A program made the translations under genes and the position numbers. The notes beneath the pieces are model-generated. The model was not told where the DNA came from, ran no database searches, and saw only the letters and a list, made by a program, of their open reading frames with translations. A DNA stretch of 64,000 bases, taken from contig CM102286.1 in NCBI GenBank assembly GCA_046563655.1, forward strand, positions 1,302,001 to 1,366,000, written 5' to 3'. Of the stretch, positions 1 to 64,000 are shown in pieces. Every line of letters starts with the position of its first letter. Within the stretch, counting starts at the first letter, position 1. The stretch is from Yuukianura sp. NJ FZ-2021. Taxonomy: Eukaryota.

Positions 1-365
1 GAACCGTTTTGTCTCACCCGAGTCACTTGTGGACTACTCTGATGGTCTTTACGTCGACAGAGCACAAATCTACAATCCACTATTCGACTATGTCCCACCA
101 GAACTTATTTCCCTCTTCATATTCAACATGTAAGTACATTTCAATTACTAATCGAAAGTTTACATTAGGGAGTTTGCGTTATAAACAGTTTATAGAATTT
201 ATTCTATAAATTGTTTATAACGCAAACTCCCTATTAGCTTATTTAGCTTAAAAAAACTGAACTCGGACGTTTCTTTTCAGTGGGAGCCATGCACCATCAT
301 ATATCTACAGACTGCTTCACGAAACTTATCCTCCGATTAACGATGAACAATTGCCTCAAGACTAA
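1..365 (+). CDS. EIF2B2: Translation initiation factor eIF2B subunit beta, last two exons (5' truncated by window)
   Basis: Exons <1..129 and 281..365 (GT..AG intron 130..280) translate to NRFVSPESLVDYSDGLYVDRAQIYNPLFDYVPPELISLFIFNIGSHAPSYIYRLLHETYP..., matching the conserved eIF2B-beta C-terminal FDYVPPELI/APSYIYRL motifs. Confidence 0.9.
168..231. repeat. Near-perfect 64-bp intronic hairpin, probable mini-MITE
   Basis: gggagtttgcgttataaac...gtttataacgcaaactccc is self-complementary with a ~4-nt loop and is flanked by TA on both sides. Confidence 0.7.
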
Positions 366-509
366 CGATAATCACAATTAACCTAAAAGTTGTGAAAGAT
401 GGTATGGAATATAGATTTAACTGATTTAATTCTGTAACATACAAAGTTACTCAAAATTTAAGTTTAGCGTTAGTGTTCAGTTCAGTCTAATGTTTTCACT
501 TACAATGTT

Positions 510-3500
510 TTAGTGGAGAGTTAAGCTAAAAATAGTGGTGGTCAAGGCCTGCAGTGCTTTCGTTGTTTCGTATTCCGGTGCGAGGTAATACATTTTGAGC
601 CAGCCTGTATCTTCCCCAGCATAGAACCGAATCACACCCATGTTTTCCATTGAGTGCAAGAAGTTGCGAATGACGTCCGTTGTGATCAACTCCTCTGAAA
701 ACACAGAGTGAAATACCGTATTTCCTTGCTTATAATACGCACTTATTTAATATCTTACCGTTTCGAAGAAATCCTTTTTTGAAACTGGTTTCGAGGCAAT
801 CGAAAATATGTTTCCGAAGAGTCATGTCTTCTACTCCAAAAAACGTGTCTCCTCCAGGTCCACTTACTGCTGGAATCAGCACTGTCAACACTTCCGTTGC
901 CACTCCGTAGAGATGTAAATAAGGCAGAACGAGACTTCGCTGGAACTTGAGTTTGTTCAATGCTTCGGAAGTATTGTTGACAGTAAGTCGGATGGAATGT
1001 GGTGTAACAATGATTGGATCGTCACCAGTTTCTGAGAGATCATCAAAGTGGTCAAACCACTCGTCCTGGGTGTGGGGATAGGCCTTCTTCGCCTGAAAGG
1101 TCAAAGGTCGAATAGGTCAATGCAGATTTGCTCAACATAGATTTAGTCCAAACTTCAAATCAACTCGTCAACTCACTCACCCCATCGAATTGCAGTTCGC
1201 CAAAATCTTTCATTTCCCAAAGCGTTTCGGTAATGACATCGGTCAAGTTTTTACACGGGCGATGCAACAGGAACTCTGACTTCAAGAGTTCGCCAATTTG
1301 AATTCCTTTGCAAATCACGTCACTCTCTTCAACTGAAATGGCATTGGATCGGGTAAAAGTGAGATCAGCATACATCCAAACGGAGGGTTGAACAACATTG
1401 AACAGAGCAGTTGCTAAAAGCAGAAGAACCATACGTAAAAATGATAAAACCCGAAGTTTAAACAGTTTCAAACAGTTTTAAACAATTTTTACCTGTTATG
1501 CCACGACGTGCAAACAAAGCTACAATGTGGTTTGCATAATAATTTAGTTTGAGCAATGCGGATTTTTTGGAGCAAGGTTTGAGCCAAACCTTGCCATCTT
1601 TCTTGTATTTCTGGATACATTCAGCACCCAACAGAGCAACCTAACAAACACCCATTTTCAGCGATTTTTGCAATTAGTAATTAAGTAATAAGATAATTTC
1701 AATGATATGCTTACAGATCTTTCAACAACATCCAAAGTTTCGTCAGCTGTGAATCCAAGGTCATGTTTATGAATTGTACGAATTTCAACTTCCAGAATAT
1801 CGAATTCCAAAACAAATCGGTCCATATCGACACCATCACGAAACTTTTTGAGAAGTAGGAACGATACCAAGTGGGTACACATGAAAACCGTAGATTTGTA
1901 GGCATCTGAATCAATTAATTGAAGCAAATCGTGAAAAATGGTGCATATGTTATCGAATTAATTATTATTAATTAATGTTAGGCTAATTAAATTTGAAAAA
2001 TTACCAAAGAACCCATGGTCCACAAGTGCATCAATTCCGTCAGAATCAGCCGGCGTAGGTTCCATGCAATCCGTTTCTCCATAAATTGAAGACAGAGAAG
2101 CCACTGAGCCATATTCCTCAATCCAATTAAATTCTGTTCCAGGAAGTGTCATTGCAGCTTTGTCAGTGACAGGCAAATGATACGGATCAGCTGACAAGTA
2201 ACTCTCCGGTAACTCTGCTTTTGACTTAGCAAATTGGAATTCCTGTCCAGAGAAATAAAATTCGGGATTTCAAATGCGATTAGTAATTTTCTCAAACATT
2301 TGTTCCAAATCTAATTTTCCTGGTTAACACGCGTGTTATATTCAAGGAGATACGGTAAATTGATTCAATGAAATTAGTTTTTACCCTAAGTCGAAATGGT
2401 TGTGAGAATGAAACACGAGAGAATCCAAGATTCCGAGTGAGTCGAAGTAACCATCTCCAGAACGTTGGTTTTGGTTCAGCATTAGCACTTGGGTCAACTT
2501 GTTTAGTAATCAGATCTTCTTCTGGCAGAACATCATAGTTCACACTCACTGGAATCACAATTGCGTCTTCTATTTCTCTTGTGTTGTATAACTTTTGTAG
2601 AACGCTAAAAAATTCTCCTGAACAAAACAAAAGTGTAACATTTCAATTGGCCAAATAACGGAATAACGCCAGAATCAAAATGGCAATAAATGACGTACTG
2701 CCAACGTGGTATGTTGAGGGCTTTCCACTGCGAGATCGGTGTGTTTCGATAGGAATCATAACACTATTTCCTTTGGACCAGCCGAGATGAATGTAAGAGA
2801 GGAGTGATACATTGACATCTCCGTCCAGATATCCTACTGCCGAGGCCTTCCTTCTGTCCTTACATCCTAGTCCACCAAATAACTTGGCCATCCATCTAAA
2901 ACATAAAATATAATGCATTAATATAAATTAATAAAACATTTATATAATATTTAGAAAAATGTTTTGAGTACCCTAATACTGGCGTTTGGATCAAACTGTG
3001 CGGAGCAATGAACAGTGGCGGATGTATTCCTCGGTTGAAGAGTGTCCAGGAAATGAGGAACGGATCTAAATGGCTCCTATGCAACGGAATAAAAACGACT
3101 GGAAGTCCGGTGTCAACTGCAGCTCGAACCAGTTCCAAGTCACCGAAATGAACACAAATGGCATTGAAAGAAAATGACAACATCTTGCCGAAGATCCAGT
3201 TGACAATTCTGCAACAAAAAAAAACGAATATCAAAAGAGTTTTTGAAACAAATGTAATGACTTGAGAGCATGAAGAGCAATTGAGCATTGACTAACTTTG
3301 TAACAAAGTTTTTAAGCTTGGTAGACATTTGCCTTGGTCCGAACATTTCTGTGAATCTTTGCGCAATTTGAGGATCCAGTACTCGGTTGCTAGGATTGTT
3401 GTGGGGTGGAATGTTGTACGACCTGTCGTGCTATATAAAATAACATCAGGTCACAGCAAATGCTTTTAATTGAGTTCCAAACTGATCAAGAGAAACTTAC

Positions 3501-4064
3501 CAACAATGAATTGGCAACGGTTTCCAGTTCTTCTGGTGTTATAGCCTCCATTCCATGAAACAAATTAGGTAATCCAATGTAGTGCCAAAACTCTGGCATG
3601 ATCCTGACATAAAAGGGGTTTCCCTGGTCCATCGATTGTGACAAAAAGCAACTGTGGGATCCAAGAGCCATGTAGTTAGATTGAACCACGGTCTGAAAGA
3701 CAGAACAAAACAAGAATAACTTAAGTTATCATGCCGTGTTTACTTTACATAAAGTTAGCAAAAATTAAAATAAAGCGTCACCTGTGAATTGACAATGCAA
3801 GAACGACATGCTCGATGTATCGGACGAATTCGTTCGTTGAAGACGTTATGTCCAGGTTCATTCTTAATTCTAACCAAATTGTATGTCTCGAGGTTCACCT
3901 AAACCACCAACAAATCAATTCAATTTTTAACAATTTTAACAATTAATACAGGAGTGAATGTTATGATTAATTACGTTGGATAACACTTCCTCTGCCTTAG
4001 CACGTCGCGGTGGACCGGCGTTCCTCCTTCGTGAAAATAAGCTTCGCGAAATTGTGATGTCCAT
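510..4064 (-). CDS. Glycerol-3-phosphate acyltransferase (GPAT1/GPAM-like), multi-exon
   Basis: Exon ORFs contain the HX4D motif (FIPLHRSHLD), a motif-III-like PIETHRSRSGKP and motif IV (IVIPVSVNYD), plus GPAT1-like C-terminal segments (LLKSEFLLHRPC). ATG at 4064 follows a splice acceptor; stop at 510. Internal boundaries not all resolved. Confidence 0.8.
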
Positions 4065-4115
4065 TTTCCTAAAACTAATCAAATCAAGTTGAAACACAAA
4101 TTAATTAAACATTTG

Positions 4116-4360
4116 GGTTGAGGTAAGCTTTAACGACCGTCATTGTAGCCGCACAGTGTAGCCGCTCCGCCATTTTTTGTGGCTACAATGGGTCGCTACA
4201 CTGTGTGGCAACTCATGTTGCCACTTTAGGTTAGGTTAGGTTAGGTTAAAGTGGCTACTTAAGTTGCCGCTCAGGTGTAGCCACCCATTGTAGCCACAAA
4301 AAATGGCGGAGCGGCTACACTGTGCGGCTACAATGACGGTCGTTAATCCTTACCTCGACC
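4116..4360. mobile_element. 245-bp palindromic MITE with 8-bp TSD and central (TTAGG)n
   Basis: Arms of ~110 bp are inverted repeats with GG...CC termini; TSD AACATTTG at 4108-4115 and 4361-4368; centre is tttaggttaggttaggttaggttaaa. GG termini plus 8-bp TSD fit the Merlin superfamily (inference). Confidence 0.85.
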
Positions 4361-4383
4361 AACATTTGGAAAAAATTAAGATT

Positions 4384-4526
4384 AACTAGACGGAACCCGT
4401 GATGTTTACACATCACGATGACATGGAGCAAGAGGATTTTTAACATTTTGTCAAAAATCCCCTAGCTCTTTCGTTTGACCCAACGATGACCTAGTGCTTT
4501 TAAGCATCACGGGTTTCTGGCTAGTT
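4384..4526. repeat. Short inverted-repeat element (aactagacggaacccgtgatg ... catcacgggtttctggctagtt), possibly Helitron/Helentron-related
   Basis: Imperfect ~21-bp terminal inverted repeat with ACTAG/CTAGT ends, followed by a GC hairpin ggggggcaagcccccc at ~4552-4569. Confidence 0.4.
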
Positions 4527-4597
4527 GAATAGAAAATGCATTGTCGAGGCTGGGGGGGCAAGCCCCCCCAGACCCCCCCCCCTGCTTCTGAGTTGAG

Positions 4598-5709
4598 CAC
4601 GTTATGGCCAATGGATTATTTTTTGGCCAAACTTTTTTTTCGGAGATTTTGGTCGTTTTATATTCAAAACACCTACTGGTGACCCAAATTACCGGAAAAA
4701 AATTAATTAGGCTTGAAATTTTGAAAAAAACCGAAAAAACCGAAATTCGGATATTTCGGTGTTTCTGGAACTTTTATTCGGTTTTCTCAATTGGAAAGTA
4801 TAGATTAGTGTAAAAAATGCCTAAATTCCGAATTTCAGCTTAATCGGGTGAATAATGGCGGAGTTACAGCCAAAAAACCGAATTTCGGGCTCAACTTTGA
4901 GGAGCTCTCCCGGGAGTTCCAAAGGGATATTCGAAGTATGTAAGGTGGCGTTGGAAAGGTATTCCCTTGGGCTACAAATTATCTCTTACGACTTTTTCGA
5001 ATATACCTTTGGAAATTGAGATATGTCGCCCGAAATAAAAGCGACAATTCATGGAGGGAGCTTTGCTCCAAAAGCTATAGTTGACATATTTATAATTGGT
5101 TTTAAGCATCGCATTGGGTGAAATTGTGCTAAAATTATGTTACAATACGTTATACAAGTATAAGTTAATATAAAAGTAGTAATTGAACAAGTTGGTTCAA
5201 TTATTTCGGCTTTATTTTGTTTACGATTTTCTTTCGGCAATATTAATCCCCCCATGAATTGTCGCTTTTATTTCGGGCGACATATCTCAATTTCCAAAGG
5301 TATATTCGAAAAAGTCGTAAGGGATAATTTGTAGCCCAAGGGAATACCTTTCCAACGCCACCTTACATACTTCGAATATCCCTTTGGAACTCCCGGGAAA
5401 GCTCCTCAAAGTTGAGCCCGAAATTCGGTTTTTTGGCTGTAACTCCGCCATTATTCACCCGATTAAGCTGAAATTCGGAATTTAGGCATTTTTTACACTA
5501 ATCTATACTTTCCAATTGAGAAAACCGAATAAAAGTTACAGAAACACCGAAATATCCGAATTTCGGTTTTTTCGGTTTTTTTCAAAATTTTAAGCTTAAT
5601 TAATTTTTTTTCGGTAATTTGGGTCACCAGTAGGTGTTTTGAATATAAAACGACCAAAATCTCCGAAAAAAAAAGTTTGGCCAAAAAATAATCCATTGGC
5701 CATAACGTG
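4598..5709. mobile_element. 1.1-kb non-autonomous foldback element, Transib-like (CAC...GTG, 5-bp TSD)
   Basis: ~460-bp near-identical inverted arms (4598-~5059 and ~5248-5709), ~190-bp spacer, termini CACGTTATGG/CCATAACGTG, TSD TTGAG at 4593-4597 and 5710-5714. Confidence 0.85.
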
Positions 5710-5899
5710 TTGAGATGGAATTTTTGGAAGTCTGTGCTTGGAGGAGTAATGGAAAAGGGACACCCCTGAATCTTTCCACTCTTCCACACAGAGAGTTCTT
5801 TGCACATATTAGTTTGCATGGTCATGCTATTAACATTGGGACGGAGCAACGCTCGTCAATTAGAGTATGATGCTTTGCTCCAGAAACACGACATACAAT

Positions 5900-6131
5900 G
5901 GTTGGAGTACGGCTTAACCACCGTCATTGCAGAGTGTAGCCACTTTGCGGCAATAATGTGTGGCTGCTTTTGCTGCCACTTTAGATTAAGTTAATTTAAA
6001 TTGGAGCAGCTACAAATGTTGCCCCTAGATGTAGCCGCCGCTGCTATTGTAGCGACACAGACTGCCAGGCTGGCTGCAGGCTGCAGCGAGCGGCTACAAA
6101 AAGTTTTTTACCGATAATCCTTACTTCAGCC
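5900..6131. mobile_element. Degenerate relative of the 4116-4360 palindromic MITE
   Basis: Similar ends (ggttggagtacggcttaaccaccgtcattg ... taatccttacttcagcc) and decayed centre ccactttagattaagttaa; no TSD visible. Confidence 0.6.
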
Positions 6132-6398
6132 ATTCGAGCGCCAACAGAAGCATTACTTAGTAGTTTGTTTACTTTTATTTTCTTCATTTTCCCTCCCTGA
6201 TTTCTTGGATTTCTTCAATTTCAAAACTTATCATTTAATTACTTGATTTACGATTTACCCTAGTCGTAGTCAGTCTTAAGTTGCTCTTCTGAAATACATT
6301 GTGACTTGGTCAATTAAGGTTAGTATTTTGTATATGTACACAAGGACGAAAATGTCAAAAAAAGTATCAAACAAAATTGTTCTACCTGACGTAAGTTA

Positions 6399-7733
6399 GG
6401 CTCGGTCTAAAAAGCTGCAACTTTTCCTATGTGTTAAGAGCATGGGAAAAGGCTGCAACTTTTGCCTACAGTTAGCATGGCTAAAAAGCTGCAATTTCGG
6501 AAAAGGCTGCAAGCGTTATACTAAAGTACCCAGAACACATGTTGGACATATCCCCAGAACAGATGTTGGACATGTCCCTCTGTCCGTTTGTCCTTCGCAC
6601 AAGGTTACCATAGCTACTTTATGAGGTTCTATGTCATTCTGTCCATCTGTCAGACTTACCAAAGCTACTTTATGAGTTCTATTGTCACTCTGTCCATCTG
6701 ACAAAGTTACCAAAACTACTTTATGAGTTCTATTGTCACTCTGTCCATCTGACAAAGTTACCAAAACTACTTTATGAGTTCCAATGTCACTCTGTCCATC
6801 GGACAAACGTTGACGCTTCTCCTGGCGTTCCCTAACGTCCTAACGTCCCAAACTCCAGTTTTACATTTTAAAAAAGATTTTTTTTTCTCCATGAACTTTC
6901 TAAATTTTCATGCTTACCTAACCTTGATAAAAGTAACAAAGATCTTCAAAGCCGGTCATTTACATATTAAGTGGCAGTGTTAGAAGTGAAATATTTCACT
7001 TTTCAGTGAAAAGTGAAAAAAAACTGAAACTAATTCTAAAAAACCCTAAACGAAGAAAACCTCCAAGTAAAAGAAACTAAACTAAAAAAAAACAGCTGTA
7101 GTTTTTTTTAGTTTCTTTAAATTTTTCAGTTTTTTTTCATTTATTTCAGTTTCTTTAACTGAAACGAACAAAACTACCCGACCCTTAAAAATAAAAATAT
7201 ACAACACTTAAGTGGTGATAATTATGAATAATCTAAAGATTATTTTCAGTGACATATTTATAAGATGTAAGACTTTGTAAGATGGATAAAGTGACAGTGG
7301 AACTCATAAAGTAGTTTTTGTAACTTTTTCAGATGGACAGAATGACATCGGAACTCATAAAGTAGCTTTGGTAAGTCAGACAGATGGACAGAGTGACATA
7401 GAAACTCATAAAGTAGCTTTGGTAAGTCAGACAGATGGACAGAGTGACATAGAAACTCATAAAGTAGCTTTGGTAAGTCAGACAGATGGACAGAGTGACA
7501 TAGAAACTCATAAAGTAGCTATGGTAACCTTGTCCGAAGGACAAACGGACAGAGGGACATGTCCAACATGTGTTCTGGGGATATGTCCAACATGTGTTCT
7601 GGGTACTTTAGTATAACGCTTGCAGCCTTTTCCGAAATTGCAGCTTTTTAGCCATGCTAACTGTAGGCAAAAGTTGCAGCCTTTTCCCATGCTCTTAACA
7701 CATAGGAAAAGTTGCAGCTTTTTAGACCGAGCC
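6399..7733. mobile_element. Mutator/Foldback-like non-autonomous element A (9-bp TSD)
   Basis: ~400-bp inverted arms starting GGCTCGGTCTAAAAAGC with internal 45-bp tandem repeats; TSD CGTAAGTTA at 6390-6398 and 7734-7742. Confidence 0.9.
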
Positions 7734-9553
7734 CGTAAGTTAACATTTTAACAATTTGTGTTTGAATTATTCTGTCAATCATTTTCAATTTTTAATAACA
7801 TGAATCAATGTTTAAAAAATTTTCAGCTTGCTATTTGGAGAATCCTGTCATACGCTGGAGTTGAGGAACTGACGACATGTCGTCTCGTTAATCGGCGATG
7901 GAACGACATTTCATGCCTCTTCCTCAAAACAAAAATCAAACCAATCAAATTCAAATCTTTGCGAATATTGAATCATTTCCTGTCAACAATTTCTACAGGG
8001 TCAGAGGGATGTCCACTGCAAAATTTTAAGCTGGAATTCTACAAATTCAACCTGGATACTCTAGAAGAATTCTTACAGGCAGTGAAAAATCGTGTGAGGA
8101 AATTCGAAGTGGTACATAACCACTCCAAAGTTTATCGGCAACGTCCTGACGAAGATCTTTATGTCGAATACGGACGTCGCCTCGCCCTTATTCTTCGAAG
8201 TCTGACTCAAGTGCAGTGTCTTCAAGTCAAAATTGATGGCGGATTTTTGCTTTCAGCCGACCTCGAACTCAATTTCCCGAATCTGAAACGGCTTGAACTA
8301 AATATTTCACGGACAAAAGAAAACAATGAAGTTGAAATAATTCCAAAAATTGTTAGTGCTTCGCCATCCCTAAAGGAATTGGTGCTCAACATTTCATTTC
8401 CGGGTATCTGTTTTTCAAAAGTAGCAGAAGTACTTACCTTACTGCCAGCAGGAACGGTGGTTGACCTTTCCATGTACACTTCACCTAGACATTTCCTTCG
8501 AGATCTCATTTCCGGTTATACGAAACTTCTGGAGGTGAACGCTGTTTGTTTTTCTGGCCTTTCATTACCGTTTTCTCTTTCTGGTGATCCGAAAGTTGAG
8601 CAATTACTTTGGAAGCTTTTCAGTAAAAACGCTACATCTCTTCGTACACTATTTTTAAATCAAAAACAAAATATGGAGCAAGTTGAATTGGATCATGGAG
8701 AATTGACCTTTCCCTACTGTACAACATTGTCATTGCATGAAGTTGAAGGGATGACAGAGAATTCCTTTAAACTTTTCCCAAACATCACCAAGGTTAAACT
8801 CGAGATGTCAGAAATGGTATCGGATCTGGATGTACTTGAAGTGCTTGTTTCCAAGTTGCCGAAACTGGTCGAATTGGAACTTGGGTGTATCAAGACAGCA
8901 CCTCATCACCGTCAAGCCAGCACCTCAATTTCAGCACCGTCAAGACAGCACCTCATTTCAGCACCTCAGCTCTGTGTTAAAGGATACCCCACCGTCAAGA
9001 CATCACCTCAGCACCTCAATTTTTTTTTAAAAAAGTGAGGTGTTTGGGTGCTGACTTGACGCATCCCCCCCGGTGCGTCAAGTCAGCACCTCACTTCTAG
9101 CACCTCACTCCCAATGTTAAAGGGTGCATCATAAAAATTCAATTTCAAATCTAGGATTTTTTTTCCATTCTTCTGAAAATTTTTGGGGAGACACTACAGA
9201 GACCCCTCACAACAAAAAGCAAAAAAAAATTGACCGGAAATCGAAAAATCTACGGCTCGGTCTAAAAAGCTACAACTTTTCCTGTGTTAAGAGCATGGGA
9301 AAAGGCTGCAACTTTTCCTACAATTAGCATGGCTAAAAAGCTGCAATTTCGGAGGCTGCAAGCGTTATACTAAAGTACCCAGAACACATGTTGGACATGA
9401 CAATCTGTCCGTCTGTCCGTCGGACAACGTTACCAAAACTACTTCATGCGTTCCAATGTCACTCTGTCTATCTGACAAAGTTATCAAAGCTACTTTATGA
9501 GTTCCAGTGTCACTCTGTCTATCTGACAAAGTTACCAATTTTACCAATCTGAC

Positions 9554-10425
9554 TAGGGATGCCCCGATACATCGGTTGGCCGATACATATAGGCCTATTC
9601 TTGGCCTGTTTTTTAGAATAGGTGGATCGGCCGAAAAAATTTTTGGCCAGTTAAACTGGCCTGTTTTTACCTATTCTTTTTACTCAGAAATTTATTAGAA
9701 ATTTCACGAATTTCATCGAAAAATACTGAACTAACAAATTTTAAACAAGATTTAGCTGACCTAGGATGCTGTTTTCGGTGAATTAGTGAAAAGAAAGAAG
9801 TTAAAACTGTATAAAAGGTTAACTTAATTTAAATTACACACGTGAACCCTTGTTCTCCTATTTAAAAAAAACTTGACAGAACGACGTGGTGTCATCTGTG
9901 GGCATTACTGTGTACAGTGTTGCTAGATATCCACTTTTTCAACATTTCATCCACGGCTGGATATCCAGTGGAAGAAATGGACGAAATGGATAAATCCAAA
10001 GGGGCGGAGCTTTGCCCGCAGGGTATGCATAATTTGATAATAAAGAACGGAAAAAATCAAAAACAATGCAAAAACAACCGGAAATCGTGCTAAAATAAGT
10101 TAAAATAACAAAACCAATTAAGCAAAAGCGGTTTAAATAATTAATTAAAATATTTCCTATTATTTAACTTAAATTTATTTGAAATTGGCGCTGAATTTTT
10201 GAACTCAGCTGATTTCTTCCATCCACCGTCAGTAGGACCCCATTTCATCCACTGGATATCCGGTGGAAGTGGCAATTAAGCCACTGGACGTTTAAGCATC
10301 CAGCAACACTGGTAGGAGAAAAAACCGGCCGATGTATCGGCCGATGTATAGGTTTGCCTGTTCTTGGATTTGGAAAAAAACAGGTGTATCGGGTATCGGC
10401 CAAACCAAGAATCGGGGCATCCCTA
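9554..10425. mobile_element. hAT-like MITE nested in element B
   Basis: TIR TAGGGATGCCCCGAT / ATCGGGGCATCCCTA; 8-bp TSD AATCTGAC at 9546-9553 and 10426-10433; subterminal ggccgat/atcggcc repeats. Confidence 0.88.
9915..10311. mobile_element. Small TIR element nested in the hAT MITE
   Basis: Ends CAGTGTTGCT.GAT / ATC.AGCAACACTG with tggatatcc subterminal repeats; only GTA is repeated on the flanks, no 8-bp TSD. Confidence 0.6.
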
Positions 10426-10555
10426 AATCTGACAAATTTTAACTTATTAATAATCTAAATACATAATTGGCAAGGCAGATAAATGTTTGACTAAAACTCC
10501 TTCTCCAATAAAATATTTATTATGATAAAGGGAAATCAATTGTTACTATGAATAC

Positions 10556-10705
10556 TACAAGGACCATACCCTGCATAACATACCAGAGACGTAATTCTCA
10601 GATGTCATGCGCGAAGGGGCCATTGCACTGCGGTCTACCGTGTTGCCCGGTACTAATGACGACGGCAGGGCGAAACCGTATTAACTTGTGATTCTTTGCT
10701 TTTTT
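10556..10705 (+). ncRNA. Candidate structured, 5S-rRNA-like Pol III RNA inside element B
   Basis: GC-rich island in AT-rich DNA; 5S-like GACCATACC near the 5' end and GTACT..ATG..GAC.GC..GCGAAACCG near the 3' end; end pairing acaag/cttgt; internal stems; T6 run at 10700-10705. Confidence 0.35.
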
Positions 10706-11164
10706 ATTTAAGAATTCTCAATTCCATAATTGGCAAGTCTGACATTTGGACAGAGACAATGGAACTCATAAAGTAGCTTTGATAACTTTGTCAGATGGAC
10801 AGAGTGACATTGGAACTCATAAAGTAGCTTTGATAACTTTGTCAGATAGAGTGACATTGGAACGCATAAAGTAGTTTTGGTAAGGTTGTCCGACGGACAG
10901 ACGGACAGAGGGTCATGTCCAACATGTGGTCTGGGTACTTTAGTATAACGCTTGCAGCCTCCGAAATTGCAGCTTTTTAGCCATGTTAATTGTAAGGAAA
11001 AGTTGCAGCCTTTTCCCATGCTCTTAACATATAGGAAAAGTTGCAGCTTTTTAGACCGAGCCGTTGATTTTTTGATTTCCGGTCATTTTTTTTTGCTTTT
11101 TGTTATGAGGGGTCTATGTAGTGTCTCTCCAAAAATTTTCAGAAAAATGGAAAAAAATCTTTAA

Positions 11165-11884
11165 GCACGGTTCACACAACACATTATTTCCACGCAGTTT
11201 GAATAATTCCGGAATTGGAAGTTATTGTGTGACTAGCACTACTGTCCTCTGAAAATCAGTTTTGTTGTTACAATTACAAATAGTGGTTTGGTTGGGCTTT
11301 TAGTAATTAGAGGAGTTGACATCGTAGGTTTGAACGTAGAACGCGCGTTTGCAGCGTTCACTTTCCTTCTACGTTTGCTGTAAAAGTTGACGTAGAGATT
11401 TCAATTTGAAATCGCACGTATAAACTTATAGAAAAAAAATGGAATTCTAAACGAATGTGAGAAACCATTATTATTATTTGAAACGTGATTGGTTTCAAAA
11501 TATTTTTGTGATTTGTGGTCACAAATTGACCTCTGAGGTCACCACTTGACCTTATGACAGGCAACCCCATGCAAGTAATATCTTGATGGAAAGGGCTTGA
11601 TAAGCTGATTCTGAGCAAATATAATTTATAGAAGAATTTCTGGAAGACTTTCTGGAAGAAATGGTAATTCCAAAAATAATAAACTGCGCCATTTGTGCGC
11701 AGTTTTAGCGCATTTAGTGCGCAGTTTATGCGCATCTAGTGCGCAGGTTATGCGCAGTTTATGCCCAGTTTCATGCTGCATTCTGTATTTCATAATCAAA
11801 ATTTAGTTTGTGCGCAGTTCATGCGCAGTTCATGCGCAGTTTTAGCGCAGTTATGCGCATTTTGATAGTTTGTGTGAACCGTGC
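11165..11884. mobile_element. 720-bp TIR element inserted at TTAA in the right arm of element B
   Basis: TIR GCACGGTTCACACAA / TTGTGTGAACCGTGC; TTAA on both flanks (11161-11164, 11885-11888; could also be read as a TA TSD); internal ~11-bp tgcgcagtt repeats. Confidence 0.8.
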
Positions 11885-13146
11885 TTAAACTTCAGATGAA
11901 AGCGGTTTTTTACCTCTTCAAACCTCTTCAAATTTGCTTCAAAAAATTAGTTTAAAAAATGTCAAATATCCACTCTAGTTAAAGAGAAAAAATCAAAAAA
12001 TACCCATGACAACTCTATGTTTGAAATTGAATTTTTTATGATGCACCCTTTAACATTGGGAGTGAGGTGCTAGAAGTGAGGTGCTGACTTGACGCACCGG
12101 GGGGGATGCGTCAAGTCAGCACCCAAACACCTCACTTTTTTAAAAAAAAATTGAGGTGCTGAGGTGATGTCTTGACGGTGGGGTATCCTTTAACACAGAG
12201 CTGAGGTGCTGAAATGAGGTGCTGTCTTGACGGTGCTGAAATTGAGGTGCTGGCTTGACGGTGATGAGGTGCTGTCTTGATACACCCTTGGAACTTTCTT
12301 GTACCAAATGGAAATTGTTAACGAAAGAACCCCTCCTACCAATTGCAGACATATTGAAAATTGCTAATTCAAAAAAATTGAGCAAAGAAAAACAGTCGTT
12401 GACGAGTAATCCACTGGGCCTAATGAAAGGTAAGTCAAATAACTTCAAATCACATGAATTAAACATTAAAAGTAATTAAGTACTAAATAAATCTAATTGG
12501 ACTTTATTTTCTTTTTCAACATTGAAGGGTTGAAGGTTTTAAAAGTGACATGGAGTGATGACACAACAATTGACTGGGTTTTGTACATCTCAGCTCTTGG
12601 GCAGATTAATAGACTTGAGTGTCTTGACGTGCACATGAGCAAAAAGTATCAGGAAGTAAGGAAATTTTAATTAATTCGTTAAATCGTTTATTTTAGTGTA
12701 ATTCCAATCATGTTATAAAATGTTATAACATGTTATAATGTTATAATGTATAATGTATGTATAATGTACATTATAATTATACATCACATGTTATAATGTA
12801 TATTACAGTATTTATCTTTTATATTTTTAGGACATGTGCTCTAATCAAGTGAAGAAGTTGCTACACAATTACCATAACAATTTCAATTTCGAAATTAAGT
12901 AAGTTACAGCTAGATGTTAGCAAGGAAGTCTTTGCAACTTCCGTGTTTCAGTTCCTAACAAAATGTAAAAATTGCTGGTTAATGTGAAAATTCTTAAATA
13001 TAACTTTAAAAGTAGTATGATAAGTAATGCTAACTAAACAATTAATTATAATTTTAAATCTCAACTGCACCAAATTTTTCTAAACTAAAAATAACAGTTA
13101 TGTGAGTAAAATCAAAATATTTTAAGTGAGGTTGAATTGAATCCTC

Positions 13147-13746
13147 CTAATGGCGAATGTCTTCAGAAAAGCCACATCCAGTGTTCCATTGTCCATCTTC
13201 TTCCCAGAAACCATTTGCGCAGGAGTAGAAGTATCCAGACCGCCCTTTTCTAGGTTTTGCGAAATCCAGTGATTCGCAGTCGCAATGTGGTCGATTAAAT
13301 TTGAATCCATGAACAATTAAACGGTTGCAATTTCTGCGCCGCTCTATGGCTCTATCATCAGACTGTTTTCTCCATTTTAAATACCACTTTCCTTCCGCTT
13401 CACTGAGAATGTTGAGCCGCACTGCCAACTTGATAAGTGGACCCGTAGAAATGTAATTTGTTGTATCTTTGATTAAATGTGCAAGTGACGTTCTGCAGGT
13501 CTTTGTAACTTTTAGGTCTGGTTCATTGAAGTGATTGATGCATACATTCCCAACTGTTAGCATCTTCATGTTATGATTATTTCTGATAACACAATTCTGA
13601 AAGATTTTGTGACGACAAAGGCAGCGACTTTCATTGTCAAATATGATCAATAACTTCCACTCCTTTTTTGCAGTTTCCCAGTCTTTGGACTTACTGTTTT
13701 GGATTACCAAACTCTTCAGCAGCGCTTGATTACTTTTCTCTGACAT
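13147..13746 (-). CDS. 199-aa intronless Cys-rich protein with a C-terminal GRF-like zinc ribbon; possible viral/bacterial origin
   Basis: Clean ORF with WETAKKEW...CLCRH...VGNVCINHF and a C-terminal CDC...GYFYSC...CGF; predicted 5'UTR intron 13782-13848 (GTAAG...CACAG) and TCAGTC Inr-like sequence near 13905-13910. Confidence 0.65.
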   Translation of the reverse strand: MSEKSNQALLKSLVIQNSKSKDWETAKKEWKLLIIFDNESRCLCRHKIFQNCVIRNNHNMKMLTVGNVCINHFNEPDLKVTKTCRTSLAHLIKDTTNYISTGPLIKLAVRLNILSEAEGKWYLKWRKQSDDRAIERRRNCNRLIVHGFKFNRPHCDCESLDFAKPRKGRSGYFYSCANGFWEEDGQWNTGCGFSEDIRH

Positions 13747-14612
13747 GGTGTTTTTAGTTGGTTTTTAAACAGTGCTCTAACCTGTGAAACAAACGAATGA
13801 TTTTATCTTATAGTACTAGTACAGATATAACAATGTGTTAAACCTTACCTTCACGTATCCACCAGTATTGAAGAAAGATGTTACGACAGCGATAGCTCAA
13901 CACCGACTGACTAGAAACTGAAGTTGCACAATGCACATGCAATTAGGGATGTCTCATTTATTCTAACTAGAATTTTATGGATGATGCAATGATGCAAACG
14001 GTAGTTGGCGTTGTTTTGTGGTCCCTACAGGAGTAGTATCTAACTACCGTATACAAACTACTACTATACGGTATCTGGTAGGAGGACAATTATTGGATGG
14101 TACTGTGTGTACATGATGCGTATACTAAGTATGTAATGCAGTGCCTATTAAAATGAACAATTTTGACAGTAGGCAGTTTGCATTATGCAATGCAGTTTCA
14201 GCAAATTGAAAACTGGGAGTATATCCTTTCTTTTGTGACCCCTCACAGCCAAAGTGCTGGGGAAGGAGGGGGACGCTGCTCAGCAGTCACAAAAGAAAGG
14301 TAGCAAAACCCACAGACACACACAGATAAACAGGGTCTCGATTTTATATAAGTACCTAGATGATATAAATATAAACATGAATATAAGTGAATATAAATAT
14401 AGAACGTATATTTATATTCTATATTTCGCTCTATAATTCGGTTTGCAGTTACTCTCTAAAGGTGTCGCAAATACAAATACGAATTAATTTTCATGTTCCA
14501 TTTAATCTGCAATTAAACCGTTTAATAAAAGTCTTCAATTTAATTCATTCAGCAATAAAAAAAAAGATCACTTGGAAAAGAAATCAAAGCGGAAGAGTAG
14601 CGACTAGCGAGG

Positions 14613-16006
14613 TCAGTCTTTCCGCATAGCCAACATTGTGTTGACATCCCAAATTATTTGACGAAGATGGTCAATGGTTTCCTTCAACTGTCGGTTCTTC
14701 AAGGTCACTTGCTGCAGGAAAAGAAAACGATTTCATTAATCAAACACCAAAGACAATCAATTCTTTAGTGGATTAATTAAAGACTTACCTCTTGCACTTC
14801 TCGATATTCTTCCAAAGCTTGGCGATATGCATCCGTATTTTTATGTTCCTCTCGCTCCATGTCAATGTCCCTGTTTTCTACTTTTGCATTCACAGAGCCA
14901 CCATCCAGATACGGTATCAAGCTCTGGAGTAATGATTAGAATTAAGTCAATTTAACAATGACAAAGTGATTAAATTAAGTTATTTTATTACTTGAACTTC
15001 TTCATCCATATCCTCCGAACTTGGAAACACTTCTTCCACCTTATCGTAAATAATTCGTAGCCTCTTGAGTAATCCCTTGACGGCTCTCAGCATTTCGTTG
15101 AGTTTTTGTTTCCGATCAACTCCTGCTGTAAACATCTTCCCGTCAGGAGGTTGTGTCTGTTTCAGCGTGCCAAACATTTCGTGAATTTTGTTCACAAATT
15201 CCTGAACGGTCTCTTGCCCAAGACGACAAAAGGAGGCGGCATTTACTTCCTTTGGAGCTTGCTGAGCGACCTGTTGTTGCTGTTGTTGTTGTTGCTGCTG
15301 CTGCTGTTGTAGTTGTTGCTGCTGCTGCTGTTGTTGTTGCTGAGACTGCGGTTTCTGCTGTTGAGGAGACTGTGGTACAAATGCCCCGGATGCTGATGGG
15401 GGCGTTTGGTTTTGAACGGAAGCCATGTCACCTGCTCCGCCTTGTGGTTTAACTGCTACTGGTGGTGTTGGTGCCGGCGAGTTCTGTTGGGATTGTGAAT
15501 ACGGCATTACTTGTGGGTTCACATTCATGTTTCCAAATCCTGTATTCTGCATGGGCATTCCGCCTCCACTCTGGAACAAGAAAAGGAATGAATTGACAGT
15601 ATCGGTTTACGTATTCAATCAAGTTGGCTCGGTTTACTATACAATTCAACGTTAATCCGAAAACAGTAAGGAACAAACTATTCTGGTCATGCCCATGCGA
15701 CATACCGATCCCGGCGTTCTGGGGTTTGGTAATTGCTGTTGTGGCATGAACGTAAAGTTTCCAGTATTCTGATACCCGGGTCCGAATCCTGTTGGTGTCG
15801 ACGGTTGGCTGGTGTACCCTGTAATAAATAATTACAAAAATATACTACATAAAGTACAATTCGTCATTAAGAAATACAACTATAATCAATAGCGGAACAT
15901 TACCTCCATGATGTGCCGGAGTATTTGCGTTTCCGTTTTGATTTTGATTGAATTGCTGTTGCATGGGTGGCTGCTGCCCCATCTGATGATTAAAATTGTT
16001 TTGCAT
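14613..16006 (-). CDS. MED30: Mediator of RNA polymerase II transcription subunit 30
   Basis: KEVNAASFCRLGQETVQE and the C-terminal LRQIIWDVNTMLAMR match MED30; Q/P-rich N-terminal exons with poly-Q; ATG 16006 (alternative 15982), TGA 14613-14615. Confidence 0.9.
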
Positions 16007-19000
16007 GATTCGCAAACGATGTTATTCGTCTTGACCAAAATTCAAGTGCTATCGTTCAACGTTTGCTTTGATTTTTCTGCGAAAGACCCAAAAAACGTAA
16101 ATAAAACGGTTTGACAACCGGTTACTCAACTACAGCGCTTCACCTTTGTCAGTAGTGTTGGGCATACACAAAGTTTGTCAATTAACATAATTTTCACTTT
16201 CATTGCATTTATTTGTACTAAATTCAAGTTTATTTTAATTGAATTTAAAAAGTGTTTTAAAAACGCGCATGGCTGTCACTGGCGGTTATTTTTAAACTTT
16301 AAGCGTTCAACTGTATTGAATTCCCCAACAGCATAAAAGATCCAGTTTTTCGTGTTTAGATGGCACTTGAAACGGTGATTGAAGTTTCTGCCAAAGTAAA
16401 ACGTAACCCCTACTATAAATTAACGTTTCGGAATTGCATTTGAAAACAATTACACGTTTCAATGAACAAGATGTGAAACTCATAAGGTATACATTCGTTT
16501 AATCATAATTAATATCACACCTGAGCCTTTACATTCACTGAATTCCCAAATTTACAAAGTTCGCTGACCAATACATTTCAAATTTCAAAAACAGAAAAGA
16601 AAAAGAAAAAGAAAAACAGATAAATGAATTTCATGCGGAAAAGATGACAATGAATTTCATGAAAAAGAAGAGAACAATTAATTTCCTGAACTTCTCGACA
16701 AAGTTTGCTTCATGCATATTCCGGTCAAACCGTTATTGCTGTTACCTGTGTCAAAAAACGAGAAAAAAAAAATCTTTTTTTTCCTAAAGAAAAATTACTT
16801 TTACGACAACTTGGAAGTTGGATTACGTCGCCAGGATGTCGTGTTGTTGTGACCCTGTCATCATGTTGACTTTTTTCAAAAGAAAAAAAAGAGAGCCCTT
16901 AAAACTTTTACATGTGTACATTGTCATTGTTAAATTGTTTGATTAGGAGACTTGTACAAAATGAAATAAGGGTCCACCCCCAAGTGGGAATAGGATCCCA
17001 AAGTGCTCCGACATTTTAGTCGTGACAGGCGCCAAATGAAGTATGACGACCCTTAAATGGCGGGAGTATTTCCAAAAAAATTCAAATTCAAAATGGACTC
17101 TATTCCCAGTGCCATTAGGCGGACATAAATCCAGGAGCCTCTAAGGACCCTCTGTCCTGTCACTCACTAATTTCCGTTCATAATTTTTAAAATCCGTCCG
17201 TTGCTGCCCCCCATGATTTGAGAAGAGTGAAATGCGGGAGGGATTTTTTGAAATTTGATGATGCTGAAGAGAGTGCATTAGAAGGACAAAGCTGAAGAGG
17301 GGAATGATGATGATGATGGTGGTGAAAGGGGGAAGTCATGGATGTGATTCGATCCGTCCAAGTACAACGTAGTGAAAATAACATTTAGGTTAGATTTTTA
17401 GCCTCTGCTCAAGTACTGGAAGTGTCACTGAGGTTGTCGCTCTTCAGGAACTGACTTTTGGACATGAAGAGGCTGTTCACAACGGTTGTCAAGTGGAGAG
17501 GGGAAGTAGCAAATTCATTTGTGTCTTCTATTTTCAGTCTAGACAGTACTTCCTCACAACTAATGTTGTCAATTTCAAATTTCCCGCTCTCGAAAATGCA
17601 CAATTATTCTGCACAGAAGTACTTCAAAGTCAAGTACAAAGGCAAATGAAAAGTGACGAATCGACGGACCAATTAAATTGCTTCAAACTTTCATTTTTGT
17701 TCCATTGCTTTAGCGTTGTACGTTTCACATTCATTTCATTCTAAGATTTCAATTTCCCGCTATTTTTTTTTCAATTTTTTTTTCAAAAACTTGAGCTGGC
17801 AAGATCATTGTTGGAGAAAGTGCTAAGATTGACTGGAGAAAGCTTGAGTGAAAGTGAAAATTTCCCCTGCTCGTTTCCTCTCATCTTTTTTCTTCCCTTC
17901 CGTCTCGTTTTCTCATCTTCCAGAAGATCTGAGATCTTTTGATATAACGTGAATCTTAGGTTAGGCTACACGTTAAGTTCGGTTTCTATACTAAAGAAAT
18001 ACTTTATTCTGTTCGCACACTCTGATTTCCAAGAACATCTTTTCAAAAACATGAAAAAGACTACACTTTTTTAGCTCCTAGACTCTTTTTCTAGCTTTAG
18101 GAAGTTTTAGGTTCCACAACTCTCGGGAAAATCCATCTTTTTTACTCCTGGGACTTTGGGAGAAGAGGGAAACTTGAATTCAATATTGCTGAAGATCCAC
18201 ATGGAAAAGTATGGAAGTTGTTCCCCTACTCCTAGAACTTTTTTATTAGACGCTTCAGAAGAATCAAAAGAAAGGGAAACTGTCACTTCCCAATTTTCCA
18301 AATTATTAAGTCCCTCTCTGCTCCTCTCCCCTCTACATTTTGTATTGAATGTTCAAGAAAAGATTGAATAACGTACGACTTTTTTTTTTTTCTTCCAAAG
18401 TAAAAAAATTAATATTGACTTTATTCATACTTTCATATTTTTCACTTTCACCTGCCGCAGCAGGTGAAAGACTTTTTTTTTGTTGTGTGAGCAAATGTAA
18501 CCACAATTTTGAAGAAATAAATTTTTTGGTCACCCTACTTAAAATTAATAACAGTCCTTCATCCATTCCTTGCGCCGTTCGTAGTAATTTGTGTCCAGAA
18601 AAAAACAAAAAAATCACAAAATTTTTTTCGTTTGTATTTTCCAGTTTCACTCTTGTGTTGTTTTTTTCCAGAAAAGGAACAAAAATTGAATTTTTCATTT
18701 TTTTTTTGAATTTTTCAAAAGACTAATTTTAATTGTAGCAAACCTGCTGGCCGTTTGTTGAAGAAAGCTAAATTATACGACATTGTCTGTCTGTCTGTCT
18801 GTTTTTGAATAGTGTTGAAAATTAAAATTTTTTTGACAAATTGCAAGTTTTCCGTGATTTTAATTTTGTGCATGTTGAACGGAATTTGAAATGGCTTTTG
18901 TGCCCGGAATTTGAGTTCGTGCTTATTGATTTTGCGGGAAAGTTTGAATCTGTGGACTGGTTTTCATCAACTAAATTGGTTTTTCTTTCTTTAGCGGAAA

Positions 19001-20272
19001 TGGAAAAGTGAGGAGACGAGCGTTAAGCCTTCCATGATCATTCCGACGTTCTGCTTTCTGTCGTCGTTAGCCTAAAAAAAGAAAAAAGTGAAAGCTCGTT
19101 TGCGGAGCTGCTGAAAAGCTTGGAGCTTGATTAGATTCGGGAGCTGTGGTGTTAGAGCCCGGGAATTTGTGAGCGTGAGGCGGGTATTGTAGAATACCCG
19201 GGTATTTGTGCTTCCTATTGATTGGTTGAGGAGGAAGGGTTGAGTGAGTAATGGAGTGGAGGCTGAGCTGACAGGGAGCTGGGTGGCTCAGTTCCAACCC
19301 CAAACAAGAGAGCGAGCTGACAGGGATTCCCATTGTTCATTGGTCCTAGGCTGGCTTCCGAGTTGCCATGGGAATGTGGAAATTGAGGCGGGTCTTGACG
19401 AAAACCAACTTCCTAGTGAGTATAGCGAGGGGTGGGGAGGGTGTGGGTGGGGTGGGGTTGCGCCGCCGATAGCCTTGATTAGGTGGCTATCCATGACGGA
19501 GTGGGAGGCTCCTGACGGAGCAAGGGATCCTAGGCAGTGATACACTAAAGGGAGGCTCATCCGCCGAAGCCTTGCCTACTCACCAACCACACCACCGCCA
19601 CCAGGAGCCACTGGCTACGTCGCCACCTCATCGAATCCAACTCGGGGTATCACTCCGAGATCACTAACGATCCATCCAACGATAGCCACTCTCATAGCAA
19701 ACCAGACTCTCATTACGACAACACCGTGTCATTCATACTCCGCAGTACACGGGTCACCGACTCACGTTTCAACAACAATAGGACACCAACGGAGGTCAAA
19801 CGGCTCCAAAGTTTGAAAACTTTGGGCCACTTACAAAAAAATTTAACGTTTTTCAAAAAAAAAATTTTTTTTTGAAAAAGTTGTCCAGTCTCAGACGTTT
19901 TTGCCCCACCGGGAGAAAGTTGCTCTTCAAGCTTTATTTTTCTTACAAAAACTTGAAATTTTGAAGAACATTTTGAACATTTTTGCAAATTGTAGAATTT
20001 GTGCAATTTGTACAATTTGTGCAAAATAGTGTAAGAGTTGTTCATAATTTTGAACATTGCAAAGTGTAAATTCGAGGGTTGTGAAAAAGTGAAAGTTTTG
20101 AGGACAATTGGAACGTGAAATGTGAAATTTTGAAACAAAAGGGTTCGGGTGTTTTAAATTTTTTTGGGAGTTTTGGATTATGAAACTCCAAAAAAGGTGA
20201 AAAGTACAACTCGAATTGGACTTTTTGTTTTGAAAAGCTTAAAAATTGGCGCTTAAGCTGGCGCCTGAACCA

Positions 20273-23200
20273 ATGAAAACGGGCAGTGGCGAGGCTGCAG
20301 CAGCCGAAGCAGCCAAAGATCCTGGCGTCACTAAATCCGATTTGGAAGATTTGAATTCCTCGGCTGGCACTCATTCTGAAAACTCAATTAGTCCTTGCCA
20401 GTCGCCAAATAGCGGTAAGTTTTTTTAAAAAGTCCTTTTTTAAAACAGGTCAATAACCTTTTTCTAAAAAAAAAACTTTTAAAAACTTCCTGACATTAGG
20501 CACCCAGTCACCACGAGAACGGAGTGACCACGAACACTCTCATTTTGAATCCGTTCCGCGCCATTTCATCCACCCATTTCTTCTCCGTGACTTTGAATCT
20601 GCTCATCACCACCACCAAAAACTACTCCTGGAAAACTGCACCCACCAAAATTCAAATTCTCCGCCCCACCAGCCCCACCCGCCCCACCTCAGCAATAAGT
20701 CAATCATTATTCCACAGGCTTTAAGAATGGCCCTGGGTCTCGGCGGGCCCAATTTCGGTCCAGGGCTATTTCAAGCTCCAAATGGAAATCCTGGTGGCCC
20801 GCCAAATTCAAATTCAAACGGCCCGCCAGTGCCCGCTCCCACGAGTGGCCCGCCTACCCACGGTGGCCTGCCTGCTCCAACTCCTTTGCTTCCGAATCAC
20901 ATGATGGCTGCTGCTGCTGCTGGACTTCCGACATTAAATTTTTCAGTGTCGCAAGTCGCCGCTGTTTGTGAGACGCTGGAAGAAAGTGGCGACATTGAGC
21001 GCCTGGCGCGTTTTCTCTGGTCCCTGCCTGTCGCTCACCCCAACATTGGTGAGCTGAGCAAAAGTGAGTCAGTGCTGCGTGCTCGTGCCATCGTGTGCTT
21101 CCATTCTGGCAACTTTCGTGATCTGTACCATATTCTGGAGACGCATAAGTTTACAAGAGACTCTCATGCCAAGTTACAGCAAATGTGGCTAGAAGCACAC
21201 TACCAGGAAGCGGAGAAGCTAAGGGGCCGAGCCCTTGGTCCGGTAGATAAGTACCGCGTGAGGAAAAAGTTTCCGTTGCCAAGGACAATTTGGGACGGAG
21301 AGCAGAAAACACATTGCTTCAAGGAACGAACACGGTCACTCCTACGTGAATGGTATCTGCAAGATCCGTATCCGAATCCGACTAAAAAGCGAGAACTGGC
21401 CACTGCTACCGGACTCACGCCGACACAGGTCGGCAATTGGTTCAAAAACCGGAGGCAGAGAGACCGGGCAGCAGCAGCTAAAAACAAGTAAGAACAATTT
21501 AAAAAACATTTTTCAAAAAAAAAAGTCAAAAGTGGTTAAAAATATTTTTTTAAAAAAAAGTTGCCCCACTTAAAGATTAGTGTAGGGTAGAAATAGTAGT
21601 TTTGGTTATGTACTCTGTCGTGTGTGTCGGTTCGTCCTGGATCAAACCGGTACTATGCAGGGAAAGGTGTTTTAGATTATGTACGATGTCAAGTGCCGGT
21701 TCGTCCTGCATCAAACCGGTATTTCGGTTCGATTCGGAAAGTCACGAGGTCAAAGATCAGTTAGGTTTGATCAGCAACTTAGAAAATTTGAATGGTTAGA
21801 AATTGGAATATTTTGTCTTTGTTTTTTAAATTTTCTGTTTCTGACGTTTTTTTTTTGGTTTCTCGAGCAGAGGAAAGTTTTGCTCGAGGGATTTGAACTT
21901 TAGCGGAACTTTGTGTTGAAAAATGGACCGAATTCGGTTCAAATTTAAGCTGGAACAAAACAAATTCTCTCCCCTTGGTCTGTGTTCCTTTGAATCGTAA
22001 TCTGATGTAGAGTGAGATTGAAAAATGATTCGGTGAGTAGATAAGAAATGATCAAAAAGACCCCCAGAAGGGGGCACAATGGAAACAGAACACTTTTTCT
22101 TTTGACCTCCCCTCTTGCTCCACTGAATCACACAGAATGAAAACATAACTTTTGACAAATGGCGTCACGTTGCGGCAGGCGTTCCTCAGTTCAAATTTTC
22201 CCGCTTTTTTGAAGTTAGCGTATTGAACAAATTCGCACGAGTCCTCAAGTATATACTCCAAAGTGCCACAGATTATCACACCATCAAGCACACTTTTATT
22301 TTCTACTGCAACGAAAGTTCAATTTTCCCCCTTTTTACATAAATTCAAGTCCCCAAGGGAAGAAATCCTATAAGAATTGAGTTTTTTTTTTTCAATTTTT
22401 CATTTTCGGTTATCCAAAATTTCAATTTGCTAGTCCAAAATTTTGACAGCCGCTTTTGTCGATGCAAAAAAAAACACTAGAAATTTGTTGTAACTTGATC
22501 CGCTGTGCTTGACACTTACGGTTTACTCTAACAAGTCCGTAATTGCATTCGGACTTGAAACTTGATCCGTGGCTAATGAGAATGTCTCTGTTCATAGCTT
22601 GGTCGATACCGTAAAGTTCCGAGAAAGTTTCAAAAGCAAGCCAAAACAGTTGAAACAAAGATGTTCTGTATTTGTTTTTTCTAAAACCCGGGAAAATCGA
22701 TTCGAGCGAGGAGCTTTACGGTATTAAGCTCATGATAAGATTAGAGTGAGATACCGTTTCGTTGTACCGGTTCTGTTAGATCCGGATATTCATCTTGTGG
22801 AGCTTTTACTCTAACATAATGAGGGTCTCAAGTTAGGTTTTGTAGGTTGTAGGCTGTAGGATGAAAAATAAGTGGAGTAAATCCCCTTCTAGCTTTCACC
22901 TTTGAGAGAAAGGAGAAAGTGTCTCATTTTCCCCCGTCGGCCATTTGTGTCCAGATCCAACACTTTCTTTGAACTTTTTAGAAAAGGCGAGAAAAGAGAA
23001 TTAACTCCAGCTCTCGATCCGGGTATTGTACCCCCCTCCCCCTTGTATTTTTTCAAGAGAGGGGGTTTAGGTGGGGGGATGCCCGGGTAAGTTCAAAAAG
23101 CGGGTATTATTTTGAATCCTAGACTGTGCGTTAGGTATGAGCTTAAAAGCATCTCCTTTCTGCTTTTGAGTTGGGCTCGATTGTCATTCTGCTCTCGACT

Positions 23201-26200
23201 TGAAGTTGACAAAAGACTTCCGGCGCAACAGGACTTCAAGAGGTATAATTTGCATCAAATTTTCAAAAATTTTGGCGCTCTAGTTTAAATGAGAGCAGGC
23301 TTTTGAGTGGAAAGTGGAGGGAATATTTAAAATGCTCCACTCCCTTTGAGTTGTTGAGTAAAGCGTATCACTTTTCACAGTGGGAGACTCCTGCTGAAGC
23401 AACACAAACTTAAATTCAAAATTTTATTTTTGAACAATTTAAAAATCAAATTCAATTGAAATTTTGAATTTTAATCACCTTGAATTATTACCTAGCAGCC
23501 TCATGATTTCCAAATTTAAAAAGTTTTTCAAGGGCCCCGCTGTTCTTCTGTAAAACCAAAAACTGCCGGTTTTGTTCAATTTCAGCATGTAAATTTTCTT
23601 GCACAAATTTTTTTGAAATTCTAGCTCTTATATTCCAAACAGTTTTGTTTAAAAAAAAACATAAAAACAGGGGAGAATTTTTTTTTTTTGGCAATTGCGA
23701 TCAATGTCAGTGTCCTTTGACCTTTTCAATTTTTTGAACCCTGTAATGTACACTTATGCTTTCCAACTTTTTAGTTCTGTACAATTTTACAAAAAGGCTT
23801 TTGTCATTTTTTTGAAAATAGTCTGATAATAGGCTGTAATGGATCCGGCTTCAATTCAAAATCTCCCGGGAGAACAAAAGTGCCCGCTCAAAATTCAAAA
23901 GTGGACCTTTGGAAAAGTGTCTCTACGGGGCCCTTCACAACCCAAAGGGGTCCTTAAATAAACTTTAGAACTTGATCCTAAACTGACTAATGATGAGGAG
24001 AAATGGAGAGGTCAGAGGTTAATCTCAACTTGAAATTGAAACCGACGCTTTTGTTCCTACCGGACTCTATTATTTTCGTCTTTTCTTTCAAAAAGAGAGG
24101 GAAGTTTCAAAAATGATCCAAAATACTGCTGTAATTTTACACCCAGCATTTACTGTCCGTTGTTCCTCCGCTCATGCGCACTGATTTTTCATTTTTTTGG
24201 AGGCGGATGTTTACTCATAAGATTCAAAAGAACGGAAACCGCACAGAGGTTATGTCTTGGGTGTCACCGTCTTAAGATTTTTGGAAAAAGGAATTTGGCG
24301 GTAAATTTTGAATTTGAAAAATACGAAGCATAAACATAATCTTTGGATTTTGTTTTTATCATGGGTGATTGTTCTGTCTGTGATGATGGTATTGCATGTC
24401 CAGAAGAAATTTGAGGAATTGAAAATGTTCGGTAGGAAAGATGATCAATCACAAAAATTTTGAACAAAGACATTTTGACCACAATAAGTTTATGGAATCC
24501 ATTCATTTTCGAAATCAAATCAGTTCAAAGTTTGCCGCTCCTTTGGTTTTGCTCAATCATCGCTTCCAGCAACCAATCACCATGCTCGAGACAGTTCCAA
24601 TTTTTCTTACCAATGCGAACAATTGAATTCTCATTTAAAGTAAATCACGCTCCACTAAAATAAAATGAATGTCTCTACTTCCTCAAGCACAAAAAAAAAC
24701 TCTTTCTTTCCAAAAAAAATTTATTGCATACTTTTTCCATTTTGAATTTTTTCCCACACTCATCATAAAGCATTGACCTAAAACTAAAAAAAATTTGATA
24801 CAAATACTGCCAAAATTGAAGCAAAATTGCAAAAAAAAAGAGTTTATATTAGTGACATGTTGTAAATCCGTTTGGTTTAACTGTTTAGCAGGAGCGGGAT
24901 TTTTGAATTTCAAAAACGAAATTAGCAAATGAAATTTTTGAAATTTCACTCTGATGGGGATTAGTAATTGACTTTGGTAGTTTCAATTTCTTTTGGTGAT
25001 AATTTGGTTGTTAGCAACTCAGTGTAAAAATCGAATCAGTTAATGAATCATTGATTGACATGGATGAGACACTTGCATGGAAGGAAACGAGTTTTAGTCT
25101 GTTGGGATTTCAAGGGGAGGGAAAATTCAAAAAAATGAACTTTTTCAGTAGTTTGAAGAAAGGATGAAAGATGAGAAGAGAGAAGCGAGAATCAAATCAT
25201 TCGACTGGAAAATATTGAGCAAACGAAAAAATTTTTTTTTCGATGAACAGCAGCAGGGAGATGAAGTAGTCAAGGCATAAATAAATGAACACGCTACGCT
25301 CGCTTCAACTTTTTTTTTGAAAAAGAGCGCCTAGGCTTCGAACTGAAAACAAAAGAAATTTTTCATTCTGTTTTTTTCACGGTGCGACGCTGTCTAAAAC
25401 GCCGCACCCTTGATGCAGAGGTGGTAGCCCGCAGGTAAACCTGCGCAGGTTGCAGGCCAACCTGCAGCACGTGCAGGCGGGCTCAACCTGCGGTGGATTT
25501 TTGCAGGCTGCAGGCGTGCAGGTTTTTATTTGGAAATGTTGCAGGCGGGCGGGTTCGGCCTGCAATGCTCTGCAGGCGCCTGCAGGAGCCTGCATTTCGC
25601 CTGCAGGCTGCGGGTTGTGATTTTTTGAGAGTTTATTCTCAGAAACTTCAAGAAAAGACAGAAACGAATAGAAAAATTACTTTGGAACGTTGAAGAATTA
25701 AAGTCAATGGAACTATGCAAAGTTTTTGCTGCACATTAGTTGCACTATAGGGCCTTTAAACAATAAATAATGAATCCGGAGGCAGAAATATGGTTAAGTA
25801 AAGTTGGCGTTACACTTGCCCGTGTAGGCAACGCAAGATTTGACAGTATAACTTTTGAGGATTTTTTTATGTGCAAGGATCCAGAATTTTTAAAAGTTAA
25901 ACAAACCAAAAGTAAGGTAGCAGTGTCGTAAAACAATTTATTACTAGGAATTTTTCTCCCTACGTGTTTGGAAAGGACAACCGACAGATAATCGAGGGTG
26001 ATTGAGTAATTGCCATTATACGCAAACGAATTTACGCAGTAGTTGTAAGTGTATATTAAAATTTTCGTAGATTACAGTTCGTATAAAAAAATTGCAGGCT
26101 AACTGCAGGCAGCCTGCGCAGGCTGCAGGCTGGCCTGCCGAAGAGCCTTGCAGGTGCAGGCGTGCAGGCTGCCGATTTTCGATAATTTTGCAGGCTGCAG

Positions 26201-29200
26201 GCGTGCAGGCTAAAAATTCCTGCAGTGCAGGCGGGGCAGGTTGGGGAAAATAGTTGCAGGCTACCACCTCTGCCTTGATGCTCCTAATCCCCTGAGAAAC
26301 AAAAAATTGAAGCTTAAGTAGAACCTCATCAAGACGTTATTAAAGTGTCAATGCCTCCATTTCAAAAACTTCAAAAAAATTGAAATTTTTGAAAAACCGT
26401 TTTTATTTCATATTTTAAAATCAATGCTGATTTTTGACAGCTCCAGACTTGTTTTCTTAAATGTTACGAATATCTTTCTTTCTTGAGGTGACAATTTGAG
26501 TTCATTTGGTTTCAGGGTTCTTTGTACCCTTGAGCATGGCCATGGATTTGCGCAGACGCAGATTATGTTTGAGTTTATCCATTTGAGCATGTACATCTTC
26601 AAAGTCACTTGACTTGTCACGAGAATCTGCCAAGTTGAGGCCAAGGTCAGGCCAAACTGGTCGCTCAGATTTCAGGTTTTGGATGAAATCGGGCCAATCC
26701 GATTTCGGAATTTTTTCACCTTGGTATTTTTGTTGCTCCAGTCGAATTGCATCGTTGATCACAAATTGACGATCTTCTTTGAGACTGTTCCGTATGTGCC
26801 GTCGATTGAGCCGAATCAAGTTCCGGTGCATGTCATGACGTTGACGCACGTCATCTTGACGTCTGACGTCTTGACGACAGAGACTTGCGGTGAAGTCATG
26901 GATGACCCGAGTGTACTTTTTCTAAAACCAAACCACTGTTAGATTTAGAGGTCAATGACCTTTGACCTTTGCTCTTGACTTACGTCATGAGTGACCTTCG
27001 AGGTCAACTTTTGCTTTGGCTTTGCTTCAACTGCTGGTTTCGGAACGTTCATAAGTTTAGCTTCTGCTTCGACATTCAAAGCATACGTTTGAAGAAGGCG
27101 CTTAATTTTATCCTGTGGCGGGGACAATTTTTTGTTCAAATAGTCACAGACGAGTTGCTTTCTTAAAAAATTCAAAAAAGTTAAAATTCGGAGAACAGAA
27201 TTTTGAAAAAAAAATTGTTAATTTTGAAACTACTGGCGTTGAAGCTGTTCAAGTTGCCGTTGTTCCAGTTTTTCATTTTTTGCAACTCCTACATCTCCAG
27301 CCATTTTTGAATCACCTTCTGTAAGGTACAGTTGGTAGCCAAAAGGCCCTTTGTAGCTGTCCAACCGTTTTACAGGAAATTTGTCAGCTAAAAAGTGACA
27401 ACAAGCCATAATGGCCACAAGCAATTTTGCCCACAAGTAATTTTGGCCAACTTCTTTATCTACCGGGAGTCAGTTTGGCCATTGTTTCACCAATGTTGAC
27501 CAAGTCTTGAGCTTTTGAGTCCGATAGTACAATGTTTTGCAACGGCAAAACAGGCGGGTACATTCCCCGCATGTTGGCTTCTTTTGCTCCACTACACTCG
27601 TCATAGTGACGATGAATGTCACCCAAGGAACAGTCAGTGGAGCAATACTGACAAAAAGTTGTTAGTTTTGGACATGTGACTCTCTGGAATTTGAAATTTT
27701 CGGAAATTTTGAACCGAAAAACTGGAATTTTTGAATTTGGAATGAAATTTTTTGTACCTCGTGATGTGACAGCAGAAATTTGTCAATCTTAAGCCCACAC
27801 GCTTTACATTGAGCAATTGTGTGAAATTCTCGATTGTGATTGGCTTCTTCCTCTAATCGAATTGACCGTCGACAACTGTTGCAGCGATACCAAATCCGAA
27901 GTCCTTTTACTTTCGAGCCTTTTCGTATCGCCGTTTCGACATCGGCCGAAACTCGTCCGTAAATCAGCGAACTTCAAAAAAATTCGTTTTTCAAAATTTT
28001 GGCTTTGAGTTTCAAAATTTTGAATTAGCTTACCCTCCTGGATGACAAGTTTCGACATTTGGCTCTGCTGTCACTTCTTGTTTCACATTCAGCGACGACA
28101 TTTTACGAGACTTTTTTAGAAATCCGTACGAACGCGTCTTTACATAAAAAATGGAGCTAAAGTTTAAAATGAGAAGATTTTGTTTTCAATATTTTCATTT
28201 CCGTTGCCAACAACAACTGAAGTGTCGAGAATTTTTTGACACTTTTCCAAAAAATTAATTTGGGCTAATTTGTATTTTTTTTAAAATTGAAAGACAGACT
28301 TTTCAAAAATTAAAAGTCAAATTTGTTCAAATGAATTTGTTCTGAAAACAATTAACCACTTTATGAAAAAAGTTCTTTCGTAATAAAATTAATTTTCCTA
28401 TTGTTCTTTTTCCCACTTGTCAAAAAAAAAGTTTTCAAATCTTGTCAACGACTTAACCAGAGCAGAACATCACTTTTTTATTTCTTTGTTTCCCCCTCTC
28501 TCCTCTACCATCGATTTGAATTCATCCAATTTCAAATTTACCCGCTCAACCTCCCCTCTGTTGTTTGCTTTCGTTTTCTAATTCTACAAAAATAAAATTT
28601 GAACTAATATAATTACGCTACAGTCCCATTTTCCTTGTTCTGTTTCAATAGTCGTAGCATTTCTGTTCAAACTACCCGGGTTTTTCACTTTTCCCGCCAC
28701 ACAACACAGGAAAATCGGATTGGGCTGTTGACACCCAGGCACAATGACTTTGATTCCAGTTTATTCTTAATCCGATAACCAGTTAATCAGTGCGTACAAA
28801 ACATTCATCATACACACAAAGAGTTTCTGTTTTCAAATCCTGCGCCACAACCGTTACGATTCAAATTTCCCAAACAAAATTTTTCAGTCATTAAATGCAG
28901 TTTGACAAAAAACATACAAAGAAAAGTTAAACAAAAATTAGGCCCGTTTTGAAAAAGTTGACAATTTTTTGAGTTAAGCCTCTGACACACTGGAGCGTCG
29001 TTTGTAAAAAAAAATTAATTCACTTTAGAGCCTAATCTGAAAATCTTTTTAGCAAATTGGTTCACCACGAACATTCGGATTACAATTGTTAGGCTAACAA
29101 ATGAAACAAAGCAGAATGTGTCACTGGGTCATCATTCTTCACAGCTATAGCCAGCATTCGGTATGGTTGAAACAAAGTTATGCATGAGTTGCATAATCTG

Positions 29201-31692
29201 GTTACATGATGTACATGTGCATGATGTTCCTGGAAGTTATGTTGAGTGCGTTTTATGTTTGAATTTTCCGTCTCATCATAGTCTTTGTGATTCATGACTG
29301 TGGATTGTGGATTATGGATTGTGGAGTGTGTGAAGATGATGAATGTGTTTAGTGAGATACAAGTTCGTTACTGGAAAAGAGAGTCCTTGGGTCTTTGTGC
29401 TACTCAATTGAACAAATATTGTTCCACACTGTTGTATTTTTGTTGCTTCAAGAGGGTGGTACATGTACAGTATGGTTCATAAAGTTATGTTACTGTCACC
29501 CTTTGTTATTTAATCAAAAGAAACACTTCATGTCTAACATGAGCTGTCCAGAGTGGCTTCCGCTTCCTCTATTAAGTTAAAAAGTGGTGGCGCTGTTCAT
29601 CCGGTGTGAGTGTGGCTTAAAAGCACTATCTACCTACTACAATGTTTACTTTTTTTTTCTTCGAAATTTGCCAATATTACTAAAAATGCGGTAAATTCAA
29701 AATTTTGAAGTTCTTTTGTCCAATATCTCCCAGTATGATTGACAAAACCTGCCAAGATAAACCGTGCGAGGTGGTACGATGCGCGGACAAAGTGTTTCGG
29801 TAAACATTGAATTTATAATTTTGGACTCAACGCGCTCTTTTGTTTACTTTCTTTGCAAAAACAATTAGGAAAGTGTCGAAGTGTGTACGAATCGATCACA
29901 CTTTTGTGTGTATTTCCAGGTAGCAAAATTTACAAAGCCTAGCAGAAGCGGGAAATTTCAAAATACAAAACTTACTTCTTTCATTATTGTCAAAAATTTT
30001 TTGTTTTCAATTTGAAGAAAACAGTTTTTGTAGTATAAATTTCATAAAAATTGTTGATTACTAATTAATTTACAGTAAGTCACGAAAGTCCATATCGGTT
30101 GCTACAATGACAATGCAATTTTCTAGACTCCTGCACCACCACTTTTCTTCCACTATGTATTGTTGTGTATATTTTTGTATTGATGAAGGATCAGTAGCAT
30201 TTCCAAAGCTTTTGAATCGTATACATGATGATTAAGTTTGTAATGTCAGTTTTTAGTGGAGTTTGATACATATGGAGAGGAGGCGGGTGTTTTTGAATTT
30301 CCTTTGTTAGACTTTTGGCTTAGTAATGATGAAAATATTGGCTAATATTAGGCTCCAAAGTACAGGATAAGAATGATGATGATGAAGCAGTTGAAGACTT
30401 AAGGGCCCCTTCATTATTATTTACTGCCCCACCAGATCAACAAAACACAACAAAATTTCAAAAAATCCCGCGCTTCCTCTTTCCTACAATACTTCCCTCT
30501 GTTCGTTTTAAGTTCCTGTTCAAAAACTATTTTTTTGAAAAATGGAACTGCCATGAAGGAGATCCAATTTCATGAAGCGGGGTCCCTTAAGGCCCTCTTT
30601 GTTTTGTACCAAAGGGGACCCTTGAATCCTGCCATGTCAAAGGTTAAATCGGCCATGGTCTTTGTTGTTGTTGTCGTCACTAAAGCCTAGGAAGGTTAGG
30701 TTTGTTAGGCTCACGGAGCACAACTCTTCTTGGTGATGGACAAAGTGTGTTAGGTACCATATTGAAGTATGGTGAAGTTGAGGCTGTTCCTGGAAGGGAG
30801 ATCAAAGGATAATAAAGTTTCTGAATAGAATTTCCAAAACCAACAGTTTTAACGACTCATTGCCTCTAATAGAATGAACAACTATTTGTTCATGCACGCC
30901 TGCGCATATCTTACCAGTTAGCACTAACTCGCTAATGCATGCCTAACTTTTCAAATTAGGATGCAATTCAGTTAACTAGGTTCGAAAATTAAATTAAAGT
31001 TGGCATAGTTGAGAAAAAAAGTGGCGCACTTTAAAAAAAAAAGTGCTGAAATTGGTGCCGTCTGAAAAAAAAATGTGTTAAGGGTGGCGCACAACTGAAT
31101 TTTTACGACGTAGGGCCAGTAAACTTCGATCTTTTTTGACAATTTTTTTTAAAATGTTATTTTTTTTTTCAGATTGCAGCATCATTTGGGTCACGGGAAG
31201 CGAACCGAGTCAACAAACTCCGACGACGGACAAGACAGTCCACCGAGGTCACCCGCTCTGAGTGACGACTCCTCCATGTCCGAACTCAGTCTGGGGACCA
31301 ACAGCCCCCCACCCACTTCCGCCCACTCACAATCATCACCCACCAACAACCCACCACTCCACGCCTTCACTTCTCTCGCCAACATGCCCTTCGGGGGACC
31401 CACCATCCCCATCCCCGTGGCATCTCTCCCCCTCTCCCTCCCCATCCCACCACCTCTCACAGGCCCCACACCCGCTCATGTGGGTACCCTACCCGCCCTC
31501 CCCCCTCATCATCACTCCCACCATCACTTGCCCCACCACCCCAACCTTTTCCCCACCCTCGCATCTCTCCATGGATTCACCTCTGCAATGTCTCTTGGCC
31601 ATTTAGGAAAAGGAGGGTTTTTCAATATGCCACTGGAACTGCATCGTCCGTTTCTCCAGAAAGCGTCTCCAGACAGAACTGGATCGTCATGA
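20273..31692 (+). CDS. Optix: Six3/6-class homeobox protein (Optix)
   Basis: Exons 20273-20414, 20500-21487 and 31173-31692 join in frame. SIX domain ([21 protein letters not shown]) and homeodomain with the Six3/6-diagnostic QKTH and WFKNRRQR; Pro/His-rich last exon. Alternative start ATG at 20727. Confidence 0.93.
25416..26272. mobile_element. hAT-like MITE in the optix intron
   Basis: TIR CAGAGGTGGTAGCC / GGCTACCACCTCTG; 8-bp TSD CCTTGATG at 25408-25415 and 26273-26280; dense subterminal tgcagg repeats. Confidence 0.9.
26502..28101 (-). CDS. TRAF-type zinc-finger protein (XAF1/TRAFD1-like N-terminus), nested antisense in the optix intron
   Basis: About six exons join in frame: MSSLNVKQE...; [76 protein letters not shown]...; ends ...KNPETK* at 26502. 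Confidence 0.65.
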
Positions 31693-34084
31693 ACGTCAAA
31701 AAATGACGCCGTCAATAACGTCAAAAAATCACGCCGTTTAAGACGTCAAAAAATAGTGTCGTCAAGGACGTCATGCCGCAATCTTTACGTCACTGGGTCG
31801 CTACAGATCATTTTTTGTCGGACTTAAGCAAAGCAAGTGTGAAAAAAATAGCTAAAAGTTAGCAGTCGCTTAAGTGTGCAATATTTCCTAAAAAAGTATT
31901 AAGTGATTCAAATTTAATTCACGCATAATTAACTCAAGTTAATAAACTAAATCCTGTAACTCTTCAAGTTCAATTAAAAAGTAACACCAGAATCAACAAT
32001 TTCCAGTTTCGTTTTCGGAAAAAGTAGTTTTTCTGTTGTTTTTTTTTTAGCGGTGCACAACTCTAGTACTTTGGCACTCTGTATTTCGTTATCGTCGTAA
32101 TCTTTTCCACCTACTTTGTTGTTCAAAAGGAAACCATTTTCTGGGCAGCAGGATTTTGCGTGGAGGGAAATTTGAAAAAGCGAGGTGTGAAATTAAGTGC
32201 TGCTCGGTTGTAGTGGTTTGGGTGTTAAGGCTCCACTCCAAACCACTTTTGGATTATTTAGAGAGAGAGAACAAAACCATTACATGACCAAAGATTTGAT
32301 CAGATTGAGACCGAGGGAAAATGGATACGGGAGGGAGATTTAAACTTTGGGTAAAAGAAAGTAACGCGGGAAAATGGATTTTGAATTTGAACTTTTAAAC
32401 ACGAGACGACGAAAGAAGAGGAAACAACAGAGAAAACTTGGCTAATCCTAATGCCAAACTAAGGATTTTAGATTTGGACCCAACTCTCATTGTAATAGCT
32501 TTTCCAAATTCGGTTTTCAAAATTTCCCGCGGGATTTCAAACAGAGTTAACGTTAAGCATGACACAAACACACACTATACATGTAGTACTGACAAACCGA
32601 TTTGGGCATAGAAAAAAAATTGTGGGCCAAAATTTGATATCAAAGTGGGGGATAAATCGCAATTTTGAAAATTTTCCGGCGTTTCAAAATTTGATTTAGT
32701 CTACCTCAATAGTTTATGCCTATAAATCATAATAGAGGCGGATATTGGTTGCTTTGATGCAAATTTTTTGAAATTTTTTTCGACATTTTTTTTTTTGAAA
32801 ACGGGATCAGTTTGAGGTATTATTTTGAAAGTTCCAGAGGACCAATATCCTAAGCCCCGTTTTCAATGGACTCCTAATCCAGGAGGCTCTGCCCAAAGGA
32901 GTCCATTTAAATTCCATAAATTTCAGCGCGCTTTTTGTTCCTTTTTTGAATCGTCCATTATGCCAAGGAGCTTATTGGCTTTGAACTTCTTTTAAACACT
33001 ATGGAAATGGGGCATAGCTAAAAACCTTACCTTCAACCAAGCCGTTCTGTATCACTGCATAAAACGTATTTCAAAAAGACTTATTGTGAAAAGTGACACC
33101 GGATTTAGTTAAACCCCGTCACACTTTCACACCTGTACACAATAGCACCAAAAGGAAACTTTTCAAAAAAAAAATTCAAAATTTCGAACTCCAATTCATT
33201 ACCACAAACATACAGTATACGAGAAACCCTTCGGTTGCGGTTGATAGAAACCTAACTCAACAATATCCGCTGAATCATAGGTGAACAACAAGAGCTTCAG
33301 AGCAGTTTAATATTTTTGAAGACAATTTTGTCAACAGCAATTGTGTCAACACCATTATCATGAAAATTTTGGGTTCATCGTAATCCGTAATAATAAATAT
33401 CATTCATTTTTAAGAATTACTTGATTTGTTTAGCTTTGGTTAACGAAGTTGTTGTTGACTGTTTTGTCGTTTTTTGTTAGGTATGGGGGAGGCTAACCAT
33501 AAAAAGGCTGTTTTTAATCACGTTCTAAAAGAAGTGAAGTCTAGTTCAGTGATTGATGTCTAAGATTAGTGGTTAGAAACCAGTTGTGCCGTGGGTGGGG
33601 ACGGAGGCGGGAGAAACGAAAAACTAATGGAAGAAATCAAATATCCGCGCTCTCTTGAGCACATTTTCTGATTGACACCTCCAGTTTCAAAATCAGACAA
33701 AAGAACATAGGCTCCTAATCAGTTCCTAACTGGAGACAATGCATCTCCACATCCACACTATGTATTGACTCACTTTTACTATAGGCATAAAACTTTAATA
33801 TGAACGAGATGTATAGATAAATCCGAAAACACTTTTCCCTTTGGCCGCATAGTTACTCCCTCCACTCTCCTCATCCTTCGAATCTTCCCTCTCCGGCGCT
33901 TAATCCTCTGTTGATGTACATCCTTCTGTCTATTTAATGGAACTTTTATTTCTAAGCTTCTTAGTTTCACTGAATCAAAAATTATGTGCAGTCCCATTCG
34001 AATCCTGCGTCAAAAAAATCAATTGCACCAAAGTTTATTTTCATATCCTGCTCACAGTTTCAGCAATTCCGCAGAATCCGGAAT

Positions 34085-34335
34085 TCCGCCGATTTTCAAT
34101 AAAGTTTTACCGGTTTGGGACCAAATCCCACGGAATTCTATGGATTTTTATCGATCTGGGACCGAATTCTACGGAATTCTATTGAATTTTACGGTTTGGG
34201 GCCGAATTCAACTGAATTCTATGGATTTTTATCGATCTGGGACCGAATTCTACGGAATTCTATTGATTTTTACAGTTTGGGGCCGAATTCTACTGAATTC
34301 CATGAATTTTTACCGGTTTGGGGCCGAATTCTGCC
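34085..34335. repeat. Minisatellite, ~39-bp units rich in GAATTC
   Basis: Alternating units such as ggaattctatggatttttatcgatctgggaccgaattctac and ggaattctattgaattttacggtttggggccgaattc; about 6 copies, probably a transposon subterminal remnant. Confidence 0.8.
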
Positions 34336-37300
34336 AAAATTTGAAAATGGCGCGTTTTGAGTAGGAATTTGAGTCTGCTGGCTTATAGGCTTAAGGGCGG
34401 GCGAGGTGTTTGGAGGAAGGTGGTAAGAATGGTGACTTTGTGTGGGGATAATGGAGTGGAAAGGCTCAGAGAGACTTATGTCCGAAGCATAATGGGAAGT
34501 TATTAGGCTAGGATGAAAATGCTCTTACCCGAAAAAAAAGAGAGGGAAATAAGAACTTGGTGAGAAGTATATTTGTCAGATGCGTGTCAACATCAACAGG
34601 GATTTAGGGAGGGAAGTGACAGGAGGGGAGGCTAAAGGGGGTGCGGGTGGTGGGGGCAAAAACGAAAAAATATAACAAAAAGCGTCAAATTTTGAAAACA
34701 AAAAACCATTTTTTTCTCTGTTTCTCTCAGCCAATTTCTCTTTTTCTTTCAAAAAATTCGCACTTTTAAACAAAACTAGTAATTTGCAGTGTGGCTCCCT
34801 AGCGGCTGCGCCGAGAATCCAAAAAAGTGTATGACTCTAATCGTGAAAATTTCAAAAATGACAAAACGCGGGAAAACTTACCTTGTGAGCATTTATAAGG
34901 TGTAAATGGTTGTTGATGTGTTCGTGCCGTTGAAGGAAAAGTATCAAATGGCTTGTGGGCTCTTCTCGAGTGAGTCCCAAGTGTCAACATTGACAGCGTT
35001 ATTTGCTTCTTCCCAGAAGCCATAATGACTCCTATTCAACCCTGCGATGAATGAAAAAGTGTTGGACACTTTCAATACAACACAAAACCTAAATGGATTT
35101 TGATGGACATGGGTTGTAGAAAGTGTCCAGCTGAAGAACAATGGGATTCACACCTCCCTCCAAGCAGTTTCTGTCACTTTCTAGAATGGACTTTGGTCAA
35201 AGTGGACAAGGAAGTCATCATTGGTTACAAATTGGTCACAAATAGAATTTCGAAAAAAAAGTTTCAAAATTTTGGAAAAATTTTGACAATTGGATATATG
35301 AGAAGCTGGACAGGTGGGAGTGGGTACACATGTCACTTATTAATCACCGCAACCGCTACTTTTCCTATTTTTATTCACAATGCAACCGTACAATTTTGTT
35401 GTCAACCTCATTCAAACTTTGCCACTCAAAAAATTCTAACCAAACTTCACACCAACTAATCAAAAAACATCAAAATTTTAACATATTTTGATAAATTTTA
35501 GCTTGTTTTTTAGTTAGCATACTAATGTAAAATTACACTTGTTTGTCCGTCCGTTTTCTTTTTTAAAAAAAAATAAAAAACAATGAGGAGAGTTTGTCAA
35601 AAGTGAAAAAAAAATTGAAAACAGGCGGAAGGAAATGAATTGCGTAAAATTTTGAGAAGAATTGGATCCAATTACTCAACAACATTCACAGTAGGTTTCC
35701 GTCATTCACAAATGCAATTTAATTTGCAAATTTCAAAAAAAGAGAATGAAAAAATGCCAAGCTGAGATTTCATATCCGTAATTATTTTTTTCTGCATAGT
35801 ACAAATTAAAATGTTGAATGCACAATGTTCACACCTCTTCAGAGTAGTTACTGAGCAGTAATTAAGCCCATTCTGTCGAGTACTCAATTAATCTTTTCAA
35901 TTCACACTTCCACTGCTCAACCTAATCAACACCATGCACAGTCTACATGCAAAGTCAAATTAGTTTTGATTGTTGCAATTTGTCAACAACATTTCATAAC
36001 AGTTGGGCGTACAGTTAAAGTTTTCTGCAGTGTTGAAATCCATTTCGGTACTTTATCATTGCGTAGCAACCGGCACAGACTGTTACACTGTGTATTGTGT
36101 ATCAACCGACGCAGACTGTAGACTGTTAGACTGCTTACTGTGTACAGTGGTTTCATCGTGATCTAATTTGTGTGTATCCCAGTTTGAGTTATTGTGAAAC
36201 TGTAATTTGAAATGAACGATTGGAATCTTCAGCCTTTTGATATCTGAATTCAAACATTTCCCCAAAATTTTGCCCGCGGCAAATTTGAAACAAAAAAGAG
36301 AGGAATTTCAATGTCTCTATTTGTACCTGTTTGAAACTAGCGCTGACAGATGAGATATTTTTACTTTAGGATTTTAGTCTTTGCGTTTGCGTGTGCCGCT
36401 CTAAATTTGAAATTTGAAAAATGAAAGTTTGACATAATTGGTCATAAGTCGGGTGTTTACTGAGGTTACTGTTCACATTTTTGACAGTTTGGCTCAAGGC
36501 GCAGGCTTTCTGAACGTTGACTTGACATGAATAACTTCAATTAAGCATCTCAATGTAAGACATGTCCTTAGTTGAAAGTAAAGAACAACACTACTTCTAT
36601 TTTCAAGAGCGTTGTAAATAATTTTTTTTAAATTCTAATAAAAAATTCTAAAACCCCGCGGATTTGATTACATTTAGGGAGATCACGAGATCAGAGTTCA
36701 GTTTTGGTTTGTTTTCAAAATATTTGGAAGATTATCTCTTGTGTTAGGCTCATCTGCCGTTATGGATCGTTGGTTTCAAAAAGGTGTCATCAAAATTCAG
36801 TTTGACATGAAGAGGAACGCACGCATGCGCATTGAAGCACACATAAACTTGCCGCTTACATTTGAAACATAACGGATAAATTTAAGATACATTACAATTT
36901 TTTTATGTTTGAGTTTGGTTTTCAAAACTTTGTCTACTGTCACTCAGCCTAAGAATTTGTGAAATGAACAATTAAATGAAGTTTGTGCTCCTTGAATTGA
37001 GCATGTTCCATTTCGTGCGTGCACATATCTAGCTAACCTCCTGAGGATTGTGGAGTTGATGAGGTGTGAAACGAGGGTGTCGTAAAATGAAAGGCTTCAA
37101 GTGGAGAGGATAAGTGTGTCTTCGTGTTGTCATTTGTCAAACCAACTCCCTTCTGGTAGCCATCATTTTCAAAAAGAATTGTTTAAAAGGCTTTCCCGCC
37201 TTCCCAAAATCCAAGTGGTAACCTAATGAGGCATGAAAAAAGTTAAGCTTAGGCCGGCCATTTGAGTAAGTCCACCTCCTCATTTGTAAAACACAAAAAA

Positions 37301-37370
37301 CATTAAGTTTTGGTTCTAAAAGTAACTCAACTGCAATTAGTTTTTGACCAACCAGATCAATGACCTCGAA

Positions 37371-37476
37371 AATGAGTTGTGCGCAGCCAATTCATAATCA
37401 AATGAGTTGTGCGCAGCCAATTCATAATCAAATGAGTTGTGCGCAGCCAATTCATAATCAAGTGAGTTGTGCGCAG
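37371..37476. repeat. 30-bp tandem repeat, ~3.5 copies
   Basis: aatgagttgtgcgcagccaattcataatca repeated at 37371, 37401, 37431 and partially 37461. Confidence 0.9.
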
Positions 37477-39958
37477 AAGATTTGGATAAAAATAGAGTTG
37501 TGCGCATGAGGACCACCGACCAAGGTCTAAAGTTGACACTGCGATGAAAGGGTTAGGTCAAGAGATGACAGAGGAGAGGAATAGTGTATTATTTTTGTGG
37601 AGTTGAATAATGTATAAAATGGAGACAAAGGCTGAGATGTTGCTCTCTCGTGATGTGTACTTAAGGACGGGTTGAACTTGACACTTTGAATTGACATGAC
37701 AACGAGGAGGAAGGATTCTGCTCAAGTTTTCATTCTCCTCAATTGTTACTCGTCTACGGAAAGAAGTGTTTACTCTTACACTTATCGTCAACATCAACAA
37801 TCCTGGAAAAATGTCTCCGCTTTCACAGTTGGGCACAGTTTTCCAACTTCCCACGTTTGAACAGGAAAATTCAATAGTTGAACAAACTGAATTCAAACCC
37901 ATTCTTCTCCTCCTGCCTTCGTCTGAATAAAACATCCTAATCAAGTTACGTCAACCCTAGCACAAATTACCCCTTTAGTCATCAACCTATGCTAACACAC
38001 TCCCTAATGCCACCCCTTCATAATGTTCATTCTTTAGAATGAATCGGTTACCATGGCAACCGCCAAAATTTAATAAAAGTGACCATAGTAACGACCACTT
38101 TGAAAATTGTACTTTGGTTAACGTCAAATTTAGGTGTTCAACGTAATATGTATTGTAAAACGTAGGAGATGGACCATCTCCTACATGGTGATGATAACCA
38201 TCTGAGATGGTTATCATCACCATGGTTATCATCACCATGGAATTTAATAGTTACCATGGTTACCGTGGAAGTTAATAGTTACCATGACTGGATTTTTAGA
38301 TTGCCATATAAATCATCTTACTGTGAAAATTGAACGCGGGTGAAAGTTGGAGAAACGTCAAAAGTGGATTTTTGTCGTTCCAGTAAAAATGATGGAGAAA
38401 GTTTGCACAAAAGGGAAATTAATTTCTTCGTTTTTTTTTCAAAAATTCGACGATTTTTTCTCTTTTGAAAATTCGATGTCTGCTTACAACAGTTAGCGTG
38501 TTAGGACGAGAGATGATCAATGGTCAATTGTCCAAGAAAAGATTGAAAAATCGTGACTCCCCGCCACACCATACTAACCCCAATTTCACCCTAACCCCAA
38601 GTATATTTTAGGTTCCATTGTCCAGGAAGTATCCGCTGCTCCTTGTTAAACCTCAACAACCATCATCACTCTTCCTAACTTTTCAAATCGCCCTCATTCA
38701 ACTTTAATTTACACCTTTTCTAAACACAGGAACACCAAAAATCGGCTGACGATTTCTCAAATTCGATTTTTTTTTAAAAATCGCACAGCTTCTCATTTCT
38801 TTACAAATTCTACTCTGAATTTATTTCTTTGATCAATTTACTTCTGTTTAGCACTGTAATTTGTGCCGTATGGATCGCAGTTCATCTAATTTGAATTTCA
38901 AGTTCACTCGTGCGAAAATTTGAAAGTTCCCGCCAAAAACTATTTCTGAACATCTCGTAACCCCGGAAATATAGCAGTATAGAAGCTATTTCCATCTAAA
39001 ACGTCAGAGTTGACTTGATTTTACGTTCAATTTGAGCCGCCGTTTTCGTCTTGAATATAAAACGAGAATGAAGTACCGCGTAAATTCAAATCTGCTGTGC
39101 CGCTTAATACTTTCTGTCAACATTTAGACAGCGTCTGCCCAAACTGTAATTAATTACACCAACTATGGATTATTTTTGAAAGTTGGCGGCACACCACTCT
39201 TCACTCACCACAAATGGGCATGTGCTCATACGAAACAAAAAGGCGACATGCCCATACGAAACAAAAGGCGTCAAAAGTTTATGAGCTTTCAAGTGTTCAT
39301 GTTGTCAATGATTAAGTGCCTACTGAAAAGTTATGACAGGTAGTAAATAGTTTTAGTGAATAGAGTTGTACGCAGGCGCAGAAAGTGACTCGTGACTTCT
39401 GAGAGACCAATCAAAACAAAGTGTCATTTCGTGTGACAAGTACTTGTTAAAGTGGCTCCCCTCAAGCTTCCATTTTTAGACACAAAGAAAAACTCTTCAG
39501 AAAGAGCCCTGGGAACTTCAAAAATTGAGTCAATAGAAAATGATTTCATGAATTTAAAAAGTTGGCGGGAGGTGTAATGGATGGTTGTGGTGCTAAAATT
39601 TGAAAATTTTTAAAATTGTCATTTCGTTCGTGTTTGAATTGAAATTTTGATTTGTCATGGTGTAAAGGGATCGAAACACAAAAATTGTTCATAACTCACG
39701 ACTTTAATAAGAGTAAATAGATGTCAACTGCATTATGATCACTAGAGATACGTATGGGTAGTTGAGCCATAGGTATTTAAATTATAGCGGGAACAAAATT
39801 GGCGGGAGATTTCAAACTTCAAGAAAAAAAAAACTCCAACTGCGCTCATTTCAAACCATGACGAGTAACAAATAAATCACCGCGACTCCGAACCTTGTTG
39901 TTCCTATTTGGTCAAAATTTTTCTCATAGTACCTCAAACAATTTCTCAAGTTACACTC

Positions 39959-40169
39959 CCAAGGTTCGTAAACAAAAAGAAAACTTTTTCTACCCCAGGT
40001 TGTCCAATAACTGGAAGTTTTAAAATTTGTTTTAAATAGCAATCCAATTTTTTGCATGTAATCGAAATTTCATTGTTGCTAAAAGTTGGTTAAAGCAAGA
40101 TTTTTGAAAACCCTGAGTTATTGGACAACCTGTCGTAGGAAATGCAATCCCGTTGTCAAGGAACCTTGG
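39959..40169. repeat. Decayed inverted repeat (old MITE)
   Basis: ccaaggttc/gaaccttgg outer pair and a 17-bp inner pair caggttgtccaataact (39996-40012) / agttattggacaacctg (40116-40132). Confidence 0.55.
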
Positions 40170-40373
40170 TTTTGCCTAACCTAATGTATCAAAGTTAACC
40201 TAATTTAGCATAACCTAACTTTCTCTTTTTTTTGAAAATCAATCTTATTTGAAAACTACCGCCAAAACTGCCCACAGTGTACCACACTCCCCCGCAATAA
40301 TTCAAACCCTTGTTTGTTTCCATTGTTTACACTGTGGTTTCTAATTTGACACTTTGGGAGAGCAGGAAAGTGC

Positions 40374-40453
40374 GGGGGCGGGTGTGGGTAGTGGGGCGGG
40401 TGTGGGTAGTGGGGCGGGTGGGGTAGTGGGGCGGGTGGGGTAGCGGGGGCGGG
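40374..40453 (+). repeat. G-rich 17-18-bp tandem repeat
   Basis: (ggggcgggtgtgggtagt)n, about 4.5 copies, more than 12 G3+ tracts. Confidence 0.85.
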
Positions 40454-43400
40454 AATGAGCCCTTTGGACGTTATGTGTGTCCCTTGAGGCCTCTTAATTG
40501 AAGTAACTGTGAGCGTATGAGAAAACAAAAGGAAGGAAGTGCGCGGGATGATTTGAAATGAAGTACTTTTTCCCGCTCCCGCCCTTCGGCCTTAATCCTT
40601 TCCAGTCTCTTGAGTACTCGGAGTGTTAGAATTGTTTTTCTTTGGGATATTCCTTAGAGGATTAGCTCCACGTTCAAAATAAAATACACAGAAGAGGTTT
40701 AAAAGATTTTCATTTTTCAACCAAAATCTCCAACAATTGAAGAATTTCCAAAAAAGATAATCATACATCCTATGAACAATTTTGAAAAACACAATAGGAA
40801 GTAGGGTTAAACCGTCTCCGCCCAATTTTCACACTAACCTAACATTGACCCTAGCCTAACCCCTTTGGAAGGTTCATGGAGAGTGATGATAATGCGAGGT
40901 CATTCAAAAATTCAAGAGGTCATGTCAATCAGCATGACAAGTGTTGGACATTGTCAGGAAAAGTCAATTTTAAAAGTCCATTTTTATATTGATTGTCATG
41001 GTTTAGTGGAAAAGTGTGCCTGGGTTCACTTATATCTTAATTTAAAAGTTCCCGCTCTCCCCCTTAGCTCACTTCAAATTCAAACTTCATTTCATTTTTT
41101 TTTTTTTGAAAACCGGAGGTGGTGTGTTGTTGAAGCAAGCGGCTTGTTCAAACTTGACTTCTCTCTTGGACATTGCCTTTGATGTCAATATCAAAATTCA
41201 GTTTTCAAAGAAAAAATTTAAAAAAAAAATTTTTTTAACAGCATGAATTGAAAAACTGCTTACAGAAGGGTTACGATCATCAACATCATCAATTACATCT
41301 ACTTAGACACTGAACCATTCACTTCAGCATCATCTATGGTACCCTACGGTTTTGAATTTTTCAAATTTTCAAAAGTTCCCGCTCTAAAAAAAAGTTGAGT
41401 TTGAAAGGTAAGCAGTTTACACTTTACATGTATAGTTGTTAAAAAGTAGAAGAGCGGGATTGGCCTGGATTTAAAACAAATTGTGCGTTGAAACTTTCTT
41501 TTCTTTTAGAGTGAAAGTGAAAGCACGCGCGATCAATTTAAATTTAATGCTAATTGAAACGCAAATCTCTTCGGTTGGTTTTCTTTTCCGTAGAAAAGCG
41601 CGGGAGTTTTGAAACGAGGGAGTAGTTGAAAATGTAACTTTTGTGCTTGGTTCGAAAGCATTGTCATTGCCCGCCAACTCTTTTGTAATTCAAATCCTAA
41701 TTCAAATGTTCCCGGGAAATGGAAAAGGAGGGAAACCTTCCCACTCTGTTATTTCAGCTTTTCCATTAGGAATTTACAATGAACTTTACATTCACTGCTG
41801 CTCTCTTTTCTTTTTACCAGTGTAGGCGTGGATTTTGGGGAAGCAGGCTCCGTTGACATTGGGGGCGGGAGAAAGCACATGAATTTAAATTTAGCTAAAA
41901 AGCAAGAAATAAAATTTTAACAATTTTCAAGAAAAGTGCTTCCAAAATTTCAAAAATCATTCGTAACTTTCCCTTTCTTAGTAAAATGGTTTCACTCGTT
42001 TTGTGTAGGAGAAAGAATTTTGAAGTTGTGGTTTTGGCGGGTTAGTTGATTAGAACAAATTAGAGATTCTGAGTGAATTTGAGTTGAATCAGGGCGGGAA
42101 CCTTTGAAATTTGAAAATCGCTCGGCTTAATTCTGCTACTCATTTGACATTCTGCTATGAGTCGTGCCCGTTTTCTAACTTGTGCGTTCAGAATTCCTAA
42201 ACAAAGCGATCCTGCTACGCTCTCAATTCAGAACTGCATAGAACAGGAAATGAATGCGGCGAGTGCCCGCGGCGTCGGAAACCATATAAATCGCCTTCAA
42301 AAAAAGAATTCTTGTAGTGAAATCAGTTTCAACCGCCACATTTTCACACAGAATTCGTACTTAGATTTACAAAATTTAACAAAAGTGTTAGCAGAGAAAC
42401 AGCGTTTTGAAATGTTTGAATTGCATTGTAAGAGTTTAGACCTTAAAAAAACATTGTAAAGTGAAAGCATTAAGCCTCTTGTTCTATCCAAATACAAAAA
42501 GACAAAAAAAAGAGAGTGAAACTTTCTCCCCTCTTGCGAGATGTTGACTCTGCACGGACTTTCACCCGTCACTTCACAAATCTATTCATCTCCCCTCTTT
42601 TTCTATTCTGAACTTGGAATTGTTGACCTTTGGGCTAAATCAAAGCCGTTTGAGGTCAACCTTATTCTGGAGAGGTCAACTGACTCAAGCCGCTAAGAAC
42701 AAACAAGCTTAGAGCCATGCAGTTCCAAGTATAAGAAAAACTCACACGTTTTTGGAGTTCCCGCTCTTTTGGTTTTGTGAGAAAAGTGTGAAAAAAATTT
42801 GTACTTAAACAAAAAGGCTCCCCACAGCTTTCTCGACTCATTTTTCCCTGGCTGTTTCTGAAGGAAAGTTAATTGGGACAGTTTTTCTCTTGAGGTTGAA
42901 GTACGGCTGACACTGGTCTGTTGTACCCACGCATTTTTCTTATCTCCTGTTTTGTATGATGTAGGTGTCGAAGGTACGATGTGTATCAAATGACAAATGT
43001 GAGAAATTCAACGCCTGCCAACACGCGGTTAACAATGGACTTTTACCTTTGTTTTCCTAATTGGCCCTCGTTACAATGTCAAAAACCTGAGTACATAATG
43101 GTAGGATATGGACAACCAACAGTCTCTTTTGTACAACTACCTAATACATAACTTAAACTAACCTAACCTAATGCAAAAATACCACAATCACTGTATTATT
43201 TGACTCAAACATTATTTTGAGTGAACATAAACACGTTTGAAAACTAAATTTTTTCTTAGAATCATTTTTGGAAATTTTGTCCTGGCGGGAAAAATTTGTC
43301 AGATTTTATTACGAAACACGAAAATGTTTGATTTTTTAGATTGACAGGTACAAAAGAGACGTTTCTTTTGTTCCTCCTTTGAAGAGTTACGTAAGCAGCA

Positions 43401-46400
43401 GGCGGCTTGGTTCGTAGTAGACATGAGCATGACTCTAAAAATACAAAAGCAAGACAATAGATAACTTCAACAAGCTTCGTCACAAATAACTCACTCTTTG
43501 AATTCCTTGTTTTTTATCAATAACTCACGAAGGTATAAAACTAACCCACCATAATGTAATTTCAACCTTACATAACTTTTTAACTTGGTTCGTTGGGCTG
43601 GAAATTTAAAACTTGATACAAGAAAATTATGCTTTATGTTTTGAAATATTGTGGATACAAAATGTTATGTTTTGAACAATTTTTACAAAGAAATTTAACC
43701 TAACTGTAAACCCTATGTTGTAATTGTATACTTCCTACCATTCTGTTATGTTGTGGGTGGTTGAACTCTTTTTGAATTTGTCCGCCAAAAAGGATTGAAT
43801 TCCGCCGCCCACGCCATGCTGACTCCTCATTGTTACATCAAATCATCCGCTGACTTCCTTTCATCAGGATCATCAATGCATCATACTTTTTTAGAAAAGG
43901 AGAAAACACGCTGTTTGAACAAGATCCCCCGCAGGGTTGCGTCAAATCCTTCATCGTTTGAATTTTTCAAATTTTTCCGCTCAAATTCTCCCGGATAAAT
44001 TTCAAATATTTAGAACAATAATTTGATTCACATATTAAAGATTTTTGAACTCAAAGTGTACAAAAAAAAAACTGAACAACTTTAAATAAAACAAAAATTC
44101 ATTTTTTAAACAAAAAAAATTTTTTGTTGGTCTTATGTTTAGAACAAAAGATTCGGATTTTTGTTAACTACTGGAATTGTGCCTGTCACTTTCTAGAAGC
44201 TAGGTTACTTTTGTCTGTCCGTTTGAAATGTTTTGATGGTTGAAGTAGTTTGTAACTCGCCTCTTTGTATCCATCTACCTCTCTCATGTTACTCTAACAT
44301 ATAAAATTAAGACATTGAGTAGTCGTGGTTGAAAAGTACTTAACAATCCATTTGTTCCCAAGGGCTATGACACCTTCAGTCCATAATTACAGCAGAAGGA
44401 GGTACAATGTCCATCAAGTGCTACAAAAAAGATGAGTTCTTGGCGCCTGAGTCACTCTTCATCGTTTTCAAACTTTTATTCATGTCCAATCACTCACTTA
44501 TTAGTCAATCACAACCTCACAATGGATAACTTCTGAAACAAGAACAGCATAATACAGGGTACAAATAAACTCAACAAAAAATGAATTGATACATTTCCTA
44601 ACCTACAAAAAAAAACTTCATAACTTGTTTTTTTGTTAAGTCTAATGCTCTTCACTTACACCTTGATTTTTTTGTTAATTGAAACCTGAGCAAAGTATCT
44701 TTTGATACTTAATGTGAGAAAAGAGTAGCAGTGGGAACATGAGGCTACTCCGCCCTACTACTCACTTTGGTGTGAACATGACAAGGATCTTCCTCTCCTA
44801 ATTGTTTACATACCTAAACTTAATTATAGGTTTTAAAACAGAGTCACTGTACTTTTAAAAGCACACACTTAAAAGCAGAAGCACAAAGGAAATGAACTTC
44901 AACTTAAAAAAAAGTGAGGAAAAAAGTTCCATGTTCACAGAAACTCAAAAACTTTTTAAATTCGTTGTAAATTTCGCGCCTTCCAGAAATGCTGCAAATT
45001 AGCAAGTTACGGGAAATGTAGGCAAAAAAAAAGTTAAAAATTATAAGCAATTAAACAAAAATGGTGGCGAGTGTGATGTTTTTTGAAGCTGGACGTAAAT
45101 TGTTTCTGTGATTTGAAATTCAAAAAATAGTTTTCTTTTCTTTTGTTAAAAAGAGTTGAATTTTGCTTCTGCGTGAGTGAGAGTATGCCTAAGCATCATT
45201 AGGGTGTGAAGTGCTTCCACTTAATTTAAAGAAGTGTAAAGCCAAAGAGCGAAGAGGAGATTAATATCATAGTGTGGCAGGTTTTGAATAAAAATTATGA
45301 ACAGCATCTCCTCTGCTTCTTCTTCAGCATCTCATGCCGTGTTGATTTCCTTTTGAAACTTTTCATCAAAATTAATTACTTTGGTAGTTCAACTTAGACA
45401 AGACGCCAACAACGCCTCAACCAAACACTTCAATTTGTAACGCTCTTTACAGCACTAAGGAAGCACCGAAACTCCAAATCTGATTCCAACAAGGTTAATT
45501 TTGCTTCAACATGCAACAAAATGTTCAAAACACAAAAAAAAACTTTAAAAATGTCAGGCCATGAACAGAAACTGTAAACCAACACAACATTATGAAAAAA
45601 AGTAGTCAAATAATAAAAGTTATTAAAAAAATGAAGTAAAGGTGGTTTAATTTTATTTTCAAAGGCCAAATGAACTGTTCAAAGTAAAAGCGGGAAGAGA
45701 GAAAGTTAATTTTCTTGTGTGAAATTTACTTTCTCTGTTTGAAATCACGCACAAAAGTGAAAGCGGCTTTGACAACTTAAGTTTTTCTCTTTTGCTGTTT
45801 TGATTTGTTTCCTACTTTTTTGATTTTTCAATTTTAAATTTACCTTCAAAAGCCCCTTTTTTCCATTTAACGCTTTGCAGAGCCAGTTATAAGTTTTCCA
45901 GTTCAAAGAATAATAATTTCTGTTTTTATCAAAAAGCCACCCAAAGGCTTAAGATTAGCCGCCTACTTTCACTTGTTCTCATTTTTTGGTTCTTGGGAGA
46001 AAGTAAATCAAATTGACTGACATGAACAGTTTACTTTTACATTCAAATTCAAAGGAAACAAACTTTTTTGTGACTTTCACTTTCAGAATGAAGTTTTTAT
46101 GTTAGGTTAGGCTATACGCCTAACATATGTTGAGAATATTTCAAAAGAAATCATAACCTTAACTGCCTTGATGTTCCAGGAAGGATTTGGATAAGTTGAC
46201 TCTGGGAGAAAGCGGGAGAAAGCTCCAGAGCTTCCAGGAAATCTCCAGAAATCAATTCCAGTTCAAATGAACCTCCCGCTTTTCTTTTTTGACTGAAATC
46301 CAGTTTCCTTTTTCTGGATTACGATGGATTGCATAGGGGAGTAACCGTCGGATGGTTACAATGTAACCCTCCGTAACCTTTTGAATATTCACTCAAATTA

Positions 46401-49400
46401 AATTTGGTTTGCACAAAGGTAATTCTTTCCTTAAACATCCTTTTTCCTACTATTCCTTCTTCGCCTCCAGGAAAAAGTGTACCGAAATACGGAAAACTTT
46501 CTTCAATTGATCTTTCCAAACACAGAAAAATCCTGTCCAAATTCCAAGAAGCAAAAAAAATGCCAAGTTTAGGCAATCAATATGATTTTGACCTCTAAAA
46601 ACTAGTCTACTTTTTAGTTGCCGCTTTTTGTTGAAAAATTTACTACAAAAAAAAAACGGTATACTTTACGTTGCGTTACCCAGCGTAGCTGATGAAATGA
46701 TCAAAATAATTTGATAGAAATATTCAAAACGTGAAAATGTTCAACCGTTAGAAATGTTTTTGAATGTTTTTGACTTTTTCATTTTTTGACTTTTTTTTAC
46801 GTTTTGATCAAATTGTTTTCTAATGTTTATGTCAAAATGAATCCGCAGTAACTGTGTAACTGTTACACCGTGTAACAAAACAAAGTCATTTGGTCTACTC
46901 TACAATGTTACTTTTCCTGTGTTTTTTTTTGTTTGATACGGAACATGTCATGTGACATTGTGTCAAGTACTTGACAAATCACTGAGAAAGCTGTTTGTGA
47001 TGACAAAGGAATTCCAATTCCAGGAAAGATCCACTTGGACAAACTAAGTACACAACGTTACAGAAAAGAATTGACTCTGAAATGAATCCATGGTGTTAAT
47101 GATGTCATTTGAACCAACACAGATCAATGTAAACCAATCACAAAAGAAATCCAATCAGCCTCTTTCCCTTTCAACTTCTAAGGAGAAAGTAAACAACGAT
47201 TTCACATCCTCCCCTCTTAAAACAGACAATGCAAGGTCATTGACCCCTTCAACATCCATTCACTTGACCCCGTGACCTTAACAAATTGAAGTTCCTCAAA
47301 ACCTAGCCTAACAAATTGAGTTCCTTCCTATACAGTATTAGTTTGGATCAAATTAGTCTCAATTATTACAAAAAACGAGATGATGAGACGTTTTGTGAGA
47401 GTAGTCAAATAATAAGGCGTCTCAAGGTGTGAGATTGATCTCCAAAGATTTCAAAGATGTTCCAGCAGAACCCGTGTCCCGTTGTGCTCTGATCCTGCTG
47501 TGTTTATACTCAAGTACGATGTACTTTGTGGAATGAAGAGGCCTGGACACCCCCTGGACACTTTCAGTAATATGGACATGAACAGATTGATTGAAGGGAG
47601 GAAGGAAGATATTCATCAATTGACGTCTTCATCATCTCACCTCCAAATTCTCCACCTAAACTTAAAATATAGACTTGGCCAAAGTGGATGGATCCCCACG
47701 GAGTCTTTAACTCGAGTGCCCATTGTTCTTGTGTCTCAGCATGCCCCCTCCAACTATTTTGAGGTGTGGAAATGAGCGAGGTGATCAATTGGGTGCGGCC
47801 GCTTACGAAGGAGTTTCACACCTTCGGAGAAGCTTAATCACAATTACATCTCAAATTAACACAGTCATTTATTCCAAACATGCTGAGAGAACGGAGATGT
47901 GCGCCACACTCACTCCTCCTCCAAAGTACTTTCAAGGAGCCACAGTTAAAAACTTAAAGGTAAACTAACATACGAATTCGAACTGAACGTGACAATCAGA
48001 CTAACCTCACCGTTTCTTGTCACGTTTCATATGTGTGAACATTTTTCTTGCATTAACTCGTTTTAGTTTATCTGTTAACTATGCCATTAATTATCCTAAA
48101 ACTCCAAACAAACCCTAACCACGTACATGAAACATAGCACCTATCGAGAAAACACAAATTAGTTGAAACATATGCTTTCACTTTTTAAAGAAAAACTCCG
48201 CGCTGAACTGGATTTAGCTTAACATCATAAAAATTTACGTTTTAAGTAAAGTTCAGTGGAAACTGCTGCAGTGCTCAAAGTTCGCCAATTGCAAATGCAA
48301 TGTGAGTGTCCGGTGGATCGAATCACAGTGGCAGTACGAAGCGACAAGTCTAAGTTTAATATCGAGCGACATCTTTCGCGGGATTTTTGAAAATTGTGAA
48401 ACACAACTACATAGGGACAACAGTGTTCCGTAGTACAAGTACAAGTTATATGAATTGTGAGGGGACGACGTAGAGTATATCAGTAAAGAAAGAAATCGAC
48501 ATCGGAGGAGGCACTACTCTAACTTAGAATCCCCGCCTTCTGGTTAGGTTATGTTTTCGTCCATGCCTTGAAATAAGCTTACGACAAAGTGGTATCCAAT
48601 GGCACAACTCTAATTTCCTATGCTCAAATGGCTCCCAATGATACTTTTAGATCGTTCCAAAAGTGTAGTAAAAGTTTGAACTCTTGGAACACAGTTTGGA
48701 ACAGTTCCAAATTATAGCAAACCATTTTTGTGATTCAAATTCAATCATTTCTTGAAAAAAAAAATTGACTCAAAAGTTGGAAAATAGAAAGTTAGGTTTA
48801 ATTCATTTCCGTTCTAAACAAAATTTTGGAAATCTTGAAAAGATAGTAAGTCTGAACATAATTTGCTTTTTTTTTCACTTTCTCCCGGTGGAAATAAATT
48901 TGGGTGTTTATTTGAAACCTTGTTTGATTAGTTTACTTGAGAAGTGTGCGCTACTAAGCTAGAGTTGGCGACAAAATTTGAAACAGTAATTTTGCTGTTA
49001 AATCAAATTGGTTAAAGCTAAACATCCTCATTAAGTTTTCAATTTCAAAAACTAATTTGTGTTTCTGCTTTATGTTTTACCGGAAGTTGTAAATTGGACT
49101 AATGAGGAAGCTGAAAAGATGAACGACAAAAACACATTACAAATTACATACTTAATATTATAAATTCGGATTTAAGATAGGGATGTAAATCCAAATTTTT
49201 TGAACCGGATTTAACCTCGGATTTTTAAATTATTAGGATTCTGATTATCCGAAGTCCGGATTTTTAAAAATCGGACGAATTTGAGAGCCTATACGTAATT
49301 CAAAATTTGAAAATTAAAACAAAATGGACACAGTATATCCAAACTATTTCAAATTTTCAATTTCTGAGTCCAACACTTTTCCAACCTTATTAAAATCCAG

Positions 49401-52400
49401 ATGGAAAGCTGTGATATTCGAAAAAATAATTGTATTTCGAACAAAAGAATCACAGTTGAATGCAAGTTGGGCGACATTTTGTGTGTGAAGTGTGATAATA
49501 ATGGTGCTGGGCATATGGGACAGAAAATAGGCCTGTAATTCAAATTTCCCGCCTTCCTCCATTTTTTTTACATTTTCGACTTGTCATTACTGTCTTCTGT
49601 TCCAATGTACTTCTTATTTAATTATTTTGAAATTTCCCACAATTTCCTATTCTTCATGTCATCTTGAGAAGTCCAAAGTGTCCAAGGTGTCACATACCAA
49701 TTAAGTCTCCTGTCAAGTGGTTCACACCTCTTCAAAATTACACACTCAACTTCACTCTAAAAGTCATCACAGCTCAATGCGCAACCATTGTCCGTTTTTC
49801 TTGAGCTCTGCGCATCATTATTCCATTCTTAGTTTTTCCTGCGCATCATTGTCCAATCCTTTGAAATTCAAAATGTCACCATTTCCTTTCAATTTCAAAA
49901 ACCTAGGCACAAAAATTGTACTTTTATTAGAGTCATGCGCAACAGCCAAAACAAAGCTAAAAAAACTTTGATAACAAGTGAAACACTGACAAATGTAACT
50001 TTGAACCATCTTTTTTACTTCTTTCAAAATTTGAAAACAGATTATCTTTTTCAGAATGTCTGAAATTCAAAACTTGGCTCCACAAATGCAACCGTATCTG
50101 CATCACTTTTGATTTTTGAGTTTTGACATCTGCCTTTTTCCAACTGGAAAATTGACATGATTTGTTTAGTAACAAAATCACACAGACTACAACTTAGATC
50201 AACGAAAAAGTAAAAAGTTCTTCCGCTTGTTTGAGAAAATTTTACATGACAAGTTTGTTCAAAATTTGCCCAGAACGGTTTGGGATGTATCAGAAATGGA
50301 GATTTTTTTTTTCAGTAGCTTCAGTTTGAGTTTCAAGTTGAGTAAATAATGTCTGAAAACATTTGAATGTTAGGTTAGTCTAAATGTTATTAGACACTTG
50401 AGACTACTTTTTCCAACCCCCGACTGCTTAAACTAACCTCAACTGCATTGTCTGAGGCTCCTTCCAGGATCAGATTACACTAACATGTTATGGTAGGCTA
50501 AATTTTGGAAATTGGGAAATGGGAATGTCAGGATTGAAGAACAACAACAAAAGAACTAAAAGGTGTTTCCAGGTTTCCAATTTATGGAACACCAAAAAGA
50601 ACAATGCAAAGTTCTTTTTCAGAAAAAGAAACATTTTGAGTAAATTTGACTCTCAAAATGAACTTAACACCACATAAAACTGACACAAAGGTGACCCGCG
50701 TAAACAGAAAATCTTTTGCTCGAAAAATGGAAAGCTGAGTGAAATTTTGAAAATTGAAACTTATTTTGAAATTAGAACCAAATTAATCTGGATGTAGCAG
50801 ATCAAGTTAAACACCAACTGCAAACAACCAGTTTCAGATTTTCTTGAAAGCGTCTGGCGTAGCGCTTAAACGACAAACACACAAAAAGAATTCTAGAAGA
50901 CGTAGTTTTATTTTCAAAATATTTTTGGTTCTAGTTTCTGACTTTTCAAAACTTCAAAATTGAGACTTTTGCTGACATAGGTTGTGAACATGAAATTTAC
51001 AGTCAGCAATAGTTATGCTTACAGCAATACAAATTTTTGCAACATTTTCAACTTTTTCATATTTTGTGTCAAAACTTTAAAAAATTTTTCCAGTGCAAAG
51101 CAACCATGTTTAATTAAAAAAAAATATTTAAACGGGTGTAAAATTTTTTGAATTTTGACACATTTCTACAACACTTTTCCGCCTAGTCGTGGGTTATTTT
51201 TGTGTTTCGAAGAGTTCAACACTACACGTAGCATCTGCGCAGTAGCGATTGAGCGATACGATGTTGTGAGCGTCTTTTGTCAATATAGATTTTTCCTAAC
51301 ATAAAATTTGATATGGTTTTTTGAAAAGAAGTAAGGGAGTGTGTGAGAGAAAGCATCAAATGCTAAGATGATTATCTAATCAAAAAATACAAAGAAACGA
51401 AAACCTTCTTTGGAAAAACCACCATTGGACAAGGACAAGGAAGTCTCTTGACCACGCCCTTCCTCCACCACAATTTCAACAAAAAATCTCAAGGTGTTAT
51501 GTTTTTTGAAATGCATCATTTGAAAAAAAAAGTGCCAGTGGTACAATTTCTTTAATTCATTCAAAAGAGTTTCAAATTTCTCTTTGTATTGAAAATTACA
51601 GTGCCTGACATATTGTGTCAAGAAGCATGCCACAACACCTTCATTTTTCAATTTCCCAATTTTGGCGCTATAATTATGCTGGTTTTCCCGCCTTTGAATT
51701 CAAAATTCGACAAAAGAGATGAAATTCTTCCAAAAATTCTGAATTCGAAACTCCAAACCAAAATCGTTTTTGACAAGAAAAAGACAACAAGAAAAAAAAA
51801 ACACAAAACGAAAAAAAAACACAACTTTAAAAATATCTCGTTTTCGAAAAAAAAATCGTTTTTGTTTTTGATACATGTTGTACCTCCTTTGACTTAAGTT
51901 GAAGTTTTCTTTTTCAAAATTTTGACTTTTCAAGATTTTTTTTTTTTTGAAAATGGGCATGACTTTGAAGAGTGTCCTCATGTTCAATTTAGTGGGAGAC
52001 AATAAAGACAACAGCGTGGGACCTCATACAAAAGCATTAGTCATCAATTTTGAGCTGAAAGTGTTTTGCTTTCAAAGAGCGACACCATTACGCTCCTGTG
52101 AGACGCTGCTGACACTGCTGTCGTCGCTTCCAGTCACTCCCCTCCCCCTTCCATTGTCGCCACTGTCATTACATGTCACTATTAGTTTTGTTGTGCACAA
52201 TACTCACAATGCAAGTTTACATTTTGCTATCCCAAGCTCCATCCCCGGGAAAACTTGACTTTGGAGTAGAGTGACATTTCTATTTGGACGCCACTTCATT
52301 CCAAAAACCATTTGTCAGGAACTTCTGTTTGAACAAGAGAGGATCAGATAAGTCAAGTACGCCTTCTTGTCTTCAATGTAACTACATTCATGATGACACA

Positions 52401-53870
52401 TTGCATATAGTAAGCGACACAATCCAAAAAATGTTTCAAAATTTCAAAATTTACTTGCCTACACAACACTGATGACACAAGTTCGGGTTTTTTGTGACGT
52501 ACTGAGGAAATTTTGAGCAAAAATGTTGCAAGTCTCAACTCGTTTTAAAGAAATCTATAGATTCTTTCTCAACAAATACCTTCAGCGGCCAAATTTTAAC
52601 AGAATTTGAAAAAAAGAAAGTGGGGTAATGTGAGATCATCTTCAAAATTTCCCGCTTTTATCACTTCTCTAACACAAATTTGACAAGTTTTAGTTTTTGT
52701 GTGATATCGGAATTTGTTTTTGAAGAAATCCTAAGACTCTTACCGTAAAATTCCTTCAGCGGTTGGTTTCTACAATTTTTTTTCTATAATTTTGTTTTAT
52801 CGGGGTAATGTGAGATCACCTTCAAAATGGAGTCGCGTGAAACAATTAGCGCGTGAAGCGGGGTGTAGTGATGCATGTAGCTCTCTACGGAGGGGACAAA
52901 ATTGCCATTTTTCCATTTTTGAAATTGACAAAAAAGCGGGAACCCATGTGGAGGGAGCCAAAGTTGAATTTGTAGATGGAATTAAATGATTAAACGAAGT
53001 TTATGTAAGTTGCAGTACTTGAACATGAACTAACATGGACTTTGGGGGAACATTTTTTTTTCAAAATTTCCCTCCATTGTTGAACTTCCAATTGGTTGAG
53101 GGGAGACTTATTTATGAAATGGAAAAAGGGGGGAAATTTGAATGGAGTGCTCAATAAGCGTAATGATGCACAAGGGGAAAGCGTAACGACTTGGCGACAT
53201 TGTCGTTTCAAGTAATGATTCATTCAGGCCCCTCGTCAAGGGCCCTCTGCCACCAAAAGAATAATGGAAAGGGAACCATTATTGGTCACAGCCATAAATG
53301 TCACAAAGGAATAAAAAAAAAAGTTCCTCCAGGAGAGGGAAAATTCAAAATTAACATCAACGCCTAATTTCGGAATTTCGATATCAAGCACCTACTAACC
53401 AAAAGATTGCTTTTAAAACTTGAAAAATGAAGAATGTGAAGAAATGTTAAATCATCAACGTTTTGAATGATTGTAAGAAAGTTATACAAATTTGAATAGA
53501 AAAGTTGAAAATTACGAAAGTTTTTAAAGGAAACTGACAGAAAGCGCCATCTATGAGGTCCTAATCGGCATTCCCACCAATACATACCATTAAAAAGGCG
53601 CTAACTTCGAATTGCCCATCTCTGTAACGATTTTGCAAAATATAATTTTGCAAAAATAACTTTATTTAAAAAATTATAAAATTAAATACTAAATTAAATA
53701 TTTAATTAAAAAATAACTTAATTTAAAAGCTAATCTACAAATCAGATTGAAATTAACAATTTGAATAATTTTATTTTTCTAAAAAAGTTTTTATTCAAAC
53801 TTTAAATATTAAAAGCAAGCCGAGAGGATTAGCCTTTTGTAGAATTTTATTTCTGCTTCTATTACAATGT

Positions 53871-53953
53871 GTTCTGGTGGTGTAGCGGTTATCACACCCG
53901 TCTCACAACTATAAGTTCACGGGAGGTCATGAGTTCGACCCTCATCCAGAACA
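53871..53953 (+). tRNA. tRNA-Val(CAC) with a 10-nt intron (53908-53917)
   Basis: Acceptor stem GTTCTGG/CCAGAAC, Val-type D arm GTGTAGCGGTTATCAC, anticodon stem CCCGT/ACGGG with CT-CAC-A, T arm ATGAG-TTCGACC-CTCAT, discriminator A; 73 nt after removing actataagtt. Confidence 0.88.
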
Positions 53954-53958
53954 TAAAA

Positions 53959-53967
53959 TTTTTTTTT
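53959..53967 (+). terminator. Pol III oligo-T terminator of the tRNA gene
   Basis: T9 run 5 nt after the discriminator base. Confidence 0.75.
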
Positions 53968-54354
53968 ACATAAATTATAATATTTTATAATAATATATTA
54001 ACAAGTTTTTGAATTAATAAACTTGTTTAATTATGAAAAAGAATTATTTACGGCGAGAAATTGAACGCGAAGACAAAAGAGGAAAGAAATTCACAATTTT
54101 GTCTCACGATGCCCCACCACGAGTGCGTTGGCGGGTAACCAAAATTTGAATTTTATTTTTGGACTTGAATCGAATGTTCAATGTTGAGTTGAAGAAGGAA
54201 GCAGATTTTTTTTTTCATTATCAATATCATCCATCCATCACCATCTCCGTCTCCCACGCACTAAATAGTATTCACTGGCTACTAAGAACTTTATTCCAGA
54301 TAAGATTGTCCAAAAATTATTAATTGGTTGGTTGTGGTGTTCATCAAATACAGA

Positions 54355-54936
54355 ATGACAGAAGTTGCTAAAAAGGGGAAAGGGAAGTCACCGGAAGAAC
54401 TTATAGCAGGATTCAATTCTCTTCGGAATGACCAGAGACAAGTTGCTAATAAAATTTATGAATTGGAGAGTGACTTATCTGAGCACAAGTAAGTTAATTA
54501 GTTAGTAGTTTACTATACTATTAGAACGAGACTTTCCCGGGTATGTAACGTAAAGTAATGTCATTTGTTAAGACTTGTGTGAATTCCAGGGTCGTGATTG
54601 ATAATCTGAAAACGGTGCCTGAAGAACGTAAGTGCTACAGGATGATTGGTGGAGTATTAATCGAAAGGACAGTGAAAGAAGTCCTACCAGATCTGGAAAA
54701 TAACATGGAGCAGGTATTGCTAACCTTCAGGCCTTACTAGTAAAAGCTAGATGTTAACTGAAGTGTTTGTAATTTGAGGATTGGTTTGTTGTTAGCTCAA
54801 GAATGCCGTCGAGATGCTAAATAAGAAATTAGTGGAGAAGGGCAAGGAAATTCTGGAGTACAAGGAGAAGCACAACATCAAGTTTCAAGTACCGGATAAA
54901 ATTATGGAAGAAGATGAATTAAAACAGGCGTCTTAA
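54355..54936 (+). CDS. PFDN2: Prefoldin subunit 2 (3 exons)
   Basis: MTEVAKK...FNSLRNDQRQVANKIYELESDLSEHK | VVIDNLKTVPEERKCYRMIGGVLIERTVKEVLP | LKNAVEMLNKKLVEKGKEILEYKEKHNIK...; the RKCYRMxGGVLxERTVKEVLP motif is characteristic. Confidence 0.93.
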
Positions 54937-55037
54937 ACTTTTATCTTCATAATTTTCAAGTGATCTTTTCATTTATAACATTTTTGAATAATTTCATTAA
55001 CATATATAAATTTTTATTTTAATCGTTTTTCAATCTA

Positions 55038-57899
55038 TTAGTCTTCAACGCCTTCTCTTGGATCCACAAAGGACACCAAAATATAGCGAGTTCCATTCGT
55101 AACTTTGAGACCTTCGTGTTTATGCTGTAACAAACAGTTCAATTAGTAATTGACTTAATTGTTTTAATTTCTGTTAAGGACTCACTGTGAATTGTCCAGG
55201 ATGTAGGAATCCCCATCCCAGTCGAGTGTCAGTCACTGAGCAATTGAATCTCGTAAATCTACAACCTCCTCCTTCGAAATCTTTATTTGGAGTATTGAGG
55301 GCAATGTTCAGCGTGTACGTCGATTCATCAAAATGTGGTTTCAGTTCCCGTTGATCCTCCGCCGTATATCGGACTACAAATGCTTGAGTTGTCGTTGGTG
55401 GATAGACTTCGTAGTCTTTGAAAACTTTTTCCTGGAGAGGAGTGATATACAGTCTCAGGAATTCGTGAAACTGTCGATCAAATCCAATTTCGTTCATCTG
55501 AATATCAACAGTGGGGTACAAGTCTCCTCGTGCTTCGATACTTCCGTCAGCCCAATTGCCATTGTTCTCCATTTCTTCAATCATTTCTTTAGCAAATCGC
55601 GGTGTAACAATTGGAAACCAAAAGACATCTCTACAGGGTTCCAGCGGTTCGTAAGTTTCGAGTAAACTCTCGGTATAGTTTGGATGAATATAGCGATTGT
55701 CCCAGTCAAACCGATTGTCAAATATTTGGTATAGCTCGTCATGTAAGTGGCCCATTTCGAAGTTGTCGTTAATCACGAGATGTCCAGGATGGAATTCATT
55801 TGTAACGTGCATGAATAGGCCAAGATCACGGTTGTGTTGAGCAAAAGCCAAGTCTGCATCGGCTAGTCCATTAAGAAACGTTGGTCGGGTGACATTGTCA
55901 GCCAAAACGCTCATTTTTATCAAGTAGGCAGCGTTGACAAACGGAACGTTCCAGATTCCTTTGTGCCGATCTTCAGCAATGTCATCAAAGTCGGAAGATT
56001 TGGCGAAAAATCCATCCGGCGTGAGTGCTCCCCAGAAATTACAGATGTTTGGCAAGAAATCGGTGTTTGTGCATAACATGGGACTGATGATGAATTTGTT
56101 TGATTCAATTAGATTCCGGAGTGTCCCTTCTTCATCCAAATGTGCAGTGCCGTCAACACTGAACCAAAATTCTGCTTTTGTTTCCAGTGCCCACTCAACT
56201 GCTAAAGTTCGTGCTGCCCATTCTTTGATTCTTTCCTTGGATGGAATGTACTTGACACTTCGGTACTCGTCGCGAGTCTTGTCCAGAAACCGGTCAACGT
56301 CCTTCACATTATACCTGCAGGGTTCAATATTTCCCAGTAAATGTTACCATTTCCCATGGCGGTGGGAAATACCGGGAATCGGGCGGGATTTAAATTTTGT
56401 TGGTTCCCTACTTTACTTTTTTCATTTCATATTTCCCACTATTTCCCACTCTCTCAAAAATTCGTGTGTGTGCGTTTCGCAGAACGGCAAATACCGGTAT
56501 TTCCCGCCATATTTCCCTGTATATACCATACTGGAACTCTGCATACCTGTAATGATTGTGCACGAAGAGATGGATTTTGTTTTTGGGGTAATCCAATCCT
56601 TCTATGTTGTCAAAGAACTCTTCCATAAAAGGTGTTGGACGTTCGACGAAGATCGACATGGCGACGACCGGTAGCTGTTCGTCGTCGTCCGGTAGTAGCT
56701 GGATCTTGTCTTCTGGAAGTGTTGGGGTCAAGTAACTTCCGAGTGAGTTGAGATACGTAAGTGAGTTTCCACTTTTACATAAATTGGTTTGAATAATATG
56801 AACTGGAAGTGATGGAGATTTTGTTTTCAATGTAGGAAACAGGAAAACTCCATCTTTACTCAACGTCAAATCCAAGTTGATCTTTGCAGAATCTTCCATA
56901 ATCGTATGAAACAGCACCGATTCAAGATCAAGGCCAACACCATCTTGGTTTCTCTCTTTCTCACCTCCATAGACACTACTGAACAGATCAGCCACCGATT
57001 CATGTTGTGTTGTCGTCGTACTTTTGAAAATTCGAGCCAAATCTTTAACGTAACCAACAAATCCAGCAAAGTTTGCGTACCGCTGAGTTCCGTTTTTATT
57101 GATGCCGGAAATTGCTGAGGAGAGGCATGGAGTGGCATCAGTGGATAGCAGAACTCTGTACTTGGAGAAATACGTTTTGAAAACGTTGATAATTTCTTCT
57201 GGACTGGACAAGACCATGGTGAGGTCATGTTCAACGTAAAGCAAAATGTCACCATCTTGTGCTTCTGCTCCGATTTTCCTAATGGCACTTTTAATTGTTT
57301 CCAATTTAACTACTTCTGGAGGAGATCTGGAAGCAAGGTTTGCTTTAGTTGCTTCGATTATTCGCAGACTCGAACCTTGCTCAAATCCATTGAAAATTGC
57401 TCTTCGAACAAATCGTGTCAGCGATTCGTCAGTATCAACATTTCCCTGGAGCAGAGTCAACAGTGTCAGCGATGGTTCTAGAACATAATAAAAAGCGTTT
57501 TGAAATTATTCACGATTACATGCAAAAACGATTTCATGGTATCACGCATCGTTGCGTCGCATCAAGACCGAGGATTTTTTGAAATTTTGACAAATGGTTT
57601 TAATCTCGACATAAAAATTCAATGGGCACGAAAAAGCAAAAAATCATAATTTTTTTTTTCTGTTTTACAGGTGAATGGACCATGATCCTGAAAACCGGTT
57701 TTCAAGGCCTCCGGGTTTAAAAGACTTAATGCCTTGGATAATCTTTTCGGCTAAAAATGTTTTTTCATTTATGAAATTTTGAACACTTTTTTATTAAAAT
57801 TTTGAAAATTTTGGTTTTCTTACCAGCGATTTCTTCGGAACAATAGACTACACAAGTTAGAAAGGAGTAGAAAAGATGCAAATACGAAAGACTCTTCAT
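55038..57899 (-). CDS. PLOD: Procollagen-lysine 2-oxoglutarate 5-dioxygenase (PLOD/lysyl hydroxylase)-like
   Basis: Signal-peptide exon 57899-57824; exons 57477-56547, 56314-~55184 and ~55125-55038. Motifs PTPFMEEF, LDYPKNKIHLFVHN, NFWGAL, GIWNVPF, PTVDI, PHFDESTYTLNIALN, HKHEGL..TNGTRYILVSFVDP. Confidence 0.9.
56318..56541. mobile_element. 224-bp hAT-like MITE that forms a PLOD intron
   Basis: Imperfect TIR CAGGGTTCAATAT / ATACTGGAACTCTG; 8-bp TSD TATACCTG (56310-56317) and CATACCTG (56542-56549), 7/8 identical; internal atttccc/gggaaat repeats. Confidence 0.8.
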
Positions 57900-58933
57900 G
57901 GTGAGTCACTTTCCGAGACCAATGCACCTCCTCGAATGCTTTGTTCACTGAAAACTGTCTAAAAGAGTAACTTTTTATAGAAATTAATTGAAGACTGTGA
58001 CGATCCTTAACTTCCTGAAACGATTCATGGAAGCGTGAAAACCCAGATTTAAGAATCTCTCTTCCTGATGACTGTAAAATGGCGAATTTGCAAGGGAAAA
58101 GGAATTGTTGTAAAGGTTTTGCTATTGTTGCTCTAGTCGACTTGATCCGCTTCGAGCTATGAAAGAATTCCAAGTCATGAGAAAGATCATCATGATGGCG
58201 TCGTCAGGCATGCAAAATTTTTATCAAACAGTAAGCACTACAAAATGCGAAAACCGAAACAAATCGGGCGAAATTTTAGCAGAACTCTCCATTTTTGTCA
58301 ATTTCGATATTTTTTGATTCTGCGGTGCAAAGAATTTCAAAAAATATTCTTATTGTCACAAGATTTTGAACATAAGCTCTCATCGTTTAGATGAAATCGG
58401 TTAGTTAAGTTAGTTAAATGCGTAATTAACGTTAATTATTTGGTAGTTAAATTAAGGATTAAGTATCTTCCATACACTAAAACTAGTTACTTTGTAATTT
58501 TGTACAGTTTGGCTTATTGACGTTATTGTAATAAGAATTCGAATGCTGCGGCGTACGTTGAGATAACTCACTCAAATGTTTATTCAAAAATCGCGCGAAT
58601 CCGGCTATGACAACGAGAAACAGCTGATGAGGATAAAAACAAACTGTAAGAACGCGAGGAAGGCTCGCCAAGGGCAAACAAACGTAAAGGTAAGCGTTTC
58701 ATTCATTTTGAAATTAAAGTTAATTAACATTCATGTTTATTCATTCCCAGGTTTTCCCGTGATGTAAACGATTGATGTCCAAGGTTTGAAAGGGCTGGGA
58801 TTCGCTGTCCGAGAGTCCAGTCTAACGTTGTGCCATCATCAGTATTCACCTCTCCTGAAAAACTGTGAGTTGATATTAACCGATTATCCGTCTCAACAGT
58901 CATTGATTTGTCCTTTTTCATTTCAAGGAAGCA

Positions 58934-61439
58934 ATGGCGAATACGTGGTGCAATGCAGACAGTCTCAAAATCTACGTCAGCCATACGTTGTCTTCATGGG
59001 GAGATCGTATGTGGGGATTTGCTGTAGGATTGTACCTGATCATCTTGTACCCGACGTCGCTTCAGGTTAATTTCAATTATTAATTGGCTAACGAAATCTA
59101 CTTTAAAATTATATTGACTGTTGCTTCTTAGCTGACTGCCACTTATGGACTTTCAAGCTGTATTTCTGTGATTATATTTGGTGCAACTCTGGGACGATGG
59201 ATTGACAAAACTAAACGAATTACTGGTAAACATTTTCAACTTTAAGTTTGTCGTTGTAGACACGTTTTGCTAAAAAATGGCTCGGTATTGATTTATTTCA
59301 TAGTTGCTCGAGTCGCCGTTGTAGTTCAAAACGTGGCCGTTGTGTCCAGCTCCTTGTGCTTGATCGTCCTTCTTTACTTCAAAACTACTCTTGATCTTCA
59401 TGAGTATTGGTCGCTAAAAGCGGGACTGATAGCATCTGTGATTGTGTTGGCTGTGATTGCTAATCTCGGCTCGGAAGCTAGCAAAATAGCGCTGGAGAAA
59501 GATTGGATCGTTGTTCTTTCTGCAGGGGACGAAATCAAACTTGCCAGTAAGTTGTTAAAGGTAGATTTTTACAACCGAGAGGAATTTTTAGGTTTAAATC
59601 TATTAAACTAATTTAAATCTATTTGTTTAGATATGAATGCGACCATGAGATCAATTGATTTGACAACTTACATTTTGGCCCCCATCTTAGTAGGCCAAAT
59701 TATTTCCTATGTCTCTCAAATCGCTGGCGCGGGTTTTATGGCCTGCTGGAATGTAAGTACCTTAATCACTGAACATTGCATTATGCTCATAAGAAGATGA
59801 AAAATGAAAGTAATTGTTGCAGATTTTGTCTGGATTCTGTGAATATGGGTTGCTTACGCACATCTACAACAGAGTCCCAGAACTATCAAAAAAGAAAGTC
59901 ACGATTGAAATCTCGTCACCTGATTCCGTAACTAAGAAGGAAGAACCAGCTCCAAGTACTCCTATAACCTACATCCGCACAGATAAAGTTGATACTGATC
60001 TGACTTTTGATGAACTCGCTGAAATTTCATTGGCATCTCCCAACACTTCGCTTGGTTCTTGGAATCCATTTATGAACAAAGTTCATCCTCAACTTCCTGC
60101 TCGGAGAGGTTCCAAAAATTGTTGTGTTAAAACGTGGTCTGGACTGAAACAGCGCTGCAAGGAATCGCTGACGGGCTGGAGAGATTACTTTGCTCACCCA
60201 GTTTGCGGTGCTGGAATTGGATTGGCACTTCTCTACATGACTGTCTTGGGGTTTGATTCGGTTACGACCGGTGAGTAAAAACAACACAAGAATTAATATT
60301 ATTTTTGAAAATGACCAATTTCTATGCTAATTAACTTTTCCATTTTTGTGTTCAAGGTTACGCATACTCTCAAGGAGTTAGTGAATCCTTGCTGGGTATT
60401 ATGACAGCAATGGGTGCACTGTTTGGAATCCTTGGAAGCGTGTCCTTTCCATACATTCGCAAGAAACTTGGAAATTGCAAAACGGGTATTCTCGGATTCG
60501 GGCTAGAAACGTACTGCTTAGTATTATGTTTGGTTTCAATCGTTGCTCCTGGATCACCATTTGTTCACAAAAACTTCCTGCTCAAAGAAAATGCTACACT
60601 GCAGGCACCCAACGCATCCAATAACGCAACCAACGACCACCACACGAGTCTCACTCCTTCGGAACTCTGGAGCTCACGCATGTCCGTTGTAATTCTTATG
60701 GCGGGAATCATTTTGGCTCGTTACGGTAACGCAACAAATATTATATTACAGTAGAACCTCTCATTGTGGAACATGCTCTCTAAGTGGCTGGTTTGAGTAT
60801 TTTAGCGGCCGAGATGCTGGACCACCCAAAGCGTTTTGTTTACAAAGGCAATCCCTCTTTTTTTTAAAGTAATTTTTTTCGCAGTCGTCGTCAGGAGATG
60901 CGGAGCTAAAAGTTGCATAATGAGAGGGTTTACTGTAGTTTCAAAAATAAAACCTTTCAGTTTGAAAGTGGTTGTTCTTTTGCAGGCCTTTGGATTGCGG
61001 ATTTAAGTGTTATTCAAATTTTCCAAGAAGAGGTTCCAGAAGACAAGCGCGGTGTGCTGAACGGTGTTCAGGGTTCGCTCAACCAAGGAATGAACTTGCT
61101 CAAATTCATTATCGTCATCATCCTCCCGAATCCTGACACGTTCGCTTACTTGATCTCCCTCTCTTGGATTTTCGTTTTCGCTGGGTAAGTTTCACAAATG
61201 GTTGGATTTTTTTTCAGCAGTACAGTACGCCTAAAATAACTTCCAATTATTGGTCTAATTGAGGTTGTTCCGTTGTTAGATGGATTTCGTTTATCGTATT
61301 TACGTGCAAGTTTGGTCGTCTTCAGAAGGTCAAGGATCGTGAGCAAAATATTCAAATTGAAGTAGCCGGAGTCACGTCCACTGCACTCGTAGGAGTCAAG
61401 GATGACGTAGACAATAACAACAGAATGAATAACAATTGA
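58934..61439 (+). CDS. SLC40A1: Ferroportin (SLC40A1) iron exporter, multi-exon
   Basis: [65 protein letters not shown] and [12 protein letters not shown] are ferroportin hallmarks; first in-frame stop TGA at 61437-61439. Confidence 0.93.
60749..60935. mobile_element. Tc1/mariner (pogo-like) MITE in a ferroportin intron
   Basis: TIR CAGTAGAACCTCTCATT / AATGAGAGGGTTTACTG with TA on both flanks. Confidence 0.8.
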
Positions 61440-61783
61440 ACAAACTCCGCAGCATCAAGTGCTACACAACCAATAGGAATCGCTACTAGTCGCTTGGTAA
61501 TCTCAAGTAATGTGAGTAGTAATGGTGCCATCCATCATCTCCATCCAAATTAGTATTGTGAAACTGGTATGTTCTAGTTCCTCGTGCTTTACGTTTAAAA
61601 TTCTGAATTATTCCAACAGTTATTATTGTGATCTCAATTATGAGATTGTTTTTTTTTTCAATACGAGTAAAAATATTTATTGTTTATTATTCTTTGTTTA
61701 GTTAAAGAATAGTACAAGTTGTACTATTTCAGAACTTTTTATTTCTGTTGTGAAACAATTTTGAATTTGCAGGTCCAAGGATA

Positions 61784-64000
61784 CTAAAAAACTACAACTT
61801 TAGTTTGTCTCTGAAGATATTTGACTTCCACTGAAGCTTTTTCGAACAAAAAGTGTAAAATTGAAATCGTGATACAAAAAACGTACACAACAAATGAAAC
61901 GGTTACTTTGGATTTTAAAGTTAGCGGTTTAGGGTCAAGCCAACTTTGGAAATTTGATGTTTTTCTAATCCAGACCATATCTTTCAAAAAGTTTGAAAAT
62001 GTTTCATTTTGACTAAATTTTGAAAAAACGCCAGACTCAACAAACGCTTTCACTTTTTGTACAAGTAGTGAACTAATACTTGTTACGCCAACTATGTGAA
62101 ATCCCGTCATTTCGTTGGCCAAAACCGCAGTGACGTCATCAACCCCATACAAATCAGCGCCATCAACTGAAAATTTACTTCGTATGAGCAGTGACCTCAC
62201 TTCTTCTGCTGGTCCAACGTAAATTGCATTTTCATTTAAAATTTTTGAGGTCACTGTTCCAGCGCAGTGGCATGGTAATGGTTCCGCTGACGAAATCATT
62301 TGAAAATTTAGTTTCTCACTTTTAGATTTCGGCATGAAAAAAGTTGCCAAATTTTTACGCCCTTGGGCCTCAGTCATCATAGACAAAAAAGTAATGAATT
62401 TATGTGACATTTGGCCCATTAAGTACCGACCAAAATATAACTGGGTAAATTCAAAATCGCTTGATTTCCGTTGCCATGGAAACCCTTTAAGGTGATAATA
62501 ACCACCCTTTTGTGCATGAATCCTTTGAAACATTTGACCAAAAGTATTTTCGCCGGTGCAGAATTGTTTGTGGAATGACTCTCTCACTCGGTCATAGTAG
62601 TAAAGCGTGTAGTTTTTGTCCAACGCTTCTTCTAAATTTGAAATTCCACTTGGCGTCAATGGTTTCATTAGAGACATAACTGCAAGACCTTTGTAACTAT
62701 TGGTCAATACAATTCCCGCCAAAAATATTACACAAATGAAGTAACGCACTCTATCGTTTGACAACTTGTTTGAATAGGAGCAATTTTGTTCTATAAAGAT
62801 TTCAAAAACTAAAATTGTTGCGGAATCTTGAAATTTTTTAAACTGAAATACTTTGTGTAGAGCAGCTGTAAGTAAAAGTGTGACTAGGATGAGTGTGACC
62901 CAAGCAAATGTTTGAAATGGACACAAGTAGTCCCGTAGAGTGTGCAAATATGCGAATTCCAGTCCAGAAGATGTCACTACCAGCATAGTTGAATGTGTCG
63001 TAGGTTGGTAGTAAGTGTTAGTTCCGGCGTTACGGCGCAAGGTCAGTGGTATCGGGTACATGATTGTAATTTGTGCCAGACGCCTTGCTCTCGTGCTGTT
63101 GCCTATTCTGTCATGCGATTGAACAGACTTCAAACATTCTCCTTTTCCTACCAGGAAACTTTTCAAACCTGTTTCGAATTTGTGGATATGGGAATTTCCG
63201 AAAGTATGACAAAAGTCGTTCATATGCCACCGCTCACGTTGTTCAATTGTCAACACTAAAAATTAAACGTATGAATTTGTGAAAAAAGAAACATGAAAAT
63301 GTGTATTTTTGAGTAACTTACGCTGGTGTTTTTGTAGTGTTCTCCACTTGAATAAATTTCCTTTATATATCAAGTAGTACAGATTTATACAACTGGATTC
63401 AAAACTCAAATTTTTGTTCAATTGGACAACTGCGACTGCTTGAAAATTTACGACAGTATACCTCGTCTCAGTATTTCTCCACTTTCGTATTGTAACCACT
63501 TCACCTAGTTTTTGATTCGTTAAAATTTGAACAAACGTGCGTGCAGGATAAAATGAAACCTGAAAATCGAACGAGGTGATGTTTGTTTTTTCCACTGTTC
63601 CGTTTCGTAATTTTCTGGAATATTGAATTTGACTCATGGAACGATACCGGTTCCAAAATTTGTAAATGTACAAAAAAGCGTCTTCTAACAAGTTGTCACT
63701 TGGTGGTAGCAGTTGAACAACAGCTAAGCAATTCACACCTCGCAGATGAAAATTTGAACGCACGCGCGGACAAATGCCGTAGTCGGGATCAACGCCCTCT
63801 GCAATTTCTGTGCTTAATAAGTTGCAATCTCTGTCGGTGTAATTTCGGACGAACTCTGGTGATGAAATTGACATAGGAAAAGAAGAAACGAAGAAATTTA
63901 AATTTGGCTCGTGCAGAACGGCGTTAATGTAACAGTTTCCGAAGCTTTGAAGATAAGGTTCAAACTTTAAACTTTGACCTTTTACTTTCCATGTTCCAAT
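61784..64000 (-). CDS. Divergent ionotropic receptor (IR/iGluR-like) membrane protein, 5' truncated by window
   Basis: Frame open from the window end to a donor at 63321; intron 63256-63321; long exon with YLCPFQTFAW (pre-M1/M1), IFIEQ (M2), GIVLTNSYKG (M3), FVESGVF and PKPLTL followed by M4. Confidence 0.7.

Follow-up and report, generated by a model that had tools for sequence, protein, structure and literature searches.

A probable transposon origin for a lineage-specific intron in a PLOD/LH3-like gene

Introduction

Can a transposon that carries no splice signals of its own become a complete intron in an animal gene, with both splice sites supplied by its target-site duplication (TSD)? 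To our knowledge, there are few animal introns whose origin can be read base by base. The question is raised here by a locus in a 64-kb window (i.e., the whole stretch of 64,000 nucleotides that was analysed), where a GT..AG unit in a PLOD/LH3-like gene coincides with a short element flanked by direct repeats. A previous, sequence-only reading of this DNA had interpreted the unit as an introner-type intron gain, that is, as one hAT-like miniature element (MITE) plus one copy of its TSD. In what follows, we describe the gene and the inserted unit, and we then consider whether the element leaves the transcript, whether the intron could instead be an old one, what kind of element is involved and how the case compares with those already described.

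The PLOD/LH3-like gene

The gene lies on the minus strand and may be modelled with four exons, listed here from its 5′ end:

57824..57899, minus strand: exon 1 of the PLOD/LH3-like gene, 76 nt, with the ATG and a signal-peptide-like start, ending in phase 1
57478..57823, minus strand: intron 1, 346 nt, GT..AG
56547..57477, minus strand: exon 2, 931 nt, the N-terminal glycosyltransferase-like part, ending ..HNHY + AG
56315..56546, minus strand: intron 2 (predicted), 232 nt, GT..AG, phase 2, equal to the element plus 8 bp
55186..56314, minus strand: exon 3, 1129 nt, the accessory and lysyl-hydroxylase parts
55125..55185, minus strand: intron 3, 61 nt, GTGAGT..ACAG
55038..55124, minus strand: exon 4, ..HKHEGLKVTNGTRYILVSFVDPREGVED and then the stop; the end coordinate is approximate

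From the ATG at 57899, exon 1 reads MKSLSYLHLFYSFLTCVVYCSEEIA before reaching a G|GTAAGA donor, and its phase agrees with the acceptor at 57478|57477; the alignment with one of the protein relatives discussed below, P0012, begins at 57475, adjoining this same acceptor. Exon 2 was aligned with residues 21-312 of human LH3 (chain 6fxk_A; E 1.2e-09) and exon 3 with residues 326-693 of the same chain (E 6.8e-91). At the 3′ end of the gene, the open reading frame (ORF) of a second relative, P0001, runs through the place of intron 3 (GQFT|VS..), and the C-terminal residues 727-750 of a third, P0009, align to 55130..55059, which supports exon 4. Judged by these alignments, the gene is a PLOD / LH3 (procollagen-lysine 5-dioxygenase) gene, as its predicted product is colinear over its full length with the solved LH3 structure, including the C-terminal 2OG-Fe(II) oxygenase part. 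A tblastn search with three PLOD proteins detected no second PLOD copy in the window. The closest PLOD matches in a protein search covering both length classes are 77% and 68% identical, no transcript-derived protein of the species itself having been found there, and the best matches among named PLOD proteins come from Folsomia (51%) and Orchesella (50%).

Other animal genes are also encoded in the window, namely Six3/optix-like, Med30, ferroportin and prefoldin-like genes. For the Six3/optix ORF, the best named full-length match is from Allacma fusca (74%, covering 95% of the query), and Orchesella and Folsomia come next. Together with the PLOD matches, this fits an origin in a springtail-like hexapod.

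Anatomy of the inserted unit and exactness of the join

Read on the gene strand, the site consists of exon ...CATTACAG | GTATG, then CAGAGTTCC...GAACCCTG, and finally CAG | GTATAATGTG, and may be divided into three parts:

56542..56549, minus strand: upstream TSD copy CAGGTATG, of which CAG is exonic and GTATG forms donor positions +1 to +5
56318..56541, minus strand: the element, 224 bp, starting CAGAGTTCC and ending GAACCCTG
56310..56317, minus strand: downstream TSD copy CAGGTATA, of which CAG forms the acceptor and GTATA opens exon 3

Both TSD copies directly abut the termini of the element, and they are identical at 7/8 positions (CAGGTATG vs CAGGTATA). The GT..AG unit from 56546 to 56315 (232 nt) is exactly the 224-bp element plus one 8-bp TSD copy, so that the layout of element, TSD and intron given in the sequence-only reading proved correct in every coordinate and letter. 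Its further proposal, that the insertion splits what had been an exon of about 2 kb, agrees with the flanking exons, which together measure 931 + 1129 = 2060 nt.

The consequences of keeping or removing the unit are very different. With the element left in place, the frame stays open for 45 more codons and then meets a stop; moreover, 232 is not divisible by 3. If it is removed, the product reads ..HNHYR|YNVKDVD.. and is colinear with human LH3: residue 318 of exon 2 corresponds to residue 312 of the 6fxk_A chain, residue 12 of exon 3 corresponds to residue 326, and Tyr319 and the split Arg codon fill the join, so that the numbering of 6fxk_A closes with a gap of zero. The same result is obtained with the 77% identical relative, P0001, whose residues 1-261 align up to 56543 and whose residues 260-638 align from 56316, the two alignments abutting at the site. 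The gap-free join to both LH3 and P0001 bears out the expectation that removal of 232 nt restores the frame as it was before the insertion.

By themselves, the repeats at the borders say little. In a structural scan of the window for 8-bp repeats (with at most one mismatch) bordering 10-bp terminal inverted repeats (TIRs; at least 8 matches) at a spacing of 60-3000 bp, 320 hits were obtained, most of them AT-rich or of low complexity, and this structure was consequently rejected as a test of significance. Moreover, the TSD alone is weak evidence because its letters are largely those of the splice consensus; in fact, direct repeats of at least 5 bp have been reported at the junctions of 26/100 conserved Drosophila introns (PMC3296678). 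TSD plus TIR alone is thus within chance. The weight of the case is carried by the exact fit of the unit to the gap against relatives without the intron, together with genomic copies of the element that end at the same termini.

Taking these lines of evidence together, we think it likely that the intron is specific to this lineage and that a hAT-like MITE, together with its TSD, gave rise to the whole of it. In the proposed sequence of events, a 224-bp non-autonomous hAT-type transposon would have entered the coding exon of about 2 kb in the PLOD/LH3-like gene, at an 8-bp target, CAGGTATA, that happened to hold the proto-splice site CAG|GT. Duplication of the target would have placed CAG|GT at both ends of the element, the upstream copy becoming the donor (56546) and the downstream copy the acceptor (56315), and the spliceosome would then remove the element with one TSD copy (232 nt, phase 2), regaining the original frame exactly. 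An A->G change at donor +5 of the intronic TSD copy would have come later; this order, insertion followed by the +5 change, is the one that the comparison of the copies suggests. The insertion would be old, fixed in all sampled haplotypes and absent from related species.

Alleles, selection and predicted splicing of the element

Contigs from four DNA runs were aligned to 55900-57000 at 80% likeness. Run X1 contains two contigs of 509 nt that cover 56125-56633: the first (depth 29.3) shows no difference to the window, and the second (depth 19.4) departs from it by 60 differences, with 18 gap letters. Since their depths sum to that of the shared flanks (about 48.6), the two contigs look like alleles or, if the sample was pooled, like variants within it. 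At least three variants cross the 56318 boundary in run X3, and a contig of a second organism, organism B, covers 56282-56842 (31 differences, 40 gap letters). The element is therefore carried by all sampled haplotypes and by organism B. No empty-site allele, i.e., no contig joining the two flanks across the element, was found among the aligned contigs; as contigs drop rare variants, this is not proof that such an allele is absent.

About 49 of the 60 differences between the X1 variants lie within the 232-nt intron, which corresponds to a divergence of roughly 20%, of the same order as a rough synonymous-site estimate of 13%. Among the changes listed, which comprise 40 of 116 differences and 12 of 34 indels and leave room for splice-site or exon changes among the rest, 12/12 indels fall inside the element and 23/29 exonic differences are synonymous, a proportion that reaches 15/17 in exon 3, downstream of the element. 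The synonymous excess in exon 3 gives a binomial P of 6e-9 against a fraction of 0.21 expected for random changes, which a transition bias would raise somewhat.

These alleles bear on a first alternative, in which the element is left unspliced as a simple disrupting insertion and the gene is either a pseudogene or encodes a truncated product. In favour of this alternative, no RNA run was present among the five runs listed, all of them DNA, the pyrimidine tract of the putative intron is weak, and retention would lead to the stop after 45 codons mentioned above. However, exon 3 remains open for 376 codons downstream of the element and is 77% identical to a relative, and element-bearing alleles differ in it by 15 synonymous and only 2 non-synonymous changes, even though the intron has diverged by roughly 20% between the same alleles. 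Additionally, this is the sole PLOD locus in the window. As every allele carries the element, selection on exon 3 has acted since the insertion, and such selection is hard to explain unless the element leaves the mRNA. We consequently infer that the element is spliced from the transcript, and we regard retention of the element as very unlikely.

Regarding the signals themselves, the donor CAG|GTATGC matches 7/9 positions of the consensus, compared with the 6/9 that it would have matched before the change at +5. This change is the single mismatch between the TSD copies: a G at donor +5 in the intronic copy against an A in the exonic copy, where it opens an Asn codon. That Asn is kept in three of three relatives (L008, P0001 and P0241), which indicates that the A->G change arose in the intronic copy, as the sequence-only reading had held. 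Some 23 nt ahead of the acceptor there is a TTTAC branch-like site; the pyrimidine tract preceding the acceptor is poor (about 7/18), poorer than those of introns 1 and 3. A U12-type intron was also considered and rejected by eye, GTATGC lacking the U12 donor consensus.

In the predicted fold of the intron RNA, the ends are paired through the TIRs, with a minimum free energy of -64.9 kcal/mol (z = -2.8; 0/200 shuffles as good). Such a TIR-paired fold may help to bring the splice sites together.

Relatives without the intron

The sequence-only reading had suggested examining whether relatives of the gene lack an intron at this position, and the ORFs of all three closer relatives, P0001 (77% identical), P0241 (68%) and P0012 (60%, encoded on L008), are indeed continuous over the site. 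P0001 is a 660-aa ORF on a 4045-bp contig and reads ..HLFIHNQFKYNTKHV.. across the site; as its end runs into the last intron (GQFT followed by VSRNSN..), it is most likely unspliced genomic DNA. P0241 reads ..HNHYKYNTPY.. at the site and ends ..GSIE followed by VRDSN, which resembles intron read-through, P0001 and P0241 being judged genomic by these tails. L008, for its part, is certainly genomic DNA, as it has a 66-nt GT..AG intron of its own at YPPKT|DQAF, absent from the window gene, and it reads CAC AAC CAT TTC AAG TAC AAC GTG across the site. The closest metagenome relatives, L001 (81%) and L018 (86%), end before reaching it.

A wider survey covered 80 metagenome loci encoding PLOD relatives, of which 15 have introns and cover the site. 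Twelve of these 15 are continuous across it, and the remaining three (L062, L063 and L074) are interrupted within the same HNx.. motif by an intron. The latter are distantly related PLOD homologues that share 30-40% identity with Folsomia PLOD, and L062 is almost the same as L063 in sequence. Read from the DNA, their intron follows, in phase 0, the codon that matches Folsomia N340, whereas the window intron interrupts, in phase 2, the codon that matches Folsomia E342, which places it 5 nt downstream. By position and phase, these are different introns, and the region of the gene has held an intron in other animals.

These comparisons bear on a second alternative, according to which an ancestral intron was kept here and lost in the relatives, the transposon features being a coincidence or the result of a later insertion into the old intron. 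The three distant homologues with an intron in the same motif could be taken in its favour, as could the frequency with which the consensus by itself creates direct repeats at intron junctions. Nevertheless, the intron of these homologues differs in position and phase, and 12/15 intron-bearing loci and 3/3 closer relatives have none at the site. Furthermore, the window intron consists of the element and one TSD copy and of nothing else, so that any old intron sequence would have to be gone, and the termini of the element are confirmed by its other copies (see below). An ancestral intron is, in our opinion, hardly probable, and we continue with the view that the intron was gained by insertion.

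The element and its family

The TIRs of the element, CAGAGTTC and CAGGGTTC, match at 7/8 positions, or at 8/10 when extended, after which the similarity decays. Internally, it has inverted arms at 56361-56375 and 56494-56508 (93%) and five copies of a subterminal motif of the TATTTCCC / GGGAAATA type, and it has no coding capacity.

Several observations show that the element is not unique. Over 56307-56380, the contig depth is about 2.5-5 times as high as in the flanks; a further rise is seen over 56455-56528, but no excess in the middle of the element. A variant at 56343 is present in up to 11 contigs of run X2. Other contigs match 56318-56378 and 56475-56517 of the element. Their alignments begin at 56318-56322, next to five unrelated flank classes, which marks 56318 as a real transposon end. 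As for the opposite end, another copy, matching 56475-56517, continues to ..GAACCCTG, the same 8-mer terminus, and then to variable letters, and 56541 is very probably a transposon end too. Since these contigs correspond to the ends of the element and diverge into unrelated flanks where it terminates, the element is one of a family of repeats, and the related copies anticipated elsewhere in the genome thus exist. The same family is present in organism B (run X5). No second copy was detected by BLAST in the window (the best non-self match is 28 nt at 82%, E 0.039), nor was any found in the 80 metagenome loci encoding PLOD relatives.

Regarding its classification, the ends of hAT elements usually start with C/T-A-purine-N-G. 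The element ends start CAGGG and CAGAG and presumably fit this pattern, and its TSD lies outside the target patterns of the Ac and Buster groups. Among the hallmarks described for hAT elements are an 8-bp TSD and short TIRs of 10-25 bp (PMC3942097); the TSD of this one copy fits that length, and its TIRs (8-10 bp) are shorter. Two other elements in the window, at 9554-10425 and 25416-26272, have hAT-like ends and perfect 8-bp TSDs, from which it follows that hAT-like elements have moved in this genome. From these features, we infer that the element is a non-autonomous member (MITE) of the hAT superfamily.

A transposase source would also be expected in the genome, and no transposase ORF was seen in the 12 ORFs scanned of the 22 in the window with at least 130 aa. 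This result, like the position of the TSD outside both target patterns, would favour a third alternative, in which a copy of the element was taken up as filler DNA during double-strand-break repair, with no transposase involved, and the 8-bp repeat is repair microhomology. Intron gain of this kind, with short direct repeats, has been reported in Daphnia and Drosophila (cited in PMC3296678), but the whole element, with both termini, is here bounded exactly by the repeat, the 8 bp of the repeat are the typical hAT length (PMC3942097) and other elements with 8-bp TSDs are found in the window, so we consider such an origin highly improbable.

Comparison with known transposon-made introns

Transposition into the exon, the origin that we favour, invites comparison with the introners and other transposon-made introns that have been described. 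In the strict sense, an introner is a family that makes introns repeatedly. The idea of an introner-type gain stands here in part: one element plus one TSD copy makes up the whole intron, and this was gained in this lineage, but the repeated sense of the term would require many such introns, of which one is known here. AGGT or ACCT abuts the element in 0/5 flank classes of the other copies (30-nt flanks, with an offset uncertain by 1-4 nt), and these flanks speak, weakly, against repeated intron-making by the family. That this hAT-like family should be counted among the true introners, in a springtail-like hexapod living on land, or that it, or hAT MITEs in general in this lineage, seeded many lineage-specific introns, is very improbable. 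If it were true that the family had made introns repeatedly, the importance of the finding would be much greater.

The mechanism most similar to the one proposed here is that of the class 14 introner-like elements of Polarella glacialis, for which both splice sites are reported to come from the TSD (10.1101/2020.10.14.339549), the target motif being AGG+H. As both sites are TSD-derived in that class, each intron would consist of the element together with a single TSD copy, whichever way round the element lies. By contrast, according to that report, class 14 has a 4-nt TSD and accounts for hundreds of introns in a dinoflagellate, whereas here there are an 8-nt TSD, an animal and one known intron. 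The introners of Micromonas and Aureococcus are also short, TIR-bearing, non-autonomous DNA transposons that become introns, with a splice site provided by the TSD; unlike the element described here, they are reported to bring one splice site with them, a 3-nt TSD supplying the other, and to reach thousands of copies in these algae (PMC11282704).

Single transposon-made introns are on record for numerous eukaryotes (PMC3296678). For instance, the Doc intron of Drosophila sechellia is, like the present one, a one-off intron made by a transposable element in a hexapod gene and recognised by its TSDs, but Doc is a retrotransposon and one TSD is described as lying 15 nt beyond the end of the intron, so that the TSD is not the source of both splice sites (PMC3296678). 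Insect hAT-derived MITEs (on which see also PMC3517528) are similar to our element in being short and non-autonomous, with short TIRs and 8-bp TSDs (PMC3942097), yet the accessible part of the latter report does not describe them as whole introns. A survey of 3,325 genomes is reported to have found introners in 5.2% of them, with a 6.5-fold higher frequency among aquatic species (PMC9860276); the accessible part of its supplement gives zeros for Folsomia candida and Orchesella cincta, which we take to mean that no introners were found in them. In our literature search, no paper was found on transposon-made introns in Collembola. The sequence-only reading had held that a TSD-only mechanism would be notable in a hexapod; a clean example is indeed available here, but the mechanism itself had already been described for class 14 of Polarella glacialis. 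The case is thus a clean new example in a field in which single transposon-made introns and TSD-only introns are already published.

What the example adds is that an intron can be followed here to a transposon and a target duplication and to nothing more, the relatives keeping the uninterrupted exon. It has persisted long enough for its haplotypes to diverge by about 20%, the exon behind it remaining under selection. If its predicted splicing is correct, an ordinary hAT-type element that lacks its own splice signals is able to give rise to a functional intron, provided that AGGT is present in the 8 bp of its target. With both splice sites supplied by the 8-bp TSD, any such element entering an exonic ..AGGT.. 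target would, whatever its orientation, be an intron from the outset. Roughly 2% of random 8-mers are estimated to contain AGGT, and, consequently, intron gains of this kind would be expected at a low rate wherever hAT-type elements are active, including terrestrial hexapods.

Intron positions in PLOD relatives

Three distant metagenome homologues, L062 (3885-3950), L063 and L074 (3140-3240), have a phase-0 intron that interrupts the conserved motif HNx|VEYH; it lies 5 nt upstream of the new, predicted intron of the PLOD gene in the window. A closer relative encoded by metagenome genomic DNA (L008, 60% identical) carries a 66-nt intron at YPPKT|DQAF (L008:2075-2160), a place where exon 3 of the window gene is uninterrupted. 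Additionally, the gene for the related protein P0241 seems to have an intron at GSIE|. Intron positions turn over fast within this intron-poor PLOD clade.

Variants of the locus in organism A

Two to three strongly divergent variants of the PLOD-intron locus (window 55900-57000) were observed in DNA runs X1-X3 of organism A, differing from each other by ~4% in exons and ~20% in the intron. The summed depths of the variants equal the depth of the common flanks. This pattern suggests that heterozygosity is very high, that the sample was pooled, or that the alleles diverged long ago under asexual reproduction.

Neighbouring genes and other elements

In the region 54304-55124 of the window, the PLOD gene and a plus-strand prefoldin-like gene (last exon 54796-54936) converge, with their ends ~100 nt apart; the 3′ untranslated regions of both genes probably overlap.

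The window also contains other hAT-like elements, each with a perfect 8-bp TSD, and foldback or MITE-like elements with 40-bp ends that form near-perfect inverted repeats.

Other hAT-like elements
9546-10433, TSD AATCTGAC, 15-bp TIR starting with TAGGGATG
25408-26280, TSD CCTTGATG, 14-bp TIR starting with CAGAGGTG

Foldback or MITE-like elements
4116-4360
4916-5390
6577-7555
9184-11131

The apparent TSDs are palindromic at two of the four foldback or MITE-like elements (4916-5390 and 6577-7555), and may be a portion of the repeat itself.

The best-scoring database protein for a Six3/optix-like ORF (window 20457-21491, plus strand) is labelled as that of a bird, Zosterops borbonicus (84% over 50% of the query, 613 bits), and outscores every arthropod match in the protein search. 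Arthropod contamination of the Z. borbonicus assembly may be the source of this match.
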